Of a stretch of DNA of 64,000 nucleotides, positions 1 to 64,000 are shown in pieces. The DNA lies in the IMG/VR virus record IMGVR_UViG_3300011423_000008, positions 7,760 to 71,759 of that record; one strand, written 5' to 3'. Under the pieces are notes generated by a model. That model saw nothing but the letters and a program-made list of their open reading frames with translations. It made no database searches and had not been told where the DNA came from. Numbering within the stretch: the stretch's first letter is position 1; each line of letters opens with the position of its first letter. The position numbers and the translations under genes are program-made. Source of the stretch: a virus (lineage: Duplodnaviria > Caudoviricetes).

Positions 1-70
1 ATGGATTGTTTGAATTAAAAGAAAAAATCGAGAAATTTAAAGAAACTAAAGATGTAAAAATTTTATTCGC

Positions 71-280
71 ATGAAAACTAATTTTCTAAACCGCACAAAA
101 AATCTCCAAAAAGCCAAAAAACTAATGGAAGCCCATTATAAATTGGTGCGCCCAAATGGTATTGATTGGGACGAGTTCAAGGGGGAAGTGGCTAATTTGA
201 GGCGCAAAGAAGGGCTAGAGCGGCTAGATCGGTTTGATGAGGAACTTTGGGGGCGAATTCAGGATTTGGTAAAGGAATAA
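71..280 (+). CDS. hypothetical early protein
   Basis: Tiling + strand ORF; no recognisable motif. Confidence 0.6.
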   Translation: MKTNFLNRTKNLQKAKKLMEAHYKLVRPNGIDWDEFKGEVANLRRKEGLERLDRFDEELWGRIQDLVKE

Positions 281-281
281 A

Positions 282-491
282 ATGACTCGTCAGGAACAAA
301 TTGATAAAGGAAAACTTTGGCAGGTTTATTTAAAAGCCAATGATCAAATTGTTTTTGAGTGTCGAAGCGAAACAGCGGCTCTTAATTTTATTAAAGAAAA
401 AGATGGTAGTTTAAGACTTTGGAAACGCGGGAAATCTGATTATAGTTTTGGAAAAGTAATTTGGGAGGAAAATGAAGACATTTGTAATTAA
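282..491 (+). CDS. hypothetical early protein
   Basis: Tiling ORF. Confidence 0.6.
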   Translation: MTRQEQIDKGKLWQVYLKANDQIVFECRSETAALNFIKEKDGSLRLWKRGKSDYSFGKVIWEENEDICN

Positions 492-795
492 TACTAATAA
501 TAATATTGGTTTTGCTTGGTATTTGTTAAATGTTCTAAAAAAACATCGCACTAATGATGCAAAAGGATGGCTGTATGCAGGGAGCTTGGTTGATCGACTG
601 GATAATTTCGAAACATTTAAAACAAAACATTGGCCTTTAATTGGGAAACAAACGTATTTGTTGATTAAACTGAATGCTACTGATTTTGTTTATGATGTTT
701 ATTCCGTGACAAAACCTTTTATATTTAGAAACCAAAATAATTTAAATAATCTGGCCGAATTACTAACTATTTTGGACGCAAAATGCAAAGAGTAA
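472..795 (+). CDS. hypothetical early protein
   Basis: Tiling ORF. Confidence 0.6.
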   Translation: MKTFVINTNNNIGFAWYLLNVLKKHRTNDAKGWLYAGSLVDRLDNFETFKTKHWPLIGKQTYLLIKLNATDFVYDVYSVTKPFIFRNQNNLNNLAELLTILDAKCKE

Positions 796-1097
796 GATGG
801 TCGGATAATATTCTAAGCGAGGGCTCTACTTGCATTCATGGATATTTTACCCGCGAGGATATTGATTTATTATTTAGTTTTGTTCCTGATGGTAGTTTGA
901 TTCATACTTTTTGTGATAGTAGATTATCCGTAGTGGGGCGCGGGATTAATGATTTAAAAGATTTGGACGTTTTAAATTGGAATGATAAATACGGAAAAAC
1001 AAAAGGATTTTATTTTAGTTTTGAAGAAAAAAAGGGCGAAGCCCTCCTTTCCTTTCTTAAGGAAAAATTTCCAATGGTAAGGGGCGAGGGGTGTTGA
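783..1097 (+). CDS. hypothetical early protein
   Basis: Tiling ORF; its TGA stop lies within the TTGACA box. Confidence 0.6.
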   Translation: MQRVRWSDNILSEGSTCIHGYFTREDIDLLFSFVPDGSLIHTFCDSRLSVVGRGINDLKDLDVLNWNDKYGKTKGFYFSFEEKKGEALLSFLKEKFPMVRGEGC

Positions 1098-1122
1098 CAA
1101 ACTGAGCGGGGTAGTGTTTAAT
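1094..1122 (+). promoter_or_regulatory. sigma70-type early promoter
   Basis: TTGACA-17-TTTAAT. Confidence 0.7.
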
Positions 1123-1128
1123 ACGATC

Positions 1129-1449
1129 ATGAGAACGGAAACCGAAATTAAAGCATGGCATGAGGGGGAAGGACACGCGCAAAGACACATGGCGAGCGAG
1201 ATTTATAGCAAATATCAGTACGATAAAATTGAGTATTTGAAAACTTTATTTCGCAAAGCTCATGCTTTATCTCAAGACCCGAATGTATCAATTTTAAATA
1301 GCGAAAAATGGAAAGCTTATGCCGAGGGATTGCGCCATGCTTTAAATTTAATTGATAATTTAGGAACGGCAGAAGAAGCTTACAAGGGCCAAATCAAAAA
1401 TTCTATGCCAATGGAAATAACCAAAGAAGATTTAAGTAAATATGGATAA
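1129..1449 (+). CDS. hypothetical early protein
   Basis: ATG 6 nt after the -10 box; the track start (1114) lies inside the promoter. Confidence 0.65.
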   Translation: MRTETEIKAWHEGEGHAQRHMASEIYSKYQYDKIEYLKTLFRKAHALSQDPNVSILNSEKWKAYAEGLRHALNLIDNLGTAEEAYKGQIKNSMPMEITKEDLSKYG

Positions 1450-1789
1450 AAAGAAGGATTTAATTTATACTTTCGAGGGGATTGAATTATGGAGTGTGCG
1501 GCAAGATTCATGGTGGATGACTGTTTATCAAATTATAAAAGATGGAGTTGTTTTAGAGGAAAGTTATAGATCAAATATTTTTGCGCCGGGATTGGAATTA
1601 TTCGAAAAATATACGGGTTTTGAGCGTGGGGGCCGGTTGAGTGATTTGGGGCCTTGGATGTATAAAAAGAATAATAGATATTATATGCCTGTTTCTATTG
1701 ATAAAACTAGTGTTTTTGGACCGCAAACATTTTTAGAAGTTAAAGTAAAAGAAGGATCGGGTGGTTATTTTACGATTGATAAAAGTTAA
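1442..1789 (+). CDS. hypothetical early protein
   Basis: Tiling ORF. Confidence 0.6.
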   Translation: MDKKKDLIYTFEGIELWSVRQDSWWMTVYQIIKDGVVLEESYRSNIFAPGLELFEKYTGFERGGRLSDLGPWMYKKNNRYYMPVSIDKTSVFGPQTFLEVKVKEGSGGYFTIDKS

Positions 1790-1801
1790 TAAATAAAAAA
1801 T

Positions 1802-2131
1802 ATGCAATATAATAAACAATGGTTTTTGGAGTTTTTTAAAAATATCCCGGATGATAAATGGGTTAGGGGCGTTTTAGAAACTCGGGCCGGATGTAAATGT
1901 ATGTTAGGGCATTTAGGATTAAAAGATTATGATTTTAATTCGATGGAACCCGAAGTAAGAGAGAGATTTAATGCTTTAATAAACCTTATTCACTGTAATG
2001 CTTATGATTGGGCACCAATTTATAGTATTAATGATAATATTGAAAATTGGGACTACGAAACTCAAGGAATACCCCCTTCCGAAGTGATTAAGCAAAATGT
2101 AATTAGTCACATTGAAAAATTGTCGGATTAA
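1802..2131 (+). CDS. hypothetical early protein
   Basis: Tiling ORF. Confidence 0.6.
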   Translation: MQYNKQWFLEFFKNIPDDKWVRGVLETRAGCKCMLGHLGLKDYDFNSMEPEVRERFNALINLIHCNAYDWAPIYSINDNIENWDYETQGIPPSEVIKQNVISHIEKLSD

Positions 2132-2480
2132 TTATGATTACTTATATATGGATAATATCATTACAGAATTAACAGAAAAAGAAGCGTGGCTTCGTATTGC
2201 GGAAGATTATCGTCGTTCTTACGATGTATATGAAAATAAATTTACAATTAGCGGAATTTGTTTGTTTTTAGATATGTTGAGTACTTCTGATTTGCTTTCT
2301 TATGAAACAAGACGGGTTATGATAAATAGACTTTATGATTATATGAGAAATAATAATTATGATGTTGATGATTATATTTGGCCGGTATCGCGAGATGGAA
2401 ATCATGAATTTCGTTTGCATCGGGCGGAATTAGCGGAACGGTTCGCCAAGGAGCTTGACAAAGCCAAGGATATAGCGTAG
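2112..2480 (+). CDS. hypothetical early protein
   Basis: Tiling ORF (ATG 2148 may be the true start); C-terminus reads through the promoter. Confidence 0.6.
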   Translation: MKNCRINYDYLYMDNIITELTEKEAWLRIAEDYRRSYDVYENKFTISGICLFLDMLSTSDLLSYETRRVMINRLYDYMRNNNYDVDDYIWPVSRDGNHEFRLHRAELAERFAKELDKAKDIA

Positions 2481-2483
2481 GAT
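2455..2483 (+). promoter_or_regulatory. sigma70-type early promoter
   Basis: TTGACA-17-TAGGAT. Confidence 0.75.
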
Positions 2484-2493
2484 TTAGACAGTT

Positions 2494-2582
2494 GATTGAG
2501 ATAGGGTTTTTAAGGGGTTGCTCGTTATAAATGTTCCGTGGCAACCGGACCTTATAACGCCTTTAGAAACCCGCTCTCAGTT
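2494..2582 (+). ncRNA. candidate structured RNA (long hairpin with pseudoknot)
   Basis: Nested stems GATTGAGA/TCTCAGTT, GGGTTTTTAAGG/CCTTTAGAAACCC, CGTTATAA/TTATAACG, TCCG/CGGA; loop GCAAC complements GTTGC. Confidence 0.5.
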
Positions 2583-2647
2583 AATAAATCGAGGCCCATA
2601 ATCCGGTTTGAGGCCCTGAACACCGGGATAAAAAATGAAAGTGGATT

Positions 2648-2884
2648 ATGAGCGTAGAACAAACAAGAGTATCGTGGATAAATGAATCGGAAGGAAATAG
2701 AAAATATAAAGTTCTTATTGAAAGAAATGGTGAGCCAGCATCGGCGGGAATTGTTTTCGCCAGAGATAAAAGGGCGGCTCTGACAAAAATTTCAATGAGA
2801 TTGTTTGACGAAGGATTTACCAAACTAACAATAAAAGAAGTAGAGTGGACACAATGTTGTCAGGTTAGTAATTGGGTTAGTTAA
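2648..2884 (+). CDS. hypothetical early protein
   Basis: ATG ORF. Confidence 0.6.
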   Translation: MSVEQTRVSWINESEGNRKYKVLIERNGEPASAGIVFARDKRAALTKISMRLFDEGFTKLTIKEVEWTQCCQVSNWVS

Positions 2885-2895
2885 TAAAAATTTAA

Positions 2896-3096
2896 CGCGC
2901 TGTAGCTCAGATGGTAGAGCACGATGTTATATCAGTAATGGTATAACATTCCCGAACAAAAGACAAAAAAGGATGAAACAAAAGTTAATAGAGGGTTCGA
3001 AACCGATATTAATTAGTAGTGGATTTGGATATTGTTTGGCGGACGGGGCACAAAACATGTGTGAGGTCGGTTGTTCGATTCAATCCGGCGCGACCA
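2896..3096 (+). ncRNA. oversized tRNA-like RNA (201 nt) with inserted domain
   Basis: Acceptor CGCGCTG/CGGCGCG + ACCA; D arm GCTC-AGATGGTA-GAGC; T arm GGTTG-TTCGATT-CAATC; about 147 nt between D and T arms. Confidence 0.8.
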
Positions 3097-3287
3097 TTTT
3101 AAATAATAATCTTATGTCTCGTTCAAAATTACCAGTTGAATTAAGGTGTTTAGATCGTCCCACTAGACGAAAAGTTAAACCCATTCCAGAAATAAGAAGA
3201 ACATCTTGGGAACGGTATAACGCACGAATGGCTAGAAGCAAAAATGCGTGGCAAAAAAGAAAATATTATAATTCGTTTCGATAATAT

Positions 3288-3521
3288 ATGTTTCATTTTT
3301 CTAAAGAACAAATCCACGAAGCCGGGGCGGATAAATTTGGTTCCGATTGGTTGTTTGCGAACGAAGCCGCCGTTAATATGGCTTCCAAACTTGGAATCTC
3401 TTACACAAGTCAAGAAAACAAACATTTAATTCCCGGTATTGTATTTGCGGTTTTGTTATACAAAGAAAACCAATTACAGAAAAAGAAAGATTATATTGAA
3501 AATTACGATCCTCCTGTATGA
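3288..3521 (+). CDS. hypothetical early protein
   Basis: Tiling ORF. Confidence 0.55.
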   Translation: MFHFSKEQIHEAGADKFGSDWLFANEAAVNMASKLGISYTSQENKHLIPGIVFAVLLYKENQLQKKKDYIENYDPPV

Positions 3522-3709
3522 TTGCTTTATTTTTTTATTTGAGCGGAGTAATAGGAGCGGCAACTATTTGTTTTCTTTTGTATTGTTTGGGAGGGCGGGG
3601 CTTGACTTTGTTAGAGCTTGGTTGTATGGTTGTTTGCGTGCTGCTTTGGCCTTTGGTTTTAATTGCTTGGGCGGCGAGAATGTTGATTATAATTATATTA
3701 ATGAAATGA
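3518..3709 (+). CDS. small membrane protein
   Basis: Two hydrophobic segments. Confidence 0.6.
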   Translation: MIALFFYLSGVIGAATICFLLYCLGGRGLTLLELGCMVVCVLLWPLVLIAWAARMLIIIILMK

Positions 3710-3891
3710 AAAACGAACCGCATCCTTCTCACGAAATGACAGAATGGGAAAGCACTATAGTTACTATTATTTCTACTTCTCGGTTTGGTAAGTTTAGAAA
3801 ATGTAAGAATTGCGGGGCGGAACAGGCCGAGACGGTGGCGGGAAAAGCGATGCACGAAGAATTGAAAAACCCCTGTTTACTTGAAAACTAA
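3706..3891 (+). CDS. small Cys/His-containing protein
   Basis: MKNEPHPSHEM... with CxxC; internal ATG of track ORF 3439..3891. Confidence 0.55.
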   Translation: MKNEPHPSHEMTEWESTIVTIISTSRFGKFRKCKNCGAEQAETVAGKAMHEELKNPCLLEN

Positions 3892-4312
3892 ACCATTTCA
3901 ACTAAGATGGAACGAACCATTAGGAAAGAAAGAATGTCCTTATGCCCGGAGATTTGTTTTATTAGTTTTTGATTTTGGTTTGAGACTTCATATTTGGAAA
4001 AGATCAGACGATAAAAGATATTTCCATAATCATCCTTGGGGATTTATTACTATAGTTTTATGGGGCAGATATACTGATGTAAGCAAAAACCCCGAGACGG
4101 GTAAAACAACAATAGATAAACTATCATTTTTATCCATTCGTTATCGTCCTGCGAGTCATCTTCACTATGTTGATGTTCCTGAGAGCGGGGCGGTAACGCT
4201 GGTTTTGAGCGGACGGCCCTTGACAAATTGGGGCTTTTGGGTTAATAACAAGATCATGCGCCCGTTACGATTTTTTAGTCGGTACGGGCATCCGGCTTGT
4301 AACGAACAATAA
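3881..4312 (+). CDS. cupin-fold protein (putative)
   Basis: Motifs LHIW...HNHPW...HLHYV typical of phage cupin-like proteins. Confidence 0.6.
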   Translation: MKTKPFQLRWNEPLGKKECPYARRFVLLVFDFGLRLHIWKRSDDKRYFHNHPWGFITIVLWGRYTDVSKNPETGKTTIDKLSFLSIRYRPASHLHYVDVPESGAVTLVLSGRPLTNWGFWVNNKIMRPLRFFSRYGHPACNEQ

Positions 4313-4320
4313 TAAATAAT

Positions 4321-4698
4321 ATGGGTTATCTTACTACAGTTATCTTGCATAATGACGCTCTAAGAACTTTCGAGGACAATCCTACGGAGTTCGCACAAGC
4401 TATTTTTAAAGGAATTGATCAGGCACAATACGGACACAGGGAAGTTTCTTGTTCTTGCGGGAATTATGCAAACTATATTCATGTTCATCCTTCTCGTCAT
4501 GCGGACGATGAGACTCTTTATTTGCATTGGGGAAATTCAGTAACTAATTTGGGCGCATATGATTTAGATTTTGTGGATTTGTGCCGTGATCGGCCAGCAA
4601 TTGCCGAACAATTAATTGAACGCGCCGAAATTCTATTAAAACAATCTAAAAAAGTTTATAACGAATTAAACAAAAGAAAAGTAAATGCAAAAAAATAG
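4321..4698 (+). CDS. hypothetical early protein
   Basis: Tiling ORF. Confidence 0.65.
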   Translation: MGYLTTVILHNDALRTFEDNPTEFAQAIFKGIDQAQYGHREVSCSCGNYANYIHVHPSRHADDETLYLHWGNSVTNLGAYDLDFVDLCRDRPAIAEQLIERAEILLKQSKKVYNELNKRKVNAKK

Positions 4699-4878
4699 AT
4701 TAATGTTGGTTTTTGCCGCTATTTGTCTCACTATTGAAGAAACGAATTGGGCTGATAGATCAGAAGATATTGATTTAATTGATACTACTTTATCAATACG
4801 GAAGATGCTCAAAAATAACCGAAGCAGAAATTAATGAAGTATCTAAAATGACTTTGGCTCAGATATTTGCAAAACTAA

Positions 4879-5559
4879 ATGAATAATATGATAATTACTC
4901 AAAAACTAGTAAATAAAATTAACAGTTTAATTAATAAAGGATTGACTCAGGGCTTGGGCAAACCAGAGCCGGGGCGCATGTGCGTTGAGGCGGCAATTTG
5001 CTATGCCTTGGGCGAGGAACACGGCGATAGCCCCTCTTGTGTAAGTCGGAGCGTATCAAGTTCTAAAATTGATTTAAACGATTGTAATTGGTCTAGTTCT
5101 AAAGCGCGGGGCGCGGGAATGCGTAAATTAGCCGTCGCGCAATTAGGAACAAAAGCATGGAGTTATGCTCAAAACTCTCAATTTGAATATTTGTTAAATG
5201 ATAATATTCAAGCTACTATTTATCCTTATTTGATCAAATATGCCACCGGAGTTTATCCTAAAGCCAAATTTTTACAAAAAGTAGGCAAATATAAAAATGT
5301 TGCGAACGTTGTGAAAATTAGCGCGGAAGATATTATTAATGATATTGACGAAACATATCCAAATAGAGATGTTTGGAGCGGAATTGAAGAAACAATGAGC
5401 TTGGGAAGTTATTTTGAATCCTTTGAAGTGATACCTAATGCGTCGGAATATAAGCAAATAGATGAAAAATATTTCGGGGACTCATTTCTTAAAAAATATG
5501 CGGCGGCGATTCTTTTAACTCTAAAACAAATGAAAGCGCCCGGAGTAAAATGGCTTTAA
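4879..5559 (+). CDS. hypothetical early protein
   Basis: 226 aa; motif CVEAAICYALGEEHGDSPSCV. Confidence 0.7.
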   Translation: MNNMIITQKLVNKINSLINKGLTQGLGKPEPGRMCVEAAICYALGEEHGDSPSCVSRSVSSSKIDLNDCNWSSSKARGAGMRKLAVAQLGTKAWSYAQNSQFEYLLNDNIQATIYPYLIKYATGVYPKAKFLQKVGKYKNVANVVKISAEDIINDIDETYPNRDVWSGIEETMSLGSYFESFEVIPNASEYKQIDEKYFGDSFLKKYAAAILLTLKQMKAPGVKWL

Positions 5560-5565
5560 TTAACA

Positions 5566-5781
5566 ATGAATAAATATAAAAATATGGAACTACCATCGCC
5601 CGAAATTAGATATATTATCTTTAGAAAAGACCCCGCGCAAAAAGAAATTATGGAAACTACTTCGTTTTTCTTCACCAAAGAAGAAGCTATAGCTTTTATT
5701 AATTATCGGGGCAAAAAAGATTATCCTAATAGTAATTTTATTATTGTGGAAGTAAAAGAGACGATTGTTTGGAGTGTCTAG
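5566..5781 (+). CDS. hypothetical early protein
   Basis: Tiling ORF. Confidence 0.6.
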   Translation: MNKYKNMELPSPEIRYIIFRKDPAQKEIMETTSFFFTKEEAIAFINYRGKKDYPNSNFIIVEVKETIVWSV

Positions 5782-5788
5782 GGGGGGC

Positions 5789-5816
5789 TTGACAACCCCG
5801 AGCGCTCATGTATAGT
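5789..5816 (+). promoter_or_regulatory. sigma70-type early promoter
   Basis: TTGACA-16-TATAGT. Confidence 0.75.
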
Positions 5817-5825
5817 AGAGCCAAC

Positions 5826-6179
5826 ATGAACGCGACATATCCGCTGGTTATAAAAATCCAAAAGCGCCACCTTGAAGAATTCGTGCAATGCGAGATGGGG
5901 GCGCATGAGGACGAAATGACTGGACCCTCAGAGTTTACGACCGCGACAATCCTAGAACGGCACGAAAACAAAATTGAATGTAAAAACGCAAAAGAAGCTG
6001 CTCAAATTTTTGAATGCACGCAATACGGAACTTTTCCGCAATTTCATGAAAACGTTGCCGGAAGAATTAATAATGAATTAAGGCAATACCAAGAAATTGT
6101 AGATATTTGGGCGGATTATAATAAAGAACAATGGCGGGCCTTGGAAGATGTAGTAAGCGAATCTAAACCAAAAGAATAA
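5826..6179 (+). CDS. hypothetical early protein
   Basis: ATG 9 nt after the -10 box. Confidence 0.65.
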   Translation: MNATYPLVIKIQKRHLEEFVQCEMGAHEDEMTGPSEFTTATILERHENKIECKNAKEAAQIFECTQYGTFPQFHENVAGRINNELRQYQEIVDIWADYNKEQWRALEDVVSESKPKE

Positions 6180-6180
6180 T

Positions 6181-6405
6181 ATGTTTCCCAAACCTACAAT
6201 TCATACCTGTTACGAAATCTTTTATAAATATAAGGATCAAGACATTTGGTTTGATATGACGGTGAGCGCGGCGTCAATCGAATCTACAATTAAAGATTTT
6301 GAAACTAATAAAAAATGGGAAAACGCGACCTTTAAAATTCTTCAGGTTACTACTATTAGTCAACAAATAATGGAATTTACTAATACCCCTTTAGATCAAC
6401 TATGA
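6181..6405 (+). CDS. hypothetical early protein
   Basis: Tiling ORF. Confidence 0.6.
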   Translation: MFPKPTIHTCYEIFYKYKDQDIWFDMTVSAASIESTIKDFETNKKWENATFKILQVTTISQQIMEFTNTPLDQL

Positions 6406-6587
6406 CAACTAAACAACAAGAAGCAAAAAAAATCCTTAATGTTTTAGAGAGCCAAAGGTTTGCTGATTTTTATGGCGAGGGCGGGGAATTTGATAATTAT
6501 GTGAGAATGGAATATCCTAAGGATCATCCTTCTCATATTAGTAAAGAAATGATTTTGGAAAAAATTGCGAGGATGTTTGATTTATGA
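6402..6587 (+). CDS. hypothetical early protein
   Basis: Tiling ORF, ATGA overlap. Confidence 0.6.
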   Translation: MTTKQQEAKKILNVLESQRFADFYGEGGEFDNYVRMEYPKDHPSHISKEMILEKIARMFDL

Positions 6588-6808
6588 ATACATTATTATT
6601 TATTATCGGCGCGGTGATTGGTTTATGTGGAGTTATTTTTCTTTGGTCTTGCCTTATGGCTTGGCCGGTTATGGTACTTTGGAATTGGGTCGGAGTAACA
6701 GTATTAGGATTAAATCAAATTACTTTTTGGCAAGCTTTAGGGTTATTGATTTTGTGTGGGATTTTGTTTAAAGGAAATAGTTCTTGTAACTGTAAGAAAA
6801 AGGATTAA
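6584..6808 (+). CDS. small membrane protein
   Basis: Hydrophobic segments; ITFWQALGLLIL. Confidence 0.65.
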   Translation: MNTLLFIIGAVIGLCGVIFLWSCLMAWPVMVLWNWVGVTVLGLNQITFWQALGLLILCGILFKGNSSCNCKKKD

Positions 6809-6811
6809 ACC

Positions 6812-7147
6812 ATGAAAGCTTTAGACGAATCAATTGCTCATTGGGAACGGATGCGAGATAACCCGCTAACGTGCGGAGAAAAACCAAACGCTATACATTG
6901 TTCCTTATGTGCTTCTTTTTTATATCCTGTAAAATTATCCAGTCAAGAATGTGATGGGTGCCCCGTTTATAAAAAAACCGGTGAGAAATATTGTGATAAT
7001 ACCCCTTATACTGAGGCCAGAGACGCCTTTTTTGAATTAAAAGAGTGCGCCGAGGCTGATGATAAAGAATTATTTAGTGATTTGTTTAATAGATGGCAAC
7101 GGTTGGCGCAAAAAGAAATAGATTTTTTACAAACATTGTATGTCTAA
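6812..7147 (+). CDS. Cys-rich hypothetical protein
   Basis: CSLC, CDGCP motifs. Confidence 0.65.
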   Translation: MKALDESIAHWERMRDNPLTCGEKPNAIHCSLCASFLYPVKLSSQECDGCPVYKKTGEKYCDNTPYTEARDAFFELKECAEADDKELFSDLFNRWQRLAQKEIDFLQTLYV

Positions 7148-7337
7148 ATTAGATAAATATACTTTTGTTTATTCTTCGGATGGTCATGTTTTTTATGATC
7201 ATGTGGAAATTGAAGATGTATCTGCTTTTGGTAAAATTCAATTACTAAAACAAATTATAAAAGATTTTCGCAGAGAAGATAAAAAAGTTAGTTATGTTTT
7301 TTATGGTCATATTTTCCCGGTTGATATAGGGACTTGA
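7140..7337 (+). CDS. hypothetical early protein
   Basis: TGA stop within TTGACA. Confidence 0.6.
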   Translation: MSKLDKYTFVYSSDGHVFYDHVEIEDVSAFGKIQLLKQIIKDFRREDKKVSYVFYGHIFPVDIGT

Positions 7338-7362
7338 CAAAGCCCCGTCATGGGTGTTTAAT
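7334..7362 (+). promoter_or_regulatory. sigma70-type early promoter
   Basis: TTGACA-17-TTTAAT. Confidence 0.7.
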
Positions 7363-7511
7363 GAGCGCATGAAAAAGAAACCTATCACAATAGATGAACA
7401 TTGCGGACAACCGCAAGGCTCATTCAAAAAGTTTCTAAAAGAAAAAGAAGATTTTCTAAAAAAACTAGAAGAAGATCGTAAAACAAGAATTCGGGCGGCG
7501 AGGAAAAATAA

Positions 7512-7790
7512 ATGAAAGCGCAAATTTTATCAGTCGAGCGAGATTGTGACGGGCAAATTGTTTTAAGATTATCTACGGGTGTAGATGCTTATTTGCCAAT
7601 TTATGATAAACAAAATGTTAGTTTAGTTAATCAACTAACTAATAGTTTGCGGGGCGCGGAATATAATGATTTCGCTTGTAATTGTAATGTTTGCACGCAA
7701 GATTGTCCGATGACGGATTATTCTTTCGGGCCGAACGAAGAAAGAACCGCTCAACATGAAATTAGATCGGCTAAACCGTGGGACGCTTGA
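7512..7790 (+). CDS. hypothetical early protein
   Basis: TGA stop within TTGACA. Confidence 0.6.
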   Translation: MKAQILSVERDCDGQIVLRLSTGVDAYLPIYDKQNVSLVNQLTNSLRGAEYNDFACNCNVCTQDCPMTDYSFGPNEERTAQHEIRSAKPWDA

Positions 7791-7815
7791 CAAAGATAAA
7801 GCCGTAGTATAGTAT
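7787..7815 (+). promoter_or_regulatory. sigma70-type early promoter
   Basis: TTGACA-17-TAGTAT. Confidence 0.75.
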
Positions 7816-7824
7816 AGCCACAAC

Positions 7825-8388
7825 ATGAAAAACAAATATTTTGCCATTGTTGAAGAAGTCGCCAAGTTGTTTCCCGGTTCAACCGTTAAGGAGGGTGGGA
7901 GTGATTGCGTCTTGAGTGGCACCATTATTATTAATAAAGAAACAAATTTCGGAATTCATTTTTATCAGCAACATAATGAAACTCGTTTGAAAATCTCGGG
8001 AACTTGGCCGAGTCTGAATTATAAAGATTTAAATGGAAAAGATAGTTATGAAGAATATCGACCCTATTCAGGGGAATATCCGGCGTCAATCACGGTTGCG
8101 GTTGATCGTGCGCCCGAAGCCATAGCCAAGGCGATTAAAAATCGGTATTTGACTGAATATACCGAAGCTTTTAACCAATGTTTGATTAGAAAACAAAACG
8201 CTTTGGAATTTTGGGAAAAGGCTCATGAATCTAAAAATCTTTTGGATAAGATCGGTCAGGTTGCGGGGGTTGATACCCGAATTTCGGGCAATAATGTAAA
8301 ATTGGAATTTTATTCTATTCCTGCCGCTATAGCGGTAGAGTTAATTAATAAATATAAAGAATTGTGTCCGCATGTGAAAGTTGATTAA
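7825..8388 (+). CDS. hypothetical early protein
   Basis: ATG 9 nt after the -10 box; 187 aa. Confidence 0.7.
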   Translation: MKNKYFAIVEEVAKLFPGSTVKEGGSDCVLSGTIIINKETNFGIHFYQQHNETRLKISGTWPSLNYKDLNGKDSYEEYRPYSGEYPASITVAVDRAPEAIAKAIKNRYLTEYTEAFNQCLIRKQNALEFWEKAHESKNLLDKIGQVAGVDTRISGNNVKLEFYSIPAAIAVELINKYKELCPHVKVD

Positions 8389-8662
8389 AAAAATTATGCA
8401 ATTATTTACTTTATTTTACGGAAAATCCAAAAAGCGAATGCATCCCATTATGGTAGATGAGCGGCATAAGTGCGAGAACTATCGTAAAGCGCGAGAGCAT
8501 ACGGTACAAGGATGGCATGACATTAAACCCGCCGAGGCTAACGCGAAAATATGGCGGAAAGGTTCTGCTACGGTTGGCGGGAATAAATGCGAATCGGTTC
8601 TAAGAGTGGGACGGGGGCCAAGCGGTTACATCGGAAAAAACGGTTTTAACGCGCATACTTAA
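8381..8662 (+). CDS. hypothetical early protein
   Basis: Tiling ORF. Confidence 0.6.
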   Translation: MIKKIMQLFTLFYGKSKKRMHPIMVDERHKCENYRKAREHTVQGWHDIKPAEANAKIWRKGSATVGGNKCESVLRVGRGPSGYIGKNGFNAHT

Positions 8663-8666
8663 AATT

Positions 8667-8981
8667 ATGACAAAGAAATTTGTTCCCGGTGATAATTATA
8701 TTCCTAAAGACAAACAATTTGCTTTTTGGAAATATGATCAGTTTCCTTATTGTTTGGGCGGGACGGTCACTAAAATATTAGATAATGGAAACGTAGAAAC
8801 TAAAGAATTTGGAGTAGGTTATTATTTTAAACCTTTTCTCTTGACCGATTTAAAAACCGGGCAGAATATTAAAACAAATTTAGGTTATTTAGAAGAAACC
8901 CGCCGCCAAACTTTAGAAACAATTAGTAAAGGATTTGATTTACAATTAAAGCAATTCATTCAATTGCCTCGGGGGTATTGA
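8667..8981 (+). CDS. hypothetical early protein
   Basis: TGA stop within TTGACA. Confidence 0.65.
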   Translation: MTKKFVPGDNYIPKDKQFAFWKYDQFPYCLGGTVTKILDNGNVETKEFGVGYYFKPFLLTDLKTGQNIKTNLGYLEETRRQTLETISKGFDLQLKQFIQLPRGY

Positions 8982-9005
8982 CAAGCGGGGCGGAACGTGT
9001 ATGAT
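8978..9005 (+). promoter_or_regulatory. sigma70-type early promoter
   Basis: TTGACA-16-TATGAT. Confidence 0.75.
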
Positions 9006-9179
9006 CGGTGCCAATGAAAACCTATATCTTGAATCTCAATCATCCTTGGTTGTGCCGTAGCTTCACGCGTGAGATTAGCGCGACTGACTCGCAAGACGCC
9101 ATTAATCAGTATAAGGCGAGCGCGGAGTATATCGACGGGCCGGATTGCACGTTTGGGGACGTTGTAGAAAAGAATTAAT

Positions 9180-9554
9180 ATGCTTTCAAATTTACGGGGC
9201 GATATTTTAAAGACTCGCGACCCCAAAAATCTTTCTTTTGAATTAAAAAGAGATGGTTGGGAAGTATCGGAAGCAATTACTGTTAATCGTAACACGGATG
9301 GTTTTGATTGGTGTTTTAATGGTATTTATATGATGCATGAGCGAACTTATTTTCCTCATAGTATTTTTAAAGAAATTTCCTCAAGTTATTGGTGCCAAAG
9401 AGTTTATTCTGATTTACAATTAGCAGAGAAACATGCTAAAAAGTTTGGGGGTGAAGCAATGAAATGTTTTTATTGCGATGATAACGAGCCGCTTTGGTTT
9501 ATTAGATTTGATGATTTTGATCGGGCGGCTAAATACTGCGAAACTATTAAATAA
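9180..9554 (+). CDS. hypothetical early protein
   Basis: Tiling ORF. Confidence 0.65.
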   Translation: MLSNLRGDILKTRDPKNLSFELKRDGWEVSEAITVNRNTDGFDWCFNGIYMMHERTYFPHSIFKEISSSYWCQRVYSDLQLAEKHAKKFGGEAMKCFYCDDNEPLWFIRFDDFDRAAKYCETIK

Positions 9555-9556
9555 TT

Positions 9557-9862
9557 ATGAAAACTTTTAAAGATTTCGAGAGTTTATTAAAAGAATTTAA
9601 TGAATTAAAAGAAATAATTAAAACGTTGTCTGCGGTTTATCAAATTCAATCTAAAGAAGAAGCCGCCCTCGCATTTAATAAACCTTTAAATTATTATTAT
9701 CATTTCTCATATGAAAAATGGTCCCGCGTCTCGAAAAGATTAGTTATTAAAAGAGAAAAAGTAATGGCGGAATGTAATCAAATGGGAATTCCGGGGAATA
9801 TGCCTTACAGTGAGTTTCCCCATTACAGGCAAAGGATGGGACTTGACAACGGGCGAGCTTAG
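9557..9862 (+). CDS. hypothetical early protein
   Basis: Tiling ORF; C-terminus reads through the promoter. Confidence 0.6.
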   Translation: MKTFKDFESLLKEFNELKEIIKTLSAVYQIQSKEEAALAFNKPLNYYYHFSYEKWSRVSKRLVIKREKVMAECNQMGIPGNMPYSEFPHYRQRMGLDNGRA

Positions 9863-9870
9863 TATATAGT
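9843..9870 (+). promoter_or_regulatory. sigma70-type early promoter
   Basis: TTGACA-16-TATAGT. Confidence 0.75.
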
Positions 9871-9876
9871 GAGCGT

Positions 9877-10128
9877 ATGACAAATAACGAGCTTATCGCG
9901 ACACCGGTTAGGAAAATGGAAGCCGATGGATATGATAAAGTTTATACATCTTTGAGATTTTTTAATAATAGGTTAAATCAATGGATTGAAATCGGGCGGT
10001 TTAATCCCGGTTTTGGATATTATTCGATTGAGCATTTTAGACAGGAAAACAATGGTAATGTTTATAGTCTTTGGTTGATCGAAGATGGAAAAGAAACTAT
10101 TGTAAAATTAACCGGGCCGGGAACTTAA
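9877..10128 (+). CDS. hypothetical early protein
   Basis: ATG 6 nt after the -10 box. Confidence 0.65.
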   Translation: MTNNELIATPVRKMEADGYDKVYTSLRFFNNRLNQWIEIGRFNPGFGYYSIEHFRQENNGNVYSLWLIEDGKETIVKLTGPGT

Positions 10129-10140
10129 TTTATTTTTCGA

Positions 10141-10227
10141 ACGTGTAGGTTGCCACGTAGAGCGTACCTAAGGAAAATCTGATGACAGAGCGGATAAAAC
10201 TCCTAAAGTAGAATCAATAAACCTCTG
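10141..10227 (+). ncRNA. candidate intergenic pseudoknot RNA
   Basis: ACGTG/CACGT stem; loop TAGGT pairs ACCTA; downstream TCTG/CAGA hairpin. Confidence 0.4.
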
Positions 10228-10237
10228 TTTTTGTTTT

Positions 10238-10570
10238 ATGATTAAAATAGAAAAACTAATTGAAATTACTCCAGAAGATGTTGCGGCGGCGGTTTTAGAT
10301 CGTCCCAAACTACATTGCATTACAACTTGTCCAACGCATCAAGCTTTGCGCCGATATATTAAATCAGAAATTAAATTTGTGGTTAGTTATTTTGGGGCTT
10401 TCACAGCAGATCGTTTGGATATTATTGCTAATTTTGAACAAAAGTTAGTAGAAGAAATTGAAAAAAATGGATATTCTCATGGGTGCCATAGATTTACGCC
10501 GGGAACTTACGAAATTGAAGTAATTAAACCAGAGTATTTAAAGGACGAATGCAAAAATCAATCTATTTAG
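10238..10570 (+). CDS. hypothetical early protein
   Basis: Tiling ORF. Confidence 0.6.
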   Translation: MIKIEKLIEITPEDVAAAVLDRPKLHCITTCPTHQALRRYIKSEIKFVVSYFGAFTADRLDIIANFEQKLVEEIEKNGYSHGCHRFTPGTYEIEVIKPEYLKDECKNQSI

Positions 10571-10696
10571 ATGAACTTTGGCGGCGGGCGCGAGCTTGGG
10601 CCGATGATCGGGGTATTAAGAATGATTGCCACCATGTTCAGGGGGTGGGGGCGCTTTGAGGGTACGTTTGCGCGTTCTGGTTCAGAACGCTTAACA

Positions 10697-10724
10697 TTGA
10701 CTTTGTGAAAGGTTCGCTTATAGT
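10697..10724 (+). promoter_or_regulatory. sigma70-type early promoter
   Basis: TTGACT-16-TATAGT. Confidence 0.65.
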
Positions 10725-10759
10725 CGATATGAATGAAGCGGGTGAATGGATAGCATACT

Positions 10760-11074
10760 ATGAAACTAAAGAAACTTGAACATATCGAAGATGATATTTA
10801 TTCCTTTCGTTTAAGTGATCGGTTTGGCTATCTTGATTTTGAAACTAATCAAGAATATTTTTGGATTCTTAATATTAACGTAAAAGAAAAACATCGGGGC
10901 AAGGGGCACGCTTCGAATTTATTATTTGAATTTTTTAAACATTTTAATAGAGATGGAGTAAAAATTGACTTTGGATGTTTCACCGATGACGGGGAAAAAT
11001 TAATTCCTGTGATTAAGAGATTATTCAACTTGTATAAAAACGTGATTAGTATTAATAATGAGAATTTCAAATAA
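10760..11074 (+). CDS. GNAT-family acetyltransferase
   Basis: Motif A ILNINVKEKHRGKGHASNLL. Confidence 0.75.
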   Translation: MKLKKLEHIEDDIYSFRLSDRFGYLDFETNQEYFWILNINVKEKHRGKGHASNLLFEFFKHFNRDGVKIDFGCFTDDGEKLIPVIKRLFNLYKNVISINNENFK

Positions 11075-11288
11075 ACCTATCGGTTTTATAGATCGTACCG
11101 ATAATGATAAAGTAATTCCTTTCCCCGCTGGAATGAATCAATACGGGCCGAAGTATTTTATTATTGTTGAATTTGATATTGTTTATTCACAAGTAATAGA
11201 AACGGGGGAAAAGAAAGCGGTGGATGGTCTTTCAACCAAAGACGTAGAAAACTATATTAATAATAAAGATTGGGGATTTTTAGCATGA
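11058..11288 (+). CDS. hypothetical early protein
   Basis: Tiling ORF. Confidence 0.6.
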   Translation: MRISNKPIGFIDRTDNDKVIPFPAGMNQYGPKYFIIVEFDIVYSQVIETGEKKAVDGLSTKDVENYINNKDWGFLA

Positions 11289-11509
11289 ATAAACAAATTG
11301 CAGTAACTACAAATAGTCATAGACAAGCCGCCCGATTGCCTAAAGGCGCTACAGGGGGTTACGTTGCTAGTTTGGGTTCAAAAACTCGTATTTGGTATTT
11401 GGATGATACAGAAGAAAATCGTAATCATTTAGAACGATTTGGTATTAAAATTAAACCAAACCTAACTAAAAATAGAAACGAAATGTTATCGCGCTACTAT
11501 TCAATCTAA
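11285..11509 (+). CDS. hypothetical early protein
   Basis: ATGA overlap with the upstream stop. Confidence 0.6.
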   Translation: MNKQIAVTTNSHRQAARLPKGATGGYVASLGSKTRIWYLDDTEENRNHLERFGIKIKPNLTKNRNEMLSRYYSI

Positions 11510-11549
11510 AGATCATTATTTTTAAAAATGAAGAACATGAATCGTTCGC

Positions 11550-11578
11550 TTGACAAACAAGAGGGGGCGGGGTATAGT
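11550..11578 (+). promoter_or_regulatory. sigma70-type early promoter
   Basis: TTGACA-17-TATAGT. Confidence 0.8.
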
Positions 11579-11585
11579 CTCAAAG

Positions 11586-11716
11586 TAATAAGTAACGGAT
11601 TAGCCAACTAAGGATAATGAATTTATCGCTATTCTAGTCTGTTCAAGTCGGACCTGAGAGCTTGCTCTTAACTGGAAATCCCGTCTTAAAGACGATAGAA
11701 CTATAGTTACTTATTA
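11586..11716 (+). ncRNA. candidate multi-stem ncRNA (about 130 nt)
   Basis: Closing helix TAATAAGTAAC/GTTACTTATTA with internal hairpins; begins at the predicted TSS. Confidence 0.55.
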
Positions 11717-11731
11717 TTAATTTTTTAATAA

Positions 11732-11959
11732 ATGAAAACAAAAACCGTCACAATTCAAATCCCTTCTAAATTTAATTTTATGGCGGTTCAACCTTGGGGA
11801 ACGATTTTGCTCGCAGAAAGACAACCAGTAATTTACGAAGAAAACGAAACGGAAGCTGGTATTGCATATTGGCATTGTACAATAGGAAATTATACTGAAT
11901 TAGATAATATTTCTGTTAATGAACGGAAAGACTGGCGGAAAACTTTGAAGAAAATCTAA
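11732..11959 (+). CDS. hypothetical early protein
   Basis: Tiling ORF. Confidence 0.6.
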   Translation: MKTKTVTIQIPSKFNFMAVQPWGTILLAERQPVIYEENETEAGIAYWHCTIGNYTELDNISVNERKDWRKTLKKI

Positions 11960-12174
11960 TGAAAACAAAAAAAGTTAAACTTAATTTAGTGGGCCTTGAT
12001 AATAATGCTTTTTCTTTAATGGGGGCATTTCAAAAACAAGCGAGGCGCGAGGGATGGCCTCAAGAAGAAATTAAAGTTGTTATAGATAAATGCATGGAAT
12101 CAGATTATGATAATTTGTTAGTTATTTTAATGAATCATTGTGATATGTCAGAGGATGACGAGGACGAGGATTAA
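11959..12174 (+). CDS. small conserved-type phage protein
   Basis: LVGLDNNAFSLMGAFQKQARREGW motif, recalled from small phage proteins. Confidence 0.7.
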   Translation: MKTKKVKLNLVGLDNNAFSLMGAFQKQARREGWPQEEIKVVIDKCMESDYDNLLVILMNHCDMSEDDEDED

Positions 12175-12217
12175 AGGGGGCTTGATTCTATCAAGCCGGT
12201 CGTCTAAGAGACGAGAC

Positions 12218-12246
12218 TTGACAAACCAAACACCTTATAGCATACT
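12218..12246 (+). promoter_or_regulatory. sigma70-type early promoter
   Basis: TTGACA-17-CATACT. Confidence 0.7.
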
Positions 12247-12252
12247 CTAAAC

Positions 12253-12750
12253 ATGATTATTGAACTTGCGGATACGCGGAAAGCCATTGAAACCTTGCAG
12301 CATCACGCGGCGAATATCAATCTTAAGCGAAGCTTGCTACCCCTGATCATTAAGGGGCTTGAGTCAGTCAGGCACCATGCCAAGGTAACAAGTCGCGCCA
12401 AGGATGCTATTTCAAAAGAAATCGGCGCGGATTTTGTTATTTCGATGGAAAGTGATAAAATTCGAATTTGGGGCGGGAAAATTAATTATGATGATCGTTT
12501 GACAATTTATGGTAATAATTTTGTTGAATTGTTGGAGTGCTGCAATAAAGCTTTAGAACACGGATACGATACAAAAGAAATTGATTTAACTTTAACTAAT
12601 TTAGCTCAAGCCGAAGAATTACTAAAGAAAGCTAAACAATTACAACAAGAAATCAGGGCAAAACTTCCCGCTTTGCATTATTTGAATGGGACTCGGGGCC
12701 TTGGTTATCTTTATGACGTAACTAATACTTATATTCCTGATCGTGTATGA
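12253..12750 (+). CDS. hypothetical early protein
   Basis: ATG 6 nt after the -10 box. Confidence 0.7.
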   Translation: MIIELADTRKAIETLQHHAANINLKRSLLPLIIKGLESVRHHAKVTSRAKDAISKEIGADFVISMESDKIRIWGGKINYDDRLTIYGNNFVELLECCNKALEHGYDTKEIDLTLTNLAQAEELLKKAKQLQQEIRAKLPALHYLNGTRGLGYLYDVTNTYIPDRV

Positions 12751-13010
12751 AAATTAAATGGATTAGACTAAATCCCGGCGCGAGCGCGGACGATGGAAAC
12801 TACTCACGTTCATTGGAGGGGCGTTTCGATATTTCGCCCCGCTTCCGTCATACGATTTACCCTGATTCATATCAAATTGTAGATTACTTAAAAAAAGATG
12901 CGAGCGGCAAATCTATTGTGAAATGCTGCAACCGGATTACTGATTGCAAAAATTGGGCCGAGGAAATTGTTTTTAATGAAATTAATAAAGAGCGGGGCTT
13001 GACAAGCTGA
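12747..13010 (+). CDS. hypothetical early protein
   Basis: ATGA overlap; ends ERGLTS, read from the promoter. Confidence 0.65.
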   Translation: MKIKWIRLNPGASADDGNYSRSLEGRFDISPRFRHTIYPDSYQIVDYLKKDASGKSIVKCCNRITDCKNWAEEIVFNEINKERGLTS

Positions 13011-13027
13011 GAGTCTTAGCCTATGAT
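12999..13027 (+). promoter_or_regulatory. sigma70-type early promoter
   Basis: TTGACA-17-TATGAT. Confidence 0.8.
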
Positions 13028-13194
13028 TGCGCCATGTTGAAATTTTACTGCGATGGAGTGGGATTTATAACCGCGAAACGGCGTTATGGTGTGCGGTTCT
13101 GGCGCTCGAAAGATCGGGGTTTTGGAATTTGGCGCGACTACCATATACAAGCGTTTAAAATTGGGTTTTGGAAAGTAATTGTAATTCAATTTTT

Positions 13195-13407
13195 ATGAAA
13201 TTAAACAAAGCCATAACAGAAGCAATTAAAATTGCTAAACAAAATAAAATTGCTATGGCGATTGTGAGCGAGGGGGTTCATGCCGATGAGTTTGCCGAAC
13301 GAGACGAGGATGGGGAAAGTTACGGGTATTGTCCTGCGGCGGCAATTTCGACGTTGTATAAACATGGAAAAGTAATTAAATTAATTCCTGTTAAATGTTA
13401 TGAATAA
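13195..13407 (+). CDS. hypothetical early protein
   Basis: Internal ATG of the track ORF. Confidence 0.6.
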   Translation: MKLNKAITEAIKIAKQNKIAMAIVSEGVHADEFAERDEDGESYGYCPAAAISTLYKHGKVIKLIPVKCYE

Positions 13408-13684
13408 CTACTGGTCTAAAGTATTCATGAGATTGCTTCGCAATCGTTATAAAAATTCAACTTTTCAAGCATATTATCCTTCAGTTCAAACTAAGTTTGA
13501 ATATTGGGGCGGAAAAAATGTGTTAAATACAATAGATTATTGTGTGGAAAATGAGAACGCCGCGTTTGATTTTTTTGAATCATTTTTTTCTAATCTATCT
13601 CATGAAGAACAATTTAGGTTAACGGGGTTTGAGCGAGGAGCTTGGCTTGAGATGGAACGGCAAGAGAGGGGCTTGACAAACTGA
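13400..13684 (+). CDS. hypothetical early protein
   Basis: Ends ERGLTN, read from the promoter. Confidence 0.6.
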   Translation: MNNYWSKVFMRLLRNRYKNSTFQAYYPSVQTKFEYWGGKNVLNTIDYCVENENAAFDFFESFFSNLSHEEQFRLTGFERGAWLEMERQERGLTN

Positions 13685-13701
13685 AAGCTTAGGTATAGTC
13701 T
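13673..13701 (+). promoter_or_regulatory. sigma70-type early promoter
   Basis: TTGACA-17-TAGTCT. Confidence 0.7.
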
Positions 13702-13709
13702 AGTCATTA

Positions 13710-13958
13710 ATGAAACCGCCCACTACTTTCATGGAAGAAAACAATGAATGGTTTATTTATTGTCCCTTGCGTCCCCGGATTTATGGAGGTAAAACTTTAT
13801 TGGATGCTTTTGAATCAGCGTGGAAATTAATGATAATTAATCGTTCTACATTAGTTCGAATTCAACGTGAGGGAAAAGACCAAAGACCGAAAGACGCAAG
13901 TTTTGAAGAATATTCCGAATTTTTAAATCAACAATTAAATAATTTTTTAAATGCGTAA
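13710..13958 (+). CDS. hypothetical early protein
   Basis: ATG 8 nt after the -10 box. Confidence 0.6.
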   Translation: MKPPTTFMEENNEWFIYCPLRPRIYGGKTLLDAFESAWKLMIINRSTLVRIQREGKDQRPKDASFEEYSEFLNQQLNNFLNA

Positions 13959-14093
13959 AGGTAGATTATGGTTGCGGAATATGAAATATTGGGGGCACGA
14001 TGGGGACCATAATGCCCCGGTATCACGGCGCGAAGAAAAGAAATGGGTTCGGTTGGGATTGATCGAAAGAAGTTGTTATTCTAAACGAAAAAA

Positions 14094-14303
14094 ATGAAAA
14101 TCACAATAATTTATCGCGACGGGTCAAAAGAAGAATTTGTAGAAACACGTTCGCCCGCCCTTCCCTTAGTTTATACTAAAGAAAATAAAGTATTTATGTT
14201 TGGTTCAAAACAAATCCGGCGCGAACCTTATTATTATGAATTGTCCCCGGAAGATACTAAGAAATATAATGATTCATTGAAAGTCATGGAGTGTTTGAAA
14301 TAG
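14094..14303 (+). CDS. hypothetical early protein
   Basis: Tiling ORF. Confidence 0.55.
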   Translation: MKITIIYRDGSKEEFVETRSPALPLVYTKENKVFMFGSKQIRREPYYYELSPEDTKKYNDSLKVMECLK

Positions 14304-14462
14304 TATGATTCCTGAAGCAAAATTTATTTCTCATGTTCAAATGGGATATTATCAAAGAAAAAGTTACCGCGCACGAAAACGTTTGACTTTTTATCAAGAT
14401 AAATCAGATTATTTTTGGCTGGATGACTATATGTTAAAACAATATGTTGATTTTTTAAATTT

Positions 14463-14861
14463 ATGAAGGGTAACTATTATATTAATCACGGCGGCAATCA
14501 AATCCTAGCGGACGGAATTTTAAATATTCTAAAAAAGTTAGGTTATGGGGGCCTTGGAGAAACTTATGTGGCAAGAGGCGCGGAAATAATTACTATTGAA
14601 TTGGGAAACAACGATAAATATCGTGCATTAGGTTGGATGGAATTTAAAACTGAGAGTGATCGTATTTATCTTACAAATCATAAACAAATTACTATAGAAG
14701 ATTTTGTTCGTTTGTTTCATAACGAAAAATCAATTAAAGTAGTTTTAAACGAAAAACATACGGCTTTAGTAACTAAAAATGGAATAAAAGTTGGATGCGA
14801 ATTTTTTCCTTTAACTGTGATTAATGAGTTAATGATAGCAAAACAAGAAGTATTAAAATGA
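14463..14861 (+). CDS. hypothetical early protein
   Basis: Tiling ORF. Confidence 0.65.
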   Translation: MKGNYYINHGGNQILADGILNILKKLGYGGLGETYVARGAEIITIELGNNDKYRALGWMEFKTESDRIYLTNHKQITIEDFVRLFHNEKSIKVVLNEKHTALVTKNGIKVGCEFFPLTVINELMIAKQEVLK

Positions 14862-14865
14862 TTTT

Positions 14866-15096
14866 ATGACCGATGAATTAAAATCTATTCTCGCGACCAT
14901 GAATATTCCTGATCGGCGCAAAAATGATATTCTTTGGCTTGGGCGCAATTTACCTATTCAAAATTCAAATCATCCTAAATTGAATCGTGCAATGGAATTA
15001 ATTAATATTGAAGGGAAGATTTTGATTCAAGAAATGATGAGCGCGGTAAGTAAATTTAGTGATATTGAAAATTTCCCACATTTAAAGGGGGATTGA
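14866..15096 (+). CDS. hypothetical early protein
   Basis: TGA stop within TTGACA. Confidence 0.6.
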   Translation: MTDELKSILATMNIPDRRKNDILWLGRNLPIQNSNHPKLNRAMELINIEGKILIQEMMSAVSKFSDIENFPHLKGD

Positions 15097-15120
15097 CAAA
15101 GGGCTAGGTTGGTATATAGT
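15093..15120 (+). promoter_or_regulatory. sigma70-type early promoter
   Basis: TTGACA-16-TATAGT. Confidence 0.75.
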
Positions 15121-15127
15121 GGCTCGT

Positions 15128-15394
15128 ATGAACGAATACGGAGCGGGAACAAAGCTGTTTTGCGATTTTCATTTCGGGGGCAAGCCGAAAGCGGTTTGCC
15201 TTGAAGTGATCGAGCCGGGAACCGGAAAGGCGAGCGGCGGCAAGATTAAGGTTCGCTTGACTGAAACCGTGGGGGCCTATAAAAAAGGCGAAGAAATGAT
15301 TATTAATTCCTTCCAAGCCGTTCCAGCGAAACAAGAAAAGTTTAAAACAGGTAGCTTTTTTCGAAAAGTTGACACAAATTATATTTGGAAATAA
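15128..15394 (+). CDS. hypothetical early protein
   Basis: ATG 7 nt after the -10 box. Confidence 0.65.
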   Translation: MNEYGAGTKLFCDFHFGGKPKAVCLEVIEPGTGKASGGKIKVRLTETVGAYKKGEEMIINSFQAVPAKQEKFKTGSFFRKVDTNYIWK

Positions 15395-15395
15395 T

Positions 15396-15668
15396 ATGCC
15401 AAACATTGTTATTAGAATGGACCCTTGGGAAAAACGGATGATCGAAGGCAAAGAGGAAACTTATATTGCCGAACGAGCCAAGGAAAAACTAAAAGAATTT
15501 TGGCCCGATAATTTTTTTGGATTAGTCTGTGCCTATACCTTTAAAAGAGATGGAGAACAAGTCAAAGCTGATTTATTTACTAAAAAGAATTGTCAATCTG
15601 TTTGTTTTATTCCGGTTGGCTCGCCAAGTTGGGCTAACGAAGTCGCGGCGGAAGTTTTACCAATTTAA
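15396..15668 (+). CDS. hypothetical early protein
   Basis: ATG directly after the upstream stop. Confidence 0.6.
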   Translation: MPNIVIRMDPWEKRMIEGKEETYIAERAKEKLKEFWPDNFFGLVCAYTFKRDGEQVKADLFTKKNCQSVCFIPVGSPSWANEVAAEVLPI

Positions 15669-15675
15669 TTAAATT

Positions 15676-15948
15676 ATGATTGATTTAGATTGTTTATTGT
15701 GTGGCAAACCAACTTGGGATGAAGTTGTTGATTTTTTCGCTAATGGCGAATTTCATGAGGAACATTATTTAGTTGAAGCTATTGAAAAACATTTACAAAC
15801 TGAGGAACAGAGAAAAAAGATGTTTGATCATAAATTAAGTATTGAAAAGATTTTAAATGGTCGGACGGAACCAAAACATGAAAAGTTTGTTAATAAATTA
15901 TTTAAAGTGTGGAACGAAAAACTAGGAATTAAACATTTTAATTGTTAA
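15676..15948 (+). CDS. hypothetical early protein
   Basis: Tiling ORF, CxxC. Confidence 0.6.
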   Translation: MIDLDCLLCGKPTWDEVVDFFANGEFHEEHYLVEAIEKHLQTEEQRKKMFDHKLSIEKILNGRTEPKHEKFVNKLFKVWNEKLGIKHFNC

Positions 15949-15952
15949 AATT

Positions 15953-16240
15953 ATGAATTGTCCTAAATGTCAATCTTCTTATCTTGGGGAAAGTACTGGT
16001 TATTTTTTGTTTACGTGCGGCACCAAATTTTATCAAGAAGAAAATATATTTGTTCGAACAGAATCATGTATGGATCGTCAAGCCCAGAATTTGAATAATA
16101 CTATTTTACTTTTAATTACTACGCCGCATATTCGTAATTATTTGCAATTAAATGATTTAAAAGCTTTGGAACAAGCGGAACGGGCGGTTAATTTTAATAT
16201 AAAAGATTATCCGGGGTTTATGAGTTATCCAAGGGCTTGA
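15953..16240 (+). CDS. Zn-ribbon-like hypothetical protein
   Basis: MNCPKC...FTCG; TGA stop within TTGACA. Confidence 0.6.
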   Translation: MNCPKCQSSYLGESTGYFLFTCGTKFYQEENIFVRTESCMDRQAQNLNNTILLLITTPHIRNYLQLNDLKALEQAERAVNFNIKDYPGFMSYPRA

Positions 16241-16265
16241 CAAGCCGCAAACTATGGTATAGAGT
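16237..16265 (+). promoter_or_regulatory. sigma70-type early promoter
   Basis: TTGACA-17-TAGAGT. Confidence 0.75.
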
Positions 16266-16273
16266 CGTTAGTA

Positions 16274-16510
16274 ATGAATGTAACAACTCGCAAGCTTATG
16301 TTTCACCGGGGCCGGTTGAACGAAAACCCGCGCAATCTTCATTGCACAATGACCTATCAGGGCAAGAATTATCTCGGGGAAATCATTGATGCGCGTTATG
16401 ATGACGGCTTTTATCGTTTGACTGTTCGCCACATGAACGGCGAGCTTTGGAAAGATAATCAAGGTAAAGATTTTTTTCCTTCGGCAATGAGTGTTGATAT
16501 TTTATCATAA
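16274..16510 (+). CDS. hypothetical early protein
   Basis: ATG 8 nt after the -10 box. Confidence 0.65.
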   Translation: MNVTTRKLMFHRGRLNENPRNLHCTMTYQGKNYLGEIIDARYDDGFYRLTVRHMNGELWKDNQGKDFFPSAMSVDILS

Positions 16511-16535
16511 ACAAATTAGAAATATCTGAAACAAA

Positions 16536-16742
16536 ATGAAAAACTTTCTTGTTTTTATCGGAGAATCTTACTCCCCTTGCGGCGGCTGTCGTGATTTCCG
16601 AAAGGATTTTGACACCTTAGAAGAAGCTAAACAATATATTGTAAGTTTAAAGCTTAATTTCAACTGCGAATGGGTTCAAATTGTAGATTTAAAAGAAAAA
16701 ATCGAATACGATCAAAACGGAGTCATTCAAGGGAGATTATAA
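16536..16742 (+). CDS. hypothetical early protein
   Basis: FLVFIGESYSPCGG..DF motif. Confidence 0.65.
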   Translation: MKNFLVFIGESYSPCGGCRDFRKDFDTLEEAKQYIVSLKLNFNCEWVQIVDLKEKIEYDQNGVIQGRL

Positions 16743-16889
16743 AAATATGTTTACAGAAAAAGAAGCGTGGATTAGAATTGCCGAAGCTTTTGAAGATACA
16801 TATATTCAAGAACAGGCATTGATTTGCGATTATTCCTATAAAGAAATCCTTTACATTGATCAATCTATTCATATTAATCGAATCGTAAA

Positions 16890-17258
16890 ATGAAATCATT
16901 AGAAGAACATATTAAATTATTGGATGAAACGGCGGCGTTTTATAATACTGGAAATCGTTGTATTGGCGAGCTAGGCGCGTGCATGTATTTCGTTGAAGGC
17001 AAGCCGGGGTGCGCCATTGGCCGTTTAATCGCGGATAAAGACCTTTGCCGCGAGCTTGACAAGCTGGATTTACCCGCTGTTGCTACGGTTTACGATCAAT
17101 TCCCGCCCGAGCTTCAAGAATATAAGAAAGAATTTTTAAGTGATTTACAAGCTTTGCATGATGGTGGTTATTATTGGGACGAACAAGGAATTAATGGATT
17201 TGGAAAAAGACAAGTAGAAGTGATTAAATCTAATCTATCCAAATACTTGAATGTGTAA
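16890..17258 (+). CDS. hypothetical early protein
   Basis: GCAIGRLI...LQALHD motifs. Confidence 0.65.
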   Translation: MKSLEEHIKLLDETAAFYNTGNRCIGELGACMYFVEGKPGCAIGRLIADKDLCRELDKLDLPAVATVYDQFPPELQEYKKEFLSDLQALHDGGYYWDEQGINGFGKRQVEVIKSNLSKYLNV

Positions 17259-17362
17259 AACAAAGTTTCACGGTATATATAAACAAAGAGAATCATGGTA
17301 GTCTAACAATATTGGAAACCAAGCCTATTTATAAATCTTATTAGAATAAATAGAGGTAAGAA

Positions 17363-17434
17363 ATGATATATGCGGTTGTGTTCGGTTTGGGGATCGTTTT
17401 GTATTTTATTATGAGGATTTTTAGGAACAGATAA
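17363..17434 (+). CDS. small hydrophobic peptide
   Basis: MIYAVVFGLGIVLYFIMRIFRNR; AGAGG upstream. Confidence 0.4.
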   Translation: MIYAVVFGLGIVLYFIMRIFRNR

Positions 17435-17500
17435 TGAATGGTTTTGTTGATAATAATGTTAGTCCAAAATAATACATAAATAATTAATAACAAATATGTT

Positions 17501-17581
17501 ATGTTTCATTTAGGTTTGTTTTTATTTGGTTTGGGCTGTTTCTGGTTAGGCTGGAACCTAGCTAAGTTAAAATATAAGTAA
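17501..17581 (+). CDS. small hydrophobic peptide
   Basis: MFHLGLFLFGLGCFWLGWNLAKLKYK. Confidence 0.4.
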   Translation: MFHLGLFLFGLGCFWLGWNLAKLKYK

Positions 17582-17739
17582 ATAGATAAGAGAAGAATAG
17601 GATAAATAAGATATGTTTTTTGGATTATTTAATTGGGAGATTGTTTCGGGTGGGTTTTCTCGGTCGAAATAATCAAAATGTTAATCGTAACATTATCAAA
17701 TAAAATAATTTAAAATATCAATAAACCCCAATAAAATCA

Positions 17740-17934
17740 ATGAATATCAATCAATTTTTAGTTTTTTTATCATTAGGTATTTTAATCACAAATTGGTTTA
17801 TTTTGGGTGCGCGGCCATTCCGCAAGCGGGAAATAACGCCCTCCAAAGAAATAATTAAAATCATTTTAACGGTGGCGAATGGAGCGATTATGATATTTTT
17901 ATTAATAAATTGGATCGTTTGGGTGGCGAAATAA
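17740..17934 (+). CDS. small two-TM membrane protein
   Basis: Two hydrophobic helices. Confidence 0.55.
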   Translation: MNINQFLVFLSLGILITNWFILGARPFRKREITPSKEIIKIILTVANGAIMIFLLINWIVWVAK

Positions 17935-18148
17935 AACAAATAATGTTTCATTCGGAAACTGCGTTTCCTGTTTTCAAGCGATTACGAACAAAATAGAAAA
18001 AAATAGAATAAGGTTTGGTGATAAGTAATAATAGAATTAAATAAATTGATTTTTTAATTTTGCTCAATGTTTTTAATAATTTGAAATAATAGCAAAAACC
18101 TATTTTGTATAATACAAATAATGTAGACTATTCTCTTAAATAAATGAT

Positions 18149-18307
18149 ATGAATAATTATTATTGGAGTCTATTGTTCTCTGTAATAGGATTAATTGGTT
18201 TAATTATGGGAACAAAACCAAAAAATAAAGCGCATTTAGCTCTATATACGGGGGCAATAATTACGTGTATTTTATTGATTATTTTAACTGTTTTTAAGAT
18301 TTTTTAG
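18149..18307 (+). CDS. small two-TM membrane protein
   Basis: 52 aa with two hydrophobic helices. Confidence 0.5.
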   Translation: MNNYYWSLLFSVIGLIGLIMGTKPKNKAHLALYTGAIITCILLIILTVFKIF

Positions 18308-18501
18308 ATTATTTTGTCTATTAGAGCGATTTTATTTGATTTTTAATGAATTTTGATTATACTGCGAGTGGCGTGAAATAAATAGAATTTTCCGTTGAGT
18401 GACGGAGAAAGAAGAAAATGAAAGCAAATTAAAAAATATAAGGCTCTACTTATTAAGCTCAAGAAGAAATTGTTTTTGTTTTCTTTTTAAATTAAACAAC
18501 G

Positions 18502-18529
18502 GGGGCGGGGCGTAAATCCCGCTCCTTTT
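18502..18529 (+). terminator. intrinsic terminator
   Basis: GGGGCGGG/CCCGCTCC hairpin + TTTT, just before a promoter. Confidence 0.6.
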
Positions 18530-18536
18530 GTTGGGC

Positions 18537-18564
18537 TTGACAAACTCCGGGGCTCTGGTATGAT
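18537..18564 (+). promoter_or_regulatory. sigma70-type early promoter
   Basis: TTGACA-16-TATGAT. Confidence 0.75.
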
Positions 18565-18572
18565 GCTGGCGA

Positions 18573-18842
18573 ATGAGTGAAACCAAAATACAATTAATTC
18601 ATATGCAAACCATTCCCAAACAAATAAACGATTGCAAATCAGGAGATTTAATTGATTTAGAGGGAGATATTATTGCTGATTTTAATCGTAATGATTCTGA
18701 TTTTCGTAATGAATATTCTGAAATCATTAATATTAAACAATTAGATAAAGATAATGTTTTAGTTGAATTTAAATATAATACGGTTTATAGGGCGGAAGTT
18801 TTTCCGAGCGCCCATTTGGTTAGGGCTGTTGTGGGGGGTTGA
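18573..18842 (+). CDS. hypothetical early protein
   Basis: ATG 8 nt after the -10 box; TGA stop within the next TTGACA. Confidence 0.65.
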   Translation: MSETKIQLIHMQTIPKQINDCKSGDLIDLEGDIIADFNRNDSDFRNEYSEIINIKQLDKDNVLVEFKYNTVYRAEVFPSAHLVRAVVGG

Positions 18843-18867
18843 CAAAGCCGGGGCGGTGGTATAGGAT
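18839..18867 (+). promoter_or_regulatory. sigma70-type early promoter
   Basis: TTGACA-17-TAGGAT. Confidence 0.75.
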
Positions 18868-18874
18868 GTTGACA

Positions 18875-18963
18875 GTTGGAACGAGTAACAGAGATGCCGG
18901 GGGCGCACCCTTGAAGGGGTTCCCTGTTAAAGAATGCCAGCATGGGCGCTGCGAACTTCCAAC
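18875..18963 (+). ncRNA. candidate three-way-junction ncRNA
   Basis: Closing GTTGGAA/TTCCAAC; TAACAG/CTGTTA, CCCTT/AAGGG and CAGC/GCTG stems. Confidence 0.5.
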
Positions 18964-18973
18964 ATTAATTTTT

Positions 18974-19154
18974 GGGGGCGTAGCTTAAATGGTCAGAGCA
19001 ACGGAGTGACTTCCGTATCTGAAATTTAGATTAGAATAATTTAGGGTTAGTCGCCTAGAGAAAAAACTAATTTAAATTCAGACTAAAGCGAATGGGTTTA
19101 TTTGACTGATAAACGAGATAGCTTTAGGTATAGGTTCAAAGCCTATCGTTCCCA
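18974..19154 (+). ncRNA. oversized tRNA-like RNA (181 nt) with inserted domain
   Basis: Acceptor GGGGGCG/CGTTCCC + A; D arm; T arm ATAGG-TTCAAAG-CCTAT; long inserted helices. Confidence 0.8.
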
Positions 19155-19332
19155 CTTTTTAGTAAATAATAAATAAATGAAAACCAAATACATTACTATT
19201 GAATTAACTTTCAATAATGGGGGCGGGCGCGTGTTTACAATGCGAGAAAAGGAATTGAAATCTTTAAAGGAATTAACCAATAAATATGATATTGGCGTTA
19301 AATCTATTCAAATTATTAAAACTCTTTAAAAT

Positions 19333-19581
19333 ATGAACGAAACAACTATCTATCTCTTGGACGGAAAACGAATTCATATCACTGGTCGAGGCAAAACGGC
19401 GGCGTTATCTTCTAATTTGCTTGAAGAAAATGAAAAAGATGTAGAAGTAATTGCCGCAATAAATACTTTAGAATCTTTTGTTTTGGCTCTGCATTGTGCG
19501 GGATTCGAAGTAAATAGTGAAGAATTTACGGCGGCGGTTCAAACAACTTGGGACGCTATTTATAATAATATTATTGATTAA
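19333..19581 (+). CDS. hypothetical early protein
   Basis: Tiling ORF. Confidence 0.65.
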   Translation: MNETTIYLLDGKRIHITGRGKTAALSSNLLEENEKDVEVIAAINTLESFVLALHCAGFEVNSEEFTAAVQTTWDAIYNNIID

Positions 19582-19585
19582 ATAA

Positions 19586-19885
19586 ATGAAAATAACTTTC
19601 ATTCTCAAAGATTTGAGTCCCGCCTTCTATGAGGGTCGCCCGAGTGAAAATCCTATAATGGAAATCAGAGGATTAAATAATTTAACTACAAAAGAAAAAT
19701 TCTTTTATTTAAATAAGAGGGCGGCGGAAAAAGAATTAAAAATTACTATGAAAGTAGGTAATTCAGATTCATTCCGAGATAAAGTAGAATTAAATCAATT
19801 ACTTAAAAAAGATAATTATAATATTGATTATAAACTGGAGGCGCGGCGGGGCTATAAGCTCGTCACTTTTCAAGTGACCCCTTGA
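19586..19885 (+). CDS. hypothetical early protein
   Basis: TGA stop within TTGACA. Confidence 0.6.
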   Translation: MKITFILKDLSPAFYEGRPSENPIMEIRGLNNLTTKEKFFYLNKRAAEKELKITMKVGNSDSFRDKVELNQLLKKDNYNIDYKLEARRGYKLVTFQVTP

Positions 19886-19911
19886 CAAATGGGCGCGAGA
19901 TAGTATAAGCT
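19882..19911 (+). promoter_or_regulatory. sigma70-type early promoter
   Basis: TTGACA-16-TATAAG or -18-TAAGCT. Confidence 0.6.
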
Positions 19912-19919
19912 TTTGGCAA

Positions 19920-19979
19920 TGCTGGAATGAGTACCAAATAACTGTTAGCGAAATACCTAATAGGGGGAAAGTTCCAGCA
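19920..19979 (+). ncRNA. candidate stem-closed leader RNA
   Basis: TGCTGGAA/TTCCAGCA closing stem; shares GGAAYGAGTA with the 18875 element. Confidence 0.4.
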
Positions 19980-19996
19980 GAACCATTTTAAATAAT

Positions 19997-20293
19997 ATGA
20001 AAATTTACGATACTTGTCCCGCGTGTTCCCATAATGGAAAATGGATGGTCGATATTACTAAAAATAGTAAAGCGCCCGAATTAAATAATATTAAAAGTTG
20101 TTTAAATTGCGGGGCAATATATGGCGTGGCACCCCGCTCGGTAATTGATCCTTCTTTTATTAATTTAACAAAACAAGAAGTAGATTGCGAGCCGGAATTA
20201 TTAAAGTATTTTGATTTTACTTTCAGCGGCACAAATAATCGCGTTCATGGGTGGTATAATACACAAACGAAGAATGTCATACAGTGGGGTTGA
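19997..20293 (+). CDS. Cys-containing hypothetical protein
   Basis: CPAC...CLNC; TGA stop within TTGACA. Confidence 0.65.
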   Translation: MKIYDTCPACSHNGKWMVDITKNSKAPELNNIKSCLNCGAIYGVAPRSVIDPSFINLTKQEVDCEPELLKYFDFTFSGTNNRVHGWYNTQTKNVIQWG

Positions 20294-20318
20294 CAAACTA
20301 GGCGCGACACGATAGTAT
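20290..20318 (+). promoter_or_regulatory. sigma70-type early promoter
   Basis: TTGACA-17-TAGTAT. Confidence 0.75.
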
Positions 20319-20327
20319 AGCGGGACT

Positions 20328-20582
20328 ATGAACAGACATTCATTCACTGGTCTTACCCGAGTCTCCAAAGCCAAAGCACGAAAAATTTGGGGGACAAATA
20401 AAACAATTTCATTGTGTCCCGTTAAACTTTGTCCTGATGGCCCTTGGCGAGTCAATCTTGATATCTTCCCCGAGGAACAAAAGGCGCGGGGTTTCGAAGA
20501 AACTGTGAATAGTTTTGAATTTTATAATTGTAATATGAACGAAACCGGATACTATACGGCGTTTTATATTAGGAGTAAATAA
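20328..20582 (+). CDS. hypothetical early protein
   Basis: FEFYNCNMNETGYYTAFY motif. Confidence 0.65.
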   Translation: MNRHSFTGLTRVSKAKARKIWGTNKTISLCPVKLCPDGPWRVNLDIFPEEQKARGFEETVNSFEFYNCNMNETGYYTAFYIRSK

Positions 20583-20583
20583 T

Positions 20584-20817
20584 ATGTTATACGGCCCCAA
20601 AAACGAACAATTTGAATCCTATTATCTTTTAAATCAAAAGATTGTATGTAAATCAAATGAATATGGGGCCGATTGTTTTAATAAGGTAGCGGAGATTATT
20701 GATATTCATCAAATTAAAAAAGGGCAAACATTAATTACTTTAAAATTTGATCATGTAACATTTTCGGTGCCTGAGGAATTTGTGGATTGTAATTGTATGG
20801 TATTGCATACCCCTTGA
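20584..20817 (+). CDS. hypothetical early protein
   Basis: TGA stop within TTGACA. Confidence 0.6.
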   Translation: MLYGPKNEQFESYYLLNQKIVCKSNEYGADCFNKVAEIIDIHQIKKGQTLITLKFDHVTFSVPEEFVDCNCMVLHTP

Positions 20818-20842
20818 CAAAGCATAGACTCTATTGTAGAGT
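20814..20842 (+). promoter_or_regulatory. sigma70-type early promoter
   Basis: TTGACA-17-TAGAGT; inverted repeat GACTCTA-TTG-TAGAGTC overlaps the -10 box. Confidence 0.75.
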
Positions 20843-20850
20843 CATCACCT

Positions 20851-21159
20851 ATGACAAAAACAGACTTGTTCGAATGGGCCGAAATGACCGGCGAAACTAT
20901 TGATACGGCGGTGCCTCAGAATTGGGCCGATGCGGTTAACAAGCTCGGTATCGAATCGCGGGAATTCGCGTGGCATTATCCTAAGGACGGCGGACACGGC
21001 GGAAAGCCAATTTCGAACGGCGAATTGCTTATCAAGGCAATTTACAATGGTAATTTGGTGCCAATGCGTTTTATTGAGTCGGCAATTGAATTAGCCGCTG
21101 AAGGAAAGCCAAAAGAAGAAATAATGGCTTTGATTAAACTTTCTTGCGATGGTCTGTAA
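20851..21159 (+). CDS. hypothetical early protein
   Basis: ATG 8 nt after the -10 box. Confidence 0.65.
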   Translation: MTKTDLFEWAEMTGETIDTAVPQNWADAVNKLGIESREFAWHYPKDGGHGGKPISNGELLIKAIYNGNLVPMRFIESAIELAAEGKPKEEIMALIKLSCDGL

Positions 21160-21173
21160 GTCATAGGGTAATG

Positions 21174-21195
21174 GGGGGCGAAAGCCCCCTGTTAT
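21174..21195 (+). terminator. probable intrinsic terminator
   Basis: GGGGGC-GAAA-GCCCCC followed by a T-rich tail. Confidence 0.55.
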
Positions 21196-21216
21196 TTTAA
21201 ATTAAATAATAATTTT

Positions 21217-21597
21217 ATGCAACATAGACTTTTAATTAATTCTATTGGGCCGCGTATCGAATACGCACATTATAATAAACATTATCCCATGATAAAGGGA
21301 ATGAAAGTGTTTAAATATAATTGTAAATATAAAACAGATTATTCTCATGGCGAGCACGATTCAGAATTAATTTGTTGGAGCGAAAAAGATTTTCTTGATT
21401 TGATTGCGGTTTGGAATAGAATGAATCCAAATCAATATAATTATACTCCTATTCGTGAAAATAATCCACATCAATTTTTACTTGATTATTGGGTGGCGCG
21501 TTACGAAGAAGCTTGGAATGATTATCCTTTTTGGATTGCTAAAAATGTAACTCGCGCTATTAATAAAAGAATTCAAGAATTACAAACTTTAGTATGA
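21217..21597 (+). CDS. hypothetical early protein
   Basis: Tiling ORF. Confidence 0.55.
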   Translation: MQHRLLINSIGPRIEYAHYNKHYPMIKGMKVFKYNCKYKTDYSHGEHDSELICWSEKDFLDLIAVWNRMNPNQYNYTPIRENNPHQFLLDYWVARYEEAWNDYPFWIAKNVTRAINKRIQELQTLV

Positions 21598-21782
21598 ATC
21601 AATACCCTTATTCTGAAGTATTTGAATATCCGGGCGAAAAACAGGAAAGAAATTCTGTTTTATATAAACGTTTTTTCTTATTTTACTTTGAAAAATTACC
21701 TGTTTCTACGGGCGGGTATTATCTTACTTCGTATGAAAGTATAATGGCGGAAGATGTTGGCCAGCTAATGGGGGGAAACTAG
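21594..21782 (+). CDS. hypothetical early protein
   Basis: ATGA overlap. Confidence 0.55.
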   Translation: MNQYPYSEVFEYPGEKQERNSVLYKRFFLFYFEKLPVSTGGYYLTSYESIMAEDVGQLMGGN

Positions 21783-21809
21783 CGTTTCCCTGCGGCTAAA
21801 GCCGCTCTC

Positions 21810-21838
21810 TTGACAAATAGAACGCGATAGTGTCTAAT
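21810..21838 (+). promoter_or_regulatory. sigma70-type early promoter
   Basis: TTGACA-17-TCTAAT, preceded by hairpin GCGGC-TAAA-GCCGC. Confidence 0.65.
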
Positions 21839-21847
21839 AGCGGGACT

Positions 21848-22036
21848 ATGGATAAGCAATTGACTTACGAAGAAGAAAATTTGATCAAAGATATGTTGAA
21901 ATTCTTTGGTAATAATCGAGAAATCGAAATTCGCTTTCAAGCTTCAACTCAAAGATTGAATTCAGATTATTATAATTTACTTTGCGATGATATTTTTCGC
22001 AAATTGCAAAACGGGCGGTTGATTGTAGAGGCTTGA
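21848..22036 (+). CDS. hypothetical early protein
   Basis: ATG 9 nt after the -10 box; TGA stop within the next TTGACA. Confidence 0.6.
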   Translation: MDKQLTYEEENLIKDMLKFFGNNREIEIRFQASTQRLNSDYYNLLCDDIFRKLQNGRLIVEA

Positions 22037-22061
22037 CAAAGCCATTAAACGTTGATAGTAT
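22033..22061 (+). promoter_or_regulatory. sigma70-type early promoter
   Basis: TTGACA-17-TAGTAT. Confidence 0.75.
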
Positions 22062-22070
22062 CAAGACACT

Positions 22071-22271
22071 ATGAATGAGATTATCGTGGGAAACATCGGT
22101 TCGGTCTATCGCGGCCATGACGACGACGAAGCACAATACCATTTTGACGAATACAAAAGGCAATCCGAGTCCGAACATGGGCGGGCGGGGTCCGAGGATG
22201 TTGTTTGGCTGCAAAATGATGAAATTTACAAAGAATTTCGCGGGAAATTGAGCCAAACGAATCAGGATTAA
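22071..22271 (+). CDS. hypothetical early protein
   Basis: EIIVGNIGSVYRG...GRAGSEDV motif. Confidence 0.7.
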   Translation: MNEIIVGNIGSVYRGHDDDEAQYHFDEYKRQSESEHGRAGSEDVVWLQNDEIYKEFRGKLSQTNQD

Positions 22272-22488
22272 TCGAAATAACACTAAATAATAAAAAATAG
22301 CTTTAGCTAGTTTTTATGAAAGACCCGCCCCGTTAAATTAATAATTGAAATTGTTGAAATGATTTATTTCTAAAGATGATGCTTGGAAATGAATTAAACC
22401 ACCGGACCAAAAGGAATAACATGAAGAAGAACTAATAGATTATTATTATTTTTTTAGATTTAAATTTTTTAAGTTTGTTTTGAAATGG

Positions 22489-22524
22489 GCGGGTTGTTTG
22501 GGACGGGAACCCTGAGCAACCCGC
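22489..22524 (+). terminator. strong hairpin abutting a promoter
   Basis: GCGGGTTGTT...AGCAACCCGC stem. Confidence 0.5.
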
Positions 22525-22526
22525 TC

Positions 22527-22555
22527 TTGACATATGGCGAGGGTTGCGATAGCAT
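22527..22555 (+). promoter_or_regulatory. sigma70-type early promoter
   Basis: TTGACA-17-TAGCAT. Confidence 0.75.
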
Positions 22556-22564
22556 GATTGGACT

Positions 22565-22822
22565 ATGAATTACTTGCCAAATAGACAGCCGGGGCCAATG
22601 TGCTCTTGCGTCGAGTCTCGCGACGATTCTTTATACCCGCGCTCGGTTTACCGTTGCGACGAATGCGGCACCCTGTTTCGCTCTTACGCTTTTAATTGCG
22701 CGGTATGTTGGTCTTGTCCGCGCACCCATATTTTAAATGATAAATACCATAAATCAGAACACAATCAAACAAAGTATATTGGATTTATTTGTTTGTGCGG
22801 CGGCTTGAAACTAAATAATTAA
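22565..22822 (+). CDS. Cys-rich hypothetical protein
   Basis: Multiple CxxC; ATG 9 nt after the -10 box. Confidence 0.6.
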   Translation: MNYLPNRQPGPMCSCVESRDDSLYPRSVYRCDECGTLFRSYAFNCAVCWSCPRTHILNDKYHKSEHNQTKYIGFICLCGGLKLNN

Positions 22823-22832
22823 ATAGAAAAAC

Positions 22833-23153
22833 TTGTTTTTCTTAGAAAAGGAACTTTTCGTGAATACTAAACACTACGTTGATGCGGGGCATGTTAAGAT
22901 TGACTTCGAAGAATTGACTGCGGTTGCCAAAATAGCGGTCGCGAGATGCATGGACAATACTTCCCGCCGTTTAAATACAATCCAAACAAGTTTGTATAAT
23001 AATGTTAAAGAAGATTCGGCGCGGTTTATCGGCCCCGCCCTTGATTCAGAATATCTAATCAAAGCCGCTCAGGAATTAGAAAAATCAATTCAACTTTTGT
23101 ATGCTCTTGATGCTGCGCGGGAAAGAAATGATTTAACTATTAAGAAAACATAA
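22833..23153 (+). CDS. hypothetical early protein
   Basis: Tiling ORF. Confidence 0.55.
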   Translation: MFFLEKELFVNTKHYVDAGHVKIDFEELTAVAKIAVARCMDNTSRRLNTIQTSLYNNVKEDSARFIGPALDSEYLIKAAQELEKSIQLLYALDAARERNDLTIKKT

Positions 23154-23233
23154 TTCTGGAAGGTGAAATTCACAATTTGTAAAACAAGTTTTACCGCAAT
23201 TCTTACGAATTGTTTTTGAGAAAGAAAATAAAA

Positions 23234-23533
23234 ATGAATAATAACTATACTTTTGAATTGTATTACAATACGGGCGGGCATGGCGGGCCGCACCCCGATA
23301 TCATCATGGCCGAAACCTACGCTCGCAATTTGATCGCTGGCGACACTTCGGGGCGTCTTAGCTCGGTCGAGATACGCCCGCGCAATTCGAAAGCGATTGG
23401 CGGGTATGCGCCCAATACCCCCGGCTCCACCTATATCGAGCGCGTGTCTGAAATAACTAAAGACATTAAGATTGAAAGGCGATTTGTTTCTCTTTTGTCT
23501 GATGTTTGTTACAATTTAGCTGGAATGACTTGA
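23234..23533 (+). CDS. hypothetical early protein
   Basis: YYNTGGHGGPH motif; internal ATG of the track ORF. Confidence 0.65.
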   Translation: MNNNYTFELYYNTGGHGGPHPDIIMAETYARNLIAGDTSGRLSSVEIRPRNSKAIGGYAPNTPGSTYIERVSEITKDIKIERRFVSLLSDVCYNLAGMT

Positions 23534-23558
23534 AATAATTCTAAATAAAGTTATTCCG

Positions 23559-23587
23559 GCGCAAGTTAGAAATAGCTTGCGCTTTTT
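23559..23587 (+). terminator. intrinsic terminator ending the early cassette array
   Basis: GCGCAAGTTA-GAAA-TAGCTTGCGC-TTTTT. Confidence 0.85.
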
Positions 23588-23589
23588 GT

Positions 23590-23810
23590 TTTTGTATTGC
23601 GAGAGAAATAATCTAAATAATTCCATGATAAAATAAAATAATTCGAAATAAATAATTCTATTCTAAATATTTGATGATCAAATAAATAAAGCCAAAATAA
23701 CTTGAAATAATCCCAAATAAAACTAAATAATACTATTCAGGCGGGGGGCAGGGGGGGGTGAGGGTGCCCGATGGGGCATCGGGGAAAGCCCCGATAGGGG
23801 ACTCAGGGTA
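23590..23810. repeat. AAATAA-rich tract followed by a G-run/hairpin cluster
   Basis: About a dozen AAATAA copies, then seven G3+ runs and overlapping hairpins. Confidence 0.6.
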
Positions 23811-24099
23811 GTAGGAAAACTTGTTTTCCGTATTAGTTTTATTATGAATTAGTTGGGGTCATTAGGAGAATTGATTAGGTGCCTAACATGATGGTCGAGT
23901 CGGAACGGTCGAATTTTGCCCTATATATGGCGAAAAGAATCGAAACAAAGGAAACAGGGAAAAAAAGAATTGTTTGAACTTTTTTTCATTTGTATATTGT
24001 TCATTTGCAATGGCTTGGGATAGAGAATGATTTTTTATCAAAAAAAATGTTGCGCTCCTATATGGTTTTGATAGTTTGAAGGCACCGGAAGGCACCGGG

Positions 24100-24425
24100 G
24101 CGCGGGGAACAGCGAAAAGGTTCCGCTTGAGAGTTGACTGGTAACTCTAAAAATTCTTAACGCACTATTCAGAATGTAGTGGCAATCGGTTAAGGCTGTT
24201 CGGTTCAAACAAGTATCGAAGTCGGAATGAATCTTTAATCAGTAAAGAATACTGATTGCGGTTAGTATGCCAACCAAGACAAAAAAGGAATATGCATCGG
24301 ACAAAGGGAAAACTCGACGCGAGAAAACTTAAGCCGATGCCACAAAAAAACGAGAAAAGGAAAACGAAAGTTTTCCCCTTTCTCTTGCTAGTGAATTGAA
24401 AATGAATTCAACCCACTAGTAAGCA
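24100..24425 (+). ncRNA. candidate large structured ncRNA (about 325 nt)
   Basis: ORF-free; long-range helix 24179-24194/24328-24343 plus at least six hairpins. Confidence 0.6.
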
Positions 24426-24440
24426 CAAAGGAAAATTCTT

Positions 24441-24773
24441 ATGGGTATTAGACTCTATCCACAAACTACCGATCACGCCAAACTAGAAAAACTGGCGCAT
24501 GTTCCTGAGGGTACTTGGCAAAAGTACGCTGAACTTGAGAAAGCTTTCCCCGATGCCGATGCATTCTATGATGAAATTTTCAAACCCGAAAACGCTGAAA
24601 TTCGGCAATTGCAAAGTTTCGATTTGAATGGGTATGGAAGAATTCACATTCCTTTCGAATTGTCTGATAATTCGGGGAAAACAAAAACGCTTTTCGAAGC
24701 GCAACTTTTGGCAATCATTCATGAAATTGACCCTGAGATTGCAATTTTGGCTGAGGGTTTTAAATGGTGTTAG
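24441..24773 (+). CDS. hypothetical protein
   Basis: AAGGA upstream; ATG ORF. Confidence 0.7.
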   Translation: MGIRLYPQTTDHAKLEKLAHVPEGTWQKYAELEKAFPDADAFYDEIFKPENAEIRQLQSFDLNGYGRIHIPFELSDNSGKTKTLFEAQLLAIIHEIDPEIAILAEGFKWC

Positions 24774-24869
24774 TTTGACTTTGAGTATGCGGCAAATTGC
24801 CGCATATTCAGGGACGCACTAAACAAAAGGAAAAAAGAAATTTTTTCCCGCGTCAAAAAAAGGAAAGTT

Positions 24870-25940
24870 ATGGCTCACAAAATCGAAATCCACGATGAAC
24901 AGCATGGAATTCAACAGGCGTGGCATGGTTTGACGAAAGTTTCTCCGAAACTTGACGCAAACGGATGTTGGCTTTCACAATGGGATGTTGAACAGCGCAA
25001 GCTTGCGATGTTGGACCCCGATGGAAAAGTTATGTTGGATTCTGAAGGCAAGCCGATAGAAACCAAGTATCGGATTTTGACCTGTTCGGATGTTCCAAGC
25101 TTGCAAATTGGCAAGCCATTTGACCCCGAAACTTATTCGGTAATTACAAACAAGCGCTTGCTTGAAATTGTTTCAAAAGCGCTCGCGGGAACAAAGCATC
25201 AAATTGTTTCCCTTGGAAGTCTCTGCAATCGGGAAAAAGTTTTTCTAACTATTTCCTTGGAAGCCTTAAAAGATTTTAAGGTTGGCGGTCGCGAATTCGA
25301 AGCCTTTCTGAATTTTGGAAATGGCTTGGCAAACGGAACTTCTTTTTTCTGTAACACTTCAAACACTTGTACCGTTTGCGATAACACGTACAGTATGAAT
25401 TTGGCGCACAAAGGAAAGGCGCTGGACGTACGGCTCAAGCATACCAAAAACATGGAAGCCGAAATTCAGAACCTTCCCGAGATTATTGATGGCGCTGTAG
25501 GCGTCACAATGGAATTTCGCGAAACGTTGAACAGCCTTTCAAAAGTTCCCGCGACGTTGATTCAAGCCGAACGAACATTCGCCGGGTTTATGATCGACGA
25601 TGGCGATGTTAAAAAGGCAAGGGAACTTGGAAGCAAGGCAAGGCAATCCGATGTTCTCTCAACTCGGAGCTTGAACCAAGTAACTCGCTTGACTGAACTG
25701 TTCTCGCGTGGCGCTGGAAACAAGGGAAAAGACTTTTTAGATGTTTTTTCCGCTGTAACGGATTATTACACTCACGAAAGCGCTGGCGGGTCCGATAAGC
25801 GCAAACAATTCGAAAGTTCCGAAATCGGCTCGGGACTTCGGAAGAAAAACGAATTCTTTGAACTTGTCACGAATGACAAGTCAAGAGATGAACTTGAGAA
25901 GCGGGGCGCTTTTGCGCTGGAACTTCCCGAGGTGAATTGA
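24870..25940 (+). CDS. DUF932-family phage/plasmid protein (TIGR03299-like)
   Basis: MAH...AWHGL N-terminus, VCDNT motif, 356 aa. Confidence 0.8.
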   Translation: MAHKIEIHDEQHGIQQAWHGLTKVSPKLDANGCWLSQWDVEQRKLAMLDPDGKVMLDSEGKPIETKYRILTCSDVPSLQIGKPFDPETYSVITNKRLLEIVSKALAGTKHQIVSLGSLCNREKVFLTISLEALKDFKVGGREFEAFLNFGNGLANGTSFFCNTSNTCTVCDNTYSMNLAHKGKALDVRLKHTKNMEAEIQNLPEIIDGAVGVTMEFRETLNSLSKVPATLIQAERTFAGFMIDDGDVKKARELGSKARQSDVLSTRSLNQVTRLTELFSRGAGNKGKDFLDVFSAVTDYYTHESAGGSDKRKQFESSEIGSGLRKKNEFFELVTNDKSRDELEKRGAFALELPEVN

Positions 25941-25948
25941 TCATAAAC

Positions 25949-25971
25949 GGGGATACGAAAGTACCCCTTTT
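25949..25971 (+). terminator. intrinsic terminator
   Basis: GGGGATAC-GAAA-GTACCCC-TTTT. Confidence 0.75.
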
Positions 25972-26152
25972 GCTTATGGTTTTTTGTATTGTGTTCCTTT
26001 TGGGGATAGTGCTTTTTGCGCTGTTCTCCAATCGACGTTAAAACGACACTAGCAGAGAGAAAAAAATTTCTGCTAGTGAATTTTAATTTCGAAAAATTCC
26101 TTTTGAGATTAAACGCTATCCCTGAAGCGAAAACATTCCGGGGAAAACTAGA

Positions 26153-26524
26153 ATGCAAACACTAGAAAAAAAAGTTCAAGTCAAACTATCTAAAGGCGAA
26201 GAATTACGTCTTAGGTTTTTGGCTCGCCTTAAGCGAGTACTGGCGCATACCGAAAACAAAGTTAAAGAGCGCGTAGCGCTGTTCATCGGTTTGACTGGCA
26301 ATTCGGTTAAACTGGACACAAGCAAAAGCGCATACCGTATCGAGTACGGGGAAAACCTTTTTCCCTGCGAAATGGTTTATGACGGTTTGACAGTCGCGAC
26401 GCTAACGGTATGCGACAACCCCCTAGCGTGCGACTTGGCATTGCTAAAAGAGGAGTACCCTGAAGCTTATCAGGCGTGCGTCTCTGCTAACGGTAGGCAC
26501 GTGCGTCTTATCATTAAGAAGTAA
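26153..26524 (+). CDS. hypothetical protein
   Basis: ATG ORF, 123 aa. Confidence 0.65.
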   Translation: MQTLEKKVQVKLSKGEELRLRFLARLKRVLAHTENKVKERVALFIGLTGNSVKLDTSKSAYRIEYGENLFPCEMVYDGLTVATLTVCDNPLACDLALLKEEYPEAYQACVSANGRHVRLIIKK

Positions 26525-26628
26525 GGTACCTTTATGGGTTTGATCATAGTGTGCGCCATTGGCGTAGCATTCGCCTTTAGTGCGTTTTTGATAGTGTTGA
26601 ACGTAACAGGCAAGGGAAAGGCGAGCGA

Positions 26629-26832
26629 ATGAATATAGAGCCAATAGAGACGCAAGAGAGTACGCTTGAGAGCGTAGAGGAAAGGGAAGCAAACGATTGC
26701 TTTTCACCTAAGGCGCTCGCCAAGGCTAAAGCCGAAATTACCGAACAGTGGGAACAGTGGAAGCGTACGCGCAAGCCGATAGCAATTCGATGCATCGGCA
26801 AGCGGGTTGTAATTGACTACGCTAACGAGTGA
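26629..26832 (+). CDS. hypothetical protein
   Basis: ATG ORF before a terminator. Confidence 0.55.
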   Translation: MNIEPIETQESTLESVEEREANDCFSPKALAKAKAEITEQWEQWKRTRKPIAIRCIGKRVVIDYANE

Positions 26833-26841
26833 ACACAACGC

Positions 26842-26870
26842 AAGGGGGTACGCTGGTACCCCCTTTTATT
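26842..26870 (+). terminator. intrinsic terminator
   Basis: AAGGGGGTAC-GCTG-GTACCCCCTT-TTATT. Confidence 0.8.
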
Positions 26871-27497
26871 TTGGGGTGAATGTACAGTGAACTAGTAGGC
26901 TTTGACTTATAGGGCGTTTTGTTTCCAGTACCATATAGACCTAGCGGAAAGGAATTAGTCTACATTTTACATTTGTGTAACATGCTGTCGTTACAGTGGG
27001 TTGTACAAATGCAACATGAATACTCAAGAGTCCATCAGAATGCCCTATAACTCATTTAAACGCTTAGAAACAGGTCTATTGTTGGCATGGTTCTTGCCAA
27101 GTCTACATTTACCCGCCCCGTCGAATGATGAAAAGTAGAAAAAGTCGAAATTTTTTTGGCCGGGGGCCGGGGTTTATTTCCTGCTCCAAATTAAAATTAA
27201 TCAAAAACGTTCAGAAAAAATTATCTTTATTTAACTATATTCTCCTATTAGTCTTCTTATCTCTCTCTAGAACCCCCGAATCAAAAAAACCCAAAATAAA
27301 AAAAATAGAGTTTCCGTTCAGGAAACCTTATTATCTAGTAATAAATAATTATGTTATTAACTTGTAGGAAATGTAAAAAAGAAAAGGAAGAAAATGAGTT
27401 TCCCGTTCAAAAAGATAAAAGATTTGGGCGGGGGAGTTGGTGTTATCTATGCAAAAGGAAAGTGGAACAGGAACGTTACGCTCGCCGTTCAGAAAAG

Positions 27498-27704
27498 CTA
27501 TAGACAGCAATAATTAAAATATTGTAATTCAGTGACGGGATTTAGGAATAATTTTTTGCATTGGCCGCATTTTAATTTTTCAATAATTTGTCTTTGGTAA
27601 ATGCATTTTTGATCATCTTTATCAATTATCTCCCAATCATGAATTACATAATAAGAAATCATCGCATGGGACTCAGAGGGAATATGTTGGCATTCGTCCT
27701 TCAC
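27498..27704 (-). CDS. Cys/His-containing hypothetical protein
   Basis: ATG ORF, CQH...CGQC. Confidence 0.45.
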   Translation of the reverse strand: MKDECQHIPSESHAMISYYVIHDWEIIDKDDQKCIYQRQIIEKLKCGQCKKLFLNPVTELQYFNYCCL

Positions 27705-27729
27705 TAATTAAATTATACACTTAAATTAG

Positions 27730-27736
27730 GTGTAAT
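27730..27736 (+). promoter_or_regulatory. putative late promoter motif
   Basis: GTGTAAT 24 nt before ATG. Confidence 0.6.
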
Positions 27737-27760
27737 ATATAATATAATATTAAGAAAAAT

Positions 27761-28552
27761 ATGAAATTTTTGAAATGGTTATTGGTTTTGTTTTGTTTGG
27801 GTGCGACAATCTCTAATTTTGCTCAATATGGTACGGGGGTTGGTTTTGATAAAACTACAGGGTTAGTTAATCCAAGTTGGTATTATTATGTCTTCGGCGC
27901 GGGGACTCGTTACGCGGACGCGAGCGGCACCACTCCTTCTTTATCTTGGAATTATAATGTTCATAAAATTACTTTGAGCGGTAACACGGTCTACTCTTTT
28001 GCTAATGCGCCAAGTTTGGCTAATACTATTCGTCCAATGCATGTAGTTGTAATTGGCGACGGAACTTATACTTTCACAACCGCCGCGAGTATTACATGGG
28101 TCACGCCAACGTCTACTCCAATTAGTGGTTATAATGAATATATTTTTGAATATCATGCGGGCGGCACCATTTACGGCTGGCAATTAAGTAGAATTGAATG
28201 TTTTGAATTTGATATTTCGGGCGACGAAACGACCGCGTTAACAACTGGCACCGCAAAATATACGTGGCGGACTCCTTGTGCTTTTTATGTTACGAGTGTT
28301 CGCGCTAGTTTAACTACTACGTCCAGTTCGGGTAATCCGGCCATTGATATCAATGAGGGCGGGTCTTCTATTTTTACTACAACTTTGACGATTGATTCAA
28401 GCGAAACCACTTCTACAACAGCCGCAACCGCCGCCGTGATTGGGGGCGCGGGGCCGCAATTAGCCGACGATGCATCAATTACTTTTGATATTGATACAGC
28501 CGGAACCGGCGCGGCGGGTCTGAAAATTAAGATTTACGGTTATAGAAATTAA
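27761..28552 (+). CDS. tail-fibre-associated beta-rich protein with signal-peptide-like N-terminus
   Basis: Thr/Ser-rich; C-terminal TGTAKYTWRTP...DINEGG...ITFDID domain recalled from phage tail proteins. Confidence 0.55.
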   Translation: MKFLKWLLVLFCLGATISNFAQYGTGVGFDKTTGLVNPSWYYYVFGAGTRYADASGTTPSLSWNYNVHKITLSGNTVYSFANAPSLANTIRPMHVVVIGDGTYTFTTAASITWVTPTSTPISGYNEYIFEYHAGGTIYGWQLSRIECFEFDISGDETTALTTGTAKYTWRTPCAFYVTSVRASLTTTSSSGNPAIDINEGGSSIFTTTLTIDSSETTSTTAATAAVIGGAGPQLADDASITFDIDTAGTGAAGLKIKIYGYRN

Positions 28553-28554
28553 TT

Positions 28555-30396
28555 ATGTTAAAAAGGTTATTGATTTTAGTTTGTTTGTTAAGTTTAACAT
28601 TTTTTGGCTTCGGGGCCACATATTACGTTCGCACAGACGGGGCGGATACGAATGATGGGTTAGCGAATGTTGCCGATACTACCGGAACATCTGGGCAAGC
28701 ATGGAGAACAATTGGCAAAGGAACCTCTGCGATGGTAGCGGGAGATACCCTTCGTGTTCAGGCGGGAGATTATAGCACAGAAGGTTTGCTTACCGAAACA
28801 ACCGATGGCACTTCCGCAAATCGAATTACTTATCTTGCAGACGGGGCAATAGGTACAGTTATTATTCGTGGTTTTTATGTTAACGGCGCGGATAATGTAA
28901 GTGTGATTGGTTTTGAAGTTACTCACGCTACCGAACAATCCTATGTTGGGATTCGTGTTAATAGCGCAACTAATGTTTGGGTTCTTGATAACTATATCCA
29001 TCATACTTCCGCCGCGCAAGATGGTTCTGGTGTTTTTTATGGAAATTCCCCCTTTTTGATAATTCGTGGGAATACAATAGATTATCCGGGTTATCGAACA
29101 GTAGAGGCGGGGAGTAGTACAGACGCTCAAGCCGCAGTTGGAGTAGGCTATTTAGCAACTAATAACACCCCGATTTTAGTTGAATACAACACCTTCAGTC
29201 ACGCAAACGATTGGTTGACTCCGGGCGGAGAATATCATATTTATAGAAATAACATCCTTGGCCCTACAACAATGAATGATTTTGGTGCTAATGGCGGACC
29301 AGAAGGAGAAGGGCCGCACGCAGATGGAGCACAACCCGATAACGGATGGAGATATAGTTGGATGTATAGCAATTGGCATTTTAATAATCCAATTATGCAT
29401 TCCCATTTATATCTGGATGAGGCGGGAGCGGGACCAACTTATAATATAACGCTTGTTAAAAATATCTCAATCCGCTCAGGAGACAGGTTAACTGTTCAAT
29501 GGAGAGTTTCAGATAACCATTTAGGAGCGCATCAAACTGTTGGCGAGGTTGGAAGCGGTCCAAGGGGTGGGCCGGGGACCGGGGATTTTTATTATATTTG
29601 GGGGACTTCAATAGGTAACGTTAGTCGTAATAACTTATTTTACCAAACAACTAGCAGTTCTGGGTTATACACAGTTGAATCAGGAAGCGCCCTGACGTTC
29701 GACCATGACCTTTCTTATCCAAATGGAAGTAGCGCATTTATTAATGCGGACCCGCAATTTACTGATTATAGCGCAAATACCGCAACCGGATTTATGCCCC
29801 AATCTGGTTCCCCGGCGGTAGATGTTGGTGCGGCATTAACTACCACTTCTTCTTCTGGTTCGTCAACTACCAGTGTTCCGGTTGGAAACGCCTATTGGTT
29901 TCACGGAACTTTAAATGGATTTTTGGTGGATAAAATGAAAATTTATGTTGGCGGAAATAACAATGTTGAAGTTGAAAGTATCGATTATTCCACGCATACT
30001 ATTACCGTTAGTTCTGCGATTACTTTTTCCAGCGGAGCGAGTGTTGGTTATGCCTACGAAGGTTCTGGCCCGGATTTGGGAGCTTTGGAATATCGTTCGG
30101 GCGGATATGCATTAAGCGGCACTATAAGTCATAGTGGCAGCGATTATACAGTTACTCCTAATGATAGCGCCCTAGTTCGATATGTAATTTTCTATGAAGA
30201 TAGAAGGCCCCAAACCCCAGATTCGACAAGTCCATATACATATACAAGTTCGGGCGGAACAGTTACGGCTAATCTTTATGCGTTGAATGCTTCCGATGAC
30301 CCGGTTGTTGCTGCAACCGAAGCGGCTTCTTCAACTGCTAATCCAAGAATGTTAAATAAAACTGGTGGCAAAATAATTTATTATCAAAAAAAATAA
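28555..30396 (+). CDS. right-handed parallel beta-helix (pectate-lyase-like) protein with signal peptide
   Basis: TYYVRTDG.D.NDG...AWRTI.K...AGDTL.V.AG.Y start and repeated beta-helix turns. Confidence 0.75.
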   Translation: MLKRLLILVCLLSLTFFGFGATYYVRTDGADTNDGLANVADTTGTSGQAWRTIGKGTSAMVAGDTLRVQAGDYSTEGLLTETTDGTSANRITYLADGAIGTVIIRGFYVNGADNVSVIGFEVTHATEQSYVGIRVNSATNVWVLDNYIHHTSAAQDGSGVFYGNSPFLIIRGNTIDYPGYRTVEAGSSTDAQAAVGVGYLATNNTPILVEYNTFSHANDWLTPGGEYHIYRNNILGPTTMNDFGANGGPEGEGPHADGAQPDNGWRYSWMYSNWHFNNPIMHSHLYLDEAGAGPTYNITLVKNISIRSGDRLTVQWRVSDNHLGAHQTVGEVGSGPRGGPGTGDFYYIWGTSIGNVSRNNLFYQTTSSSGLYTVESGSALTFDHDLSYPNGSSAFINADPQFTDYSANTATGFMPQSGSPAVDVGAALTTTSSSGSSTTSVPVGNAYWFHGTLNGFLVDKMKIYVGGNNNVEVESIDYSTHTITVSSAITFSSGASVGYAYEGSGPDLGALEYRSGGYALSGTISHSGSDYTVTPNDSALVRYVIFYEDRRPQTPDSTSPYTYTSSGGTVTANLYALNASDDPVVAATEAASSTANPRMLNKTGGKIIYYQKK

Positions 30397-30417
30397 TTCG
30401 TTAAACTCTTTGAGAAC

Positions 30418-30424
30418 GTGTAAT
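30418..30424 (+). promoter_or_regulatory. putative late promoter motif
   Basis: GTGTAAT upstream of phoH. Confidence 0.6.
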
Positions 30425-30449
30425 ATATATTGAACTTACGTTCTTAAAA

Positions 30450-31208
30450 ATGAACAAGAAGAAAGACGTTTCGCCGGTTGTTCCCCAACGGAACAAATTT
30501 AAAGAAACTCTAACCATTCAGCCTTTTGAATGGACGGAAAAACAAAAACAATTCATAAGTTTAGTAACTAATAAAAATACTAAAATTGTGTTTCTCAATG
30601 GCCCCGCTGGTACTTCCAAGACTTATTTATCTGTATATTTAGGCTTAGTATTCTTAGCGGAGAAAAGAGTCTCGGATTTAATTTACATTCGGACGGTAAT
30701 CGAAAGCGCATCTAAAGGATTGGGTTATTTACCCGGAGAAAGTGAAGATAAATTCGCGCCGTTTATGATGCCTCTAGAAGATAAATTACATGAATTGTTA
30801 AATGGAGGCGATGTTCAAAAATTAAAAAATGATAATAGAGTTCAAGCTATCCCTATTAATTATTTACGGGGCGCGAATCTAAACGCCAAGTTTATTCTCG
30901 CGGACGAATCACAGAATTTTGATTTTAAAGAATTGACTACTTTAATTACTCGTTTTGGGCGCTTTTCCAAAATGATTGTGTGCGGCGATACACGCCAATC
31001 AGATATTAATGGAAAAAGTGGTTTTAAAGATATGTATAATTTATTCAACGACGAAGAAAGCCGCAATAATGGCATTCATTGTTTTGAATTTACCAAAGAA
31101 GATGTAGTGCGTTCCGAGGAAGTAAAGTTTATTCTCGGGAAGCTAGACCAACACAACGAATTGTTGTTAAAATCTAAACATTCAACTTCGACCGAAAAGA
31201 TTCAATAA
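30450..31208 (+). CDS. phoH: PhoH-family ATPase
   Basis: GPAGTSKT Walker A, LGYLPG, YLRG, ADESQN, GDTRQSD. Confidence 0.95.
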   Translation: MNKKKDVSPVVPQRNKFKETLTIQPFEWTEKQKQFISLVTNKNTKIVFLNGPAGTSKTYLSVYLGLVFLAEKRVSDLIYIRTVIESASKGLGYLPGESEDKFAPFMMPLEDKLHELLNGGDVQKLKNDNRVQAIPINYLRGANLNAKFILADESQNFDFKELTTLITRFGRFSKMIVCGDTRQSDINGKSGFKDMYNLFNDEESRNNGIHCFEFTKEDVVRSEEVKFILGKLDQHNELLLKSKHSTSTEKIQ

Positions 31209-32004
31209 TTTTTTTGTCATCTTTATCGGTGGCAATCTTTAATTGCGTGTCCAACATGTCTAATACTTCATCGGGAGTATAGGTTTTGTTGGGCGCGAAT
31301 TCTTTTTGCTTTTTAAATTCACTTCTTACGTTTCCGATACCGTGAATAGTTGATTCGACGGTTTTTTTACCAACAACCCCCAAGACATGAGCTAAAGACG
31401 GAATAGCTGAAATAACTTTTCCGACAATCATGGTAAAAACAGGAATTAACGGCGGAAAAAATACCATTAAAGCCACAATGCTTCCTAGAACCAATGTCCA
31501 CCCGCCCCATACCCAAATTCTATGAATAATGCTTTTGTTTCTTTCTGCCTCATATTTCTCGCCCATCGCTTGAAGCTTGGATTCCAACTCTTGAGTTTTG
31601 GCCCGCCAATTAGTTTCTTCGTTTTCTTTAATACCTTGTTTTTTTTCTTCGGCTTGGCGGACATTTTGATTAGTAGATAATAAATTACTTACTACTTTGG
31701 TTTGATCGATAATCGGCAATCCAATAAGATTTTGATTGCGACGTAAAAACTCAGAAGTAATACTATTGGCCGCGTCCGCGCCCTCAATACTTAATTTAGC
31801 TTGTTCGTAATCTTGTGCGCCGATTGCTACTTTGGTTTCTCCTATTTTTTGTTCGGTAAATTTAGTAGAAATATTCGCGGCGGCATTGTTTTCCTTCAGG
31901 CGTTCTTCAATTTTAACGTCTGTTTTTAATAAGCCCTTTTTGAAATATGTACAGCCGGAAAATGCAATTCCCAAAGCTAAAAGTAAAATATAATATTTTT
32001 TCAT
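31174..32004 (-). CDS. lipoprotein with coiled coil and internal TM (possible unimolecular spanin)
   Basis: Lipobox FSGC, helical periplasmic segment, hydrophobic stretch at about aa 163-200. Confidence 0.55.
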   Translation of the reverse strand: MKKYYILLLALGIAFSGCTYFKKGLLKTDVKIEERLKENNAAANISTKFTEQKIGETKVAIGAQDYEQAKLSIEGADAANSITSEFLRRNQNLIGLPIIDQTKVVSNLLSTNQNVRQAEEKKQGIKENEETNWRAKTQELESKLQAMGEKYEAERNKSIIHRIWVWGGWTLVLGSIVALMVFFPPLIPVFTMIVGKVISAIPSLAHVLGVVGKKTVESTIHGIGNVRSEFKKQKEFAPNKTYTPDEVLDMLDTQLKIATDKDDKKIIESFRSKLNV

Positions 32005-32327
32005 TTTTTATTCTTTTTCTTGCCGTCAGGTTGCCAGCCAAGGAGGATAATCATTTCTGCTAGAGTCATGGCAAACCGGCGAGCCACTTTCTCTTTTTCC
32101 TCGAAAACGAAAGCGTGGAAAATTTCTTCAATTAAAACTTGTAATTTACGCTTATTCTTTAGTCGAGAATCTACAATGATTTTGGGTTTTCCGCCTTCAG
32201 GATTTTCACAAATCCCATCTGCGTCCTTGGCTTGACAACCTTTTAAATCGGCCTTGCGAATTTTTCGGTAGTAAAGCTTAAATTTAACACCTTCTGCGTT
32301 TTTAAACTCAATCACCGCTCTTTTCAC
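32001..32327 (-). CDS. small metallopeptidase-like protein
   Basis: LIEEIFHAF, a variant of HExxH. Confidence 0.45.
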   Translation of the reverse strand: MKRAVIEFKNAEGVKFKLYYRKIRKADLKGCQAKDADGICENPEGGKPKIIVDSRLKNKRKLQVLIEEIFHAFVFEEKEKVARRFAMTLAEMIILLGWQPDGKKKNKK

Positions 32328-32334
32328 ATATTAT

Positions 32335-32341
32335 ATTACAC
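32335..32341 (-). promoter_or_regulatory. putative late promoter motif
   Basis: GTGTAAT on the - strand just before the GTG start at 32327. Confidence 0.55.
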
Positions 32342-33124
32342 AATATCTTTCCGATAAACTGTAACGGTACCCTTTTTACTTGCGGCTATTCGGGCGACTT
32401 TATTAGCAAATTTTATGCTTTCAATAATATCTCCTTGCTCTAAGTACTTGACTACCAACCCGGCGAGAGCGGAATCGCCACATCCTACTACATCTCTAAC
32501 TTCAATGGGATCAATAGGATAGACTTTTCCTTTGAATTGCATTCCTCGTTTTCCTAAAGTAACAATGGTTCCTTTTCGGCAAAAATCGTCGGGGTTTATA
32601 TTATGTTTTAAATTGTTCTCATATTCGGTTTGATTAATTTTAATAAAATCAATATATTGATATTTTTCAGAAAAAATATCTTTAGAATCTAAAAAAGTAG
32701 GTATGTTTAGAATATGGCATTTTTGACTAATTTTAAAAATATCGTCAGACAACAAAAATCCCTTATTATAAGAACTAATCACAACAGCCTTATAAGCTTT
32801 CAAATTATCTTTTTTTATTAATTTATCAACAATTTTAGACGAAATACGATCTACTTTGTCGTTTTCGTCTACGCGTAATAAAATATAATTAGAATTTTTG
32901 TCTATATAACGAGTTTTACGTATTAGTTTATCATTATATACAAAATCGATGCCTAGTTTGGGATTTAGGCCCTTGATGTTATTATAAACATTTCCGGCCA
33001 TTCCTTTGGTTGCCGATGTTATATAAGGAGTTATTACTGGAGTTGGAGCTTCGGGATTTAAACGATTACAATCTCCATACATAAACACATCTAGACATTT
33101 TTCACCTAATAATAAAATTTTCAT
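32336..33124 (-). CDS. hldE: PfkB-family kinase, RfaE/HldE domain I-like (heptose-7-phosphate kinase)
   Basis: LDVFMYGDCNRLNPEAPTPV, GMAGNV, VTLG, DVVGCGDS. Confidence 0.85.
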   Translation of the reverse strand: MKILLLGEKCLDVFMYGDCNRLNPEAPTPVITPYITSATKGMAGNVYNNIKGLNPKLGIDFVYNDKLIRKTRYIDKNSNYILLRVDENDKVDRISSKIVDKLIKKDNLKAYKAVVISSYNKGFLLSDDIFKISQKCHILNIPTFLDSKDIFSEKYQYIDFIKINQTEYENNLKHNINPDDFCRKGTIVTLGKRGMQFKGKVYPIDPIEVRDVVGCGDSALAGLVVKYLEQGDIIESIKFANKVARIAASKKGTVTVYRKDIV

Positions 33125-33678
33125 AATAATTCTTCTAAAGCCGTAGCGACGATTTTTATTTCTTCTTTGGTGGCGTTGTTTTTAATACGGTTTGCTTTAT
33201 GAGAAATTACCCAAATGTTATCTTTGGTGTACCCTAATTTTGGATTTTTTCTGTCTAAGGATGGCGAAAATGGTAAACTTTTATTCGCACCAAAAATAAA
33301 TGGTTTTTTAAAAATTGGACACATTTTGGGAATAGTAATGTCATTAATTTTAATATCGAAAGGGATGTTTTGCTGTTTAGCTCTATGTTTAGCATTATGA
33401 AACATGCACCAACGAGGCTCCGTTTGTCTTTTATTTCTTAAATAAAGTTTTGTACTTTGCCTTTGTTTGGCAAGTTGTTCATATAAAGGCACTTGCCATT
33501 CTTTTTTACGAAGTTTTACTGGAGATTTTAAATTAAGACGGGAAGCTCTCCATGCTATTCCGTTAATTGTTCGATTTATTAATAGTTGAGTTAGTTCTTG
33601 TTGATGTATTTTTTGGTAATTCTTAATTAAAATTTCATCTTCTTCGGGAGTCCATTTTTTATAATGTTGGTCTGACAT
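33121..33678 (-). CDS. HNH-type homing endonuclease with N-terminal Myb-like HTH
   Basis: KKWTPEEDEIL; SPSLDRKNPKLGYTKDNIWVISHKANRIKN. Confidence 0.75.
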   Translation of the reverse strand: MSDQHYKKWTPEEDEILIKNYQKIHQQELTQLLINRTINGIAWRASRLNLKSPVKLRKKEWQVPLYEQLAKQRQSTKLYLRNKRQTEPRWCMFHNAKHRAKQQNIPFDIKINDITIPKMCPIFKKPFIFGANKSLPFSPSLDRKNPKLGYTKDNIWVISHKANRIKNNATKEEIKIVATALEELL

Positions 33679-33740
33679 ATATATTATTTTATCCTAAAGA
33701 AGATTAAAATACAATTATTTATTAGTTTATTTAAGAAAAA

Positions 33741-33747
33741 GTGTAAT
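33741..33747 (+). promoter_or_regulatory. putative late promoter motif
   Basis: GTGTAAT. Confidence 0.6.
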
Positions 33748-33756
33748 ATTATATAT

Positions 33757-34227
33757 TTGATTATGACTTTTTTGTATTGTGATTGCGGGGCAAGAACTGT
33801 GCAAGGTCCAACTATAGCAAAGTTTTGCTCGGGATGTGGACAGCCATTTGTTAAAACAAGCACAGCCGAAATTAAAAAACCAGCCATTATTCCTGCCGCT
33901 CAACCCAAGAAAAGAAGACCCGTTTATATTGAGCCCGATGAACCCGATGAAAATGACGAAATTGAAGACGAAAACGATGATGATTTTGAAATTGACGAAG
34001 ATACAAAAGCCGCTATTCGTGCTCAAGCCGCCTCTGAACCCAATCCCCTAGAAGTCGAAATATCGGGGCCTCATACAGTAAAAATTAGCGATTTGGCTAA
34101 AGGTAGTAAAGTTGTTCCAGTTAACAAAATGAACCTTCGGGGAACAAAGCCCAAGAAAATATCCGACGCGGAATTTGAGAGAGAATGGCAAGCAGAAGCG
34201 GGGACTTCTAGAAGAAAAAATAAATAA
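33757..34227 (+). CDS. zinc-ribbon protein with acidic linker
   Basis: YCDCGA...FCSGCG. Confidence 0.75.
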   Translation: MIMTFLYCDCGARTVQGPTIAKFCSGCGQPFVKTSTAEIKKPAIIPAAQPKKRRPVYIEPDEPDENDEIEDENDDDFEIDEDTKAAIRAQAASEPNPLEVEISGPHTVKISDLAKGSKVVPVNKMNLRGTKPKKISDAEFEREWQAEAGTSRRKNK

Positions 34228-34907
34228 TGAATCCTCCTAAAATTACATTCGAAGATTCTATCACTATTGTTAATGAAGAAATTGCAAAACGACGCAATAA
34301 ATGGACGTTAACTGCCATTCAATGGATGGATTTTGATGATATATCTCAAATTATTAGAGTCCATATTCATAGTAAGTGGGACATGTGGGATCAGGCGCGT
34401 CCAATTAGACCTTGGCTACATGCTATCGTTTGTAATCAAATTAATAATGTAATTCGTAATATTTATAAAAATCATGCGCGGCCTTGTTTAAATTGCGCGG
34501 CGAACGAAGGGGGAAACTTATGCTCTATTTTTAATACTCAATGTAATAGTTGCCCCTTATTTGCCCAATGGTCTAAAACTAAAAAAAACGCTTATGATAT
34601 AAAACTTCCTTTGGCCTTGGAGTTTCATTATAACGAAATTTCAGAAAAACCTGAAATGTTTTTAGATATGGAAAAGGCCAGCGGGCTTCTTCATGCTAAA
34701 ATGAAAGGCGTTTTGAAGCCCATAGAATATCGGGTTTACAAATATTTATATATTGATGGGGGCAACGAAGAAGGAGTAGCTAAATTACTAGGTTTTAAAA
34801 CATCGGAAAAAGGGCGGCAAGCCGGATATAGACAGCTAAAAAATATTAAAGATTCCATTTTAGAGAAAGCCAAGAAACTTATTTATTCTGACGAAATCGA
34901 TTTATAA
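34227..34907 (+). CDS. phage RNA polymerase sigma factor (ECF-like) with Cys-rich insertion
   Basis: Region 2 pattern DFDDISQ...WDQARPIRPWLHAIVCNQINN; C-terminal HTH. Confidence 0.75.
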   Translation: MNPPKITFEDSITIVNEEIAKRRNKWTLTAIQWMDFDDISQIIRVHIHSKWDMWDQARPIRPWLHAIVCNQINNVIRNIYKNHARPCLNCAANEGGNLCSIFNTQCNSCPLFAQWSKTKKNAYDIKLPLALEFHYNEISEKPEMFLDMEKASGLLHAKMKGVLKPIEYRVYKYLYIDGGNEEGVAKLLGFKTSEKGRQAGYRQLKNIKDSILEKAKKLIYSDEIDL

Positions 34908-34908
34908 A

Positions 34909-34915
34909 GTGTAAA
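34909..34915 (+). promoter_or_regulatory. putative late promoter motif
   Basis: GTGTAAA. Confidence 0.55.
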
Positions 34916-34935
34916 TACTTATAGCGCAAGTATAT

Positions 34936-36093
34936 ATGAGTAAAGATAATAACCCTTTAGATGATTTGCCGCCTAACGATGGCAGCAATCTTCCGTCTAA
35001 ACAAGAGCCCACCGCATTAACTTCCGAACAAGAATTGCAAATTTTACGAGAATGGAATAATCGGCCCAATAACCCACCTAGTTTAAAAGAATTAACAGAA
35101 ATGTGTTTTGGGGTTGGCGTTGACGGGCGTGATAAAAGAGCCAAACTAATTAAACAATTCCTTGCGACAAGGAAACTAAAGGCTTCGGTATCTTATGAAT
35201 ATCAAAAAAAGGGGGAGTTGGAATTAACTGATGAACAAAAGGAATATATTGCCAACAACTGCCAAACCATGACTTCCTTGGAAATGGCCGAACAATTATT
35301 TTCTAAAAAACTTACCAATTTATCTCAAGAAGCTAGAAGTGTTATTAGTTACGTGCGGACTCTCACGGATCGAGTTAAATACGCGGACCCAAGTAATATA
35401 GTTACCGATAATTACAAGGTTCCCAAACAAGACGGTTCCATGATTGAGCGTGTTAATAAATATATTGATACTCCTATTGATAGAACTCAATATGATTCTA
35501 ACGAAAGACAAAAAAAATGGATTCGCTCTCTTTTGGGTTACGTTAATTCCTATCGTTTTGTTCAACAAATTAATACTTATAAAGGAGTAGATGACCGGGA
35601 ATTGTTTGAATCAAGTTTTATTTCTTATACTTATGGTAAAGATGATTTAACGCCCGAAGAACGGGATCAATATATAATTCTTTGTACGGATGTGGTAATT
35701 TCTAAAAATATTCAAGCTACTATAGAAAAGTTTCAGAAAATGGCGGACGAACAATTAGACGGCTCGGAGGAAAAAAAAGTTTTGTCTATGAGTTTGGTCG
35801 AATCGATTACCGGGCTTCGCAAAGAATATAATGATTGCGTGAAAAGACAGCAATCTTTATTAGATGATTTAAAAGTAAAGCGTTCTAAAAGATTACAGGA
35901 CCGAGTTAAAGAAAACGAAAGTTTGGTAAGCCTAGTTGAATTTTGGAGAACCGAAGTAGGACGGCAACGGTTAGCTCAAGCGAATATTGAGAAAAAAAAA
36001 CTATTAAAAGACGAAGTACACAGACTGGAAACTATGGACGCGTGGAAAATAGAAATATTTGGTATATCTCCAGACGAATCGATAAACTCTTAA
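34936..36093 (+). CDS. helical protein upstream of terL (possible terminase small subunit)
   Basis: Position; HTH-like N-terminus and coiled coil. Confidence 0.45.
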   Translation: MSKDNNPLDDLPPNDGSNLPSKQEPTALTSEQELQILREWNNRPNNPPSLKELTEMCFGVGVDGRDKRAKLIKQFLATRKLKASVSYEYQKKGELELTDEQKEYIANNCQTMTSLEMAEQLFSKKLTNLSQEARSVISYVRTLTDRVKYADPSNIVTDNYKVPKQDGSMIERVNKYIDTPIDRTQYDSNERQKKWIRSLLGYVNSYRFVQQINTYKGVDDRELFESSFISYTYGKDDLTPEERDQYIILCTDVVISKNIQATIEKFQKMADEQLDGSEEKKVLSMSLVESITGLRKEYNDCVKRQQSLLDDLKVKRSKRLQDRVKENESLVSLVEFWRTEVGRQRLAQANIEKKKLLKDEVHRLETMDAWKIEIFGISPDESINS

Positions 36094-36100
36094 TTTATAT

Positions 36101-37972
36101 ATGGCTTGGCATGTCGGCAATCAGGAAATAAAAACTTACAAAGATTTCAACGAAACCGTTTTAGAAATTAAAGGTGAGTTAGATGAAATTACTGCTAAAA
36201 TTACTTTAGCCAAATTTTTACGCAGCAATATTGGATTTACTTTAGAAATGCTTTGCGGGGTTAAGCTCATGGCTATTCAAGAGCTTATTTTGAAGTCTAT
36301 TTTTTTAAGAGACAATTGTTTAATCGTGGCGGGTCGTGGTTTTTCCAAGTCTTATTTGATTTCTGTTTTAAGTATTCTCTATTCTATTTTTTATCCTGAT
36401 AAAAAAGTTTGTTTGATTTCGGCTAACTTTCGTTCGGCGCGGCGGATTCTAGAAAACTCCGAGAAAATTGTTAATTCGAAAAGAGCCGCTTTATTAAGGC
36501 AATGTTTTCCGACTCAAATGCGGCGTTCCAATGATATGTATCGCTGGATACTTCCAAATCAATCTGAAATTTTTGCCTTGCCTCTATCTAATGGTGAGGG
36601 ACTTCGCGGAACTCGCGCCAACCTTGTTTGCGTAGACGAAGGGTTATTAATTAGCAGAGAAATTCAAGAAACTATCTTGCGCCCGTTCTTGACGGTCAAA
36701 CAAGACTTCGCGGAAGAATCGGAAATGCGAGACGCAGAAGATTTGCTAATTAAACAAGGTATTATTACTGATGCCGATAGATTATCGTTTCCTAACAATA
36801 AATATTGCGTGTTTTCATCGGCTTCTTACGAGTTTGAATATTTGTATGAAATGTATCAGAATTGGGTGGAATTGATCGATAGGCCGGATAAAATAGAAAC
36901 ATTGCCCAATGGAACTAAACCCACTTATTTCGTTATGCGCGGGTCTTATGAATCGTTGCCGCCCAACGGAATTATGGATTTGTCTCAAATTAATTCCGCT
37001 AAAGCCAACGGGGGAGAAAGCACAGAGTATTTCAGGCGGGAATATCGGGCGCTCTTTAGTCGCGCCGGGGATGGATATTTTAACGTTGCTAAAATGCATA
37101 AATGCACCATTCCTATTAATCAATATCCAGTAGTTCAATTAAAAGGAGAAAAAGACGCAGAATATATTTTATCTATCGACCCCTCGTATTCAGCTTCTAA
37201 AGCCTCCGATTATTTTGCGATGGAAGTTCATCTTGTCTTAAAAGAAAAAAGAGAGATAGTTCAGGTTCATTCTTATGCGCGGGCGGGTGGAGACTTGAAG
37301 GACCATTATGAATATTTAACTTACATATTAAAACATTTCAATATTGTAATGTTAATTATTGATAATTCTGGTTCGGAATTTATACATGGATATAATGAAT
37401 CGACCATCGCTAAAGAATTCAACTTTCATTTAAAGTTCTTAGATGTAGATTTAGCGGCGGATAATTATTTAGAAGAATTAGCTAAGTTTAAAAATCAATA
37501 TAATCGTTCGGGCGGGAAATTTGTTTATGGGCAAAATTTTAGTTCTTTGGCTATTCGTCAAATGAACGAGCATTTACAAAACCAAATTGATAGTGAAAAA
37601 ATATGGTTTGGGTCTTGTTTGGGGGCGAATGAAAATGAAGTTAAAAAATTAGAATCGTTTAAAATGCCATTTAAACCCAAGAACAAAAACGACACAGAAA
37701 TGGAACTGGTTGATTTTATAGCGGAACAAGATAGTTGGATTGTAGCAACTAAAAGTCAGGTTGCATTAATTGAAGTGAAAGCCTCGGTATTGGGAACTTT
37801 ACAATTTGATTTACCGCAAAATCTTAAAAGAGAAACGGGACCAAATCGCCCGCGTAAGGATTTATATACTTGTTTGTTATTAGGGGCTTGGGCGGCAAGA
37901 TGTTATTTTGATTATTTATTTACCCCGATGGAAAATGAAGTGGCGACTTTTGCACCAATAATTATCAGATAA
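36101..37972 (+). CDS. terL: terminase large subunit
   Basis: AGRGFSKS Walker A, LRG.RANLVCVDE Walker B, SIDPS nuclease motif. Confidence 0.9.
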   Translation: MAWHVGNQEIKTYKDFNETVLEIKGELDEITAKITLAKFLRSNIGFTLEMLCGVKLMAIQELILKSIFLRDNCLIVAGRGFSKSYLISVLSILYSIFYPDKKVCLISANFRSARRILENSEKIVNSKRAALLRQCFPTQMRRSNDMYRWILPNQSEIFALPLSNGEGLRGTRANLVCVDEGLLISREIQETILRPFLTVKQDFAEESEMRDAEDLLIKQGIITDADRLSFPNNKYCVFSSASYEFEYLYEMYQNWVELIDRPDKIETLPNGTKPTYFVMRGSYESLPPNGIMDLSQINSAKANGGESTEYFRREYRALFSRAGDGYFNVAKMHKCTIPINQYPVVQLKGEKDAEYILSIDPSYSASKASDYFAMEVHLVLKEKREIVQVHSYARAGGDLKDHYEYLTYILKHFNIVMLIIDNSGSEFIHGYNESTIAKEFNFHLKFLDVDLAADNYLEELAKFKNQYNRSGGKFVYGQNFSSLAIRQMNEHLQNQIDSEKIWFGSCLGANENEVKKLESFKMPFKPKNKNDTEMELVDFIAEQDSWIVATKSQVALIEVKASVLGTLQFDLPQNLKRETGPNRPRKDLYTCLLLGAWAARCYFDYLFTPMENEVATFAPIIIR

Positions 37973-38342
37973 AATTCTTTCTTTTGGAATTATATTTCAT
38001 GTTAACATCATGTTCGACCCATTCTAGGTTATTAACCGCATTATTCTCTTTATTAAAATCCTTGTGATTTACTTCGGGGTGTCCTGAAGGGTTATCTATA
38101 AAAGCAAAAGCAACCAAGCGATGAACTTTGCATTGTTTTTCTATGCCGTTTTTATATAAAGAAACATGAACATATTTTTGGTCGTTGGGCGGAAGGGCCA
38201 TTAAGCGTCCCGGTTTAATATAATATCTTACTTTATTGTTTCTTATCTGTTTGACGCGGCGGGTTAAACTTTTGACATTTCCCAAATTACTTATTTGATA
38301 TAATCCTTCGTATCCCTCTATGTCTTTCCAAATTTCTTGCAT
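37965..38342 (-). CDS. NUMOD4-HNH homing endonuclease
   Basis: EIWKDIEGYEGLYQISNLG; VHRLVAFAFI...VNHKDFNK.NN..NNLEW. Confidence 0.9.
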   Translation of the reverse strand: MQEIWKDIEGYEGLYQISNLGNVKSLTRRVKQIRNNKVRYYIKPGRLMALPPNDQKYVHVSLYKNGIEKQCKVHRLVAFAFIDNPSGHPEVNHKDFNKENNAVNNLEWVEHDVNMKYNSKRKNFI

Positions 38343-38344
38343 AA

Positions 38345-38378
38345 AAATAAAAAGGAGCCCGGTCATAGACCGGACTCC
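38345..38378 (-). terminator. intrinsic terminator
   Basis: GGAG.CCGG/CCGG.CTCC hairpin + T tract on the - strand. Confidence 0.6.
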
Positions 38379-38389
38379 CATAACAACAA

Positions 38390-39028
38390 CTAGCTTTTAC
38401 TGATGAGAAAGGGTTTCCAAGAGAAATGCCGCGCTTCTTTAATTAAAGCCGAAGCAACCGTAGGCAATGGAGCCTTAGGTTGACGAATTAACGTCATTCC
38501 CGCTTCTTCTAGGGTTTTGTCTCCTTTTTTAAAGTTAATTTCTTTGGACATGAAAACTAGGTTTGTCCATGTATTCTTTCCTCCGCGTGATTTAGGTAAT
38601 AAATGGTCTACGTTGCCCTCGCCTTTAGTCAATTTTTTACCAGTAACTTGGCAAGTATAATTATCACGCTCTCTTATTGATTGATGATTGGCTTTAAAAT
38701 GCTTAACCGGCATTTTATTAAAATTACGGTCTATGATAACCGTAGGAGCCCGTAATACCATGCGCGGCGTATGAATAACATCGTCAAATTCCCGAACTGA
38801 GAGCTTTACCCATTCTTCCCAAGGACAAGGGTTCATATATACAGGATTTTCGAAATCCCATACGCCATTGGAGTAATCGTATCCAATGTCTAAAGCAACG
38901 GCGGGAGCTTCTTCGTCATTTGGGTTTTGACTATTCATCGCCGTCAGAGCTTTTTTAATAGTACAGAATCCAGTGGGTTGCCACGCTGCATTTAATTTAA
39001 GACATATTTGTTGATTTATTACTGACAT
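38390..39028 (-). CDS. HNH endonuclease (McrA-like)
   Basis: RDNYTCQVTG...NVDHLLPKSRGGKNTWTNLV. Confidence 0.9.
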   Translation of the reverse strand: MSVINQQICLKLNAAWQPTGFCTIKKALTAMNSQNPNDEEAPAVALDIGYDYSNGVWDFENPVYMNPCPWEEWVKLSVREFDDVIHTPRMVLRAPTVIIDRNFNKMPVKHFKANHQSIRERDNYTCQVTGKKLTKGEGNVDHLLPKSRGGKNTWTNLVFMSKEINFKKGDKTLEEAGMTLIRQPKAPLPTVASALIKEARHFSWKPFLISKS

Positions 39029-39040
39029 TCTATCCTTTCT

Positions 39041-39114
39041 AGCCGTATAGTGGTATCGCGCCACTCAACACAGGTTTTGCAGACCTAGCGGTTCAACTTG
39101 CTCCGTCACACGGC
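39041..39114 (-). tRNA. trnC: tRNA-Cys(GCA)
   Basis: Cloverleaf; loop CT-GCA-AA. Confidence 0.85.
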
Positions 39115-39119
39115 GTTAT

Positions 39120-39195
39120 TGGGGTAACGTACGAGATTCGCACTCGCTCCGAATCCTTCACAGGGATTGATGCTAACTATTACAACAACGTTACC
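39120..39195 (-). tRNA. trnH: tRNA-His(GTG)
   Basis: G-1/C73, encoded CCA, loop CT-GTG-AA. Confidence 0.9.
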
Positions 39196-39521
39196 ATTAA
39201 ATTATTTTTTAAAAAATATCGGAAGCACTACGGTTTCAAGAATAAACCCGATTAAAAGTGACACAACCCAATACAACGGAATTTGAATTTCAAAAAATTT
39301 CTTCATATTAATTAAAAATTTGTTCCCATTCCCCGGTTTTCTTGTCTTGCTCCCAAGTATAACTATTACTTGGCGGAATGATGATGCTTTTAATTAAACG
39401 CGACCAATCCTTTTGCGAGCCCTTGAATGTATCAGGCTTATCTTCCATGATTTTCCGAATGTCTTTTTTCGTTACTTTCATCTTTAATAATAGTAAAGGG
39501 GTTATGTTTATTGATCAAGTC

Positions 39522-39644
39522 TTATTTTAAATATTTTGTCCATTCGGGTGCATTAGGATTACGAGTATGATTAATTTTATACGTTAAACAGCCGCTTGCC
39601 CAAACTAAAAGGACAAATGCTGCGATAAGTAATATATGTTTCAT
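39522..39644 (-). CDS. small lipoprotein-like peptide
   Basis: MKHILLIAAFVLLVWASGC. Confidence 0.5.
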   Translation of the reverse strand: MKHILLIAAFVLLVWASGCLTYKINHTRNPNAPEWTKYLK

Positions 39645-39658
39645 TTTAAATTCAATAT

Positions 39659-39730
39659 TAGTCCGAGTGGGATTTGCACCCACAACCCCACCCTTATAAA
39701 GAGCACGCTCTAACTTTGAGCTACCGGACT
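39659..39730 (-). tRNA. trnI: tRNA-Ile(TAT)
   Basis: Cloverleaf; loop TT-TAT-AA; wobble-rich anticodon stem. Confidence 0.75.
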
Positions 39731-39739
39731 GTTCATTTG

Positions 39740-39828
39740 CGGATTGCACTAGACTTGCACTAAACGCCTTTTTAGGGGCGCGATCTGTTTAGCAAACAGT
39801 CTCGGCTCGCTTGTCCGATTTACAATCC
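39740..39828 (-). tRNA. trnS: tRNA-Ser(GCT), 8/4 fold
   Basis: Loop TT-GCT-AA, long V arm, G73. Confidence 0.85.
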
Positions 39829-39834
39829 ATTCCA

Positions 39835-40059
39835 TTAATTAAGTCCCAAATGTCTGGAGTCATCTTCTAATCTTGCCATAATATACCAACTAGGGGTTGT
39901 CGGCTCGCTATTATATCTCTTATTATAAGTTTCGCAAAATTTAATTGCCGCTTTTTTAGTTTTAAAGGTTTTGATTTCATCTATTTTTTGGCCCCATCCG
40001 GCCTCAGATTCAATCATTAAAACTCGAAATTTATTAGTCGCTGCTGGATTTCTGCCCAT
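39835..40059 (-). CDS. hypothetical protein
   Basis: ATG ORF within the array. Confidence 0.6.
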   Translation of the reverse strand: MGRNPAATNKFRVLMIESEAGWGQKIDEIKTFKTKKAAIKFCETYNKRYNSEPTTPSWYIMARLEDDSRHLGLN

Positions 40060-40068
40060 ATAATTTAA

Positions 40069-40075
40069 GTGTAAT
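40069..40075 (+). promoter_or_regulatory. putative late promoter motif
   Basis: GTGTAAT ahead of a 23-codon ORF. Confidence 0.45.
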
Positions 40076-40121
40076 ATATTTATATCAATTATGCAAGAAA
40101 AATGGTATGAAAAAGAATGGT

Positions 40122-40421
40122 TTATTGAATGGCTTCGTCTTGCTCGGAATCCAGACTATTAAGATAGTCGGCAATAATTTCCCCATGACACCTATTATAA
40201 GGCTTACAAAAACATCCAAGTTTTTTATTTTTTAATTTAATTAATTCTGCCACGAATCTTTTATCTTTTAATAAAAAAGGAAACCATTCGTTTTTATATC
40301 TTTCAATTACTTCGTCGCGGGTACCGTCGCGTCCAATAATATAAGGATTGCCAAAAATAGACCCGCGCCCAATATAACATGAATTTTTATCGTCGCGCCA
40401 ATTAACTACAGTAGTTATCAT
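40122..40421 (-). CDS. DUF4326-domain protein
   Basis: YIGRGSIFGNPY...LGCFCKP..CHGEII. Confidence 0.85.
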   Translation of the reverse strand: MITTVVNWRDDKNSCYIGRGSIFGNPYIIGRDGTRDEVIERYKNEWFPFLLKDKRFVAELIKLKNKKLGCFCKPYNRCHGEIIADYLNSLDSEQDEAIQ

Positions 40422-40846
40422 ACTAATGAACGAGGATGATATTCTTCTCGAAGTTTTTCGTATTCCTCCTTGCTTAAAACTTTTTCGATTTCGTTTGGAT
40501 GAGATATTTGAAACCCTCTTATAAACCGATGTTCTTTCGTAAAACCATAATATATGCCCGGACGTTTTGCGTGGGCGTTGAAAAACATGCAATGTCCTAT
40601 TAAACCATTTTTTAATATTACAGACTTATCCAAATAATCTTTGAATAATTCCATCATGCTTTCCGATCTTTTTATTTTATTTTTACGATGCCGTTCGAAA
40701 GAAAATAAGGGGTTATCTCGGCAAAGGTGACGGGTTTTATTTTTGTTAAACATTGCCCATTTTCCGTTTTCCTTTTGCGCCCAAAACAACCCTGATTTAT
40801 TGCAATATTTACAATAAGTTTCATTATATAAATCAAGTTCCGACAT
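40418..40846 (-). CDS. hypothetical protein
   Basis: ATGA overlap; CKYC...HLC. Confidence 0.6.
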   Translation of the reverse strand: MSELDLYNETYCKYCNKSGLFWAQKENGKWAMFNKNKTRHLCRDNPLFSFERHRKNKIKRSESMMELFKDYLDKSVILKNGLIGHCMFFNAHAKRPGIYYGFTKEHRFIRGFQISHPNEIEKVLSKEEYEKLREEYHPRSLV

Positions 40847-40850
40847 ATAA

Positions 40851-41099
40851 TTAATCAGTAAATTCTACCCCCAAAGGATGTTTTATTAAATCTTCTGCCT
40901 TGTATGGTTCTCTCCAATTATGTCTAATCCATTTTGCGGCACAATTTTTAGAACAAAAATAATGATGTTCTAAATTATCTGTATGAGATTTATTACATGA
41001 AGCGCAATGAGTAGATTTACTAACATTGATAGTAATAGTTTCTTGATTGAATTCTATTAATTGTTTATTGCATTCTTTACATCCAATAATTTGCATCAT
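40851..41099 (-). CDS. Cys-rich (Zn-binding) hypothetical protein
   Basis: CKEC, CASC, FCSKNC. Confidence 0.6.
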   Translation of the reverse strand: MMQIIGCKECNKQLIEFNQETITINVSKSTHCASCNKSHTDNLEHHYFCSKNCAAKWIRHNWREPYKAEDLIKHPLGVEFTD

Positions 41100-41103
41100 A
41101 AAT

Positions 41104-41198
41104 TGGCGGAGCGCGGAAATCCCGCCTTTCAGTCTCCCCGTAAAGAAAGACCCATCTACTTTCCAAGTAGCGATAGAACCTTGTCTATTTCACGCTCC
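41104..41198 (-). tRNA. trnS: tRNA-Ser(GGA), 8/4 fold
   Basis: GGAGCGTG/CGCGCTCC + GCCA; loop TT-GGA-AA; long V arm. Confidence 0.8.
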
Positions 41199-41203
41199 AT
41201 TTT

Positions 41204-41291
41204 CGGTTAATTGTGGTCCTGCCCCACATACCTTTTTAAAGGGTACCGTCCGTTTTCGAAACGGCAACAAACCTTGTTTGTTTAATTAACC
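41204..41291 (-). tRNA. trnS: tRNA-Ser(CGA)
   Basis: GGTTAAT/ATTAACC + G; loop TT-CGA-AA; long V arm. Confidence 0.8.
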
Positions 41292-41330
41292 ATTATTTAA
41301 GGGGCGTGATTTCACAATCAGTTACGCCCT

Positions 41331-41337
41331 GTGTAAT
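41331..41337 (+). promoter_or_regulatory. putative late promoter motif
   Basis: GTGTAAT 7 nt before ATG 41345; preceded by a GGGCGTGA/TTACGCCC hairpin. Confidence 0.55.
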
Positions 41338-41344
41338 TAATTAT

Positions 41345-41875
41345 ATGACGGAAGACGTAATTAATCAAATAAAAATTTTGCACACTCAGGGACTTGGATA
41401 TACTAAAATTTCAAAACAACTTAATGTCCCTCGTTCTAATGTTAAATATTATATTAACCATGAAAAAGAAAAAACAAACAGTGCAAAACGTCAAGCTAAA
41501 TACCGCAAAACAGACCCAATAAAACATAAACTAATGTTAGTAAAATTTCGCAAAGGAAAAAACGAATTTAATCGTTTGAGTCGCAAACGAAAAACCTTAC
41601 CACCTAAATTTACATTAGAGGAATTTAAAGAAAAAATTTTCAAAAATCCATATTGTTATTTAACGGGCCGCGAAATTAATTTAGAAAATCGAGATTCTTA
41701 TTGTTTCGATCATATTATTCCTAAATCAAAGGGCGGCGATAATTCTTTAGAAAATTTAGGTCTTACTTGCAATGATGCTAATGCCGCAAAAAGCGACATG
41801 TTGTTAGTTGATTTTTTTGCTTTATGCAAAGAGATTTTGGAACATAATGGTTATATTGTGAATGCGGTTCAATAA
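41345..41875 (+). CDS. HNH endonuclease with N-terminal HTH
   Basis: CYLTG...FDHIIPKSKGGDNSLENLGLTC..AN.AK. Confidence 0.85.
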   Translation: MTEDVINQIKILHTQGLGYTKISKQLNVPRSNVKYYINHEKEKTNSAKRQAKYRKTDPIKHKLMLVKFRKGKNEFNRLSRKRKTLPPKFTLEEFKEKIFKNPYCYLTGREINLENRDSYCFDHIIPKSKGGDNSLENLGLTCNDANAAKSDMLLVDFFALCKEILEHNGYIVNAVQ

Positions 41876-41956
41876 GGACTTGCACCTTAGTCCGATTGAT
41901 TACGGCTCCCATCAATTTTCAAAATTGCGCCGATACGCTTGCTCGGTTCTTGAACC
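41865..41956 (-). tRNA. trnS: tRNA-Ser(TGA)
   Basis: Loop TT-TGA-AA, long V arm, G73. Confidence 0.85.
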
Positions 41957-41961
41957 ATTAT

Positions 41962-42035
41962 TGCGCCTATCAGGAATTGAACCTGAAGCCTTTTCTTTCG
42001 CAAAGAATTATGCAAATCCATTACACTTTAAGCGC
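41962..42035 (-). tRNA. trnR: tRNA-Arg(GCG)
   Basis: Cloverleaf; loop TT-GCG-AA; canonical TTC T loop. Confidence 0.85.
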
Positions 42036-42211
42036 ATTAAAATGTTATTCTATCACAAACGAATCTTGTGTCATTCCAAATACTAATTCACAATTTTCTC
42101 CAGCATAAAGAGTTTTTCCTTTTAATTTTTCTATAAATTCAGAAGCTTTTGTTTGGTCCAAAGGTTCGCCCGTCGCTTCCAGTTCAACCCAATATATGAT
42201 TTTTTTATGTT

Positions 42212-42424
42212 TCATCCTATTTTTTTACTTCCTTCAACGCAATTATCTCCATCTGATTCGGGCAATAGCCACATTTTTTTACAACTCCAGCAAACTACTC
42301 CATCGGGGTCTATGCCGCAAGTATCATCTAAGTCGCCCGCGTACCAATAATTCTTTTTATTGCATTTGGGGCAATTATCTGCTAGATACATTTCCATATT
42401 AGCCGTAGGATGGTTCTGCCCCAT
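42212..42424 (-). CDS. Zn-ribbon hypothetical protein
   Basis: CPKC...CWSC. Confidence 0.55.
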   Translation of the reverse strand: MGQNHPTANMEMYLADNCPKCNKKNYWYAGDLDDTCGIDPDGVVCWSCKKMWLLPESDGDNCVEGSKKIG

Positions 42425-42481
42425 CGTCTCATTCTTACCAAGAATATATTCTACTATTGAAATACAACGGCATTATCAAAA

Positions 42482-42547
42482 AGCTATATCTGATACTTGC
42501 AATCAGCACGCTAATTTACGAAATTAGACTAGGTGCTTACATATAGC
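42482..42547 (-). tRNA. trnT: tRNA-Thr(CGT), D-arm truncated
   Basis: GCTATAT/ATATAGC; CTAAT-TTCGTAA-ATTAG; CTGAT-TGCAAGT-ATCAG; only 13 nt in the D region. Confidence 0.7.
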
Positions 42548-42729
42548 ATGTTGATAGGAGCGACAAAATTAATTTTTAAATCTAAACTAGGAATTTCCAT
42601 AATCCAAATATCGGCGCGTTTAATTAATTTATATTCAGAATCATTTATTTGTTTAATTAATCTATCAATAATATCAGCAGTAAGTCGCGCTTCTCTAAAA
42701 GTTTTACCGGTAATATGTAATTCCTTCAT
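42529..42729 (-). CDS. hypothetical protein
   Basis: ATG ORF. Confidence 0.5.
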   Translation of the reverse strand: MKELHITGKTFREARLTADIIDRLIKQINDSEYKLIKRADIWIMEIPSLDLKINFVAPINMLYVST

Positions 42730-42735
42730 ATAATT

Positions 42736-42818
42736 AGCCGTCTATCGGACTCGCACCGATGTTGGGATTTCTCCGTCAGTTTACAAAACTGGTCCTGTCG
42801 CTTCTGAGGCAAGACGGC
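42736..42818 (-). tRNA. trnT: tRNA-Thr(TGT) with long variable arm
   Basis: Loop TT-TGT-AA; G1-C72, C2-G71; V arm GGA-GAAA-TCC. Confidence 0.75.
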
Positions 42819-42826
42819 ATTAAATT

Positions 42827-42899
42827 TGACTCCGTAGGGACTTGCGCCCTCCTGTTTCGTTTAAGAGACGAATCCATCGGCTATCTATGGGTCGGAGCC
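42827..42899 (-). tRNA. trnK: tRNA-Lys(CTT)
   Basis: Cloverleaf; loop CT-CTT-AA. Confidence 0.9.
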
Positions 42900-42965
42900 A
42901 GTGTTTTATGGATGTAAATTTTCTAAATTTTTAATTTCTGAAGTAGTTTTCGCGACTTCCTTCTT

Positions 42966-43196
42966 TTATTTGTTAATTTCCGCCGCGACTTCATAAAGGC
43001 CAACCGCGCCCGCGCCGACAAGACAACCGGTAACAGCTACCGCGCCACTAAATACTCCTAAATACAAAGGCCATATAATTGCACCTAATCCAATAGCAAT
43101 TATTGGCAAATAATGATTTTGAATTTTAGGAAAACCTTTAACAATACCTACAATGATATTAATTAAAGCCGATACTAATAATGCATTTGGGTCCAT
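42966..43196 (-). CDS. phage holin-like protein
   Basis: Three hydrophobic segments; YLPIIAIGLG...GAGAVGLYE. Confidence 0.7.
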   Translation of the reverse strand: MDPNALLVSALINIIVGIVKGFPKIQNHYLPIIAIGLGAIIWPLYLGVFSGAVAVTGCLVGAGAVGLYEVAAEINK

Positions 43197-43213
43197 ATTT
43201 TTATTTTTAAATT

Positions 43214-43288
43214 TGTTCTCGGTGGGATTCGAACCTACATTATCCAGTTATGCGCTATCTCTTTAGGAAAGAGTGCCAATACGAGAAC
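43214..43288 (-). tRNA. trnR: tRNA-Arg(CCT), D-armless with D-loop-like V arm
   Basis: GTTCTCG/CGAGAAC; 7-nt connector; loop TT-CCT-AA; V region with AACTGGATA loop; TTCGAAT. Confidence 0.7.
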
Positions 43289-43411
43289 GATCATTTTTCT
43301 ATTAAAATTCCATTATCAAAATAAAGTTCAGGCACGCCTTTTTCATTAGGCCCTAAAGGACGATTCAGAGCAACACAACCAACAAGTCCAATAAGGCAAG
43401 CCGCCCACAAA

Positions 43412-43918
43412 CTAAATCTTCCAATAAATACAAGACGCAATTTCATTTCTAGTTAAATAAACTATCCGCCCGTTTTGCGGTTCTATAAATCCCATTCTAA
43501 CATCGCCCCCCTCTTTATACAAGAAGAAATTAATAGCGTGCCCTCGATTTGTAGATTCTTGAATATAAAAGAATTCCCCGATAGCTAATTGGTAATCATT
43601 TAATGAGTTTAAATCGCTCGCGACTTCTTGAGCCCCTAATGAAAAGTTATCACAATCAAAAGATTCTAGTTTATATTTTTTATTATAAAACTTTGACGAT
43701 AAATAGTTTACGTAAACAGTTTTGATCCAATGTTTGGTTGGTAAATAGTATGTTTTGTCGGAGATAACCGAACCATTCGAAGGGTGAACCCCCACGGTAA
43801 CATAAATATCTTCTATTTGAATCGTGCCATCCGTTTCGGGCGCGACGTAAGATGTAGAATCAATAGTTTTACAACCAATTACCAAACATAAAAAGAAAGC
43901 AATAATTATTGAGCGCAT
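43412..43918 (-). CDS. lipoprotein with papain/transglutaminase-like catalytic motifs
   Basis: LVIGC lipobox; FDCDNFS and GHAIN. Confidence 0.65.
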   Translation of the reverse strand: MRSIIIAFFLCLVIGCKTIDSTSYVAPETDGTIQIEDIYVTVGVHPSNGSVISDKTYYLPTKHWIKTVYVNYLSSKFYNKKYKLESFDCDNFSLGAQEVASDLNSLNDYQLAIGEFFYIQESTNRGHAINFFLYKEGGDVRMGFIEPQNGRIVYLTRNEIASCIYWKI

Positions 43919-43926
43919 TTGTTATA

Positions 43927-43933
43927 ATTACAC
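43927..43933 (-). promoter_or_regulatory. putative late promoter motif
   Basis: GTGTAAT 8 nt before ATG. Confidence 0.6.
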
Positions 43934-44037
43934 TTAGTTTTCTATAATCATGATTCGATCCTCGCTGGCCCCCGATCTTTTAGGCTCGGGCGCGAGCCAA
44001 AGAAATATAATACCAAACAATAGAATAATAATCAAAA

Positions 44038-44114
44038 TGGTAGCCACGGTAGGATTCCCACCTACATACAATCGTTTCGAAGACGATGACCTTAATAAAT
44101 TAGGTGACGCGGCC
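44038..44114 (-). tRNA. trnR: tRNA-Arg(TCG)
   Basis: Cloverleaf, encoded CCA; loop CT-TCG-AA. Confidence 0.85.
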
Positions 44115-44129
44115 ATAAATTAATAATAC

Positions 44130-50878: not shown

Positions 50879-51826
50879 TTAAGTGGGTAATAAAGGAAAT
50901 AAACCAGTAGTACTAATAATAAGATCGTCTATTGCCGTAACGCTAGTTAAAGCCGGTCCCCCGTGAGAATCGCATCGACCCAAACGAATAACTCTAATTT
51001 GGCTTGGAAGTCCGCCAATAGTTATTGATAATTCTAGTCCAGATTGCAACATAGTCCCGGTATCATATACGCGGGCATAAAATTTATCTCCCGATGCCGC
51101 TAAACATGTAACCCAATACGCTCTCCCTGTTACTATAGGAATACTTCCTGAAACGCCAACATTTGAATGAGCGGAAAGAACTTGTCCATTGGTTCTTAAT
51201 TGCAAAACTCCGAATTGTCCATTTTGCATATCCATTTCAATTTGATCAATAGAAGCAAAATTACCGCCCCCTTCATCATTACTACCAAAAGTCATAAAGC
51301 AACCCAAAGAAACTCTATCATAGGTTGGAGTAAAAGGCAGTCGAATTGTATTTAATTGACCGTTTTGGAATCTTAACGCGTTTACTCCGGTATCAGTAAA
51401 CCCCGTCCCATTAATTGAAATACCGCCGAACAGTCTTCCTTCACCTTCTGTTCCCAAAACAATTGTAGAACCACTTGCCCCAGAAGTAATTACCCAAGGA
51501 TCACTTGTAATATTTCCAAACGCACTATTTTGTAAAAACCCGCTTGTGACAGGTCCAGACGAAGCAAAATCCATATTTAAATAATAATTTACTGGTAAAT
51601 AAGAAATCGAAACACCGCTAGTAGTAAAAAAATGTCCAGTTAAAACAGTATCTAAAATAGAAAAATATTTCTTTCTAACTTCATCGGAATATTTTCTTCT
51701 TTGGTTTGCTGTCCAATTACCGTAATAACCCGACCCCTCTAATTGAAAAGTTGTCAAATCTAAGCCGCTTCTAGGTAGCTGATGCAATCGATTGCCAAAA
51801 TTTGAATAATTACCAGTTAGATACAT
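50879..51826 (-). CDS. beta-sandwich (ConA/LamG-like) putative virion protein
   Basis: Beta-rich C-terminal domain ending TAIDDLIIST; late motif upstream. Confidence 0.5.
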   Translation of the reverse strand: MYLTGNYSNFGNRLHQLPRSGLDLTTFQLEGSGYYGNWTANQRRKYSDEVRKKYFSILDTVLTGHFFTTSGVSISYLPVNYYLNMDFASSGPVTSGFLQNSAFGNITSDPWVITSGASGSTIVLGTEGEGRLFGGISINGTGFTDTGVNALRFQNGQLNTIRLPFTPTYDRVSLGCFMTFGSNDEGGGNFASIDQIEMDMQNGQFGVLQLRTNGQVLSAHSNVGVSGSIPIVTGRAYWVTCLAASGDKFYARVYDTGTMLQSGLELSITIGGLPSQIRVIRLGRCDSHGGPALTSVTAIDDLIISTTGLFPLLPT

Positions 51827-51837
51827 ATTTGATATTA

Positions 51838-51844
51838 ATTACAC
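51838..51844 (-). promoter_or_regulatory. putative late promoter motif
   Basis: GTGTAAT 11 nt before ATG. Confidence 0.6.
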
Positions 51845-52192
51845 TGAATTATTAGATTTCTTTTCTAAGTCTAACTGTGCGTGCAATTTTCTATGGCAAT
51901 TTGCACATAAAACATCACATTTAGCTATTTCTGCTTCGATTTTCTCATCGCTGAAAAATTTAGCCATTTTACTTACGTCTTTTATTTTTTGAGCCGGGTC
52001 GCGATGATGAAAATCCAAACAACAAAAATCGTTCTCGCCACATTTTATACAGAACAAAATATTTTTATATTTGATTATAAATGCTTCTTTCCGAGTTTGT
52101 TTTCGTATTTTAGCTTTGGTTTTATATGCGACTTTGTGTTTTTTATAATATTCGCGAAACCATTTGTTGTAATTTTCTTTGTTACGTGGCAT
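51839..52192 (-). CDS. HNH endonuclease
   Basis: CIKCGE...LDFHHRDP..K...KCDVLCANCHRKLH. Confidence 0.9.
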   Translation of the reverse strand: MPRNKENYNKWFREYYKKHKVAYKTKAKIRKQTRKEAFIIKYKNILFCIKCGENDFCCLDFHHRDPAQKIKDVSKMAKFFSDEKIEAEIAKCDVLCANCHRKLHAQLDLEKKSNNSV

Positions 52193-52267
52193 TGGTGAGG
52201 GATGCGAGTAACGCTCTCGCTAATTCAGATTGGAAGTCTGACATGTATCTGTCAACATCTATCCCCC
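52193..52267 (-). tRNA. trnG: tRNA-Gly(TCC)
   Basis: TCAGA-CTTCCAA-TCTGA; CCA. Confidence 0.85.
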
Positions 52268-52273
52268 AAAATT

Positions 52274-52346
52274 TGGACCAGCAGGGTAACGCTCCCTGTT
52301 CTATACATTGCAAGTGTATTGTGTTAACTTTTAGCACTACAAGCCC
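52274..52346 (-). tRNA. trnA: tRNA-Ala(TGC)
   Basis: G3-U70, A73; loop CT-TGC-AA. Confidence 0.85.
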
Positions 52347-52348
52347 TT

Positions 52349-52416
52349 CAGGTTGTGTGAGACTCGCACTCACCAAGACAAGTTTTGGAGACTCGTCACC
52401 GCCTTGCGGACAACCT
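52349..52416 (-). tRNA. trnW: tRNA-Trp(CCA), mini D arm and 7-bp anticodon stem
   Basis: AGGTTGT/ACAACCT + G; CCGC-AAG-GCGG; GACGAGT-CTCCAAA-ACTTGTC. Confidence 0.8.
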
Positions 52417-52425
52417 ATTTTAAAA

Positions 52426-52500
52426 TGGAGCGGGTTGCGGTATTTGCAACCGCTTCTGGAGAATGGCAATCTCCCGTTTCACTACATAAACTAAACCCGC
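52426..52500 (-). tRNA. trnG: tRNA-Gly(GCC)
   Basis: GCGGGTT/AACCCGC + TCCA; loop TT-GCC-AT. Confidence 0.9.
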
Positions 52501-52635
52501 ATTTGAGTTTTTCAACCATTTCCGCTTGGTAGCATCAATGTCCCCACTGATACCGGCGTCTCCGAGTCTCACGGCCCGCCTCTAGCGAATTGTTTTTTAA
52601 CGAGTTCCCAATCACAACTCAAACTAACTATTCTT

Positions 52636-52664
52636 ATATTATCCCCCCTTTTCCCTATCGTCAA
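52636..52664 (-). promoter_or_regulatory. sigma70-type promoter heading the tRNA array
   Basis: TTGACG-17-TAATAT on the - strand. Confidence 0.6.
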
Positions 52665-52689
52665 CAAAAACTTTAAAAATCTTTTTAAC

Positions 52690-52720
52690 AAAAAACCCCG
52701 CCTGATTTTTCAGAGCGGGG
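52690..52720 (-). terminator. intrinsic terminator
   Basis: CCCCGC/GCGGGG hairpin + T tract on the - strand. Confidence 0.7.
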
Positions 52721-52848
52721 TAAGTATGAAAAACTACTTTTTTACCCCACTCCGCCCCCAAAATCAATAAGACAATTACGTTTCGGCTCTGTATTCGCAG
52801 AGCTTTGAACATGTCTATATAACGATTCCCAATTCATCTTCGTTAGAT

Positions 52849-52855
52849 ATTACAC
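52849..52855 (-). promoter_or_regulatory. putative late promoter motif
   Basis: GTGTAAT ahead of a short ORF starting at 52837. Confidence 0.45.
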
Positions 52856-52917
52856 CGGTTTAAATGAAAAAGTCAAATATTTTTTCTTTTTATCTATTTT
52901 ATTTTTAATATTTAAGA

Positions 52918-53832
52918 ATGCAATGCGCTATTTGCCAAGAAGAAGTGACAGAAGATAATCATTATTTCAGGAAACACAAACTGAAAATGTCAGAATATTT
53001 CTCAAAATATTTCCCAAGATTAGATAAATTTACTCAAGAGCCCATTCCTTTTAAAAACAAAGAACAGTACTTAGAAGCCGATTTTATTAATAAAAATAAT
53101 CTGCGCGGCTGGCTAAAAGAAGTTTCTTTAAAAGAAGCGCAAACCTATTGCCAAGAACTACTTACACAAAGAAAAATATCCAAGAATTTGCGATTTGCTC
53201 CCTGTCAAGTTGAGTTAAGATCAATTATTGCGCCCTCGGTTATATTTTATGATAAGGTTTTCCCTCAGGGATATCAAAAACTTTGCTCGGAATTGAATTT
53301 TACAACACGTTTCGAGACTTTGAATAAAATTATTAATTTACCCAACGAAATTCCTCAAAAACGGCTTATTGTCGATACTCGCGAGCAAAAAGTTCTTAAT
53401 TTAGATATTCCTATTGAAATTAAAAAATTAGATTTTGGCGACTATTATCTTCCGAATAATCAATTTAATATTTATGTAGAACGAAAATCTCTCCCTGATT
53501 TCATCGGCACAATGGGGAAAGATTATGGAAGGTTTTGCAGAGAAGTAGAACGGGCACAAACGGCGGGGGGATATTTGATTGTTTTAGTAGAGGAAACTTT
53601 AACTAATGCCTTAAGCTTCAATCATTTACCTTGGATTAATCGCCATAATAAAGCTTCGCCGGATTTTATTTTTCATAATGTCCGCGAAATACTTCAGACC
53701 TATTCTAATTTACAATTTTTATTTGTTGGGGGACGGAGAAAAGCAGCCGATATGTTAAAAAAAATCTTCTTTTCCAATCAGGATTTTAGAATTTTCGATA
53801 ATCAATTAGCTCATGATTGTAATATCATTTAA
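52918..53832 (+). CDS. ERCC4/XPF-family nuclease with N-terminal Zn finger
   Basis: LIVDTREQK, GDY, VERKSLPDF. Confidence 0.85.
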   Translation: MQCAICQEEVTEDNHYFRKHKLKMSEYFSKYFPRLDKFTQEPIPFKNKEQYLEADFINKNNLRGWLKEVSLKEAQTYCQELLTQRKISKNLRFAPCQVELRSIIAPSVIFYDKVFPQGYQKLCSELNFTTRFETLNKIINLPNEIPQKRLIVDTREQKVLNLDIPIEIKKLDFGDYYLPNNQFNIYVERKSLPDFIGTMGKDYGRFCREVERAQTAGGYLIVLVEETLTNALSFNHLPWINRHNKASPDFIFHNVREILQTYSNLQFLFVGGRRKAADMLKKIFFSNQDFRIFDNQLAHDCNII

Positions 53833-53852
53833 TGAAATCAATATCAATTTTG

Positions 53853-53859
53853 GTGTAAT
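53853..53859 (+). promoter_or_regulatory. putative late promoter motif
   Basis: GTGTAAT 12 nt before ATG. Confidence 0.6.
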
Positions 53860-53871
53860 AAAACAAAGAAC

Positions 53872-55863
53872 ATGAAACTTAGAGATTTTGCAGATAACTC
53901 AGGAATTTCTTATTTAAAGGCTTGGAGAATGTATAAAGACGGGAAGATTCCGGGCGCATTCAAAAATAGTCAGGGCGAAATTATCATTCCAAATTCTACT
54001 CCCGAAGTCAATTCCAAGGGGGTTTTAGCCAAAATTACAGAAAACAATGCGAACGCGGGGGAACCTTCTTCGGTTGAATTTTCGTCAACGAGAAGTAATA
54101 GATCGGCTTTCATTAATCCTACAGACCGCTTCAAACATATTGATAATTCAATACTTCCTTTTAATTATAACACGGCGGCTTACGGTAATACATCGGACGT
54201 AAATGTTAAAGAAGCAATTATTTTATGTCAAAAATGTTATTATTCTTTTGCTATTTTTCGCAGCACGATTGATTTAATGACTGAGTTTTCTGTTAATAAT
54301 GTTCGTTATAAAGGAGGCAGTCAAAAATCTCGGGACTTTTTTCAAGCATATTTTAAAAAACTCGACCTTTGGGAACTACAAGATATGTGGTTTCGTGAAT
54401 ATTTTCGTTCGGGGAATGTTTTTGTTTATCGTATTGAAGGGCAAGTAAGCAAAGACGAGCTAAAACAATTACAACAAACCTTTGGACTGGAAAAAGCGAC
54501 GGAAAATCAAGAAATTCCTATTCGTTATATTATTTTAAATCCCGCTGATATTCACGCGCAAGGTTCTGTTTCTTTCGCAAATACTCAATATTATCAAGTT
54601 TTAAGTGACTATGAATTAGAAAGACTTCGTAGCCCGCGCACCCCGGAAGACAAGGAAGTATTAGAACAATTTGATACCGAAACCAAAAAACGAATTAAAG
54701 ATAAAAAAACAGGAATAGTTTTTGTTCCTTTGGATACCAAGCAAGTTATTGCCACCTTTTATAAAAAACAAACTTACGAAGCCTTTTCGGTGCCATTGGG
54801 TTATGGAGTATTAGAAGATATTAATTTTAAAAAAGAATTGAGGCTCATGGATCAAGCGATAGCTCGTACCGCTCAACAAGCTATTTTATTAGTCACAATG
54901 GGAACCGAGCCGGAAAAAGGAGGGATCAACCAAAAAAACTTGGCCGCAATGACTCGTCTTTTTGAAAATGAGTCAGTGGCGCGGGTTGTGATTGCGGATT
55001 ATACCACGAAAGCTGAGTTTGTTATTCCTCAAATCGCAGACCTTCTTGACCCTAAAAAATACGAAATATTAGATAAAGATATTGCTATTGGTTTAAACAA
55101 CGTCCTTTTAGGGCAAGGGGAAAAGTTCGCCAATCAACATTCCAAAATTGAAATATTTGTCGAACGTTTAAAACATGCTCGCCAAGCTTTCTTAAATAAA
55201 TTTTTAATTCCTGAAATCATCCGAATTTCTAAAAATATTGGATTAAAAAATTTCCCCGAACCTTATTTCGAAGATATTGATTTAAAAGATGAATTAGAAT
55301 GGGCTAAAATTTATACTAAATTAATGGAAATTGGTGTTCTAACTCCCGAAGAAGGTTTTGCGGCTATTGAAACAGGAAAATTACCAAATCCAGAAAATTC
55401 CGAAGAATCTCAAGTTAAACTAAAGAAGAATAAAGACAAGGGTTTATATCAACCATTGCAAAACCAATCGAAAGAGGGCGAGGGGGCTGGAAGACCGGGC
55501 GGAAGTAAAGCGCCTCAAACAACTAAGAAAATTTCACCTATTGGAGCTTCGTATTCTTTATCTAGTTTTGCTGATAACATGAAATTGGCCCAAACGGTGC
55601 AAAATGAAATAGATAATAGTCTCAAAAAGAAATTTAAGTTAAAGAAATTAAACGAAGGTCAAATTTTAATTAGTAATCAAATTATAGACGCTATTGTAAT
55701 TAATGAAAACCCCAAACAATGGCAAGAAAAAATTAAAGAATATCTAGAAAACCCCTTGGATAAAAACCCGGAAAGGGTTTTAGAAGTAGAAGCAATCGCC
55801 GCCGAACATGGAGTTGATTTATATTCAGCCGGTCTTTTATTAGCTTCTAAAATTAAAGAATAA
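53872..55863 (+). CDS. portal protein (probable) with N-terminal HTH
   Basis: Position and size; RSTIDLMTEF...YFRSGNVF pattern; IS607/MerR-like HTH in aa 1-40. Confidence 0.7.
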   Translation: MKLRDFADNSGISYLKAWRMYKDGKIPGAFKNSQGEIIIPNSTPEVNSKGVLAKITENNANAGEPSSVEFSSTRSNRSAFINPTDRFKHIDNSILPFNYNTAAYGNTSDVNVKEAIILCQKCYYSFAIFRSTIDLMTEFSVNNVRYKGGSQKSRDFFQAYFKKLDLWELQDMWFREYFRSGNVFVYRIEGQVSKDELKQLQQTFGLEKATENQEIPIRYIILNPADIHAQGSVSFANTQYYQVLSDYELERLRSPRTPEDKEVLEQFDTETKKRIKDKKTGIVFVPLDTKQVIATFYKKQTYEAFSVPLGYGVLEDINFKKELRLMDQAIARTAQQAILLVTMGTEPEKGGINQKNLAAMTRLFENESVARVVIADYTTKAEFVIPQIADLLDPKKYEILDKDIAIGLNNVLLGQGEKFANQHSKIEIFVERLKHARQAFLNKFLIPEIIRISKNIGLKNFPEPYFEDIDLKDELEWAKIYTKLMEIGVLTPEEGFAAIETGKLPNPENSEESQVKLKKNKDKGLYQPLQNQSKEGEGAGRPGGSKAPQTTKKISPIGASYSLSSFADNMKLAQTVQNEIDNSLKKKFKLKKLNEGQILISNQIIDAIVINENPKQWQEKIKEYLENPLDKNPERVLEVEAIAAEHGVDLYSAGLLLASKIKE

Positions 55864-57347
55864 TGGCCACAAGAATTCCATATTTTTCTCAATATGTGCT
55901 AGTTGGGCCAAGCCCCGCTACCGGTTATCATTTTTTATTTCACGATGGGGGACTTAACAATGAATATAATAATTTAGGGCCAAATCATAATTTACTATTA
56001 GCAATTAATCGAGTTCAGAACGTTACTTTTGCCCTAGAGTCAGAACGTGAAGAAGTTCGACAATTAGGGACGCGCTCTCTCGTAGATAGACCTAATATTA
56101 ATGCACCCAAAATTAATATTCAATTTGAATATTTGTTAAATGGGCTGGCGAATGATGCTCGCCTTGGGTTTAATGTTAACTATGGAAAATTTCATCATCC
56201 CTTTTCGGGCACGCCATATTATTCTGATAATTTTAATGTTAGTTTATTATCGGGGTTTATGGGGCGTCAATTTACTCAACCGAGCGGTGATCCATATTGG
56301 CCTATTCCCATGCGCGATAATCGTAATATTTTCTTGGTTCGCGCCCCCGAATTTGAAGAAATTCAACGCTTGGGAGAACATCGTTTAGATAAGCCGGATT
56401 TGACTCAAGGCGTAGATTTCCTAGCCCCGCAATATGAAGTTCTAGCATTTGGAACTTGTTATTTGGACTCTTATGAAACTTCGGCGGCGGTAAATTCTTT
56501 TCCCAAATCTAGAGTTTCTTTTTCGGCGGAAAACGTTTGTTTTTATTTAAGCGGAAGCGGTTGCAACATTCCGGCTATTAATACCACAACACGCAAATTA
56601 GCCAACGCAAACAAATTTAATATTCCCGAAGTTAGAGACGAGGGCGGGCCTCGCGTTCTCTTACCCGGAGATATTGTCTTGGATATTGCGGCTACAGGAG
56701 CTTCCCAAATTACTGGACTTGGTTTGAATTTTAATAATATAACAATTACTGATTATAGTATTAGTTTAGATTTTAATCGGGATTTATTAAATTCATTGGG
56801 GCATAAATGCCCCTTGGATCGAGAAATTACCTTTCCCGTAATCGCTAATTTAACTTTTGGGACGGTAATGGGGAATTTAACGAGCGGTCATTTTATCGAT
56901 ATGTTGAATCGTGATAGTGGATACAATGTAACGATTAAATTAAGAAATCCGCCAAACCCACCTTTTTACGCACGCAACGAAACCGTTAAACCATTTACAG
57001 GATTAGGGGGAACAGCGGGAACATCGGGCGGCACTACAAACTTTGTATCTAGTGGCACGCCGCGCCATTCGGGACCGGCTTTTGCCGATGGGGACGTAGC
57101 GATTCGTTATGATTTTCGAGGGGCCAAATTCAACTCTGTAGGCTTTTCAACTGCTATCGGCACAAACAAAAGAGCCGAAGTAAGTTTTAGCGTAGAAGTC
57201 GATCCTGATAATTTATCTAAAGGATTATTTATAAGTGGACTATTAAACATAGAAAAGATTGAAGATTATTTAATAGACGAATCAGGTAATTATATTATCG
57301 ATGAAGAAAGTAACATAGTAGTAGGGAATTTGTTTCCTTTGTTTTAA
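55863..57347 (+). CDS. virion structural protein (tail-tube-like)
   Basis: Beta-rich; NRVQNVTF..ESEREEVRQLG. Confidence 0.5.
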   Translation: MATRIPYFSQYVLVGPSPATGYHFLFHDGGLNNEYNNLGPNHNLLLAINRVQNVTFALESEREEVRQLGTRSLVDRPNINAPKINIQFEYLLNGLANDARLGFNVNYGKFHHPFSGTPYYSDNFNVSLLSGFMGRQFTQPSGDPYWPIPMRDNRNIFLVRAPEFEEIQRLGEHRLDKPDLTQGVDFLAPQYEVLAFGTCYLDSYETSAAVNSFPKSRVSFSAENVCFYLSGSGCNIPAINTTTRKLANANKFNIPEVRDEGGPRVLLPGDIVLDIAATGASQITGLGLNFNNITITDYSISLDFNRDLLNSLGHKCPLDREITFPVIANLTFGTVMGNLTSGHFIDMLNRDSGYNVTIKLRNPPNPPFYARNETVKPFTGLGGTAGTSGGTTNFVSSGTPRHSGPAFADGDVAIRYDFRGAKFNSVGFSTAIGTNKRAEVSFSVEVDPDNLSKGLFISGLLNIEKIEDYLIDESGNYIIDEESNIVVGNLFPLF

Positions 57348-57354
57348 GTGTAAA
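57348..57354 (+). promoter_or_regulatory. putative late promoter motif
   Basis: GTGTAAA. Confidence 0.55.
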
Positions 57355-57368
57355 AATATACAAGGTAT

Positions 57369-58256
57369 ATGGCAAATAAAAATATTAGTAATTATAATCA
57401 AGCTCAACCTTTTACGGGAGATTATTTATTGTTTTGGGATGTGTCGGCATCCGGCACTCGTAAAACCACTATAAATCGCTTGGTTGCTTTAACCCCCGAA
57501 GAAGCAGAGGTTTTCGCCGTAACGGGTTCAGTAAGTGGAGCGAAAAATGTTGGACCGGGCGCGGGAACTATTTTTCATAGTAATCAAAGCGGGGTTTTAG
57601 CTTTTAAAACAATTAATGCCGGTTCTAATATTACTTTGTTGAATAATTCAGGTGATGTTACCATTAATGCCGCCGACGCTCCATTAGTTCCTGTACAAAG
57701 CGGACGAAATGTTGGCTTCGGAGAGGGTAGTTTATACCATAGCGTAACAGAAAACGCCTTACAAATCAAAACTATTAAAGCCGGAACTGGTGTTAGTATC
57801 ACAAATAATACCGGGGATGTAACAATTAATTTTGTAAGTGGCGTAGCTTTTTCCGGTGTTCAAGGTTCGGGGAATTGTTTTGTGGTCCCATTTGGGGGAG
57901 ACGGAACGACTCAACCGACTTGGACCCCCGTTACATTCACGCAAGGAAGCCCAATTTTAGTAATTCCCGCTGGCACCGCTAATTATATGATTGATTTTAT
58001 CTATACTATGGAACAAGGGTCAACATGTTCTCATGTATGGGTAAAATTTTCAGGAGTAAACGCGGCGGATATTCCCTTTTCTTATCGTAAGTTCCAAAAT
58101 TTCCCCGGACAATATCATTTAAGACATGTTCAATCATTTACCGGGCCAATTACCCTTCGTCCTTATGCTTTGCATAGCGGGCAAGATGATACGGCTGGCG
58201 ATGCCCAACCTAGAATTGCTTCTACTGGCGCAACATTTAGTTATTTAAGATTATAA
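57369..58256 (+). CDS. virion structural protein with internal repeat
   Basis: Repeated NVG.G.G..H....L..KTI.AG..I...NN.GDVTIN. Confidence 0.65.
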   Translation: MANKNISNYNQAQPFTGDYLLFWDVSASGTRKTTINRLVALTPEEAEVFAVTGSVSGAKNVGPGAGTIFHSNQSGVLAFKTINAGSNITLLNNSGDVTINAADAPLVPVQSGRNVGFGEGSLYHSVTENALQIKTIKAGTGVSITNNTGDVTINFVSGVAFSGVQGSGNCFVVPFGGDGTTQPTWTPVTFTQGSPILVIPAGTANYMIDFIYTMEQGSTCSHVWVKFSGVNAADIPFSYRKFQNFPGQYHLRHVQSFTGPITLRPYALHSGQDDTAGDAQPRIASTGATFSYLRL

Positions 58257-58260
58257 AAAA

Positions 58261-58267
58261 GTGTAAT
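58261..58267 (+). promoter_or_regulatory. putative late promoter motif
   Basis: GTGTAAT 8 nt before ATG. Confidence 0.65.
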
Positions 58268-58275
58268 TATTAAAG

Positions 58276-59823
58276 ATGGCGAAAGAATTTAAATATAAGA
58301 TAGATTTCAGTTCTATAATCAAAACTGCCGTTCCCGAAGAAAAAAATAGTTTTTTAGCTAAAGCTTCTTTGGATGAATTGCGTAAATTTATCCCTGATAT
58401 CGATGAAAAAAATGTCGATCTTCTTCCCTTCTCTACAGATGCGTATGTCGTTAACCATGTGAATCTTAACGGGGCTGTAGTAGATGCGGCGACGGCAGTA
58501 GATACAATCGATTTGTTTATTTATAAACAATGTAATTTAGAACATGATCGAAACAAAATCGTAGGAGTTCTTTTAAATGCTTCGTTTTCCGAATTTGGAA
58601 CTAATAAATTAATTTCCAAAGAAGACGCTCGAAAAATGACTGAGCCTTTCAACGTAACAGTGGGCGGCGTTATTTGGAGAGTTATTAATGCAAATTTAAT
58701 TGAATATTTAGAAGATACTAATAACCCGTCTTCTCCTAATTATCAAAAAGTCTCGGCTAGTTATGAAATGGGTTATGATGATTTTGAAATCGCGGTTTTA
58801 CCTATTGGTTCTCGTAATTTAGTAGACGCCCAAATTATTCGTTCGGGCGAGGAAAAAGCTAGATTATCTAAGGTTTTAAAGACTTTTGGTGGTACCGGCA
58901 GAACCGATGACGGACAAGAAGTTGCGATTTTATTAAAAGGTGAAGTAACTCCTTTAGGGATTGGTTTAACTGAAAACCCCGCCGCCGCAGTTCAAGGTTT
59001 AGCAGTCCCCCAAGCAAATACAGAAAATTTAGATAATGAGGATGATGCAAATATGATAAATATAGAAGAATTCACTCAAAAATTTCAACAAACAATAATC
59101 GAAACAATTCAAACAGAGCTTAAGAAACAAGAAGAAAATGTAGAAAAAATTTCACATTTAGAAAATTCAAATGTAAAGAAAAACAACGGAATTATGAAGA
59201 TAACTAGTTTAAAAGATATTACTGACGAAGCATTAGCTTCTAAAACTATTGTTGCATCCTCTATTGAGACTTTTGTTAATGAAGAACTATTGAAGGCCAA
59301 TGATCAATGGGTCAAAGAAAAAGAAGAAAAAGACAACGCAATTAAGTCTACTCAGGAAAAAGCAGCAGAGTTGGAAAAAACCAATCTTAAACTTCAAGCG
59401 GATTTAGACGCTTTAAAATCTACTGTAAGTCAATTACAAACAGAAAAAGCGGCAAAAGAACAACAAGAAAAATTTAACGCTCGTATGGCGTCTTTCGATG
59501 TGAAATACGAATTAACCGATGAAGACCGCGCAGCAATCGCTTTTCAAGTTAAAAATGTAGCCGATGAAAATTTCGAATCCGTTGAAAAGAATTTATCTGT
59601 TCTTTTACAAGCGAAAGACAAGGAAGTTATCGCTAAAAAGAAAGAAGTAGTTGCCTCGGTTACAACCACCACCGAAGTTGTAAATACCGCAATCGAAACC
59701 GCAGTTCCAATAACTCCCGTTCCAGCGGCTACCACTACTCCAGCGCCGAAAACATTAAAAGAAAAATTCAGCAAAGCTTTCGCGGAAGATCAATTTATTA
59801 TTGAATATAATCGCGGAAGATAA
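58276..59823 (+). CDS. prohead protease with C-terminal scaffold
   Basis: VNLNG...NLEHD...IVG protease pattern; coiled-coil C-half; upstream of capsid genes. Confidence 0.75.
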   Translation: MAKEFKYKIDFSSIIKTAVPEEKNSFLAKASLDELRKFIPDIDEKNVDLLPFSTDAYVVNHVNLNGAVVDAATAVDTIDLFIYKQCNLEHDRNKIVGVLLNASFSEFGTNKLISKEDARKMTEPFNVTVGGVIWRVINANLIEYLEDTNNPSSPNYQKVSASYEMGYDDFEIAVLPIGSRNLVDAQIIRSGEEKARLSKVLKTFGGTGRTDDGQEVAILLKGEVTPLGIGLTENPAAAVQGLAVPQANTENLDNEDDANMINIEEFTQKFQQTIIETIQTELKKQEENVEKISHLENSNVKKNNGIMKITSLKDITDEALASKTIVASSIETFVNEELLKANDQWVKEKEEKDNAIKSTQEKAAELEKTNLKLQADLDALKSTVSQLQTEKAAKEQQEKFNARMASFDVKYELTDEDRAAIAFQVKNVADENFESVEKNLSVLLQAKDKEVIAKKKEVVASVTTTTEVVNTAIETAVPITPVPAATTTPAPKTLKEKFSKAFAEDQFIIEYNRGR

Positions 59824-59856
59824 TTTAAAAATAAAACAATAAATTTATAAAATAAT

Positions 59857-60414
59857 ATGCCAACACTATTACCATTCAGACAATATGACGAATTTGATGT
59901 AATTAATCTATTCGCGTACTCAGGCACTCACCCTGTCGCTCGGGGAACTTTCGTGCGTCCAGTTGCTTCCGGTTGGAGAACCGATGAAACTGACACGGAA
60001 TTTCTTGGCGCTCCCGGTGCTGCTTTCCCTAACACCGTATCTCTACGTTTCGGCACCATTCCTAAAGTTACAGCAGCGGGAACCGGTGAAAACGTTATTG
60101 GAATGCTTCTTTACGATATTAAAGAAACAGACGAAAACGGCGAAAAATTACTTTACAAGCCACAAAAAGCAGCCGAAATGCAAGTCGCGTTGAGCGGTAA
60201 CACTGTTCCGATTGCAACTGCCGGTATGTTTTTATGGTCTGGTACAATTAACGGAACTCTTGGTGCGGGCGTAGGTTTGTATCCAAGCGGTAACGGTGAT
60301 TTAACTACTAACCCTATCAATCAAGTAAAAAGCGTTGGTTATACCTTGGGTATGCCTAACGGTCTTGGCCACTCATTGATTCAACTTAACGTTGCAGCTA
60401 TTAAAGTTAACTAA
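59857..60414 (+). CDS. capsid decoration/auxiliary protein
   Basis: Beta-rich, between the protease and major capsid genes. Confidence 0.65.
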   Translation: MPTLLPFRQYDEFDVINLFAYSGTHPVARGTFVRPVASGWRTDETDTEFLGAPGAAFPNTVSLRFGTIPKVTAAGTGENVIGMLLYDIKETDENGEKLLYKPQKAAEMQVALSGNTVPIATAGMFLWSGTINGTLGAGVGLYPSGNGDLTTNPINQVKSVGYTLGMPNGLGHSLIQLNVAAIKVN

Positions 60415-60445
60415 TCAATAATTAATATTTAAAAATAATTACAAT

Positions 60446-61534
60446 ATGAAAATCAAATTTACAAATCCAGAACAAGTTGAGTTAGTAGCTCAAGCGGGAA
60501 GTAAAAATCGCGAAACCGCGATGCAAGCACAAGAAGCTTTGGCGGCGTTTATTCAACCAATCGCATTTAAAGTTCTTTCTGTTGCTGGTACATCTAACAA
60601 ACTTTATACGGACCTTTCGTATAATGAAGATGACTCCCCAAGTATTCCATTAGATTTATATTACAACGAAAAGGTTGGATATATTACCGTATGGAGCCAA
60701 TCAATTGCCGGTGGGTTGCCAACTAACGTTACAACTGGTATCGATGAATTGAAAATCGCGACCTATCGTTTGGACAGTGCCGCAAGCGTGTTGAAGAAAT
60801 ATGCTCGTCGCCACCGTTTAGATGTTGTTAGCAAAACTATTAGCAAAATGCTTAACGAAGTTTTGATCAAGCAAGAACGTAATGCATGGTCAGTTATTTT
60901 GAAGGCGTTAGCCGAAGCTCGCACCAATACTTTGGAACACGTTATCGATGCCACCGCTGATAATATTTTCCAATTAGACGACTTGAATCGTTTGATGACT
61001 CGTATTCGCCGCATTAATACTGCGTTTGATGGTAGCTCAACTAACGATATCGATAGCAAGGGTTTGACCGACTTGTTCGTAAGCCCTGAAATCGTGGAAC
61101 AAATTCGGGCGTTTGCTTATCAACCAATGAACACTCGCGGGGTGCCTAATAGCGATGAATCAACCGCTGTGCCGCTTCCTGATAGTATTCGCCAACAAGT
61201 TTTCCGTTCGGCTGGCGCTCAAGAAATCTACGGAGTTAGCATTACCGAAATGTTAGAACTTGGTGATAACGAAAAATACAACAGGTTGTTTGACAACTTC
61301 TATTCTGGAGCCGTGACAATGGCTCATGGAACCGACCAAATTCTTGTCGGGGCTGATTTAAGCCGCGAATGTTTGCTTCGCCCTATTGCGAAAAACGCTG
61401 ATAGTGGGTCTTCATTCGAAGTGTTACCTGATGACCAATACTTGACTCGCCAAGACAAGATGGGCTGGTATGGAAGTCTTGAAGAAGGACGTATCTGTAT
61501 CGACTCTCGCGGGTTGTGCGGTATCGTAGTCTAA
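60446..61534 (+). CDS. major capsid protein
   Basis: 362 aa; HK97-like C-terminus (DKMGWYGSLEEG); followed by a strong terminator. Confidence 0.8.
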   Translation: MKIKFTNPEQVELVAQAGSKNRETAMQAQEALAAFIQPIAFKVLSVAGTSNKLYTDLSYNEDDSPSIPLDLYYNEKVGYITVWSQSIAGGLPTNVTTGIDELKIATYRLDSAASVLKKYARRHRLDVVSKTISKMLNEVLIKQERNAWSVILKALAEARTNTLEHVIDATADNIFQLDDLNRLMTRIRRINTAFDGSSTNDIDSKGLTDLFVSPEIVEQIRAFAYQPMNTRGVPNSDESTAVPLPDSIRQQVFRSAGAQEIYGVSITEMLELGDNEKYNRLFDNFYSGAVTMAHGTDQILVGADLSRECLLRPIAKNADSGSSFEVLPDDQYLTRQDKMGWYGSLEEGRICIDSRGLCGIVV

Positions 61535-61553
61535 TCTAATTAAATTCAAAAAA

Positions 61554-61580
61554 GCCCGGAATGAAAATTCCGGGTTTTAT
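61554..61580 (+). terminator. intrinsic terminator
   Basis: GCCCGGAAT-GAAA-ATTCCGGGT-TTT. Confidence 0.9.
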
Positions 61581-61614
61581 TTTGTACTTATTTTTTCACA
61601 TTCCGTTTTAATTC

Positions 61615-61621
61615 GTGTAAA
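61615..61621 (+). promoter_or_regulatory. putative late promoter motif
   Basis: GTGTAAA. Confidence 0.5.
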
Positions 61622-61647
61622 GGCTTGTGACAATAAGGAATTAATTT

Positions 61648-61989
61648 ATGCCTAAAAAACTTAAAACATTAAAACAAGTAGATGGTAAAAAAGAAAATTT
61701 TAAACCTACGACTCTAGACCAAGTTTGGGGAGATACAGGTATTAGTAAGTATAACACCCTGCAAGAAACCGAATATACAGAACGTTTGAATAGTTATAAT
61801 AAAAGTGATTTGCAAGCTCATGCTATTTCAGTGGGATTAGTGCCGGTAGATGATCGAGATAGACTTACTCAAAGATTAGTAAAAGAATTTCGTAAACACG
61901 CTAATAATTATCGCATTCCTCAAACGGAAACAAATGTAAGTTCAAAAATTTCTCCAGAAATCAAAAAAATATTAGACGAGGGCCGATAA
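61648..61989 (+). CDS. hypothetical protein
   Basis: ATG ORF after the capsid gene. Confidence 0.75.
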   Translation: MPKKLKTLKQVDGKKENFKPTTLDQVWGDTGISKYNTLQETEYTERLNSYNKSDLQAHAISVGLVPVDDRDRLTQRLVKEFRKHANNYRIPQTETNVSSKISPEIKKILDEGR

Positions 61990-61993
61990 TTCG

Positions 61994-62000
61994 GTGTAAT
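61994..62000 (+). promoter_or_regulatory. putative late promoter motif
   Basis: GTGTAAT. Confidence 0.6.
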
Positions 62001-62017
62001 TAATATTAAGAATTTTT

Positions 62018-62575
62018 ATGGCCGCAACATTTCAATTTTGTGAAGATAATGGGGCTTCGGTTGGTCTTCCAGCCCGAGGCACAACTCGTACTACCGGTGT
62101 TACTCAAGTAAACTGGAAGTCCGCCGATGACGTAAACACGGTTTATAGTACTGTTCCTGTAACTGCCGGTCAAAATTCATACGAAAAATTCCAATTTGGA
62201 GTTTTTACAGGTAGTTATAACGAACTAAAATCCGGTATTTGGCAACACGTATCAGGAGCTTTTGGCGCGGGATTAACTTTAAAGGGTTATATTTCCGGGT
62301 CTGGTATTTATACTACGCCCGCTCAAGCAACAAACGCTAGTTTGTTATTTGATATGACTTCAACCGGTTTGTTATCTACTGGCTATACCGTAAGATTAGG
62401 GACGGAAGGCCCAAATTACACCGGAAAAGGCGTTAGTACAACTGGCGCGACCGTAGGAACTTGGGGGGCAACAGCTTATACAGAATATCTTGTTTCTCAA
62501 ATGCAAACTACCGTGGCAGCATCGGCTGGCGATACCACAACAGCGACCTTTACATTCCAATGGACGGAAAACTAA
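62018..62575 (+). CDS. virion structural protein
   Basis: Thr/Gly-rich beta protein; ends TFTFQWTEN. Confidence 0.7.
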   Translation: MAATFQFCEDNGASVGLPARGTTRTTGVTQVNWKSADDVNTVYSTVPVTAGQNSYEKFQFGVFTGSYNELKSGIWQHVSGAFGAGLTLKGYISGSGIYTTPAQATNASLLFDMTSTGLLSTGYTVRLGTEGPNYTGKGVSTTGATVGTWGATAYTEYLVSQMQTTVAASAGDTTTATFTFQWTEN

Positions 62576-62611
62576 AATAAAAAAACACATAATAACATAC
62601 TAATAAATGAA

Positions 62612-62643
62612 AGAGCCCCAATTTTGATTGGGGTTTCTTTTTT
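62612..62643 (+). terminator. intrinsic terminator
   Basis: GAGCCCCAAT/ATTGGGGTTTC + T tract. Confidence 0.8.
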
Positions 62644-62669
62644 TATCCTAATATTATTTATCATAACAT

Positions 62670-63062
62670 ATGAAGTATTTATTCACTGTTTTATTGACCA
62701 ATGGCGAGTATATTGAACAAACCGTAGAAGACCTTTCCAACAAGGCTTCTTATAAATCCACTTTTTATGATGTTTTAGAGGAAACTAAAACTGGCAACAA
62801 ACCCGTTATGTTTTGTTTGGTGGGCGAAGGCAACGATTATTTAGTTGATTTGCGCGACGGGCATTTTGAAGTAAATGGCCAAAGCGTCTATTTACACGAA
62901 CATGATAAAAGATTTACTGATTATCGTTTAATTTATTATAGGAAAATCACTAAGTTTTATAATCTGGTTTTTGAAGAAATTTTAGAGGAAACAGCATTTT
63001 ATTTCGGCTGGCAGGCAACAATAGACGGAGGAAATATCGAACGAGTCATGTTTATTAAATAA
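62670..63062 (+). CDS. hypothetical protein
   Basis: DLRDGHFEVNG...RLIYYR...GWQAT pattern. Confidence 0.75.
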   Translation: MKYLFTVLLTNGEYIEQTVEDLSNKASYKSTFYDVLEETKTGNKPVMFCLVGEGNDYLVDLRDGHFEVNGQSVYLHEHDKRFTDYRLIYYRKITKFYNLVFEEILEETAFYFGWQATIDGGNIERVMFIK

Positions 63063-63067
63063 TTTGC

Positions 63068-63074
63068 GTGTAAT
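63068..63074 (+). promoter_or_regulatory. putative late promoter motif
   Basis: GTGTAAT. Confidence 0.55.
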
Positions 63075-63175
63075 AATAACTAGCTTCCTCAATACAATGA
63101 GGCTGAAAATCATAACAGATTTCAAGCTAATTTTGTATAGAGGAATATAAATCATTTTATATTTCTTTTTATTTT

Positions 63176-63589
63176 ATGGCTGAGATATTAGTAAAAGCAA
63201 TTGATTCTGTCCATTCGGATTCTGCCAAAGATACTCGGGGGTCTTTTAAACGCGGAATGCCCGTAGTAGTTATGGATGATGGACATACTTGGGGGTCACA
63301 AGAAGGATTGCCGAAATTTGTTGTGTTAAAATTTCCATTAATCACAAAATCTCGCATAGAGAAGTATATTTCAAATTACGAATCGGGTACCGAAAAAATC
63401 CGCCCTCGTTTATGGCAAATTCGTTGGGCTGATTTGCCAGCGGCGGCAAGAAATAAACTTGCTAATTCGGGAGAGTTAATAATTAAAGCAACCGCATCTT
63501 ATAATGGACCCTCTGATTATACATGGGCACAAGTAAAAGGATATTTTAGAAATCTTTTAACTAACACGGACGAAACAGCAGACATTTAA
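63176..63589 (+). CDS. hypothetical late protein
   Basis: ATG ORF. Confidence 0.75.
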   Translation: MAEILVKAIDSVHSDSAKDTRGSFKRGMPVVVMDDGHTWGSQEGLPKFVVLKFPLITKSRIEKYISNYESGTEKIRPRLWQIRWADLPAAARNKLANSGELIIKATASYNGPSDYTWAQVKGYFRNLLTNTDETADI

Positions 63590-63592
63590 AGC

Positions 63593-64000
63593 ATGGCAAC
63601 GCAAAGACTCAGAACAGTTAAAACGAGCGCGGGTGATTATACCACTCTTGCGGCTGCTATTGTAGGAGAGGCGGACGATTTAGTAGCAGATGATGTATAT
63701 TTAACTATTGAATGTTATCCTATGTCCGATACTGCTCAAGTGGACGTAGATGGATTCACAACCGATGCAACCCGATACATTGAAATAAATTCGCCAGTTG
63801 GTAATAGACACGCAGGGACATGGAATACTTCCGTATATCGTTTAGAATGTACTGATGGGGCAGATAATTTACGTATTCAAGATTCGTTTGTAAGAATAAA
63901 TAGCTTGCAAATAAGGCGCATCTTGACCGGATCGGGATATGAAAGTGCTATCGTCCCTCGTTCGACTGTTGGTAACACCGCCAGAATTTATATTACTAAT
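63593..64000 (+). CDS. tail-fibre/beta-helix-like protein (truncated by the window edge)
   Basis: MATQRLRTVKTSAGDYTTLAAA... is open to the end of the window. Confidence 0.65.
   Translation, partial: MATQRLRTVKTSAGDYTTLAAAIVGEADDLVADDVYLTIECYPMSDTAQVDVDGFTTDATRYIEINSPVGNRHAGTWNTSVYRLECTDGADNLRIQDSFVRINSLQIRRILTGSGYESAIVPRSTVGNTARIYITN

Follow-up and report, generated by a model that had tools for sequence, protein, structure and literature searches.

The 64,000-nt stretch of DNA analyzed here (the window) belongs to a 71.8-kb IMG/VR virus record that was judged 55% complete; the same phage is also known as a 213-kb assembly. At 2896-3096 on the + strand, the window carries a tRNA-shaped RNA gene of 201 nt with a 7-bp acceptor stem, a terminal ACCA, and canonical D and T arms, in which about 147 nt occupy the site of the anticodon arm (Table 1). 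This element is located outside the tRNA cluster of its phage and is packed tightly between small ORFs of the + strand, and it lacks both a promoter and a terminator of its own: the gap to the upstream ORF is 11 nt (2885-2895) and that to the downstream ORF is 18 nt after the CCA. The downstream 56-aa ORF gave no family match and is conserved, with 2 amino-acid changes, in a close relative of this locus, the contig L010 described below. Another ORF, 2973-3284, runs through the element, and we rejected the protein-coding reading that it offers; in L010, an insertion of 1 nt puts a stop into it, so that it is not a gene.

Table 1. Features of the tRNA-framed element and of the ORF that follows it, in window coordinates.
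Feature	Position	Strand	Remarks
Acceptor 5' strand CGCGCUG (DNA CGCGCTG)	2896-2902	+	7/7 pairs with 3086-3092, one G.U; C1-G72
U8/A9 (UA)			Between the acceptor 5' strand and the D arm
D arm GCTC-AGATGGTA-GAGC (RNA GCUC-AGAUGGUA-GAGC)	2905-2920	+	A14, G15, G18, G19, and A21 present; invariant in relatives
Anticodon-stem 5' strand and loop remnant CGAUG-UU-AU	2922-2932	+	Aligned to 27-31 plus CUGAU of relatives; G34 absent
Hairpin 1, arms ATGTTATAT/GTATAACAT	2923-2950	+	12 bp, GUAA (GNRA) tetraloop cap; from the fold
Central branch	2952-3039	+	Long-range helix of CCGAACAA (2952-2959) with TTGTTTGG (3032-3039) (RNA CCGAACAA/UUGUUUGG)
T-loop-like hairpin, 8-nt loop GUUCGAAA	2984-3013	+	Inside the central branch; family-conserved
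Hairpin 3 GCACA-AAACA-UGUGU	3048-3062	+	3' strand overlaps family positions 39-43
Variable-loop region GAGGUC	3063-3068	+	C48 can pair with G15; AGGUC conserved in the family
T arm GGUUG-UUCGAUU-CAAUC (DNA GGTTG-TTCGATT-CAATC)	3069-3085	+	
Acceptor 3' strand CGGCGCG, then A73 and encoded CCA	3086-3092 (ACCA 3093-3096)	+	
Basic 56-aa ORF	3114-3284	+	Starts 18 nt past the CCA; outside the RNA

The element has the acceptor, discriminator, G18-G19 D arm, and UUCRA T loop of a canonical tRNA. Every position of the tRNA elbow is intact (U8, A14, G15/C48, G18, G19, U54-A58, and G53-C61), and the third acceptor pair is C3-G70. The predicted fold has a minimum free energy of -59.5 kcal/mol (z = -4.3), which none of 200 shuffled sequences equaled. 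An earlier note on this DNA had described an acceptor stem, D and T arms, hairpins, a long-range helix, and a T-loop-like motif here; every one of them is present, and what it listed as the hairpin ATGTTATAT/GTATAACAT is really the tetraloop-capped hairpin 1. In a home-made strict scan for tRNA frames, requiring 7/7 acceptor pairs, a D arm with GG, 5/5 T-stem pairs, and the T-loop consensus, the real genome gave 4 oversized matches versus 0.3 per shuffled genome. ARAGORN with default settings and Rfam made no call on the element, and with E allowed up to 10, RF00005 still had no match between 2700 and 3300; when introns were allowed, ARAGORN produced only a poor Gln(ttg) model.

Oversized tRNA frames also occur at 18974-19154 (+; 180 nt) and 48845-49000 (-; 155 nt), each with a GG D loop, a UUC T loop, and an unrelated insert, and the second of them has G3-U70 together with A73, the alanine identity pair. 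In the tRNA array at 39100-52500 (-), most T loops read UGCRA, with G at position 55, and the D loops are without GG, likewise in the related phages L008 and L009. The canonical UUCRA/GG pair of the oversized elements, unlike the tRNAs of the array, hints at a different origin as judged from these loop sequences.

The route to relatives of the element led through a neighboring gene, 3881-4312, which encodes a 143-aa cupin-like protein (phrog_4786) with an HxH...H motif. We surveyed 80 IMG/VR loci (L013-L092), with the cupin-like gene at about position 3001 in each; loci with cupin-like homologues often have oversized C1 tRNA frames just upstream, and two families of such frames were found. Family (a), which is Ile(GAU)-type and comes from large uncultured phages, comprises L006, L013, L014, L016, L017, L023, L027, L033, and L099, the last of which was recovered by a 5'-half pattern. 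Its members share C1-G72, A73, the D arm GCUC-AGUUGGUA-GAGC, an anticodon stem with 5/5 pairs, and CUGAU at positions 32-36, and their anticodon is immediately followed by an insert of 70-195 nt. The element has C1-G72, A73, the D arm GCUC-AGNUGGUA-GAGC, and the GUUCGAAA hairpin in common with this family in addition to overall similarity; the insert blocks GGGUUCGAAACC and AUUGUUUG align between the two, and the acceptor stem covaries across the family. The dinucleotide A-Y directly precedes positions 39-43 in 7 of the 9 relatives inspected and in the element as well. An nhmmer profile built from L099, L014, L013, and L006 found a single match in the window, 2896-3094, at E = 1.9e-11, while a profile of the insert only gave a marginal E = 0.059, again as the sole window match and at the correct place; the Ile-family profile did not match the oversized frames 18974-19154 and 48845-49000. 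Judged from these alignments and profiles, the element is a descendant of a phage family of insert-bearing tRNA-Ile(GAU)-type genes. The profile match thus places the element within a family, which the earlier note had missed, and it is not a stand-alone RNA.

Family (b) consists of Val(NAC)-type genes that lie directly upstream of the cupin gene in many large phages. Members without an interruption have unusual loops, 5-12 nt in length, and in interrupted members 56-147 nt precede a conserved NACAU. These tRNA-Val(NAC)-like genes also have C1-G72; A35, C36, and A37 are conserved in them and U33 is not. It is to this Val-type family, not to the element at 2896-3096, that the cupin-like protein (3881-4312) is linked. 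The neighborhood of the cupin gene gathers translation-rescue genes, among them a full tmRNA gene directly after the cupin-like gene (L080:3533-3940) and a 131-aa RF-1-domain (ArfB-like) gene that follows it in another phage (L007:830-1225). The tRNA-Asn(GUU) at L077:1699-1967 is split by a true group I intron (70 bits against RF00028), and several other tRNAs of that phage carry unclassified inserts, about 100 nt long. Both strands of the acceptor stem of the element, and its D arm, recur unchanged in L095 (IMGVR_UViG_2867207765_000001, 1042-1066, -), where they belong to a tRNA(CAU) of normal size; this phage is unrelated and GC-rich.

Copies of the element itself are rare, one phage and one near-identical fragment being the only sources. 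A blastn search of a phage database gave no homologue, and exact patterns of the central domain, like those of the 5' half, found no other copy in viral, metagenome, and genome collections. The flanking small proteins and TerL were also searched in viral contigs, where nothing was found, and the protein P0002 had one homologue only.

Comparison with family (a) shows how the anticodon arm has decayed in this copy. The element reads CGAUG-UU-AU where the relatives have the stem followed by CUGAU, so that G34 is missing, and the stem 27-31/39-43 retains 2/5 pairs against 5/5 in every relative; the leftover 5' strand of the anticodon stem has been absorbed into the 12-bp hairpin 1. Since CUGAU is missing and the stem that closes the insert is broken, the element is a derived, decayed member of family (a). 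Nowhere does it form an anticodon arm of the usual kind, with 5 bp, 7 nt in the loop, U33, and a purine at position 37. The best candidates for an anticodon arm are the 12-bp tetraloop hairpin and a hairpin of 4-5 bp with the loop AAACA or AAAACAU; AAAACAU, in hairpin 3, is the only loop able to carry an anticodon, and it has A33. ARAGORN runs on interval-deletion derivatives yielded no convincing tRNA and mostly 2-letter pseudo-anticodons. Because G34 and the 27-31/39-43 closure are lacking, no canonical tRNA can be rebuilt. The absence of a usable anticodon loop, which had been pointed out before, is thereby borne out by the deletion runs and the broken stem. The accompanying statement that no spliceable exon pair exists holds for this copy, with its 2/5 stem, and fails for other members of the family, which have reconstructable pairs; likewise, the view that the anticodon arm has been replaced stands insofar as no usable arm is left, and needs amending insofar as a remnant becomes recognizable once the relatives are aligned.

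Inside the insert, the hairpin with the GUUCGAAA loop is conserved together with its pairing. In an alignment of 7 family members, 90.5% of its cells are paired and 5 of 6 pairs show compensatory changes; none of 500 shuffles matches this covariation, and slid controls collapse. The helix has about 11-12 stacked layers under a T-loop-like cap, and this hairpin may be a mimic of the top half of a tRNA.

The contig L010, a 722-bp ENA entry that is 91% identical to the window, covers the 3' 130 nt of the element only. Over the central domain at 2967-3040, the two are identical at 74 of 74 positions, whereas 9 changes, 8 of them substitutions and one an insertion, fall in the next 56 nt (Fisher p = 3e-4). 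All 8 substitutions leave the predicted pairs unbroken, and those in the tRNA body lie in loops or are compensatory: the first T-stem pair changes from G-C to A-U on both sides. In hairpin 3, one G.U becomes G-C, and the loop reads AUAAUA in L010, differing in both sequence and length. When 8 substitutions were placed at random, such an outcome appeared in 3.8% of trials (p about 0.04). These comparisons, drawn from one relative and the 3' 130 nt, point to selection on the RNA structure of the element, for which the evidence is modest but real. The nearest large relative, whose TerL is 76% identical, has its genes in the same order as the window, and no copy of the element occurs in the 20.7 kb of syntenic early region recovered from it; for that phage lineage, therefore, the element is dispensable. 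The closest large relative, L008, also encodes an amber-suppressor tRNA with anticodon CUA (17673-17749), and several cupin loci have CUA tRNAs too; as far as gene content can tell, these tRNAs suggest TAG recoding in this phage group.

Just upstream of the window (locus L106), the phage encodes a tRNA-Leu(UAA) whose variable arm is long (G000:C1:3244-3534) and whose anticodon loop is split by a genuine group I intron (about 205 nt; RF00028, 37 bits, E = 6e-6). The first hairpin after P1 of this intron, which is likely its P2, has arms identical to the GUUAUAU/GGUAUAA arms of hairpin 1, with a GNRA loop in both, and this GUUAUAU...GGUAUAA motif occurs twice in 71.8 kb, once in each of these two places. 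Part of the insert is thus related to a group I intron or was copied from one, a resemblance that the earlier note had missed. A ribozyme core is absent from the insert of the element, which gave no match to RF00028 or any other Rfam ribozyme at E up to 10 in a search for which the Leu(UAA) intron of the same genome, at 37 bits, served as positive control for RF00028; the inserts of the relatives gave no Rfam match at E up to 0.01.

Several other identities were considered and rejected. The element is not itself a group I intron, given that a core (P3-P9) and an RF00028 match at E up to 10 were both absent, nor a tmRNA, given C3-G70 instead of G3-U70, no tag reading frame, and no call by ARAGORN -m or Rfam. 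A box C/D or k-turn RNA was suggested by GAUGAAAC, which is common to another oversized element, and by a weak sR52 match (E = 2.5); no box D partner was found, and sharing of this 8-mer by chance is plausible. Some relatives start their insert with CUGAUGA, which recalls a hammerhead, and they have neither the stem II/GAAA arrangement nor an Rfam match. For a bulge-helix-bulge intron, we looked for two 3-nt bulges around a 4-bp helix at the junctions, plus a splicing endonuclease: L066 gives a drawing of this kind, its splice points yield no 7-nt loop, and other members do not fit. The relatives carry tmRNA, which indicates bacterial hosts. Finally, an IS200/IS605-type insertion beside TTAC would have the wrong orientation.

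Based on these results, we propose, with moderate confidence, that the element is a non-decoding, unspliced, tRNA-framed RNA akin to RNA1 and RNA2 of T5, to species 1 and 2 of T4, and to the "enigmatic" tRNA introns of Lak phages, a reading built on comparison of sequences. The element would be transcribed with the surrounding genes and released by RNase P and by trimming of the 3' side back to the encoded CCA. Both RNase P and the 3' exonucleases read the acceptor/T-arm half of a tRNA, and because this frame is intact, the element should be excised. An RNA of about 200 nt would then accumulate unspliced and stable, the tRNA frame giving processing and stability, and the conserved central domain, as a second mimic of the tRNA top half, would be the working part. 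This domain may bind a factor that recognizes elbows or T loops and would then act as a decoy or sponge, a step that is speculation; the roles put forward by the earlier note, as a decoy for tRNA-targeting defenses or a scaffold delivered by EF-Tu or a synthetase, are hypothetical too. Charging of the element by IleRS or ValRS is unlikely, as both enzymes rely on bases of the anticodon.

The element could instead be an intron-containing pre-tRNA that is still spliced, through a protein route or by the Leu group I intron acting in trans, to give an unusual tRNA that uses hairpin 3 or a repaired anticodon arm. We judge this to be decidedly unlikely, even though the relatives keep CUGAU (C32-U36) on the 5' side and their intact members look splicing-dependent, the A-Y before positions 39-43 could be the residue of an intron inserted between 36 and 37, and the genome has a true group I intron in tRNA-Leu(UAA), whose first hairpin after P1 is copied by hairpin 1. 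Unexplained introns have also been reported in the tRNAs of Lak megaphages (PMC6784885). The exons of the element, however, rebuild no cloverleaf, with the stem at 2/5 and G34 missing, and hairpin 3, with A33 in its candidate loop, has kept neither the sequence nor the length of this loop in L010. Signs of a splicing machinery are equally wanting: the Rfam searches of the element and its relatives found no ribozyme at the thresholds given above, G is the last intron base in only 3 of 8 relatives by inspection, no bulge-helix-bulge motif was seen on inspection, and the 68 ORFs of the window, a set outside which two thirds of the genome lies, include one 2H phosphoesterase match and no splicing endonuclease or RNA ligase domain. 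In addition, a group I core does not fit into 130 nt, and the insert, at 130 nt or less, is too short for one.

It is somewhat less improbable, while still unlikely in our view, that an insert-bearing tRNA gene is here decaying into a relic with no function, still excised by way of its surviving frame. Loss of the anticodon and its stem, absence of the element from the syntenic stretch recovered for the nearest large relative, and the failure of exact patterns to find another copy of the central domain or the 5' half in viral, metagenome, and genome collections would all agree with such decay. On the other hand, the changes in L010 spare pairs and include a compensatory one, the central 74 nt are invariant against a 9% difference in the flanks, and the encoded CCA and every tertiary-pair position have stayed intact. 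Punctuation of transcripts by tRNAs is known in organelles, and the element might mainly be a processing signal in cis, where cleavage by RNase P and at the 3' end separates the upstream message from the 56-aa ORF. Its tight spacing to both neighboring ORFs, its want of a promoter or terminator, and the conservation of the downstream ORF alongside it would suit this function; a plain tRNA or a minimal frame would suffice for it, however, which leaves the conserved 74-nt domain and the family hairpin unexplained, and we find it very unlikely. Also quite improbable is the idea that the inserts of the Ile(GAU)- and Val(NAC)-type families carry a new RNA module, a covarying helix of 12 layers that ends in the T-loop-like GUUCGAAA loop as a second tRNA top half. 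The module would be either the handle of a non-group-I way of intron removal in bacterial viruses or a dedicated decoy of host elbow factors, under the condition that this copy gave up decoding and kept only the module.

The preferred reading, a non-decoding RNA in a tRNA frame, has counterparts in other phages. The species 1 and 2 RNAs of T4 (rnaC and rnaD) are the classical stable tRNA-like phage RNAs. In T5, RNA1 (AY543070, 30501-30644) and RNA2 (32959-33083) are annotated as "tRNA-like stable RNA with unknown functions" and fold with the same layout of frame plus insert as the element, namely an acceptor, a D-like arm, and a T arm. The precedent of phage stable tRNA-like RNAs, invoked by the earlier note, was thus apt. 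The T5 and T4 RNAs are 120-145 nt long, whereas the element, a putative stable RNA, has 201 nt; it has no sequence similarity to them, as the phage database gave no match, and in contrast to them, its place is outside the tRNA cluster and its ancestry leads back to an insert-bearing family of Ile(GAU) type.

Other tRNA-related RNAs resemble the element in part. tmRNA and the bacterial Y-like RNA YrlA are, like the element, non-decoding RNAs with a tRNA-like domain; YrlA has its tRNA-like part inside and its Ro-binding stem at the ends, whereas the ends of the element form the acceptor stem. The insert site is like that of the group I introns in the anticodon loops of bacterial, plastid, and phage tRNAs, and the element differs from such tRNAs in that it has no catalytic core, is too short, and has exons that rebuild no tRNA. 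Ponchon and Dardel reportedly described in 2007 an engineered tRNA scaffold in which a cargo RNA replaces the anticodon arm, the chimera being processed and stabilized in a tRNA-like way; as a laboratory construct, it offers a functional analogy only. The tRNA genes of Lak megaphages have "enigmatic" unclassified introns that are highly conserved between related phages (Devoto and colleagues, 2019; PMC6784885), and these inserts belong to no Rfam class and sometimes include a tRNA-like piece (PMC6784885). A 2026 survey repeats the finding of enigmatic tRNA introns for jumbo phages (PMC13037316). The likeness to the Lak genes is one of description only; those genes were interpreted as spliceable tRNAs with an identifiable anticodon, whereas the element has neither an anticodon nor its stem.

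Non-decoding tRNA-shaped phage RNAs have been known since T4 and T5, and the inserts in megaphage tRNAs since 2019; the element links both. What is new here is its traceable descent, the covarying GUUCGAAA hairpin, and the link to the hairpin of a group I intron in the same genome. The GUUCGAAA hairpin provides a concrete covarying motif for searches and for pull-down. Comparison of the element with its family, in which the anticodon has been lost and the hairpin of the insert retained, suggests that selection can act to preserve the insert rather than the capacity to decode.

Follow-up and report, generated by a model that had tools for sequence, protein, structure and literature searches.

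The window analysed here is a stretch of 64,000 nt (bases 7760-71759) of a 71.8-kb IMG/VR virus record estimated to be 55% complete (IMGVR_UViG_3300011423_000008). The same large terminase is present on a 213-kb contig, with hundreds of relatives on contigs of 120-220 kb, which identifies the source as a tailed jumbo phage from a clade without cultured members. Small + strand ORFs make up an early region in the left third of the window, and an array of more than 20 tRNA genes lies on the - strand at 39-52.5 kb (39120-52500). Within the early region, a 181-nt element (18974-19154, + strand), with the sequence previously given for these coordinates, occupies most of a 334-nt gap flanked by two small + strand ORFs. 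The ORFs overlapping the element are short and implausible, and no credible ORF spans it. Co-oriented ORFs begin 23 nt 3' of the element (19177 onward), having no convincing terminator in between. The ten neighbouring ORFs have no Pfam family above the curated cut-off.

Table 1. Parts of the 181-nt element, its upstream signals and the other interrupted or enlarged tRNA-like genes of the same genome; positions are those of the window unless the record is named.
Feature	Position	Strand	Description
Sigma-70-like early promoter	18839-18867	+	TTGACAAAG, 14 nt, TAGGAT; 107 nt upstream of the element
GC-rich 5' leader	18868-18973	+	55-58% GC vs about 30% GC in the neighbourhood
Acceptor stem, 5' strand (GGGGGCG)	18974-18980	+	Pairs with 19147-19153; 7 bp, two G-U
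D arm	18983-18999	+	4-bp stem; 9-nt loop with A14, A15, G18, G19, A21
Hairpin at anticodon-arm position	19001-19016	+	5 bp; 6-nt loop GUGACU
Cargo helix A	19018-19082	+	22 bp as 6+10+6; one bulge; A-rich 5x7 internal loop
Cargo helix B	19083-19127	+	7 bp, 6x6 internal loop, 6-7 bp; loop UUGACUG
T arm	19130-19146	+	5 bp with G53-C61; loop UUCAAAG
Acceptor stem, 3' strand, and discriminator A (19154)	19147-19154	+	No CCA encoded; trailer CUUUUU
2896 element	2896-3096	+	Anticodon arm replaced by a 12-bp GUAA-capped hairpin and a branched domain
Third oversized element	48844-49001	-	Removal of 62 nt at U33/U34 gives a neat class II tRNA-Leu(UAA)
Intron-bearing tRNA-Leu(UAA)	Record (G000) 3244-3537, 4.2-4.5 kb upstream of the window start		Intron 3277-3481, 205 nt

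The unconstrained minimum free energy (MFE) fold of the + strand recovers every part of the element listed in Table 1. A sequence-only reading had described an acceptor stem (GGGGGCG/CGTTCCC followed by A), a D arm with GG and a T arm, and all three lie where it had placed them and are recovered by the fold. Its 5-bp hairpin with a 6-nt loop is likewise seen in both the sequence and the MFE fold, and the giant variable region of two long helices that it proposed is reproduced at 19018-19127. The nucleotides that build the tRNA elbow are complete (U8, A14, A15-U48, G18, G19, A21, G53-C61, T54-A58), which includes a GU immediately 5' of the T arm whose U is position 48, opposite A15. The loop of the first hairpin contains a U33-like base and GAC and lacks the purine at position 37, while the apical loop of helix B looks like the anticodon loop of a Val(GAC) tRNA that has U at position 37. 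The apical loop of helix A has 8 nt (GUUAGUCG), and no k-turn or loop-E motif was seen by eye in the internal loop of helix B. All 57 of the 57 predicted pairs are intact, and the junctions of the insert are clean, with zero to two nucleotides.

The + strand fold has an MFE of -59.4 kcal/mol, compared with -37.2 +/- 3.8 in shuffled sequences (z -5.9), and none of 200 shuffles was as good. The 110-nt insert folded alone gives z -5.8, and for the reverse strand the fold is no better than -36 kcal/mol (z -2.0). The cargo helices contain three G-U pairs, which become C-A mismatches if the other strand is folded, and G-U pairs are also found in the acceptor stem and the D stem; this distribution argues for an RNA read from the + strand and not for a DNA palindrome. 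The frame was also searched with a strict detector, which demands a [U/G][U/G]C-purine-A loop in the T arm and, immediately 3' of that arm, a 7-nt strand; this strand has to pair fully with a 5' strand that is itself followed by a 4-bp D stem. On the 71.8-kb record the detector returned this element, two other oversized elements (2896 and 48844) and six ordinary tRNAs, and ten shuffled genomes gave 0-2 hits (mean 0.4). The suggestion of a tRNA chassis carrying a large structured insert is therefore upheld by the fold and the detector, with three oversized frames in this genome, and there is a high probability that the element is a real structured RNA gene. The GUGACU loop and the loop of helix B have UGACU in common, as do 1.9% of shuffles. 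The loop of helix A is complementary to both UGACU loops, with 5-6 contiguous pairs, and the two properties occur together in 3.4% of shuffles. This sharing and complementarity of loops gives weak support for the non-decoding RNA proposed below.

The putative early promoter upstream of the element is an exact copy of a recurrent motif, TTGACAAAG-N14-TA(G/T)RRT, which has 12 copies, all on the + strand, between 1094 and 22061 of the window (1.85 expected; no shuffle reached 12). Several copies are located about 10 nt ahead of an ATG (e.g., 20290/20328, 20814/20851 and 21810/21848), which suggests nearly leaderless early mRNAs. The promoter of the element is atypical, in that a GC-rich leader of about 100 nt separates it from the tRNA-like gene. 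Within the leader, the stretch 18875-18963 is closed by GTTGGAA/TTCCAAC, and its + strand fold is not significant (z -0.2). The leader ends in UUUU and thus has a U at position -1, which suits bacterial RNase P. This promoter motif is also present, in a copy of its own, at the intron-bearing tRNA-Leu gene upstream of the window. As separate observations on the composition of this region, the heptamer GGGGGCG has 15 sites in the window compared with 4.4 expected (e.g., 18501, 18899, 18974 and 19219). Four of its copies fall inside 720 nt around the element, the copy at 18501 opens a terminator-like hairpin (18501-18526), and further GC-rich patches are present at about 17000-17100, 18500-18600 and 20850-21000.

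Compared with canonical tRNA (RF00005), the element has the acceptor, D and T arms and the tertiary nucleotides of the elbow; in place of a 7-nt anticodon loop with purine 37 and a length of about 70-95 nt, it has a 6-nt loop and 181 nt. It is not called by ARAGORN with default settings, and no Rfam family matches it at the gathering score. With Rfam at E values up to 10, the only match is to tRNA and covers its 3' part (19088-19154), with 17 bits against a threshold of 29, and takes the tip of helix B as the anticodon arm. ARAGORN in tmRNA mode finds no tmRNA (RF00023), and the element has G-C at position 3-70, a D stem and no tag ORF. A bacterial Y RNA (YrlA) was rejected as well, having no Rfam hit for the element and no TROVE domain in the 71.8-kb record (55% complete). 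The architecture of the tRNA-like stable RNAs of phages, namely a phage-encoded tRNA frame (acceptor, T and D) around a non-decoding middle, is found in the element; these RNAs (T5 RNA1/RNA2, T4 rnaC) are an architectural class and not a sequence family.

The three oversized elements of this genome have only generic tRNA features in common, and their insert sites differ. When scored with a model built on the 181-nt element, the 2896 element reaches 13.6 bits, owing solely to the frame. The two inserts are unrelated in sequence, as had been observed from the letters alone, while the proposal that both follow the same logic did not hold: the 2896 element has other structures in place of the anticodon arm, whereas the 181-nt element retains this arm and has its cargo in the variable region. 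Similarly, of the proposed family of tRNA-chassis RNAs the shared architecture stands, and a homologous family with one logic does not, the inserts being unrelated and differently placed. The 2896 element also contains a second, internal T-loop-like hairpin (GGTTCGAAACC). The 48844 element is better read as a tRNA-Leu(UAA) with an insert; its 62 nt are too short for a group I core and end in C, not G, and may be the remains of an intron or a small intron of an unknown type. This insert and the group I intron of the upstream tRNA-Leu gene interrupt the same site, U33/U34.

All three oversized elements have the canonical GG/UUC elbow. Most array tRNAs of this phage and of its two closest relatives (L082 and L083) have UGC(A/G)A.. 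in the T loop, not UUC, and AG in the D loop, not GG, while Asn(GUU) and three of the Arg-type genes (gcg, cct?, tct?) keep the canonical GG/UUC. The pattern in the arrays looks like a clade-wide change of the elbow contact, and the canonical elbows of the oversized genes, set against it, suggest that these genes have a separate origin.

No homologue of the element was found by blastn against 50,697 phage GenBank records, by megablast of its 20-kb context against the same type of records, or by searching IMG/VR with three exact 20-28-mers from the element. A covariance model of the element gave no match in five related IMG/VR genomes or in 80 kb of early regions and tRNA arrays of the two closest relatives, whose terminases have 76% and 68% identity. 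About 40 kb of early region in each of these two relatives was also without an oversized frame (ARAGORN with introns, frame detector). The comparison of cargo across related phages that had been proposed thus found nothing to compare, with no oversized frame in any sampled relative. The early region is hypervariable, with 5 of 47 ORFs matched in the closest relative and in a different order, and searches of IMG/VR with the neighbouring proteins found no closer relatives. The only other copy of the element is in a second assembly that is 100% identical over 14.5 kb. A single gapped-pattern match in a JGI metagenome (L135) was rejected as chance, having no BLAST similarity, no tRNA and no model hit. 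The 21-mer of the D arm, searched against 185,579 genomes, matches only ordinary tRNAs of four identities (Thr, His, Lys and Met), which means that the frame is uninformative about identity. A mobile-element origin of the insert was rejected, with no other copy in 1.1 Mb of related DNA. The element has the appearance of an addition specific to this lineage, complete with a promoter of its own.

Here it is proposed, with a probability of about 0.5, that the element is the gene for a non-decoding stable RNA built on a tRNA frame, processed by the tRNA machinery and having its extra arms as the working part. The host RNA polymerase would transcribe it from its own sigma-70-like promoter as part of an early transcript. 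The RNA would then adopt a full tRNA L-shape, in which the acceptor stem is stacked on the T stem and contact between the D and T loops can hold the elbow in place; this predicted capacity to fold is the one step of the mechanism that can be read from the sequence itself. By analogy with established tRNA biology, RNase P would cut after U(-1) and release the leader of about 100 nt, the 3' end would be trimmed back to the discriminator and CCA would be added, to give a nuclease-resistant RNA of about 184 nt. This RNA would not read codons, since a normal anticodon cannot be displayed by a loop of 6 nt that lacks purine 37, and the element is most likely non-decoding. The two arms would leave the core at the site of the class II variable arm and, together with the two UGACU loops, could form the working part. 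Speculatively, its targets could include a host or phage tRNA-handling factor, such as valyl-tRNA synthetase (ValRS; A73 and GAC), a tRNA-cutting defence nuclease or tRNA-Asp. The timing given by the early promoter points to a role at the start of infection, for example in takeover or counter-defence.

The main identity elements of tRNA-Val are discriminator A73 and the GAC anticodon, and the element has A73 and also GAC in both hairpin loops. GAC is a codon for Asp too, complementary to the anticodon of tRNA-Asp. None of these hints of Val or tRNA-Asp specificity is strong, and they are post hoc. A more specific version, in which the RNA is an early decoy or sponge that shows GAC twice in loops on a tRNA frame, is given very little weight. 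In it, the RNA would soak up ValRS or an anticodon nuclease, or would clamp the GUC anticodon of tRNA-Asp by loop-loop pairing like the specifier loop of a T-box, with the third loop (UAGUC) as an internal lid pairing with either site. Counting against the non-decoding RNA, no partner protein is encoded nearby, and homologues are absent from the sets searched, as is the element from the closest relatives. A CCA-adding enzyme and a Ro protein were not found in the 71.8-kb record (55% complete).

The nearest known counterparts are RNA1 and RNA2 of phage T5 (AY543070, 30501-30644 and 32959-33083), which are annotated as 'tRNA-like stable RNA with unknown functions' and are recovered by the same frame detector, with an acceptor stem of 6/7 in RNA1 and of 7 bp in RNA2. 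Like the element, they are phage-encoded and have an acceptor stem, a D arm with GG, a canonical T arm and a middle that is not tRNA. They are shorter (121-144 nt compared with 181 nt), have no sequence similarity to it and lie within a tRNA cluster, whereas the element stands alone behind an early promoter; in both T5 RNAs the anticodon arm is replaced, while the element keeps a malformed anticodon arm and carries its cargo in the variable region. As a further observation on the T5 RNAs, the insert of RNA2 has an internal T-loop-like hairpin (CTCG-TTCGATT-CGAG), comparable to that of the 2896 element. The rnaC and rnaD genes of phage T4 (species 1 and 2 RNAs; AF158101, 70908-71171) are annotated as small stable RNAs, as is predicted for the element, and in rnaC the 3' end is formed by a canonical T arm and an acceptor-like stem. 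They differ in being late RNAs within or next to a tRNA cluster, without sequence similarity to the element, and rnaC has no clear D arm in its predicted fold. A 2022 study still describes these species 1 and 2 RNAs as being of unknown function (PMC9697503).

Outside the phage RNAs, class II tRNAs (Leu, Ser, Tyr; RF00005) also have an extra arm between positions 44 and 48, a canonical elbow and an acceptor end; in them, the arm is a single hairpin of about 3-7 bp, compared with two arms of 110 nt in total and a 6-nt anticodon loop in the element. The tRNA-like domain of tmRNA and the valine-accepting structure of TYMV also join a tRNA frame to a large non-tRNA domain. Unlike tmRNA, the element is without G3-U70 and a tag ORF and has a full D stem. 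The tRNA-like structure of TYMV obtains its Val identity through an A73-like base and an anticodon-like A and C; unlike the element, it is the 3' end of an RNA virus and has a pseudoknotted acceptor. The element is probably a tRNA look-alike of the kind long known in T4 and T5. Non-decoding tRNA-shaped phage RNAs have been known since the era of these phages without an assigned function, and distinctive here are the whole cloverleaf, the two-armed 110-nt cargo at the position of the variable arm and the dedicated early promoter. A single orphan sequence is one data point and not a mechanism.

A disabled tRNA is an unlikely explanation, although several observations fit it. A canonical-type ancestor, perhaps Val(GAC), would have lost a base of the anticodon loop while its variable region grew, leaving a transcribed relic without function. 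GUGACU can be read as a Val(GAC) loop minus position 37, the element is absent from all sampled relatives and lies in a hypervariable region, and the genome has many aberrant tRNA-like genes. An intact structure in one lineage is equally consistent with a young pseudogene. However, a relic is at odds with the preservation of every predicted pair and every elbow nucleotide, with a strongly structured insert (z -5.8) joined by clean junctions of zero to two nucleotides, and with the element having its own promoter; the insert is also not a repeated mobile element.

Decidedly less probable is a cis-acting signal, in which the tRNA-like fold would be a cut site for RNase P/Z that separates the leader from the mRNA of the small ORFs (19177 onward), or would protect the end of that mRNA. 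The order of promoter, leader, element and co-oriented ORFs 23 nt further on, with no convincing terminator between, is in keeping with this, as is the exceptional length of the untranslated unit, the other early promoters being about 10 nt before start codons. Yet a plain tRNA or hairpin would suffice for such a purpose, and two elaborate arms and a complete elbow exceed the needs of a cutting signal; the U-rich trailer could also weakly terminate transcription.

It is highly unlikely that the element is an intron-bearing tRNA, from which the insert, or positions 27-122, would be removed after transcription to leave a working tRNA. The same genome has a genuine group I intron in tRNA-Leu(UAA) and another Leu(UAA)-like gene that carries 62 extra nt at that position, and Lak megaphages have oversized tRNA genes with 'enigmatic introns' that belong to no Rfam intron class (Devoto et al. 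2019, PMC6784885). The upstream tRNA-Leu gene is the sole match to RF00028 in the genome (37 bits, E 1e-7 to 2e-9) and serves as a positive control for this search within the genome; its exons join at U33 / ... G / U34 to give a perfect 86-nt class II tRNA-Leu(UAA) with CCA. The element gave no match to RF00028 at E values up to 10, and its insert, at 110 nt, falls short of the size of a group I intron, that of the genome itself having 205 nt. Removal of the insert still leaves the 6-nt loop, and no bulge-helix-bulge was seen by eye at either boundary.

Splicing was also assessed by deleting every segment of 40-170 nt from the element and submitting the remainder to ARAGORN, which gave two readings only. 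One keeps the first hairpin with a two-base "anticodon" in its 6-nt loop. The other removes 96 nt (element positions 27-122), with the end of helix B serving as a Val(GAC) anticodon arm. Against this reading, the "intron" would fall at 26/27, between the D arm and the anticodon arm, a perfect 7-bp helix would be lost, and the remaining tRNA would have U37 and a variable region of 14 nt. A direct intron call by ARAGORN, Lys(UUU) with 94 nt, is a visibly strained and poor reading. Since none of the deletions restores a convincing normal tRNA, splicing to one is unlikely. The Lak inserts, in contrast, were placed in the anticodon loop using eukaryote settings, and their removal leaves a typable tRNA (PMC6784885).

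Next to no credence is given to a chance resemblance to a cloverleaf in AT-rich intergenic DNA, with which the lack of default ARAGORN and gathering-score Rfam calls would agree, but not the 0.4 frame hits of all lengths per shuffled genome, the fold z of -5.9 or the presence of all tertiary positions.

Some further features were observed in the relatives of this phage. The closest relative has a tRNA with a CUA anticodon (L082, 17673-17749, - strand), called 'Pyl' by ARAGORN, which could be an amber suppressor and would hint at recoding of TAG in the clade. The other close relative has a TnpB/Cas12f-like gene inside its tRNA array (L083, 15862-16965, - strand), and its early region (L143) contains genes of the AIPR abortive-infection type and of the PolyA_pol/CCA-adding-enzyme family (1669-3081, - strand, and 4050-4751, + strand). 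Among the relatives of the terminase, several of about 1040-1065 aa (P0004, P0012, P0034, P0039 and P0054) have intein/LAGLIDADG domains (PF14528, PF14890) and are intein-interrupted terminases of the clade.
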